The notes below the pieces were generated by a model. That model was given only the letters and a program-made list of their open reading frames with translations. It searched no databases and had not been told where the DNA came from. Source: an uncultured virus (IMG/VR IMGVR_UViG_2061766007_000514) (taxonomy: Duplodnaviria > Heunggongvirae > Uroviricota > Caudoviricetes). Taken from it: DNA of 20,000 nucleotides. The stretch lies in the IMG/VR virus record IMGVR_UViG_2061766007_000514; one strand, written 5' to 3'. Within the stretch, counting starts at the first letter, position 1. The number at the start of each line of letters is the position of its first letter. Made by a program: the position numbers and the translations under genes. This document shows positions 1 through 20,000 of the stretch, in pieces.

Positions 1-669
1 TGATGCAACACCGGCGAGCTCAACACTTCGCCAATCCATATAAGTTAAATAACCAGCCCCATAAGACTGATTAAGATTATACATAACCCGTGAGAATTCC
101 GATGCATTCTTACCTGCGTAAGCCGTAGCATTAGCTACACCTATAACCATCGGAATCAGTTTATCAATATCACCACCAGAGGAAGTCATCTGAGCAATAG
201 CTCTAGTCATATCATTAAACCCATAGCTAGTCTCATCAGAGAACCACATGAGTTTATTCAGATATTCATTTACTGCTTCAATAGACTTGCCAGTAGCATT
301 CATGATAGTCTGAACCGAATCAGTCTTATCCTGAAGTTTCTGCCATCCAGCGGCAATATTATCAACGCTTAAAGATTTTACCAATTTAACGCCAGCACTC
401 GTCGCAGCATCAACAATATTATAANNNNNNNNNNNNNNNNNNNNNNNNNNNNNNNNNNNNNNNNNNNNNNNNNNNNNNNNCTCTTCCATTTTTTGCATGG
501 AAAACTTTGAAGCCTCTTTATTTACTTCTTTGATTCCCTTTGCAGCACCTTCAAATTTCAGGTTCTTTTTGAATTCCTTCAAGGTCTTCATGGAAGTAGA
601 TACGTTTTTCTCAAAGTTCTTATTATCGAACTTCATTTCTACTACTCTCTGGTCAACTTCAACGCCCAT
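1..669 (-). CDS. Tape measure protein, N-terminal part (runs off the window; not in the ORF track)
   Basis: ATG at 669 directly after the upstream stop. Hand translation gives MGVEVDQRVVEMKFDNKNFEKNVSTSMKTL... and, after the N-gap, ...SVQTIMNATGKSIEAVNEYLNKLMWFSDETSYGFNDMTRAIAQMTSSG..., typical of a tape-measure N-terminal domain; expected position after the tail genes. Confidence 0.9.
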   Translation of the reverse strand, partial: MGVEVDQRVVEMKFDNKNFEKNVSTSMKTLKEFKKNLKFEGAAKGIKEVNKEASKFSMQKMEEXXXXXXXXXXXXXXXXXXXYNIVDAATSAGVKLVKSLSVDNIAAGWQKLQDKTDSVQTIMNATGKSIEAVNEYLNKLMWFSDETSYGFNDMTRAIAQMTSSGGDIDKLIPMVIGVANATAYAGKNASEFSRVMYNLNQSYGAGYLTYMDWRSVELAGVAS

Positions 670-1047
670 TTATCCACGGACCTCCTTCCACATATCTCTA
701 GCCATTTCATCAAATATTGGCTGCAAAGATGGATTAATATAATCACGGCCCTGAACGTACCCGCCATTTCGTGTACCATGGCCGTATTGTAAAATAATTG
801 CGATAGGAACGCCTTTAACCACGTTCGAATTCTTCCAAATAACACGTACAGCTTCTTTTGATTGTATTACTTCATAGCTCCATGACTCAGCTGTTTTACC
901 TGTATCGCGAGGAGTATTTGCTTTCAGAGCTGCGACTCCCATTTCGCCATACTTATCAAAATTAAAATGGTTAAGCGACCTATCAGCTCTTTTAAGAAAT
1001 CGTTCAGTTTTCAGGAAGTCACCATGCTGACGAAATATAATACTCAT
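670..1047 (-). CDS. HK97 gp10-like tail completion/neck protein
   Basis: Motifs TPRDTGKTAESW, LQYGHGTRNGGYVQGRDYINP; located in the tail module. Confidence 0.8.
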   Translation of the reverse strand: MSIIFRQHGDFLKTERFLKRADRSLNHFNFDKYGEMGVAALKANTPRDTGKTAESWSYEVIQSKEAVRVIWKNSNVVKGVPIAIILQYGHGTRNGGYVQGRDYINPSLQPIFDEMARDMWKEVRG

Positions 1048-1583
1048 CCCATGCTTCCTCTCGCTCTTCTACGCTGTGCATTTAATGCAGCATTCTGATT
1101 CATCGTAGCCTTTTTAGACATCTTCTTCGATGGTGCATTCTTAGTTTCACATACACGGATTAAAGTAAGAAGACGATTAAGATGCCATTTCTGGCATTCA
1201 AATGGAATACCGCAAGCTATCATCCAATAGTAAATAAGCTCATTTGTAATTTTTTTAGACACAGCCGGCTTATTTTTTTGCTCAGTGAACCATGTTGCTG
1301 TCATAGAATCGTTAATATAATCGTTGATCAATTGTATTGATTTATTATCAATTTGATTGTAAATATCAGGATCTATATTCTGGGAAATGGTCATGCAACG
1401 AATATAATCAATCGTTTCTTCTCGATTACGCTCTGTTCCAAGAAAAGGTTTTTTCCATTTCATTTCCCATTTTGAAACGGAGACGAGAGAATGCTCTAGA
1501 ACAAGATGACCGCCTTTAGTCTTAACAAACTCTTCTGTAATTTCATTCCATAATAGGCGCTCTGGTATGTCTAATGTTAACAA
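1044..1583 (-). CDS. Tail-region protein (possible tail assembly chaperone partner)
   Basis: TTG start with AAAGGAGG RBS; motifs LEHSLVSVSKWE and ECQKWHLNRLLTLIRVC; lies between tail tube and tape measure. Confidence 0.65.
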   Translation of the reverse strand: MLTLDIPERLLWNEITEEFVKTKGGHLVLEHSLVSVSKWEMKWKKPFLGTERNREETIDYIRCMTISQNIDPDIYNQIDNKSIQLINDYINDSMTATWFTEQKNKPAVSKKITNELIYYWMIACGIPFECQKWHLNRLLTLIRVCETKNAPSKKMSKKATMNQNAALNAQRRRARGSMG

Positions 1584-1609
1584 ATCTCTCGCCTCCTTTA
1601 TTAAACTAC

Positions 1610-2020
1610 TTACATTTCAATAAGTTTCGGACTTGCTTTATCCTTTTCTACTTCCTCCCGAAGATTCTCAGGAAGAATTCCAGACACAAACGCAGAAGCT
1701 TCAGCCTCATCGGTGACTAACTGCATATAGTAGTCAGAATAAGCCTGTGTCTCTTTAAACTCACGAAGAAGCTCAGGGGATTTCATGAATCGTCTACCAT
1801 CAGGTGCGATAACACCATATGCATTATCCATAATCAGCTCAAAGTACTCCATAATACGAGGAATATCGCGTTTTGCGATAATTTCCTCAAGAATCTTATC
1901 AAGCCCTCCGCTAATAGAATTATACATGTTGGTAAGCTCTGCTTTAGTGAGGTTAAAGTAAAAAGTCTCCTCACGCTGATTACCGAGAAAGTCGGTATAA
2001 GCAATTTTCTTCTGATACAT
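1610..2020 (-). CDS. Putative tail assembly chaperone
   Basis: First gene after the major tail gene; GAAAGGAG RBS; acidic helical 136-aa protein (YTDFLGNQREETFYFNLTKAEL). Confidence 0.65.
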   Translation of the reverse strand: MYQKKIAYTDFLGNQREETFYFNLTKAELTNMYNSISGGLDKILEEIIAKRDIPRIMEYFELIMDNAYGVIAPDGRRFMKSPELLREFKETQAYSDYYMQLVTDEAEASAFVSGILPENLREEVEKDKASPKLIEM

Positions 2021-2043
2021 TGGTATGCTCTCCTTTCAAATTT

Positions 2044-2078
2044 AAAAAGGGGACGCCACTCAAAAAAGCAACGTCCCC
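2044..2078 (-). terminator. Rho-independent terminator after the major tail gene
   Basis: Minus strand GGGGACGTTGCT-TTTTTG-AGTGGCGTCCCC (with G-U pairs) followed by TTTTT, 22 nt after the stop codon. Confidence 0.85.
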
Positions 2079-2099
2079 AATATTTAGAATAAGTTATGC

Positions 2100-2810
2100 T
2101 CAGGTCGGCCAGTCGCCATTCGTGAACAGATAAATGATCTGGTCAGGAGTCGGCAGAGTCGGGCTAGTAGCCTCAGTACCGGAACCAGCATCAGTACCAT
2201 ACAGCTTATCTTCAAGCTTGGCCAGCTTTGCAGCATCAGCGCTCGCAGTAAGCTTGGTAGCATCGATAACCATCGAGGAAGTCGGCTTATAGCCAGTAAC
2301 AGCGACAGGAGTCGTAGTCACTTCCCAAGAGAAGGTAATCGCATCCGGAGAATCGTTGATCGTCTCATAAGAACGCTCGGACGGAGAAGCAGAAGCACCC
2401 CAGATAATATGAATCTTGTAGCCTTCGGTGCTGTTCAGGTCGGTAACAGAGTCGTTACCAACACCAGTCTTATAGCAGAACCCAAAGACCTTACGGGACT
2501 GCTGCCCGATATACACGCCACTCGCAATAGCCGCAGAGCCATCACACTCGGCGAACTCGTCCGGATAAGTATAGGCCTCGATCGTAGCACCGAAAGTCTC
2601 GGCACTACGGAAGGAAGCATACTTCATGTTATCCGCCCACAGATCGGTCGGCTCTGCACCAGACGGACTCTCGGTCACGGTCGTTAAACCGTTCCAAGCA
2701 ACACCAGTGCCATAGTTACCCGTAGTCGGGTCCTTAACGTACAGCACACCATTCTTAACACCGGCTTCAAAGTTTCTAGTGCCGGTAGCATCCCAAACAA
2801 GTCTAGCCAT
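2100..2810 (-). CDS. Major tail (tube) protein
   Basis: MARLVWDATG..GVKNGVLY..GVAWNGLTTVTESPSGAE..WADNMKY..SAETFGATIEAYTYPDEFAECDG; Thr/Ser/Gly-rich; strong codon bias; followed by a terminator. Confidence 0.92.
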   Translation of the reverse strand: MARLVWDATGTRNFEAGVKNGVLYVKDPTTGNYGTGVAWNGLTTVTESPSGAEPTDLWADNMKYASFRSAETFGATIEAYTYPDEFAECDGSAAIASGVYIGQQSRKVFGFCYKTGVGNDSVTDLNSTEGYKIHIIWGASASPSERSYETINDSPDAITFSWEVTTTPVAVTGYKPTSSMVIDATKLTASADAAKLAKLEDKLYGTDAGSGTEATSPTLPTPDQIIYLFTNGDWPT

Positions 2811-3799
2811 TTAGGTATCCTCCTTAAAATATGTGGAATAATCGTAGAACTTATATCCATCTGTTGATGGACGAATACGAATTAATGATGTATTTTGAAT
2901 TTCTTGTATAACTTCTCTAACAGAAGCATGATCATAAGGTAATNNNNNNNNNNNNNNNNNNNNNNNNNNGCGGGGCTCTCTTCATCATGTATAATCGTAT
3001 ATTCAATTCCTGGACGTTTTTGTACTTGAGACTGCGGCGGATTATAATATACTCGAGTTTCAGACTCGCGATGTACAGCTCTAGGTATAGAATCATCGGA
3101 AAACCGAAATGTATCCCAAACCCACAAACCTACAGTATCAATAGCATTAACGAGATAAGGACGAATTTCGTTAACAATACCTAATTCAACAAGATCTTCG
3201 AAAAGAGGTAATGTTGGTGGTGTCGTATCAGTTCCATAAAGGACATCCTCAAACACCTTCATTCCATCTCGTCCAATTTTTCGACTATCAAACGTAATAC
3301 TCGATGCCGGGTACATATTACGATACTTTGCCGGAACTGTGAAAAAATCCCAACCATGAACAACCGCATCTGCACCTTCAGCTATTGTCTTATAAGTCAC
3401 TTCGCCCGGATTCAAATTAATTGCATAGATTACATGAAGAATGTAGTCATATTGGTTAATCAATGATCGATAACATAATCCAAAAGATTTACGATGTTGC
3501 AGATTGACTTTTAAACCAAAAGTGGGTTCTTTCCAGCCATTGCACAATGACAATTCTGATGGATAGTCATACACTTCTATACGACCACTAAGCCCTTCCT
3601 GAGCCCGAATANNNNNNNNNNNNNNNNNNGCAAACAGCCTAGAGAGCTCCCCTCCGGTTGGAATCTCAGTAATAGCTCGAATACCATTCCATGCGACACC
3701 AGGTGCATAAGTACCGTCAAAATTCTGTAAATACAAAACCCCATTAGATACGCCCATATGATAATCGCGCGGAAGAGCATCCCAATTCAGTCTTGCCAT
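2811..3799 (-). CDS. Divergent tail-tube paralog with C-terminal tail-terminator-like extension (spans two N-gaps)
   Basis: ATG 3799 with AGGAGGT RBS. The first ~205 aa align by eye to the major tail protein (MARLNWD..GVSNGVLY..GVAWNGIRAITEIPTGGE..LYGTDTTPPTLP). After the second N-gap an alternative frame (LPYDHASV...YSTYFKEDT*) ends at TAA 2813-2811, abutting the next ATG. Confidence 0.75.
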
Positions 3800-3810
3800 C
3801 GTTTCACCTC

Positions 3811-4128
3811 CTACCAATACAAATCATATACATCATGATTTAGATTGTCGGAAATATAACTACGCGTATGAGCACAGTATGGAATATCGGCAAGTTTTTC
3901 TGCAAAACAACTATCAGGATTCTTATCAATCAAGATCAGAGAATATCTAGTTCTGCGTATATACGACTGGTTATCCGCAAATACCGATGAGTAAGTATTT
4001 CGAGAATAAACAATACAAGGATATGATAATCGCTTATTCTCAGGAGGTTGAAAATAGACGTTTTCACTCTCCATAATTTGCTCAAGCAATTCCTGCAGTT
4101 CAGTCCTCGGTCTCGTTATCGTCTCCAT
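3811..4128 (-). CDS. Tail terminator protein (putative)
   Basis: NVYFQPPENKRLSYPCIVY and DNLNHDVYDLYW motifs; lies before the tail tube genes. Confidence 0.75.
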   Translation of the reverse strand: METITRPRTELQELLEQIMESENVYFQPPENKRLSYPCIVYSRNTYSSVFADNQSYIRRTRYSLILIDKNPDSCFAEKLADIPYCAHTRSYISDNLNHDVYDLYW

Positions 4129-4438
4129 TATACAGACCTCCTAATGACAGAATCAGCCGTGGATACTCCACCTCAACATCAGAGATTTTCCACTTGGCTC
4201 CCATGTATTCTATCCATCGCATTGCATGGAAGTTTTCTCTGGCATAAGGATCGGCTATAATACTAAAACGATTGTTAATATTTACATTATCATTCACCTG
4301 GCCAGATGACTCCAAGCGCCGAGTGTCTCGAATTACTTCAGCATAGCACTTCTTGACCACCTGAACTTCTTCATAAACTCCCGGCGCTGTTTTTTCATAT
4401 GAGGGAGCATAGCCGATTCGTGTGAACAATTTGGCCAT
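4100..4438 (-). CDS. Head closure / head-tail joining protein
   Basis: GAGGTG RBS; NNRFSIIADPYA..MRWIEYMGAKWKISDVEVEYPRLILSLGG beta-rich motif; follows the capsid gene. Confidence 0.75.
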   Translation of the reverse strand: MAKLFTRIGYAPSYEKTAPGVYEEVQVVKKCYAEVIRDTRRLESSGQVNDNVNINNRFSIIADPYARENFHAMRWIEYMGAKWKISDVEVEYPRLILSLGGLYNGDDNETED

Positions 4439-4457
4439 ATTCTCACCTCATTTTGAA

Positions 4458-4883
4458 TTATTCACCCGGTCCGGGTTCTTCGATAGCTTCTTCTTCCTCA
4501 CATACAAGTTCAGTTAAACTATAAGTCTTGGATACGGACTCATACCCAACCTTACTCGCCACGACGGTAATAGTCTGCGAGTCCTTGTCAGCTATACGCA
4601 GTACAGCAATACCATCAGCATCGAGCGTAACTGGATTCGTAACTTTAACGCTAATCGTTACTCCGCTCACATTCGGCACAGACGAATGAATCACAATATA
4701 GTTACCCTTCTGAAGTTCAGGATCACCAGAGAATCCAGTGTAATCATCGACATACTTCAGAGTACCAGTAATAGCATTGTCACCAATGATAATTCCACTC
4801 TGAAGATCCGTTACAATTTTCCCGAACAGATCCTCAGAAGTGGAGATGTCTGCGTCAACCGTCAAGCCGTTTAAGGGTTTGAA
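4458..4883 (-). CDS. Beta-rich (Ig-like) domain, probably a frameshift extension of the major capsid protein
   Basis: No SD before the TTG at 4865; the frame is open back to 4883 and overlaps the capsid end (TCA AAC CCT TAA) in the -1 frame. Confidence 0.65.
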   Translation of the reverse strand, partial: FKPLNGLTVDADISTSEDLFGKIVTDLQSGIIIGDNAITGTLKYVDDYTGFSGDPELQKGNYIVIHSSVPNVSGVTISVKVTNPVTLDADGIAVLRIADKDSQTITVVASKVGYESVSKTYSLTELVCEEEEAIEEPGPGE

Positions 4884-6709
4884 CTAGTGACGTCTTCTTC
4901 CAGAACAATAGCAGACTTGATGCGAATCAGAGCACCAGAACAACGAGTTTCCAGCAGGCTCTTTTCCTGGTTGAAGTCAATATCGAACTGATTGAAGTGA
5001 GTGATCTCGCCACCCTTAGTAGAACCAACATTATAGTCGTTCATGTCAACAAAGATAGCAAGAAGCTTCTTAGTCGCGGCCTCAGTCGTAGCAGTCGCAG
5101 CGATCTCACGGGTCTTGTTAGCAAACTGCTCAACCTCTTCAATTGCGACAACATTCAGCGCTGCACGCAGCTCATCTTTGGTCTTATACATACGATGACC
5201 ATCGCGGTCACGAGCCAGGAGCATGATGTTGATAATATGCGGGTCAGCATACATCGTCAGACGACCGCTTCCCTTATACTGCTCACGCAGATAAAGCGCT
5301 TTCTGGATAATAGCCTCAGCATAGATGAAGTTCTCACCGAAATACTTCTCAGTGTCATCACCCTGAAGCTCTTCCGCCATCTGCTCAAAGTCCACATCAC
5401 CGTGAATAGTGAACAGCTCATCATCAGTCCAAATCGGGCGGATATGGGACGGGAAGATCTTATCCGGATCATCATCTTCACGCTCATCACCGATAAACAT
5501 CGCAAGAGCAAGAGTCTCATTCAGCTGGAGACGATCGATCTTATACTGATATGCAACATAGTCAAAGTCAGTCAGATCAACGATATCATCACGGTTAAGA
5601 GTGCTACGAACATACACAGTCTGCGGATCAGTCGTACGACGAGCCTCACTATACTTACCAGTCAGAGCCTTCGGATGACCCTTAACATAACCCTTAGCCT
5701 TCAGAGTATCGATACCGCGAATATCAACCTGACGGGTACGAATACGGCTAAACGGGGTCTTGTGGACGCCAGACATAACTCTGGTAACCCAACCCTGGTC
5801 ATAAGTGATCAGCTCAGGCTCACCAGGACGAACATCCTTAAACTCAGGGAACAGCAGTGCCAGACTCTCGTCGGTAAAACCAGCAACCGGAGCCACGTCG
5901 TCCTCATCATCATGCTGCAGATAATTCTCAGTATAAGTCTTGAAAGCTTCTCTAAACGAACCACAGCGCTTGGCATCGGTCAGAATCTTCTCCTGATCGG
6001 CATGGCAAATAACATTCCCAGACTGACGCTCATCAGTCTCAAATACATTGTGCTTCACGTTTTCTTCCTCCTCATTTTCATCAACGCCAGACTCTTCAAG
6101 TGCCTGACCAATAAGAGCATACATAACAGTCTTCTGCTCTTCATTCATAGAATCGATAACATCTTTGACAGTCTTTTCGCTGTCATTCTTCTTTTCGTCG
6201 GCCACTTCAGGCTCCTCCTCTTCTTTTTTCTGTTCTTCGGCATGCTGTAATTCAATTGCAGTTTCATTGACATAACCGAATACGCATTCATCTACTTCCT
6301 CGCCCTCACCATGAGCCATGACCTCTTCGATATAAGCTCCAGGATTTGCGCCAGCTAAAACAAGACTCACTTCACGAATCATACCATGAAGTACATCACT
6401 GCCTTTCTGCTGTAAGCGATTAGCATAGATAGACAATCCAGTCACATCACCATGCTGTACAAGAATTTTACCGGCCTGACCAGCTTCAGTGTCATTGAAC
6501 GATGCATAAGCATATACGCCATCTACTCGGTTTTCGAGCAGTGCATGCCCAAGAACATTCATCGGATCACTGTGATCATGATTCCACACCAGAGGAACCG
6601 TCTTACCATCACAATCCTTAAATGCATCCTTCCGGATAACACGACCGTCAGCGCATTTAAGGTCATTGCGAGTGGCATAACCGGCAAAGTCGCAGTTTTT
6701 GCTACTCAT
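4871..6709 (-). CDS. Prohead protease - scaffold - major capsid protein fusion
   Basis: Likely start ATG 6709 (MSSKNCDFAGYAT), overlapping the portal stop. HK97-type protease motifs (PLVWNHDH, GLSIYAN, IREVSLVLAGANPGA), acidic linker, then capsid domain (FDIDFNQEKSLLETRCSGAL). Confidence 0.92.
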   Translation of the reverse strand: MSSKNCDFAGYATRNDLKCADGRVIRKDAFKDCDGKTVPLVWNHDHSDPMNVLGHALLENRVDGVYAYASFNDTEAGQAGKILVQHGDVTGLSIYANRLQQKGSDVLHGMIREVSLVLAGANPGAYIEEVMAHGEGEEVDECVFGYVNETAIELQHAEEQKKEEEEPEVADEKKNDSEKTVKDVIDSMNEEQKTVMYALIGQALEESGVDENEEEENVKHNVFETDERQSGNVICHADQEKILTDAKRCGSFREAFKTYTENYLQHDDEDDVAPVAGFTDESLALLFPEFKDVRPGEPELITYDQGWVTRVMSGVHKTPFSRIRTRQVDIRGIDTLKAKGYVKGHPKALTGKYSEARRTTDPQTVYVRSTLNRDDIVDLTDFDYVAYQYKIDRLQLNETLALAMFIGDEREDDDPDKIFPSHIRPIWTDDELFTIHGDVDFEQMAEELQGDDTEKYFGENFIYAEAIIQKALYLREQYKGSGRLTMYADPHIINIMLLARDRDGHRMYKTKDELRAALNVVAIEEVEQFANKTREIAATATTEAATKKLLAIFVDMNDYNVGSTKGGEITHFNQFDIDFNQEKSLLETRCSGALIRIKSAIVLEEDVTSSNP

Positions 6710-7940
6710 TTTGATTTTTATCCTCCTCTTCTTCGCTCGTCCGGTCATTTGATTTATCCGGATCGGGGTCTGGCATATTACTATTACGAAGTTCATCCGC
6801 CCTTGGATCATCCGACGGTTTCAAACCAATAATCTGACGGAACTCATTACTGGACATAATTTCATTACGCGTCATCTTATCTGCAATTTCTGCCAGAGTA
6901 TTAACTGGGACAAGTTTGAATGGATCACGGAAGAACATTATATCCTGTCCACGAGTTCGAGCCGCCTGAGATAAGAATTTTCTCTTCATTTCATCACAGA
7001 TTGCAGAAATGATCGGCTCTATCGTTCTAGTATAATAGTTCATCATAGCTTCATCGGTTGCAGTACCATCCATGATCGCCTGTGTAATACCTAACTGGCT
7101 GTAAAGCATACTCGTAAGATACTCCACTTGACTCATTAATGTATTATCTACAGCACGATTAAGCTGTGTGATCTTTTCAGTCCCATCTGTATAAGCGATT
7201 CCATACTTGGATCCGCTTAACTGCCGTTCGATGTCCTTACGTCGTTCTTCAGCCTGATCTCGTTTGGTCTGAGTCTTAACAACATAAGGCAATTGAATAA
7301 TCAGATCCAGTTTCCCAGAACTATTATTCTCATCAAGAATATCTAAAAGATTAAGTTTACGAATTAATCGCTGCATCGTCGAGTTCGGCTCATTCATTAC
7401 TGAATAAAACGGATTCTCAATGATTGCACACATAGTTTTTGGAAGTGTTAAATCCTGTTTGCGTCCGGTTTTTTCATTGTATACACGCACCATAACATGC
7501 TCTGGATACCAATTAACTATCTTTGCTGTTCGCATTGATAAAATATCATAAGCTCCAGGTGAAATGTCCTTGTCTACATCTGTATCTGTATCAACCGGNN
7601 NNNNNNNNNNNNNNNNNNNNNNNNNNNNNNNNNNACGGCCAGTCTGATCAAGATTAGCAGAAAAACTCAGGCAGTCATTTAAACCAGAATTAATAATTTC
7701 TTTAAATCTTCCATTATCATCTATACGTACATGATGAACAGCTATAGAGGCAGCATCTGTAGCAATTCGATTATATACAGAAGTTACGATAGTCCGCTCT
7801 GTCCCTCGAGATAAGCGAATACGATCTGGACGATAGTAACTTCCACTAATATAAGTAGGTTTACCGATAGTTTCGGTAGGACTTCTACTTCGGAAAACAT
7901 TCCAAGCATTACGAAGCCTGGAAATAAGAGAAGTTTCCAT
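6702..7940 (-). CDS. Portal protein
   Basis: About 412 aa directly upstream of the protease/capsid gene; IVTSVYNRIATD, GKLDLIIQLPY, YYTRTIEPI, NEIMSSNEFRQIIG; contains one N-gap. Confidence 0.92.
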   Translation of the reverse strand: METSLISRLRNAWNVFRSRSPTETIGKPTYISGSYYRPDRIRLSRGTERTIVTSVYNRIATDAASIAVHHVRIDDNGRFKEIINSGLNDCLSFSANLDQTGRXXXXXXXXXXXXPVDTDTDVDKDISPGAYDILSMRTAKIVNWYPEHVMVRVYNEKTGRKQDLTLPKTMCAIIENPFYSVMNEPNSTMQRLIRKLNLLDILDENNSSGKLDLIIQLPYVVKTQTKRDQAEERRKDIERQLSGSKYGIAYTDGTEKITQLNRAVDNTLMSQVEYLTSMLYSQLGITQAIMDGTATDEAMMNYYTRTIEPIISAICDEMKRKFLSQAARTRGQDIMFFRDPFKLVPVNTLAEIADKMTRNEIMSSNEFRQIIGLKPSDDPRADELRNSNMPDPDPDKSNDRTSEEEEDKNQNE

Positions 7941-7975
7941 ATATAATCTCCCAAATTTGAAGGAGGTAACCCAGA

Positions 7976-8284
7976 TTATTCAGTGTATTTCTTTAAATAC
8001 CACTGGATTCTAGCTGCTCTCTCCATATGTGCTTCATGTAAATAATCGTAGAATGCCTGCATAGCAGGAGGAGGATCTCCTTCTGTTTCACGATATGCTT
8101 TAATAAGTTTTACAATGGCGTTATGAAGATCATCCATATGGCCCATTTCATCTTTTGCATGTTTGTAAAACATATCAGAAATATCAGGATACTCATCCTT
8201 AACTCGAATGGCTTCTTTTATATATTCCTCGGCCCCGTTCAGTTCATCCTCGATCATTGCAGAAATATCTTTGATGATCTTCAT
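7976..8284 (-). CDS. Small helical ferritin-like-superfamily protein (cassette gene D)
   Basis: AGGAGG RBS; IEDELNGAEEY and DEMGH (ExxH) on successive helices, plus a His-rich third helix (YLHEAHMER). Confidence 0.6.
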   Translation of the reverse strand: MKIIKDISAMIEDELNGAEEYIKEAIRVKDEYPDISDMFYKHAKDEMGHMDDLHNAIVKLIKAYRETEGDPPPAMQAFYDYLHEAHMERAARIQWYLKKYTE

Positions 8285-8305
8285 CTGTTAACCTCCTGTG
8301 ATAAA

Positions 8306-8333
8306 GGGAGAAGAAGATTATACTCCCTCTCCC
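8306..8333 (-). promoter_or_regulatory. Intergenic RNA hairpin between cassette genes C and D
   Basis: Minus strand GGGAGAGGGAG-TATAAT-CTTCTTCTCCC; 11-bp stem with two G-U pairs valid only on the minus transcript; short TTT tail. Confidence 0.6.
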
Positions 8334-8340
8334 ACCTTGA

Positions 8341-8858
8341 TTAGCCANNNNNNNNNNNNNNNNNTACTTACCCAGCATAGTCAACAGATACTGAGACTGA
8401 TTATCCGCAGTAATCTGATTCTGCGCAGCATTAAGAGCAAACTGCGTATCCTGGAGACGATCCTGAAGCATCTGAGTCTTAATAGCGCAGCAACACTGAT
8501 CCAGATTGTAGCCAAGCTGAGCAATAGCAGCACCCTGCGTTGCAAAGCCCTGATTAATCGCCTGCGTGATCTGGTTGAAGCCCTGAATAGCGTTCACGCC
8601 AAGAGTATCAATCTGGCGAGCAACTTCATAATTGTTATTAGCACTGGAAAGAAGAATAGCCTGCTGATTCATGCCGCTAGTCTGAGCAGCAATGGCAGCG
8701 CTCAGATCTGCCTGAGTAACAGCATCGCCACGACCGCCCCAAGCACCATTCCCACCGAGAAACAGAAACAGAACGATAAGCCAGATCAGTCCATTACCGC
8801 CCATGTTGCCATCACCGAGTGCAGCCTTGATGTCACTGAGAGAGAAATTAGAATCCAT
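8341..8858 (-). CDS. Gly-rich membrane / coiled-coil protein with CCC motif (cassette gene C)
   Basis: AAAGGAG RBS; hydrophobic GLIWLIVLFLFLGG segment, Gln/Ala/Asn helical body, DQCCCAIK. The true stop is probably TAA at 8343-8341 after the N-gap (the track's extension to 8244 crosses the gap). Confidence 0.7.
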
Positions 8859-8887
8859 TGTTACATTGCTCCTTTGTAAAAAATTTA

Positions 8888-8908
8888 AAACAGCTCAATG
8901 AGCTGTTT
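8888..8908. promoter_or_regulatory. Perfect palindrome / hairpin between cassette genes B and C
   Basis: AAACAGCTCA-A-TGAGCTGTTT; followed on the minus strand by T-rich sequence and then the gene C RBS. Confidence 0.6.
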
Positions 8909-8917
8909 CATGCAAAA

Positions 8918-9169
8918 TTATTTAAGAAAATTCCTGAAACTGTCCACGTTAGCTTGTGCCTGCTGGTATAACTGCTGTTTCTGAGTTTCAGTCATACGCC
9001 CAGAGGCACAAAGAGAATCCACAATTGCTTTAGGATCTTTTCCTCGCATCATCTTTGCAAATTCAAGGAAGCTCATTCCTTTCGCGCTTCGTGGAACGTT
9101 TACTTGCTGTTGCGGTTGTGCCGCTTGCTTCTGATTCTGAGAACGCAACATCGACATAATCGGGTTCAC
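8918..9169 (-). CDS. Small Gln/Met-rich hypothetical protein (cassette gene B)
   Basis: GAGG RBS; MNPIMSML..FLEFAKMMRGKDPKAIVDSLCASGRMTETQKQQL. Confidence 0.7.
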   Translation of the reverse strand: MNPIMSMLRSQNQKQAAQPQQQVNVPRSAKGMSFLEFAKMMRGKDPKAIVDSLCASGRMTETQKQQLYQQAQANVDSFRNFLK

Positions 9170-9493
9170 GGTGCCTCTTCATCTCCTCTTCCAATTTTGC
9201 AATCCGCTCCTCAAGAGTAGCAACTCGTCTAGTCTCCTCATCTTCATGAATGGAAATATCTAAACCGGTGATTGTCTTGTAGCCAGCATCATCGGTCTTA
9301 ACATACCAAATAATCGGATCTGTTTCGTCCATGAGTAAGATCTCACTTGCTTTCGGCATGTCATAAGCATTTGCACCGGCTCNNNNNNNNNNNNNNNNNN
9401 NNNNNNNNNNNNNNNNNNNTACTGCATAAATGGATTATTTGAAGAACCCATAGAATTATTCTGCAGCATCTGTAACCAAGGATTGTTTACCAT
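9063..9493 (-). CDS. Hypothetical protein (cassette gene A); one gene split by an N-gap in the ORF track
   Basis: GGAGG RBS and ATG 9493 (MVNNPWLQ...). After the gap the frame reads AGANAYDMPKASEILLMDETDPIIWYVKTDDAGYKT...; C-terminal coiled coil (LEERIAKLEEEM). Confidence 0.7.
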
Positions 9494-9517
9494 TTTACTG
9501 CCTCCAAACGAGTTTAA

Positions 9518-10087
9518 TTACTGTCCAATAGAAAGTCTTCCAGTTCCTCGACGAACTTTAAACTGGTTTCCAATTACAACCCCATTCAAATTTCCATATC
9601 TCATTAATTCGTCGAAATATGTCATTCCTTTATGAGCATCACGGGCAATTTTAGTACTAGATACATCATAGCCAAGAGTATGCGCATTTGCCATCATCTG
9701 CCATGTTTTCTTTTCCATTTCTTCTAAATGACTATGACTATCTAGCATCTTTTTTAAATACTTAGTAGCTTTTTGACTAACTTTTTGCGCTCGCTTATCC
9801 TCTTGACCGTATTTGCCCATTTTATTTAAAGCTTTATTCGCGTATTTATTAGCTTTTTGTTTATAGGCCTCATAATCGCCTATAACATATGCCTGCTGTT
9901 TATCAAACTTATTTAAATCTCTTTGCAAATGCCGAGCACCACGGTCAGTCGGACCATACGTTCCACTATACCGTTTCCTACCGTCTGGAGTAAGAGATCC
10001 ATCTTCATTCTGCCAACGACGGATGCCCCAACGCTGACCTTTTATACCATAGTGAAATAATTCGCCATTTACTAATGTATAATCCAT
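9518..10087 (-). CDS. Basic protein with N-terminal ELxHxGxKGQRWGxRR motif (DUF7211-like, from memory), paralog 2
   Basis: MDYTLVNGELFHYGIKGQRWGIRRWQNEDGSLTPDG followed by a Lys-rich helical region. Confidence 0.75.
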   Translation of the reverse strand: MDYTLVNGELFHYGIKGQRWGIRRWQNEDGSLTPDGRKRYSGTYGPTDRGARHLQRDLNKFDKQQAYVIGDYEAYKQKANKYANKALNKMGKYGQEDKRAQKVSQKATKYLKKMLDSHSHLEEMEKKTWQMMANAHTLGYDVSSTKIARDAHKGMTYFDELMRYGNLNGVVIGNQFKVRRGTGRLSIGQ

Positions 10088-10099
10088 TTGTACTCATCC

Positions 10100-10546
10100 C
10101 TAAGCGCCTACTACTATATGAAGTTTTTTACTGCTATCATTGACATACATCTGCATAAATCGCTTACCACTCTCAACTTGCGCCGGATTGAGCTCTCTAG
10201 CATACTGTTTCTCCATCTTCTCATAAAATCGATTTGCCTTTTTTAAACTTCGAGCGTACTTCTTATGAGCGCGGCGATATTTCTGTGCAGTTCGAACTAA
10301 AGCATCATCAGATGTGTACCACCTACGAGATTTCTTCTTCAGTTTACCAATCGCATGCTCAGACTTAATATACATTTTATCTGCTTTTGACTGAATCCGA
10401 AGCAGTTTATCAGAAGCCTTTCTATAACGCTGATAACCTTCAGGAGTTAAAGAGCCATCCTCATTCTGATAACGGCGAACTCCCCAACGCTGGCCTTTTG
10501 TACCATGGTGATAGAGTTCACCATTAACTAACACATAATCACTCAT
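10100..10546 (-). CDS. Basic protein with N-terminal ELxHxGxKGQRWGxRR motif (DUF7211-like, from memory), paralog 1
   Basis: Likely start ATG 10546 (ATGA overlap with the TerL stop); MSDYVLVNGELYHHGTKGQRWGVRRYQNEDGSLTPEG. Confidence 0.75.
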   Translation of the reverse strand: MSDYVLVNGELYHHGTKGQRWGVRRYQNEDGSLTPEGYQRYRKASDKLLRIQSKADKMYIKSEHAIGKLKKKSRRWYTSDDALVRTAQKYRRAHKKYARSLKKANRFYEKMEKQYARELNPAQVESGKRFMQMYVNDSSKKLHIVVGA

Positions 10547-12294
10547 CCAAACGCCTCTCTGTTCACTTTCCAAGCAATGAAAGCATCCATCATACTTGCA
10601 ACAGGGTCAATCTTCTGCTCATAACGACGCTTCCAAAGCTTTCTATTACCATTACTATCCTCAATCGTTATACAATTACCCATGGCGAATTGCATTATGG
10701 ATTCATCAAATAATAAAAGCCGGTCCTCGGCCAACTTTCTCAGTTCACCAAGAGGCACCGACTCTGTTTTTACACCCTGTATAACTTTCTCAATTCCAAA
10801 TGGCCCATTTTCTTGAGCCCATCGATTGACAAACTCCTTAGCATTATACGGGTCATATCCAAAACAGCACACATCATACTCGTTATCGATAATATGCCGA
10901 TCTAGATCTTCATAGACTTCTTCTAGATCAAGTACTGTTCCATTCAGAACCATCAAACTACCTTCTCGTATGAACTCTTCATACTTACTTCGCATAGCCG
11001 CTGGCAATTTCATTAATGTCTGTTCAGATATGTAATTTCTTGTCTTAACTCCGAACTGACTACCAGGTAAAGGAAATAGAAATGTAAAGGAGCAGAAGTC
11101 ATCACCTTGAGAAAGGTCCGCACCAAGAGCGCATTGCATCTGCCAATAACTCTTAGGCGGATGAGGAATCGTTTGCTCGTAGGTAAAGAAGTAAGTATAA
11201 CCCTCCATCGGAATTCCAAATCTTTTAGCTAGAATATCATTCCGATTAGCAGGAGCTGCTTCCATTCTTTCTACATCGGCCTGATATGCCTCGTAGGAAA
11301 CACTTTGACCAATATTTGGATTTGCCTTAATCCAAAGATCAGGTCGGGCTACTTCTGATACATCGTCAAGCTTATACCACCAGATAGAAGTATGAATGGC
11401 ATTGTATTCGCCTTTTAAAATCTTCATAAGTTCCATTTTGATGGTATCACCAGGGCCATTCCGGACAGTTCCTTCACTGCTGGTCGCTACTATAAGGTAG
11501 TCGGGAATATTACCCTTACTAGCACCCTGCTCAATAGCACCGATAACATCCTCACGAATATCACCAGAAAGCCATTCATCAATTGTCGCGACTTTACAAC
11601 GTAACCCCTGAAGCTTATCAATACTCATTGGTCTGATACGAAGAATAGAACCATTCAAGAAATTCTGAATTCCCATCTTCGTAGATGCTAATTTCACTCG
11701 ATTAGCCTTAGAACCGGTTGTATTTTGAAGTGAGCCTTCCGTTAAAAACTGAAACAATGGTCCACGGCTCCGAGTAATAGCTGTTCGAAGAGGCGAAAGC
11801 ACTTCATCTGCCTGATCCATTGTCGGAGCAGTAGTAATCTGATCTGTTGTACTTAGATCAATGTTAAGAAATTGGTTATGGATGCAACTGTCGTAAATTG
11901 TCTTAGCTGCACCTCGACCAACAATAAGAATCTGTTTATTAATCAGTCTTCGCTTAATTCGTTTCCGCACATAATGTCCACCATGACCACTCGGATCAGG
12001 TTGGTAAACACTTCTTTCGATAAAATAATACCATCCGAAAATCTGTTCACCCCAAAGCTTGAAACTGTCCATTAATTCCAGATCGCTACCATCTGTCAGG
12101 GTTAATTCGTTCTCACAGCAAGCGATCCAACCTTCAACTGGATCAGGATCATAGTACACACCTGGATTTGCAATTAATTCATCGATGCGTTTCATCTCCA
12201 TAGCGACAGTATCGCATACAGGAATTTCGCCACGAATCACGGCCTCTCTAAATTGGCCATAGTATTTCGGAACAGCCGTATTAGAGAGTGACAT
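10543..12294 (-). CDS. terL: Terminase large subunit
   Basis: 583 aa; Walker A-like VGRGAAKT, Walker B ATIDEW, nuclease acidic motifs LGADLS and KIDPVASMMDA; AAAGGAG RBS. Confidence 0.95.
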   Translation of the reverse strand: MSLSNTAVPKYYGQFREAVIRGEIPVCDTVAMEMKRIDELIANPGVYYDPDPVEGWIACCENELTLTDGSDLELMDSFKLWGEQIFGWYYFIERSVYQPDPSGHGGHYVRKRIKRRLINKQILIVGRGAAKTIYDSCIHNQFLNIDLSTTDQITTAPTMDQADEVLSPLRTAITRSRGPLFQFLTEGSLQNTTGSKANRVKLASTKMGIQNFLNGSILRIRPMSIDKLQGLRCKVATIDEWLSGDIREDVIGAIEQGASKGNIPDYLIVATSSEGTVRNGPGDTIKMELMKILKGEYNAIHTSIWWYKLDDVSEVARPDLWIKANPNIGQSVSYEAYQADVERMEAAPANRNDILAKRFGIPMEGYTYFFTYEQTIPHPPKSYWQMQCALGADLSQGDDFCSFTFLFPLPGSQFGVKTRNYISEQTLMKLPAAMRSKYEEFIREGSLMVLNGTVLDLEEVYEDLDRHIIDNEYDVCCFGYDPYNAKEFVNRWAQENGPFGIEKVIQGVKTESVPLGELRKLAEDRLLLFDESIMQFAMGNCITIEDSNGNRKLWKRRYEQKIDPVASMMDAFIAWKVNREAFG

Positions 12295-12299
12295 TTTTC

Positions 12300-12328
12300 T
12301 TGCTCCTTTATATCAAACGTGATAGAAT
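12300..12328 (+). promoter_or_regulatory. SigmaA-type promoter for the plus-strand small gene
   Basis: TTGCTC (12300-12305), 17-bp spacer, extended -10 TG-A-TAGAAT (12320-12328). Confidence 0.65.
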
Positions 12329-12358
12329 TATCTCAAATTTTGTAAAGGAGGTAATTCT

Positions 12359-12529
12359 ATGGGTTACAGAATCAGGATTTGGGATGAGGACGACAACGAA
12401 TATACTGGTACTACCGTCTATTCCACGTTTCGAGAAGCTTTACACCGTATGAACGAAGATATGGAAGAAGATACCTATATCGATGGTAAAGTAATTGTAT
12501 GTTCAGAAGTCATTAGCGAAGATGAGTAA
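12359..12529 (+). CDS. Small acidic hypothetical protein, 56 aa (moron-like; not in the ORF track)
   Basis: AAAGGAGGT RBS at 12344-12352, ATG 12359, MGYRIRIWDEDDNEYTGTTVYSTFREALHRMNEDMEEDTYIDGKVIVCSEVISEDE*; fills the intergenic gap and its stop abuts the convergent gene's stop. Confidence 0.8.
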   Translation: MGYRIRIWDEDDNEYTGTTVYSTFREALHRMNEDMEEDTYIDGKVIVCSEVISEDE

Positions 12530-13126
12530 TTACTTTTTCTTTTTGTTCTCTTTATTATCAGTATTTAAATATTTCTGAAATTTATTAGGATAATCCTTAA
12601 CGTCTTTAACTGTAGGTAAATTATACTTTGTGAATGTATTGATGACTCTGGCACTTGCATTCCAAACGTTAATACCACTATTAACAAATTTAGCGACCTT
12701 TTGCATAGTGTCAGCCGTCTTCTCTACATATTCCATGCCTGTTTTCTTTTTAGGCATTAACTCCGCAAGCGACTTTTCTTTATTATTTCTAAGAATTACG
12801 GCATCAATCTCTGCATTAGTTAAATGCTTTCTGTACTTGTAAGCTGAAGAAATATCTCCAGACTCAATAATCTGTTTTTTCTTTTCTTCAGTTAATTCGT
12901 CGTCTTTTTTCTCTTCTTCATGAAGTTTTTTAGGTAAGGTCTTTTGCTTATTTTTCTTAAATAAACCTCTATGTTTTCGCTTACTTTCATCTGCCTGAAA
13001 AGGTCTCTCCCCACTACCAAGAGGATATCTACCGGAACCTACCTTTGCGCCATCCCGTTTACTACGTCCGGAGTGCATTAAATAGAGTCGGCCATCTAAT
13101 GACTCTACAATCTGATACTCATCCAT
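12530..13126 (-). CDS. Lys-rich hypothetical protein with N-terminal LMHSG...GSGRYPLGSG motif
   Basis: ATG 13126 inside the AATTCAAAATG motif right after an N-gap; composition differs sharply from the upstream half of the track's 329-aa ORF. Confidence 0.65.
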   Translation of the reverse strand: MDEYQIVESLDGRLYLMHSGRSKRDGAKVGSGRYPLGSGERPFQADESKRKHRGLFKKNKQKTLPKKLHEEEKKDDELTEEKKKQIIESGDISSAYKYRKHLTNAEIDAVILRNNKEKSLAELMPKKKTGMEYVEKTADTMQKVAKFVNSGINVWNASARVINTFTKYNLPTVKDVKDYPNKFQKYLNTDNKENKKKK

Positions 13127-13134
13127 TTTGAATT

Positions 13135-13489
13135 NNNNNNNNNNNNNNNNNNNNNNNNNNNNNNNNNCGACGTTTAATCGCCATTCATATTCATTTATTT
13201 GCCTCTGAAAGCTTTCCAAAATTACGCTCGATGCTGGAGGATCGAACATCAACTTAACTTTCAGATACATATAAGTTTTTACCAGCCCTAACTTTTGCCC
13301 AGCCGGGAGAAATTCGTCCCATGTACTAAGTGCATCAGAGATCTCAAATCCACCCTTAGGACCAACACCAAGCTGGTGTAAAACCATAAAAGCACTATTA
13401 ATATCAGTTATGATGGCTTCATCAAAACTGTCATCTTCTTCTGTTAAACCAACATTTAACTTGATTGATGTTAAGATGCTATCTGTCAT
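13135..13489 (-). CDS. Putative head-tail connector/adaptor (stop probably inside the N-gap; end approximate)
   Basis: GAGGAGG RBS, ATG 13489; SILTSIKLNVG..FDEAIITDINSAFMVLHQLGVG..VKTYMYLKVKLMFDPP..EYEWRL helical pattern resembling gp6-like connectors. Confidence 0.6.
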
Positions 13490-13500
13490 GTTATCCTCCT

Positions 13501-13914
13501 CTAACTTCTCCAGGGACAAGTATCAAACCTGCTCCTCTGTATCACGGGAGGAGGAAGCAGTCTCTCATCGCCATAATGTATTGCGTTATGGGTTCTACGA
13601 GTTGTACAAATAAGATAGTCAGGGTTATACACCTCTGGCACAAGTTCAACCAGATCCGTAAGTTTTACTGGATTCATATGATGTATAATAATTAACCCAT
13701 AAATGTCATAACCTTCCGAGGCCAGATCACAGCCAAGATCACGAACTATGACCTGGTCTCTTACGCGCTTCCACTCACTTGAATGATAAAATTTCTGATT
13801 CATCCACCGATCGAAACCAAACGTTTCTTCAGCAACTCTACCATCTAGTTTGAGATAAGCGAAGCGTTCTTCAAAGGTTGGGAACTGGATTAGTTCAGAA
13901 TATGTCCTCATCAT
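13501..13914 (-). CDS. Terminase-associated HNH endonuclease
   Basis: FYHSSEWKRVRDQVIVRDLGCD..IIIHHMNP..NPDYLICTTRRTHNAIHY; likely start MMRTYS at 13914/13911. Confidence 0.85.
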   Translation of the reverse strand: MMRTYSELIQFPTFEERFAYLKLDGRVAEETFGFDRWMNQKFYHSSEWKRVRDQVIVRDLGCDLASEGYDIYGLIIIHHMNPVKLTDLVELVPEVYNPDYLICTTRRTHNAIHYGDERLLPPPVIQRSRFDTCPWRS

Positions 13915-14245
13915 CACTTTCTCCATTCCCACTATACTTGCGCATCGCTGCAATAGCTTTTGCATAGAGCTCCTCAGATGCTTTAGAAGCTTGTAATGCT
14001 TCTGTTTTAGCTTCTAGGAGCTCTTTCTGTTTTTCCATAATTTCTTTCTCAAGTCGCTCTTTTGTAGTAGCCAACTTAAGAAAATGGACCAACACCTGAG
14101 AAGATGCGGTCCCTTCAAGTAATTGCTTTTCAGCTTGGTCAATCGCCAATGCTATTAATTGATTTTCTCGACCTTCCGGTGTCATTGCCGGTCGTAGTCT
14201 CTGGGGAGGTTCCGCTTCCCCGATACTCGCTTTTTTTCGAGGCAA
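13895..14245 (-). CDS. Putative terminase small subunit
   Basis: AAAGGAGG RBS, TTG start; helical N-terminus plus coiled coil; next to HNH and upstream of terL; call is mostly positional. Confidence 0.5.
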   Translation of the reverse strand: MPRKKASIGEAEPPQRLRPAMTPEGRENQLIALAIDQAEKQLLEGTASSQVLVHFLKLATTKERLEKEIMEKQKELLEAKTEALQASKASEELYAKAIAAMRKYSGNGESDDEDIF

Positions 14246-14265
14246 AGCAGAGTCCTCCTTTCTGC

Positions 14266-14523
14266 TTAATACTCAAGAATTAAATGACCATTGTTATCTA
14301 GACTGTAATTCACAGACATAGAAGACGTACTATAACTAAGGATCAAATGTCCATTAGCATCAATACTAAATGTATAGTCATCGTAAGTCTTAATTGCTGC
14401 TATAAGATCAGGGAGATCATCAATAGTAGAATCGCTTGGAACTGTCACACCCTTATCTTCTACAGCATCAAAAGCTAAGTCACGTTTTGTAGTAATACGA
14501 GTAATTTCACTCTGGATGCTCAC
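14266..14523 (-). CDS. Small virion/fibre-associated protein
   Basis: N-terminus similar to that of 15433-14540; C-terminal duplicated F/Y-S-x-D-x-N-G-H-L-I-L-x-Y motif also present in 19735-19247. Confidence 0.6.
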   Translation of the reverse strand: MSIQSEITRITTKRDLAFDAVEDKGVTVPSDSTIDDLPDLIAAIKTYDDYTFSIDANGHLILSYSTSSMSVNYSLDNNGHLILEY

Positions 14524-14539
14524 CCAAGCACCCCCCCGT

Positions 14540-15433
14540 TCAAATGGCTGCTAAAGCGTCCTCAATGTCGCTCGTTAAACTCACCGTACCAGAACCATTA
14601 TGGTAGCCAGCAGGAACTGTGTAACTCACCGTTGTAAGACCATCAATACTACCACTGATAGCAGCATTATTAGCCATTGTACCGGTTAACTGTACAGCAG
14701 CCCCGTTCTCAATACCATGGGCAGTCACGCCATAAAGAATATTAGCTGCTACTGCAGTATCTCCGGTTGTATCACCATACTGACCCGGGATAGCTGCTAT
14801 AGTTACTTTACTAAGAACTTTACCTGTCGTTGGAGTAACATTTTGACTTGAAGCACTGGGTGTTGCCGTTTTCTCTTCTAAAACGATTCCAACACTGCCA
14901 GAGCCATTATGGTATCCTGTAGGAACAATATAAGACTGATTATTTGCAGTTGCATCTAAGGTCTTACTCACAGCACCATTGTTAGGCATTGTACCAGTAA
15001 GTGTTGTACCATCAGAAGCCACAATAATCTTCGGAGAAAGCACATCACTAGCGGTTGCATTGACTGACGATACATCCTGATAAGCAGCAGGTATAGCAGC
15101 AACTGTCACACCACTTAAACCATAGTAACCACTATCTGCAGTGATACTCTGTTGACTCTTTGTTGGAGTAACCGATTTTGCCTGAAGTGTATAGTTACCA
15201 CCACCGGCTACACCAGAAACAGTACCGGATCCATTGTGGTAACCCTCGGGGATTGTGTAGGTATCGCCTTCCTGAACAGTCGCAGAAACGGCACCACGAT
15301 TAACGATACCATCAATTTCATCGGCGAGATCATCGAGCAGATCAGTTGACTCACCCAGCCCGAGGTTCACCATCTTGTTGCGAATAGTATTTCTAGCCGC
15401 TTGTAATCGGGCTATTTCAGTTGCTGTGCTCAT
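14540..15433 (-). CDS. Tail fibre-like repeat protein
   Basis: Three YT/IxPxGYHNGSGxV repeats, two LTGTMxNN repeats, two K(S/T)xTP...LSxVTxAAIP repeats; Thr/Ser/Gly-rich. Confidence 0.7.
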   Translation of the reverse strand: MSTATEIARLQAARNTIRNKMVNLGLGESTDLLDDLADEIDGIVNRGAVSATVQEGDTYTIPEGYHNGSGTVSGVAGGGNYTLQAKSVTPTKSQQSITADSGYYGLSGVTVAAIPAAYQDVSSVNATASDVLSPKIIVASDGTTLTGTMPNNGAVSKTLDATANNQSYIVPTGYHNGSGSVGIVLEEKTATPSASSQNVTPTTGKVLSKVTIAAIPGQYGDTTGDTAVAANILYGVTAHGIENGAAVQLTGTMANNAAISGSIDGLTTVSYTVPAGYHNGSGTVSLTSDIEDALAAI

Positions 15434-15441
15434 AACTCACC

Positions 15442-15729
15442 TCATATAGTACTAAGTAATGCATTAATATTACCGATTTCTGTATAAACAGCGGCTGCGG
15501 TAATTGGTCTTGTGTTATCTGCTTCCGGACTGTTGGCCGGGGTGATCCATTCAACATCGTAGTCCCCATCGGTCCTTTTTGCTAACAGATCACCCTGTAA
15601 ACCGCCCATCGGAAGTTTAGTCTCGACATAATCACGAACTGCTTGCTGATCCATTCGGATACTAGTGGAATCAGCTTCGTCAACGTCAACGTCAATAGCT
15701 GAATTGGAGAATTCGGCATAAACATTCAC
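15442..15729 (-). CDS. Hypothetical fibre-associated protein
   Basis: LPMGGLQGDLLAKRTDGDYDVEW and DNTRPITAAAVYTEIGNINALL motifs; overlaps the upstream stop (ATGA-type junction). Confidence 0.6.
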   Translation of the reverse strand: MNVYAEFSNSAIDVDVDEADSTSIRMDQQAVRDYVETKLPMGGLQGDLLAKRTDGDYDVEWITPANSPEADNTRPITAAAVYTEIGNINALLSTI

Positions 15730-16049
15730 GCCTTATCCACCACCTTTAAACTTCCGCATTCAACAATATTGCACAGAAACAGACCGTTCTGATACCAGTC
15801 AAGAGAGTAAACATATGAGCCGACGGGAAACAGCTGACTCTCTTGCTCGGTAAGAGATAATTCAATTGTATTCTCTTCCAGATCTGTATATATCTTTTCG
15901 AGAATGAGTTCACCATTACGTTTTGTCTTAAATGTAAACTTAAAACTATCGTTTTCAGTGATTTCGGCTCCATGAATCTTAACTAATTCGGCAATTCCCC
16001 AGTCTCCTTCTACGAACTGAAGATTCTTACCGCTGGAACGCCATGCCAT
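15726..16049 (-). CDS. BppU N-terminal-like beta-sandwich protein (putative)
   Basis: GAGGTG RBS; pattern xxGD..F-T-F-K..ILEK..LSLTEQES..GSYVYSLDW. Confidence 0.55.
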   Translation of the reverse strand: MAWRSSGKNLQFVEGDWGIAELVKIHGAEITENDSFKFTFKTKRNGELILEKIYTDLEENTIELSLTEQESQLFPVGSYVYSLDWYQNGLFLCNIVECGSLKVVDKA

Positions 16050-16085
16050 TTTCTCACCTCGCTTATATGTACCTCTTGAATAAAT

Positions 16086-16331
16086 TTACTGTTTCAGTGC
16101 CTTAACTTCTCTTGCTCCATTCCAAGCAGCACAAATAGCGGCACTAAGGCAATCACCTATGATAAGCTGCGGAGTAAAAATACTGCCAAGCCAAGGAAGT
16201 ACTTCGCTCCAAGTAGCAGGCGGCGTTGCTAAAGAAATAACAACAGCAGGTATCAGAGTACCTACAAACACCTGTACAAAAGTTTTAATAGTCCGAACTA
16301 ACCAGTCCGGCATAGCCTTTTTTGCATGCAT
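16086..16331 (-). CDS. Holin (two predicted TM helices)
   Basis: RTIKTFVQVFVGTLIPAVVISL and LIIGDCLSAAICAAWN; basic C-terminus; immediately after the endolysin; start ATG 16331 or TTG 16349. Confidence 0.7.
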   Translation of the reverse strand: MHAKKAMPDWLVRTIKTFVQVFVGTLIPAVVISLATPPATWSEVLPWLGSIFTPQLIIGDCLSAAICAAWNGAREVKALKQ

Positions 16332-16338
16332 TTTGAAT

Positions 16339-17157
16339 TCATCCTCCAAGTATTCCGGATAAAGACTTAGAATCTTCTTCTTCGAAACGCCGATTGTAAT
16401 TTCTAATCATCTGCATGACTTCAGCGCGAGTAATCAGATCTTCTGGCCTTGTATCAGTTACGATTCCTTCCTTCAAAGCCCATTTAACCGTGTCGTCATA
16501 CCAGTGTGTTACCGGTTCGGGTTTCTTAGGCATCCAAAGACCAGCAGCGTTCATATCCTCACAAGAGTCAAGATCAACAGCAAAATTAGGATCTGTGTCA
16601 ATCTTAGCGGCAATCTCTTTAGACCGTTTATCCCCCTGCCAGGCATACTGTCTAACATTGGCGTTAACATGGTAATTCTTTGTCCAGGCTACACATTGCC
16701 AAGCATAATTACAAACGTGATTGTCTAAACAATACTTAACAATCTTTTCGCCGCCATAGACACCGATCTTGTATGGACCTAAGGTTAGTGCAGCTGATTT
16801 CAGATACTGTCCACACATACCTAAATCATAGTCAGGCACATCGTAATCAGCCGCAAAGTAAATGACAGTACCATAAGGAACACCCATTGCCTCAGCTAAA
16901 GATCGTGCCCGAATACCATGATCAGAACCTTTAGAACCGCCATATCTGATGTCAGAAGCGCCAAGTTCCCAACAAAGTAAAATTGCTAAACCTGCATTAC
17001 GTAATATGTTAGCTTCATCTTCTGTTAAAGCTTTCCATGCTACAGTACCAGTTGCAGGCACGAGATAACGGCCAACAAAGCTTATTTTTGCGCGTATAGC
17101 ATTATTGGCATGCTCTTCAGTAAGTTTTGCTGCCGTATCTATTCCTTGATAAGTCAT
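16339..17157 (-). CDS. Endolysin: DUF1906/GH25-like glycoside hydrolase with C-terminal SLH-like domain
   Basis: GIDTA..FVGRYL..KALTEDEA..IYFAADYD..IGVYGG..WQCVAW..VDLD; C-terminal HWYDDTVKWALKEGIV..RPEDLITRAEV. Confidence 0.85.
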   Translation of the reverse strand: MTYQGIDTAAKLTEEHANNAIRAKISFVGRYLVPATGTVAWKALTEDEANILRNAGLAILLCWELGASDIRYGGSKGSDHGIRARSLAEAMGVPYGTVIYFAADYDVPDYDLGMCGQYLKSAALTLGPYKIGVYGGEKIVKYCLDNHVCNYAWQCVAWTKNYHVNANVRQYAWQGDKRSKEIAAKIDTDPNFAVDLDSCEDMNAAGLWMPKKPEPVTHWYDDTVKWALKEGIVTDTRPEDLITRAEVMQMIRNYNRRFEEEDSKSLSGILGG

Positions 17158-17159
17158 TC

Positions 17160-17450
17160 TTACTTCACTACTTTCCAGCGACGCATTTGATTGTATAAAT
17201 CGTCGACGTAATTGTTTCCTTTTAACGCTTTGTATGCGGCAAAAATCGAATCAAGATTTTGACGCTCATATTCTCGCAGTGTCGGCTCCGCCTCATCGCA
17301 GTGTTTATAGTAAATTGCTGTGATGTCGTTACGAAGCTGACACTGCTGCCCTTCTGCTATGTCTCTGATCTTATTGCCGAATGCAACGAGCGTAATTAGG
17401 AAACCAATAAGGGTACTCATATACCCTATGAATTGTACTATTGGTTCCAT
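17160..17450 (-). CDS. Holin-like membrane protein (single N-terminal TM helix)
   Basis: FIGYMSTLIGFLITLVAF TM segment; LRNDIT..Y and YKALKGNNYVDDLY motif; directly upstream of the endolysin. Confidence 0.6.
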   Translation of the reverse strand: MEPIVQFIGYMSTLIGFLITLVAFGNKIRDIAEGQQCQLRNDITAIYYKHCDEAEPTLREYERQNLDSIFAAYKALKGNNYVDDLYNQMRRWKVVK

Positions 17451-17465
17451 AGGCGTATTCTTCCT

Positions 17466-18125
17466 CTATCTACCATAAATTCTATAAAGATATAGATTAG
17501 ATATAGTATTTGAAGATAAACGAATATTCGTATCTGACGAACTTGATACACTAATAGCCCCAACGACTGTTCCACGACTTATTGGAACAGAAATAGTGTA
17601 CGATCCTATTAGATTAGCAGGAAGTGTGACTATTGAACGCGATGAACCAGTTGATGTTGAGGCAAGAAACAATAATGTAATATCGCGATAATCGGTCTTC
17701 TTAGTAACTCCATTTGGATACGTCAATGTTAAATCTGTAGTTCCACTAGTCGGTATCTCCAAAGGCAACTCACCACTAGCAGGTTGCCAGATTGTACGAT
17801 ATTGTAAACTTGGCACGACTTTCCAATCCGTCCACGTAGCACCCGAATCGCTGGTATATCTGCNNNNNNNNNNNNNNNNNNNNNNNNNNNNNNATTGTAT
17901 AACTGTCTTAGCAGAGTCAACGCCCCGTCGTAAACAAATGAGCCAACCATTATTATATATATTTCCACTTGCACCGTAAGGTGCATTTGCTGGAGCATAG
18001 CCCCATGTATAAATTCCTGTTTCTAAAATGTCGTTAAGATCGCCACCAGCTGATTCTCGTAGAATAGTTCGTGCGACAGGAAACCCAAAGCTTCCTAGGT
18101 CTCTTTTTATTGTGCCACTAGCCAC
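17466..18125 (-). CDS. Tail fibre/receptor-binding protein with pyocin-knob-like domain
   Basis: DLNDILETGIY..ANAP..GWLICL..TVIQ..RYTSDSGATWTDWK; contains one N-gap. Confidence 0.7.
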   Translation of the reverse strand: MASGTIKRDLGSFGFPVARTILRESAGGDLNDILETGIYTWGYAPANAPYGASGNIYNNGWLICLRRGVDSAKTVIQXXXXXXXXXXXRYTSDSGATWTDWKVVPSLQYRTIWQPASGELPLEIPTSGTTDLTLTYPNGVTKKTDYRDITLLFLASTSTGSSRSIVTLPANLIGSYTISVPISRGTVVGAISVSSSSDTNIRLSSNTISNLYLYRIYGR

Positions 18126-18430
18126 TATTCTTCATCTCCTTCAGACTCAGGTTCGGGGTCTGGTAATTCAGCCAATTTTCCAACTGCTGCCGACTCAATT
18201 ACAATACCGTCAGAAACTCTGACAATCTGGGCGATCTGAATCTGTCGATCATCTCTTTTGCAGAAAGCGCCAAGAACCTCATGCCACTCTCCACATGCAC
18301 GGCTATGCGCCTTTACAATATCATTATTATATGAACGACTGTCAAACAATTTAGGATAACCAGTTAACTGGTTATATGCCCCATTAGCATCCACAATCAT
18401 GGCGCGGACTTCATATATTTCTCTCTGCAT
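18125..18430 (-). CDS. Hypothetical protein (possible fibre assembly factor)
   Basis: GGAGG RBS; lies between two knob-domain genes; acidic Pro-rich tail. Confidence 0.6.
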   Translation of the reverse strand: MQREIYEVRAMIVDANGAYNQLTGYPKLFDSRSYNNDIVKAHSRACGEWHEVLGAFCKRDDRQIQIAQIVRVSDGIVIESAAVGKLAELPDPEPESEGDEE

Positions 18431-18450
18431 TTCTTATCCTCCAATTAATA

Positions 18451-19230
18451 CTATAATGTTGTTGATGGCGTAAAACTAAGTTCTGCCGCCAATGTTAACG
18501 AAATGCTAGTCGTATTTAGCAAAGTTCCAAACAACGTAATACTTCCTGGCCCAGTCTGATATGTAATATCCGAAGCTAACATATTTGGTGTTCCGAACTC
18601 CGCCATAATTACGCGATGCTTTGTTGTAATATGACTTTCATACCGCGTAATTGGTAATGAACTGACATTACCAAAAGTTAAATAAATAGTTGCAGGATAT
18701 ATTAATTCCCATGGCGACCAGGTACCATCAAGACGCAGACGTGAGAATATTCTAACTCCATTGTCTATTGATGCCCTCTGACATGCAAACTGATGTATAA
18801 TACCACCAGCAGCGATAACTAAAACGTCACAAATTGTATTGACTGGAGCGTTTAATGCATCTGCCGTTGACTGCCAAAAACCAGATTGGATTGCTCTGTT
18901 AAAATCTCCATGACTTTCGTCATAGGTAATATACGTTAGCGGTAAATCTGCTCCGTTTAACAGTCCAAGCCCATAACCATAAGGCGCGAACCCGCCCATA
19001 TTAGGATGAAGAGCAGCATCCTTAAGTGCTTGGGCTAACTGAGCTAATGTGAAAGTACCAGTGTTTAACGTCTCAACTGTAGAACCATTACCAGCTAAAA
19101 TGCCCTCTAATGCTGTCTCTGTGGTTGTCAATATTTCATTAGGTCCAGGATTACCCTGAGGACCCTGCGGACCAGTATTACCCTGAGGCCCCTGCGGTCC
19201 AACAACGGAGCCAAGGTCAATAGTCGGCAT
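18451..19230 (-). CDS. Collagen-like repeat plus knob-domain fibre protein
   Basis: IDLGSVVGPQGPQGNTGPQGPQGNPG; DFNRAIQSGFW..NAP..HQFA..FSRLRLDGTWSPWE. Confidence 0.7.
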   Translation of the reverse strand: MPTIDLGSVVGPQGPQGNTGPQGPQGNPGPNEILTTTETALEGILAGNGSTVETLNTGTFTLAQLAQALKDAALHPNMGGFAPYGYGLGLLNGADLPLTYITYDESHGDFNRAIQSGFWQSTADALNAPVNTICDVLVIAAGGIIHQFACQRASIDNGVRIFSRLRLDGTWSPWELIYPATIYLTFGNVSSLPITRYESHITTKHRVIMAEFGTPNMLASDITYQTGPGSITLFGTLLNTTSISLTLAAELSFTPSTTL

Positions 19231-19246
19231 TTTAATTACTCTCCTT

Positions 19247-19735
19247 TCATGTAGTTAAGATCAAATGCCCCTGGCTATTGATCTCGTAATCTGGCGCTGT
19301 ATCACCGGTGTAAGTTAATATCAGATGGCCAGAGGTATTCACACTGAACCCATACTGCCCATCGACAGGAACAGCGACACCAGTTCCGCCCTGGGGACCC
19401 TGAGGACCCTCAACACCCTGAGGACCACGTAATCCCATAGCAGTAAAGCCGCTATCAGAATACTCTGTACCATTCCACAACATCCATTCACTATCTTCGC
19501 TGATTATAGGGGGATGCGTACTAAAACCTGCATAGTATTTACTATTATTATGGTATGTTGAGTCACCGATTGGTACATCATGGCCATTTCGCTTACCAAC
19601 AGCCCAAGCTTCAGCATCTAACTTGTCAGCCTCTGCCATATCTGCTGCGGCACGAAGACCATCTGCTAATGCATCACGAACTTCTTCACCATAAACAGCG
19701 TGCATTATCTTGTATATTGCTTCTTCTAGAGTCAC
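19247..19735 (-). CDS. Minor structural/fibre protein with short collagen-like repeat
   Basis: GTG start with AAAGGAG RBS; AVYGEEVRDAL, AEAWAVG..TYHNNSKYYA, GLRGPQGVEGPQGPQG, duplicated GHLIL motif. Confidence 0.65.
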   Translation of the reverse strand: MTLEEAIYKIMHAVYGEEVRDALADGLRAAADMAEADKLDAEAWAVGKRNGHDVPIGDSTYHNNSKYYAGFSTHPPIISEDSEWMLWNGTEYSDSGFTAMGLRGPQGVEGPQGPQGGTGVAVPVDGQYGFSVNTSGHLILTYTGDTAPDYEINSQGHLILTT

Positions 19736-19756
19736 TATATCAACTCCTTTATACTA

Positions 19757-19930
19757 CAGCAGTACTTATCAGAACTTATGGGACCTTTTCCTCTTGAAAG
19801 GAGAGACTTTGGAGGCAGACACAAACACTATAGGCAGAAATTTTGGAGGCAGTTTCTGATACACAACTAGNNNNNNNNNNNNNNNNNNNNNNNCGATTTA
19901 AGGCCCCATAAGCCCTGATAAGTACTGCTG
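19757..19930 (-). ncRNA. Putative structured RNA/leader with anti-Shine-Dalgarno loops
   Basis: 31-bp inverted repeat (19757-19787 and 19900-19930) whose 3 mismatches are all G-U on the minus transcript; internal CUGCCUCCAAA x2 and CUCUCCUUUCAA. Confidence 0.6.
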
Positions 19931-20000
19931 AAATGGGTTAAGGGAAGAAGCCCCTGAAAAACATTTTAAGCAAACTTCCCCCCGGAGAATTTTGAAAGAT

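Follow-up and report, generated by a model that had tools for sequence, protein, structure and literature searches.

A mobile gene module of gut viruses that pairs a predicted membrane-tethered rod with a candidate half-ferritin

The DNA that we analysed, a stretch of 20,000 nucleotides referred to hereafter as the window, is the final 20 kb of a complete 64,779-base virus record and represents its late arm, which is encoded on the minus strand. Genes are arranged here in the order terminase (10543-12294), two DUF7211-type genes, the four small genes A to D, and then portal (6702-7940). In agreement with the initial annotation of this DNA, which had noticed four co-oriented small genes without resemblance to head or tail proteins, all four open reading frames are present on the minus strand between the DUF7211-type genes and the portal gene (Table 1), and their PHROG matches at E<0.01 are all to families of unknown function. 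The description given there was likewise accurate for the length of B and its overlap with A, for the Gly-flanked hydrophobic segment and the QCCC sequence of C, and for the two hairpins that bracket gene C.

A masked run inside gene A breaks its frame as displayed, and we therefore take the continuity of A in the genome from single-ORF homologues such as that of locus L001. The last residues of C are masked in the window as well; the protein collection gives window C as a protein of 174 aa. The G+C content of the block is 43.2% versus 40.5% for the genome, and elsewhere in the same genome we detected no further copy of the block genes, the regulator gene or a head gene. Several genes on either side of the terminase in the window (9518-10573 and 12530-13519) carry a short DUF7211-type motif, and the ORF at 12530-13519 resembles two genes fused across a masked run.

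Table 1. Coordinates of the block genes and their associated features in the window.
Feature	Position	Strand	Description
Gene A ribosome-binding region	9497..9508	-	Exact 12-nt complement of 19842-19853 in the structured element near the genome end
Gene A	9063..9493	-	phrog_21718-related; low-complexity N-terminus, small beta-alpha-beta-beta-beta domain, coiled-coil helix
Gene B	8918..9169	-	83 aa; Met/Gln/Asn-rich, helical; overlaps 3' end of A; phrog_22984 (E=2.5e-9)
Hairpin between B and C	8886..8910	-	Perfect inverted repeat plus T-rich run; -13.3 kcal/mol (fold energy alone); terminator-like or stabilising
Gene C	8340..8858 (3' end approximate)	-	phrog_16490-related (E=2.7e-8); headless short form; short Gly-flanked hydrophobic segment, beta-layer-like VTQAD motif, polar 11-residue-type coiled coil, CCC
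Hairpin between C and D	8306..8333	-	11 bp with G-U pairs, weak U-tract after it; -18.5 kcal/mol (fold energy alone); likely a leaky terminator
Gene D	7976..8284	-	102 aa; three helices, one ferritin half-site (E14, Y21, E46, H49); plus H54 and H83

The A-B-C-D block is a real, mobile and portable gene module. Three scans with C, one of which kept 80 of 173 loci, gave 98 loci, and after 18 shortened and 4 duplicate loci had been dropped, a C-anchored set of 76 non-redundant loci remained; since our locus sets overlap and are related by descent, the counts given here and below do not represent independent events. B accompanies C in all 76 loci, D in 72 and A in 57, with A, B and D together in 53, and the idea of a self-contained module advanced in the initial annotation is thus borne out as far as the co-occurrence of the four genes is concerned. 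A gene for a sigma-region-4-type HTH protein (R) is found in 33 of these loci. The prevailing gene order is ABCD (27 loci), followed by RABCD (17), RBCD (15), DABC (6) and BCD (4), while ABC (3), CDAB (2), RABC (1) and ABDC (1) are rarer; B overlaps A in 69 of 71 loci. As the gene order varies and most loci lie away from terminase and portal genes, one or the other of which is inside only 16 of the 76, the position of the block in the window is incidental, and our data do not support its association with the interval between terminase and portal. Among the 119 flanking ORFs scanned out of 133, 20 belong to lysis families (at 19 loci), one is a helicase and 53 are without a family; many others match head, packaging or tail genes. 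Cellular genomes rarely carry the block: in a pattern-limited scan of a collection of 185,579 of them, it was encountered at 5 loci, all metagenome-assembled.

A and B are separated from C by about 1 to 5 kb in L007, L021, L039, L052 and L080, and the block consequently tolerates splitting between B and C. Loci that lack A (L010, L013-L016, L018 and others) often possess, in its place, a conserved ORF of about 45 aa between R and B with a G-E-C-F-Y end motif, and a ClpP-like protease gene flanks the block at L006:7033-7656 and L044:6344-6964. Searches of Pfam, NCBIfam and PHROGs did not place A, B or C in any named family. In the literature searched, we found neither a description of the module nor a system that combines these parts, although a 2023 hendecad survey may list the C family.

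Protein D is likely a half-ferritin that binds iron. In the 203 unique D sequences that we gathered by similarity, E14, Y21, E46 and H49 are invariant, and H54 and H83 are present in 181 and 182 of them, respectively. One half-set of the ligands that characterise the ferritin superfamily (E...ExxH with a tyrosine at E+7) is thus present in 203/203 sequences. The best solved relative of the D profile is bacterioferritin 9qq4 (E=1.4e-8), ferritin-type entries dominate the best 60 of 85 matches, and in the ESM Atlas the D clusters are labelled rubrerythrin-like. Since the ligand set is the same as that of EncFtn, D should work like a half-ferritin, and we predict from these structural precedents that it dimerises into a di-iron site. 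The motifs reported for D in the initial annotation can be seen as E14-x6-Y21 and E46-x-x-H49, but the two helices claimed there are three in the structural model (pLDDT 95), and the chain of 102 aa with its single ExxH does not contain a four-helix bundle of its own. Support for the ferritin-like reading comes from the half-site and the profile match, whereas the monomer model is a generic three-helix bundle; fold searches with it returned other such bundles, and no Foldseek match was significant. This monomer search leaves room for a ferritin-type dimer, the face of which could, judging from the model, be blocked by the third helix. By Pfam score, D is not a member of the EncFtn or Coat F families: window D has no match to PF22277 (EncFtn), with the best variant at 19.1 bits versus a gathering threshold of 27, and none to Coat_F (PF07875) at E<=0.5, with the best variant at 22.5 bits versus 25.7. 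No encapsulin was seen among the 119 flanking ORFs scanned.

For C, we found 1,707 relatives. The CCC sequence is kept in 90 of 91 unique C sequences, and the spacings between conserved anchors of the protein vary in a highly regular manner, the one being 26 residues (66 sequences) or 15 (1), the other 32 (62), 21 (7) or 43 (1), so that every indel counted measures 11 residues; the hydrophobicity period of the coil is 3.64 (73 sequences). With a relaxed pattern of our own for the aliphatic-A/V-T-x-x-D/E motif that caps beta-layer coiled coils, a beta-layer-like motif is present before the coil in 39 of 91 C sequences versus 16 of 612 background windows, and both C and A possess such a motif capping a coiled coil. 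With one exception, all beta-layer proteins listed in PMC4786415 are homotrimers. By this rule, the motif in C argues for a trimer, and C is likely a three-stranded rod. Neither a fibre nor a spike was found when the C profile was compared with solved structures (the best E value, 0.004, was to unrelated helical proteins), and the ESM Atlas search with C retrieved unnamed viral clusters only. A likeness of C to class I fusion proteins or R-bodies, which we also considered, has no Pfam or PDB support.

The initial annotation had viewed C as a membrane-type coiled coil, and the conservation of its hydrophobic segment and of its 11-residue coil features in sequence agrees with this view. A hydrophobic window above 1.6 occurs in 78 of 91 C sequences, in none of the A (64) or B (88) sequences and in a single one of 83 D sequences; being confined almost entirely to C, this feature makes A, B and D look cytoplasmic. 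The unbroken hydrophobic core of C comprises 9-14 residues in 80 of 91 sequences, few for a helix that crosses the membrane. In 62 of 80 sequences, the net charge that follows the segment is more positive than that preceding it, a bias that would place the rod inside, and the fusion to a B-type motif described below would place the N-terminus inside as well; the two are compatible only with a segment that enters the membrane without crossing it. C is likely tethered to the inner face of the host membrane via this short hydrophobic segment, a topology that we infer from sequence features. In the short form, C is without cysteine in its last 35 residues (0/91).

The AlphaFold model of A, made on the homologue from L001, comprises a beta-alpha-beta-beta-beta domain (pLDDT 94-98) and a C-terminal helix, and in this model the compact beta domain and the coiled coil that had been ascribed to A can be recognised. 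The beta-layer-like motif, again by our relaxed pattern, is present in 33 of 64 A sequences versus 44 of 612 background windows. Searches with the A fold gave unnamed viral homologues and PDB entries at background level only (best Z 4.1), among them tailspike adaptors and the collagen XV trimerisation domain; the latter (3n3f; Z 3.7, rmsd 4.4, 50/53 aligned) and the Mtd-type 1yu0 (Z 3.2) are tied with SH2 fragments. We regard A as likely to be a trimeric adaptor. Neither A, B nor C has a relevant PDB profile match to virion head or tail proteins.

B is rich in Met, Gln and Asn, with a Met content of 8.5% versus 3.3% in terminases, and gave no significant PDB profile match. Its C-terminal motif, of which window B represents a subtype with a degenerate version, recurs just before the hydrophobic segment of C from viruses of Bacteroidetes and archaea. 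When a profile was built from 21 of these Bacteroidetes and archaeal C segments, chosen after the likeness had been spotted by eye, B ORFs occupied ranks 1-14 of 5,421 ORFs (95 of which are B; best E 6.5e-4), and a separate A or B was found in 0 of 80 Bacteroidetes-type loci. We take the fusion as a hint that B acts at the N-terminal end of C, and B is likely a partner of the hydrophobic N-terminus of C, for which it may serve as a chaperone.

Some of the regulatory features that had been proposed for the block recur outside the window. A hairpin equivalent to that between C and D was found in 23 of 76 loci, as judged against mononucleotide shuffles. It follows C in 14 of 17 loci in which the C-D gap is at least 35 nt but in only 2 of 48 where the gap is shorter, and the suggestion of the initial annotation that the expression of C is tuned separately thus receives partial support. 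The ribosome-binding region of A had been named as a target of an RNA encoded at 19757-19930, and the exact 12-nt complementarity listed in Table 1 is in line with this prediction. Of 103 SD-bearing leaders in the genome, 9 match the terminal element over at least 12 nt, and any leader match of at least 12 nt arose with 3 of 300 shuffled versions of the element. The other 8 sites of the leader class to which A belongs lie in the non-structural arm, but two late genes match as well over 11-12 nt. The element itself contains two copies of one anti-RBS core and one copy of another, complementary to two leader classes.

When loci were collected with D instead of C, 80 of 161 viral and 80 of 407 metagenome loci were taken, and after removal of short (4 + 32) and duplicate (13 + 3) loci, 63 + 45 = 108 remained, in sets that overlap each other and the C-anchored set. 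C is near D in 47 of the 63 viral and 41 of the 45 metagenome loci (88/108). In 18 of the other 20, the neighbour of D comes from a second rod family, whose members combine a hydrophobic, Gly-rich N-terminus with a coiled coil and cysteines and are accompanied by a helical protein, with D following; the profile of this family was seeded from 6 of its own loci. The second rod has no detectable homology to C (probability under 1%), so that D is paired with C or with an unrelated rod in 106 of 108 loci and is alone in 2. L328:2008-3309, L319:2167-3309 and L408:1554-2768 are examples of the second cassette, which consists of an HTH gene, the rod, the helical protein and D, and for which no PHROG below E 0.001 was found. 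In C. perfringens phage HMD-PC1, a gene for a 175-aa protein lies a few genes after C, and its best matches are all ferritins (E=0.009).

C also exists in a long form, which is homologous to the short one (98.6%, E=1.3e-15) and is found in human-gut phages, lytic C. perfringens phages, crAss-like phages, Bacteroides phage C3_41T2LP and two viruses of Methanomassiliicoccales. Among 50,697 records, all annotated long-C matches (43 and 35) come from gut samples or gut-dwelling hosts, and C relatives are abundant in gut viromes, where two long types are estimated to occur in about 890 and 1,500 stored stretches. Long C possesses a Cys-rich tail (44/44 and 51/51) and is followed by a beta-rich head gene in 76/80 and 80/80 loci. 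No head gene was found beside short C in 98 loci, except for one opposite-strand match over gene A. The link between tail and head is imperfect, as 9 D-anchored loci have a Cys tail without a match to our narrow head profiles. D was found in none of 160 long-form loci, and an intermediate, L269, carries A, B, C, head and D together; because D is missing from most long-form cassettes, the family as a whole does not have iron handling at its core. In the C. perfringens phages and in C3_41T2LP, the block lies among replication and recombination genes. An HNH-type endonuclease gene directly precedes C at L104:4086-4709 and L107:4270-4890, its place in phage CPD1 being between B and C. In the Methanomassiliicoccales viruses (L105:3878-6479 and L106:3860-6974), a large protein that by eye resembles a surface adhesin with repeats is encoded close after C, and in L105 a reverse transcriptase adjoins a tail gene.

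Taken as a whole, these data lead us to a tentative model in which the module is a host-membrane device for iron and oxygen handling, built from the C rod, its partners A and B, and the di-iron site of D. With viruses confined to anaerobic gut hosts, iron/oxygen handling at the membrane is the least strained function. C would assemble in the cytoplasm into a three-stranded rod, and its short hydrophobic segment, probably shielded by B, would tether this rod to the host membrane from within; A and B probably assist in its assembly. D would dimerise into a di-iron site and handle Fe(II), oxygen or peroxide beside the cysteine ring of the rod, and the module may in this way help the infected anaerobic cell to survive oxidative stress. 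We infer the trimers of C and A and the dimer of D from established structural rules; the topology at the membrane, the chaperone role of B, the contact of D with C and the protective role are proposals that we derive from the model.

The neighbours of the block are mostly late genes, with flanking ORFs of lysis families and many of head or tail type, and this would suit a rather different scenario, in which C forms a cytoplasmic fibre or coat that is released by lysis, becomes cross-linked through cysteines in air and shelters or clusters virions, with D as an antioxidant passenger. Fibres on the surface of spores provide an analogy for such a shelter. The Cys-rich tails and head gene of the long forms fit this scenario, and use of the block across host domains points to an environmental and not a host-specific need; however, the window form has neither the tail nor the head gene, and with the block placed among replication and recombination genes in some phages, we hold a protective coat to be rather unlikely. 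Still less probable, in our judgement, is an accessory fibre or spike made of C with A on the head or collar of the virion. Trimeric-rod features are common in phage fibres (PMC4786415), tailspikes are among the weak best structure matches of A, and crAss-like homologues of C are annotated as 'spike protein/glycoprotein' or 'outer capsid protein/viral fiber'. These labels come, however, without a supporting citation, and five terms looked for in the main text of PMC7886860 were all absent from it; homologues of A occur in sipho-, myo- and podoviruses, three types that have no docking site in common, the N-terminus of C is hydrophobic, and its profile finds no solved fibre or spike.

That the block is often directly beside endolysin or holin genes (19 loci), frequently has its own HTH gene and uses for A a leader class otherwise typical of the non-structural arm would also be compatible with a membrane switch or guard that serves superinfection exclusion, counter-defence or redox-timed lysis, with D, whose ligands are invariant, as the sensor of oxygen or iron and C as the effector at the membrane. 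We consider this proposition unlikely, as none of the proteins is similar to a named family in Pfam, NCBIfam or PHROGs and as a long rod that bears a head in most relatives has the look of a structural and not of a regulatory element. The initial annotation had put forward a manipulation of host sporulation or of the spore coat, in which D would be a protein of the Coat F type. One short D variant does match Coat_F below the cut-off (E=1.3e-4), and several hosts are Clostridia, but window D does not match, and the distribution of C relatives over viruses of Clostridia, Bacteroidetes and gut archaea, including those of Bacteroides and Methanomassiliicoccales, speaks against this proposal. Bacteroides and methanogenic archaea do not form endospores. 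Moreover, when 401 genomes were sampled from the phylum to which one carrier genome belongs, phrog_16490 was present in only 2 of them, and thus is not a captured host sporulation gene; we judge a role in sporulation to be very improbable.

Iron/oxygen handling at the host membrane hence stays our preferred reading, and it can be extended, in a form that we regard as quite doubtful, to an oxygen-exposure kit that has gone unrecognised in gut viruses of Firmicutes, Bacteroidetes and archaea. A tethered trimeric rod with a cysteine ring and an interchangeable half-ferritin would sense or detoxify oxygen and lock in air into a protective scaffold for the infected cell or the viral progeny. If true, this would be a viral answer to the problem that spores solve. 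The block may bear on the question of how phages that infect strict anaerobes withstand oxygen on their way from host to host. C relatives are very common in gut viromes, and public annotations call them spike without cited support. The block is a small, expressible gene set, and the cultured pair of Bacteroides phage C3_41T2LP and B. uniformis, although it has the long form without D, offers a system for testing this question.

Of the known systems, the long-form gut-phage cassette (phrog_21718, 22984, 16490, 20016 and 28802) is the one with homologous A, B and C genes in the same order as in the window; it has the Cys-rich tail and the head gene that the window form lacks, D replaces its other helical genes, and it is annotated as 'spike protein' in crAss-like phages. 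STI1/HOP DP-repeat domains bind hydrophobic helices. B is Met-rich and has NP/DP helix breaks, and 3 of 44 members match the STI1-type PF17830 below threshold (best E 0.012), which is a lead and not membership. Trimeric beta-layer coiled coils, known from MPN010, DUF1640 membrane proteins and phage fibres, resemble A and C through motifs at the start of the coil (YVTKxE-type in A, YATxxD-type in C) and share with C the 11-residue periodicity (PMC4786415). A and C have no sequence similarity to these families, and C differs from them by its N-terminal anchor, its invariant CCC and its three partner genes. In EncFtn of Rhodospirillum rubrum, the metal site is formed by E32, Y39, E62 and H65 of two chains, each with two long helices (PMC5012862), and these residues correspond in type, and closely in spacing, to E14, Y21, E46 and H49 of D. 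As in EncFtn, the first ligand of D is preceded by an acidic residue, which is present in 196 of 203 sequences. D differs by its third helix, by the conserved H54 and H83 and by a glutamate spacing of 32 instead of 30. Unlike EncFtn, D has no encapsulin in view, and its partner genes encode rods; a half-ferritin with three helices that is bound to a rod would place the ferritin site in a new setting.

Follow-up and report, generated by a model that had tools for sequence, protein, structure and literature searches.

A long-stemmed putative leader RNA in Oengus/1706/Rima-type siphophages with loops complementary to ribosome-binding sites of the phage's own genes

Introduction

The regulatory RNAs RNAIII and RsaE of Staphylococcus aureus carry unpaired C-rich motifs, often several of them, that are complementary to the Shine-Dalgarno (SD) regions of many mRNAs. 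Phages, too, make RNAs that pair with phage mRNAs close to the start of translation. Those known as c4 (P1 and P7), CI (P4), sar (P22) and OOP (lambda) each act on a single operon concerned with immunity or lysogeny, and c4 and CI are cut out of a longer transcript. In phi29, a structured RNA, the pRNA, is encoded near the phage genome end. In T4, according to PMC3014915, RegB cuts GGAG in early SDs, spares most later mRNAs and has been proposed to free ribosomes for genes expressed later.

The element described here shares with RNAIII and RsaE a conserved structure and a C-rich motif predicted to be unpaired in many family members (see below), and differs from them in being phage-encoded, in its single very long closing stem, in having neither a sigma-70 promoter nor a terminator of its own, and in that its predicted targets are genes of the phage itself. 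Unlike c4, CI, sar and OOP, it would address a dispersed class of ribosome-binding sites (RBSs) from a late leader, and it is kept in Arthrobacter phages as well as in Lactococcus phage 1706. Unlike the pRNA of phi29, it accompanies a large terminase and HNH module and cohesive ends, and has RBS-complementary loops. In further distinction from all of these RNAs, it has no Rfam match. As with RegB, early phage mRNAs would be targeted through a shared SD signature (for RegB, GGAG with an A-rich 3' flank; PMC3014915), but the reader would be a base-pairing RNA loop in a late leader and not an early-made protein nuclease, and its flanks co-vary with the targets.

A full-text literature search, mostly without subscription papers, found no published description of the element, and the accessible parts of two papers on these phages (PMC5513430 and 10.1101/842583) hold no mention of it. 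The motif was not found in four supplements of the screen by Fremin et al. (PMC10690425), a data set of which these files are a part and which may hold a fragment of the element as an unnamed candidate; the WC1 transcriptome paper (PMC10986025) deals with an unrelated cluster. This is a real, widespread and apparently undescribed phage RNA, in which a known pairing principle would be used in a new setting and with a new logic.

Phage lineage and genomic position

The window, i.e. the whole stretch of 20,000 nucleotides analysed here (IMG/VR record IMGVR_UViG_2061766007_000514), belongs to an Oengus/1706/Rima-type siphophage, as its large terminase places it in this family. It consists of a minus-strand late operon with fibre-like genes, genes for endolysin, HNH protein and large terminase, a portal region, a protease-capsid fusion, genes for major tail and chaperone, and the start of the tape measure (Table 1). 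The right arm lies outside the window, and right-arm results given below refer to the genomes of relatives. Two related major-tail-like genes stand in tandem on the minus strand (2882-3799 and 2100-2810). Nine N runs of 17-56 nt interrupt the sequence (425-480, 2944-2969, 3612-3629, 7599-7634, 8348-8364, 9383-9419, 13135-13167, 17864-17893 and 19871-19893); some of them shift frames, in the portal gene and in cassette gene A, so that ORF breaks at these points are probably non-biological.

The 116-aa protein encoded next to the HNH gene, probably the small terminase to judge from its position, matches 233 cultured records, mainly of Arthrobacter, Gordonia and Streptomyces phages, and also Lactococcus phage 1706 and FP_oengus. 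Prophage copies in genomes of Lachnospiraceae and Oscillospiraceae account for 47 matches. A YonO-like polymerase is a signature of this lineage according to Koert et al. (10.1101/842583), the late genes of SPbeta are transcribed by YonO (PMC5467207), and for cluster AU PMC5513430 reports cohesive ends and lists 9-base 3' ends. A conserved motif, AAAATTCTCCGGGGG, begins at about base 6 in many contigs and in the cultured 1706, Rima and Trustiboi genomes, which places the element just inside the left genome end, some 20 nt before the first late gene. This end motif presumably serves as packaging site and/or late promoter. Variants of it (AAAATT..CCGG.GG) also occur inside genomes (G001 at 12321-12539, L149 at 29073, and G011 near 26100 from the end motif); such internal copies, including those at the start of the right arm, perhaps represent a protein-binding site.

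The element in the window

The initial annotation had described a 31-bp pairing on the minus strand, and its coordinates hold (Table 1): the helix comprises 28 Watson-Crick and 3 G-U pairs and ranks first among the inverted repeats of the whole window in an inverted-repeat scan. The motifs it had listed in the enclosed region, CUGCCUCCAAA at 19852-19842 and again at 19818-19808 and CUCUCCUUUCAA at 19805-19794, were found at these positions, as was the 23-nt gap of Ns, a place at which relatives L069-L071 have an additional C-rich motif. Folded with its Ns, the third motif has its UCCUU mostly paired in the prediction (unpaired probability 0.22), while in 26 of 39 family members the best motif is predicted to be unpaired with a probability above 0.7.

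Neither a promoter-like (sigma-70) site upstream of the window element nor a terminator between 19200 and 20000 was found, and none of 40 elements has a U-tract after the stem. The lack of a U-tract and of an upstream sigma-70 site suggests that the RNA either stays attached to the late mRNA or is released from it by cleavage. A long stem of this kind would suit RNase III.

Table 1. Features of the window discussed in the text (RBS, ribosome-binding site)
Feature	Position	Strand	Basis or remark
Conserved left-genome-end motif AAAATTCTCCGGGGG	19979..19993	-	few bases inside probable cohesive end
Closing stem, 5' arm	19900..19930	-	compensatory changes in L069-L071
N run in loop domain, 23 nt	19871..19893	.	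sequence gap
Accessory anti-RBS loop 1 (ACUGCCUCCAAA), CAGAAA/UUUCUG hairpin	19842..19853	-	complements gene A RBS
Accessory anti-RBS motif 2 (CUGCCUCCAAA)	19808..19818	-	sequence
Family-conserved anti-RBS motif (CUCUCCUUUCAA; core CUCCUUUC)	19794..19805	-	invariant in 43/43 rows of alignment A1
Closing stem, 3' arm	19757..19787	-	no U-tract after it; about 20 nt to first gene
First late-operon gene, 162 aa, weak tail-fibre-like matches	19247..19735	-	ORF and matches
RBS of fibre-like gene 19230	19239..19249	-	11-nt match to conserved motif
116-aa gene adjoining HNH gene (probable small terminase)	13895..14245	-	directly follows RNA in many relatives
Large terminase	10543..12294	-	72% identical to Rima-like Streptomyces phages
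RBS of cassette gene A (start 9493; N run interrupts gene)	9497..9508	-	12-nt match, loop 1
RBS of tail assembly chaperone gene	2028..2039	-	12-nt match
Tail assembly chaperone (PF23803 Phage_TAC_17)	1610..2020	-	Pfam

Strand and RNA nature of the element

Alignment A1 was built from members of the two largest sequence clusters and has 43 rows. In it, 95.3% of 1256 cells are paired, as compared to 31-49% in slid-register controls, 26 of the 33 pairs are changed on both sides, and 193 G-U cells stand against 10 A-C cells. The core of the loop is invariant in all 43 rows while the sequence of the stem drifts. Related rows inflate the shuffle control, and we therefore relied on pair types and the slid control. 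The same asymmetry is apparent when 40 elements are aligned separately (145 G-U and 24 A-C; G-U exceeds A-C in 37 of 40, and the reverse never occurs), and the window's own clade shows the same pattern of pairing and strand, with compensatory changes of the stem in L069-L071. Covariation of the stem together with the excess of G-U over A-C makes the element an RNA of the late strand, which bears out the minus-strand RNA helix first proposed for the window.

It is hardly credible on these data that the opposite strand is the functional one, with its GGA/RBS motifs either forming a CsrB-like sponge or acting as RBS for a small ORF read leftwards. The plus strand of the window does fold (-57 kcal/mol, against -62.5 kcal/mol for the minus strand) and an AUG follows the antisense SD in a few members, but many members have no start codon there, the wobble counts of A1 point the other way, and a model built from 43 members with the window left out (R1) scores the window element at 48.2 bits on the minus strand (E about 3e-10) and at 36.3 bits on the plus strand. 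A protein sponge of the CsrB/RsmZ type with GGA loops was rejected, as the wobble asymmetry puts the RNA on the UCC strand.

Distribution in the family

Eighty loci were chosen solely through the 116-aa protein, of which 79 were examined (L145 starts within the gene). The end motif, searched as a pattern, is present in 61 of the 79, and in 56 of these 61 a UCCUUU is enclosed; a traced helix of at least 19 pairs with UCCUUU was found in 55 of the 61, and UCCUUU in 42 of the 47 left after 14 duplicates were dropped. Several of the 18 loci without a pattern match show the element by inspection. Further members came from pattern scans that contain the motif, and half of the family set is therefore biased towards it. 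Among the 166 distinct elements, stems range from 21 to 59 pairs and enclosed regions from 32 to 167 nt, with two or more C-rich motifs in 58. Carriers of the element include 1706, Oengus, Trustiboi, Phaby, Sporto, Arcadia, Qui and Daddyjeff; in Tanis and Duffington a long stem is present but the motif is missing.

Pairing rather than sequence is conserved in the stem, since an exact search with its sequence gave 5 unrelated chance matches and blastn against cultured phages a single 26-nt match. Model R1 misses nine divergent members on which it was tried (1706, Trustiboi, Arcadia, Sporto, Daddyjeff, L071, L108, L118 and L126), which have only architecture and motif in common with the family. 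With filters off, a search with R1 did not list the window element, a miss for which the length of the window or its Ns are suspected. The Rfam search proposed at the outset was carried out with Rfam 15, and gave four weak matches in the window, none over the element, and in 20 gap-free relatives one weak miRNA match (26.7 of 85 bits). The protein encoded by the first late gene was discarded as a family marker: 63 loci match it through a collagen-like repeat region only, and the element is in none of them.

The element adjoins the cohesive end and often directly precedes the gene for the small-terminase-like protein, a setting that would suit a packaging element, whether as a cruciform formed by the DNA at cos or as an RNA that serves the terminase motor in the manner of the pRNA. 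This explanation is nevertheless highly improbable. The G-U asymmetry fits RNA and not DNA; the element lies 2.4 kb from the genome end in Daddyjeff and 0.9 kb in Arcadia, an internal position which, with that asymmetry, led us to reject a DNA cruciform or cos palindrome; in Rima, Scap1 and Poco6 the left end keeps the end motif but no element was found there; and co-variation with RBSs, described below, would be left unexplained.

Other structured regions were noticed in these genomes. Arthrobacter phages have non-coding left leaders of about 600-770 nt (L366 1-770, L370 1-600, L372 1-580, L373 1-610) with several more long hairpins beside the anti-RBS element, and these may form a larger ncRNA region. 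In 1706 (L150), a second long stem of 39 pairs at 46472-46651, located between orf65 and orf66 of the right arm, starts at a TATAAT box and encloses ACUCCUUUCU; it is possibly a second anti-RBS RNA. FP_oengus (L151) has a second long hairpin at 23950-24150, between gp57 and gp58.

Loops and ribosome-binding sites

The perfect complements that the initial annotation had reported between the loops and three RBSs of the window were all recovered, over 12 nt for gene A (9508-9497) and the chaperone gene (2039-2028) and over 11 nt for fibre gene 19230 (19249-19239). The complement of each loop 12-mer is present once on the coding strand of the window. In a control of 3000 shuffles that kept the SD cores and permuted only the remaining loop bases, matched against the 32 start regions of the window, two matches of at least 12 nt arose in 0.3% of shuffles and a top-three sum at least as high as observed in 0.2%, while a single 12-nt match was reached in 6%. 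The RBS of the chaperone gene follows directly on a terminator-like hairpin, itself 3' of the major tail gene. Targeting of gene A, suggested earlier, gains from comparison with the closest relative: loop 1 differs from the loop of L069 by one base, complementary to a one-base change in the RBS of gene A, and the two genes are homologous (71% identity over 75 aa). Gene A belongs to a four-gene cassette (7976-9493, minus strand) between terminase and portal, with one weakly ferritin-like gene and the others without Pfam match; an equivalent cassette starts at 10917 in L069, and in both phages the accessory loop matches the RBS of its first gene.

The wider comparison, which had been suggested for the proposed anti-RBS loops, used 40 elements (36 of 50 IMG/VR records, 1706, Oengus, L069 and the window) and starts from our own SD-favouring ORF caller, restricted to genes with an SD of at least 4 nt. 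For matches of at least 11 nt, the loop's own genome ranks above others in 30 of 40 cases (p=2e-4). Flank bases beyond the AAAGGAG core fit the own genome better by 0.66 nt, in 31 of 36 elements, and in 14 dissimilar genomes own flanks match over 2.17 nt as compared to 1.45 nt, a value not attained in any of 100,000 permutations. At AAAGGAG sites outside starts, the own-genome gain is only 0.14 nt (p=0.036), as compared to 0.64 nt at starts, so that composition or kinship explains a small part of the own fit. The longest perfect matches extend over 20 nt (1706), 18 nt (G034 and G017) and 17 nt (G011). In Daddyjeff the core itself has changed on both sides, a loop UUCCUUUC occurring with early RBSs GAAAGGAA; this loop matches 11 of 54 right-arm starts of its own genome over at least 9 nt and none of 28 late starts over at least 8 nt, while loops of other phages match 2-3 of the 54. 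At the level of sequence, complementarity to the SD regions of several mRNAs is beyond chance.

Genes carrying the matched tag

The window matches visible so far concern three late-operon genes. In the relatives, GAAAGGAG is present in 273 of 1215 right-arm starts (beyond 24 kb; 22%), 37 of 618 other left-module starts (6%) and 21 of 30 tail-chaperone starts, and the right arm is the richer part in 27 of 31 genomes, the exceptions being G006, G017, 1706 and Oengus. In 1706, the longest matches (20, 14 and 12 nt) nevertheless belong to right-arm genes of the UAAGGAGG type. About three quarters of right-arm genes have no tag, and duplexes with right-arm genes are on average only 0.9 kcal/mol better than those with late genes. 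The chaperone gene, named as a target at the outset, is matched throughout the family, with a mean of 10.6 nt against 5.3-7.0 nt in other left-module gene families; several right-arm gene families average 8-10 nt. In each of the five actinophages tested, the Phage_TAC_17 homologue is a right-arm gene at a distance from the tail module, and the chaperone exception thus fits the right-arm pattern. The annotation or timing of these homologues (L149_33177, L366_33620, L367_31859, L368_36646 and L369_30571) merits attention.

Tuning of virion proteins had been put forward as a main function, and is not supported as such, because the majority of strong matches are to right-arm genes, outside the window. 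In this reading the leader would pair in cis or in trans with the RBSs of chaperone, fibre gene and gene A, the right-arm matches being a by-product of a shared strong RBS. We think it unlikely. The chaperone RBS is indeed the best single partner family-wide (-17.5 vs -12.6 kcal/mol, 28 of 30 genomes), loop and RBS have changed together at gene A, and the tag occurs without the loop in Rima and Tanis. Right-arm genes, however, account for most of the longest matches within a phage's own genome (17-20 nt), the loop persists in actinophages whose chaperone gene is itself in the right arm, and the first downstream gene has no significant advantage over other late genes (p=0.15). In the window, the RBS of the first late gene pairs with the loop over 7 nt only. 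Cis control of the first gene is not supported.

The case of Rima and Tanis, in which no complementary loop was found anywhere between genes and RBSs of the GAAAGGA type are kept in early genes, indicates that the tag can exist without the RNA. It may be no more than a strong RBS that repeated promoter cassettes have spread. The right arm, with replication and accessory genes, holds genes for a primase-polymerase, a helicase and SSB as well as repeated promoter-like boxes, and is presumably early/middle; a pattern tried as promoter of right-arm genes did not hold in the Firmicute phages, so that "early" rests on gene content and on promoter-like repeats seen by eye. A repeated promoter-like box TTACA-N7-CTATAATGAG (or TATTATGG) stands before many small right-arm genes, and repeated hairpins with an AACA(A/G)G loop and a U-tract precede tagged starts, as seen in the right arms of L149, L366, L368, G002 and G011.

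Pairing might also be real and non-repressive, stabilising or processing the tagged mRNAs, or the loop might bind a phage protein that reads the tag, both of which we regard as quite unlikely. A U-tract precedes 83 of 290 tagged right-arm starts as compared to 145 of 1027 untagged ones, as would be expected after processing or termination sites, and the chaperone is needed during assembly. The duplex, on the other hand, covers the SD itself, which by the established mechanism of sRNAs excludes the 30S subunit, and co-variation is with the complement and not with the same sequence.

Silencing of host mRNAs, a further early suggestion, finds little room in the data. The host control comprised four lysogens, two of them with near-identical elements; in these, the tag class accounts for 3-5% of the host starts sampled, as compared to 4-9% of late starts and 16-39% of starts in the right arm, and matches of at least 10 nt were seen at 8 of 296 host, 6 of 97 late and 38 of 182 right-arm starts. 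Extrapolation of the host figure would give about 100 genes per host, and CUCCUUUC matches part of the Firmicute 16S tail, which together could speak for broad host shut-off or for a decoy of a factor binding the 16S 3' end. Such a role is very unlikely, though: flanks track phage RBSs, the host rate equals that of late genes, a U stands directly 5' of the core in 132 of 170 motifs, and the full 16S-like anti-SD CACCUCCUUU occurs in only 3 of 166 loops. Mimicry of the 16S rRNA 3' end was rejected on this last count. Judged by these bases, the loop is tuned to GAAAGGAG-A and not to the 16S tail.

Proposed mechanism and significance

As features of sequence, the strand, the conservation of stem and loop, the co-variation with own RBSs and the distribution of targets are established. 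The explanation that we consider reasonably probable is that an antisense leader RNA made late shuts down early/middle mRNAs by pairing with their SDs, as an RNA counterpart of RegB in T4. The element would form the folded 5' leader with which the late transcript of Oengus/1706/Rima-type siphophages begins; transcription would start at the left end, probably by the YonO-like RNA polymerase. Its stem of 20-59 bp would present one or more pyrimidine-rich loops, pairing in trans with an extended SD tag (UUGAAAGGAGAAAA-like) of many right-arm genes and of the chaperone gene. Such pairing would block ribosome loading and turn down the tagged mRNAs, while most virion genes, with RBSs that pair over 5-8 nt only, would escape. 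Extra loops, such as CUGCCUCCAAA of the window, may extend this reach to single genes, and the RNA could act after release from the mRNA, e.g. by RNase III, or while still attached.

A bolder form of this proposal, which we advance tentatively and hold to be somewhat doubtful, is a programmable RNA timing switch, in which an RBS "zip code" on early/middle genes would be silenced by the first RNA made by the late polymerase. Added loops, possibly copied from target starts as the 17-20 nt matches might suggest, would then capture newly gained genes. If true, a single antisense leader would set gene timing across the whole genome, a control kept in phages of two bacterial phyla.

How translation of early mRNAs is stopped is understood in few phages, and the known class-wide case, RegB of T4, is a protein. 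An RNA acting through a shared RBS tag would, if this is true, represent a new control logic in a lineage that is very common in gut, dairy and soil. Cultured carriers, growing on hosts that are harmless, are at hand in Lactococcus phage 1706 and in Arthrobacter phages of clusters AU, AM and AW, with natural loss variants in BI and DJ, and the long-stem scaffold with its swappable anti-RBS loops could possibly be put to use in Gram-positive bacteria as a compact repressor of translation.
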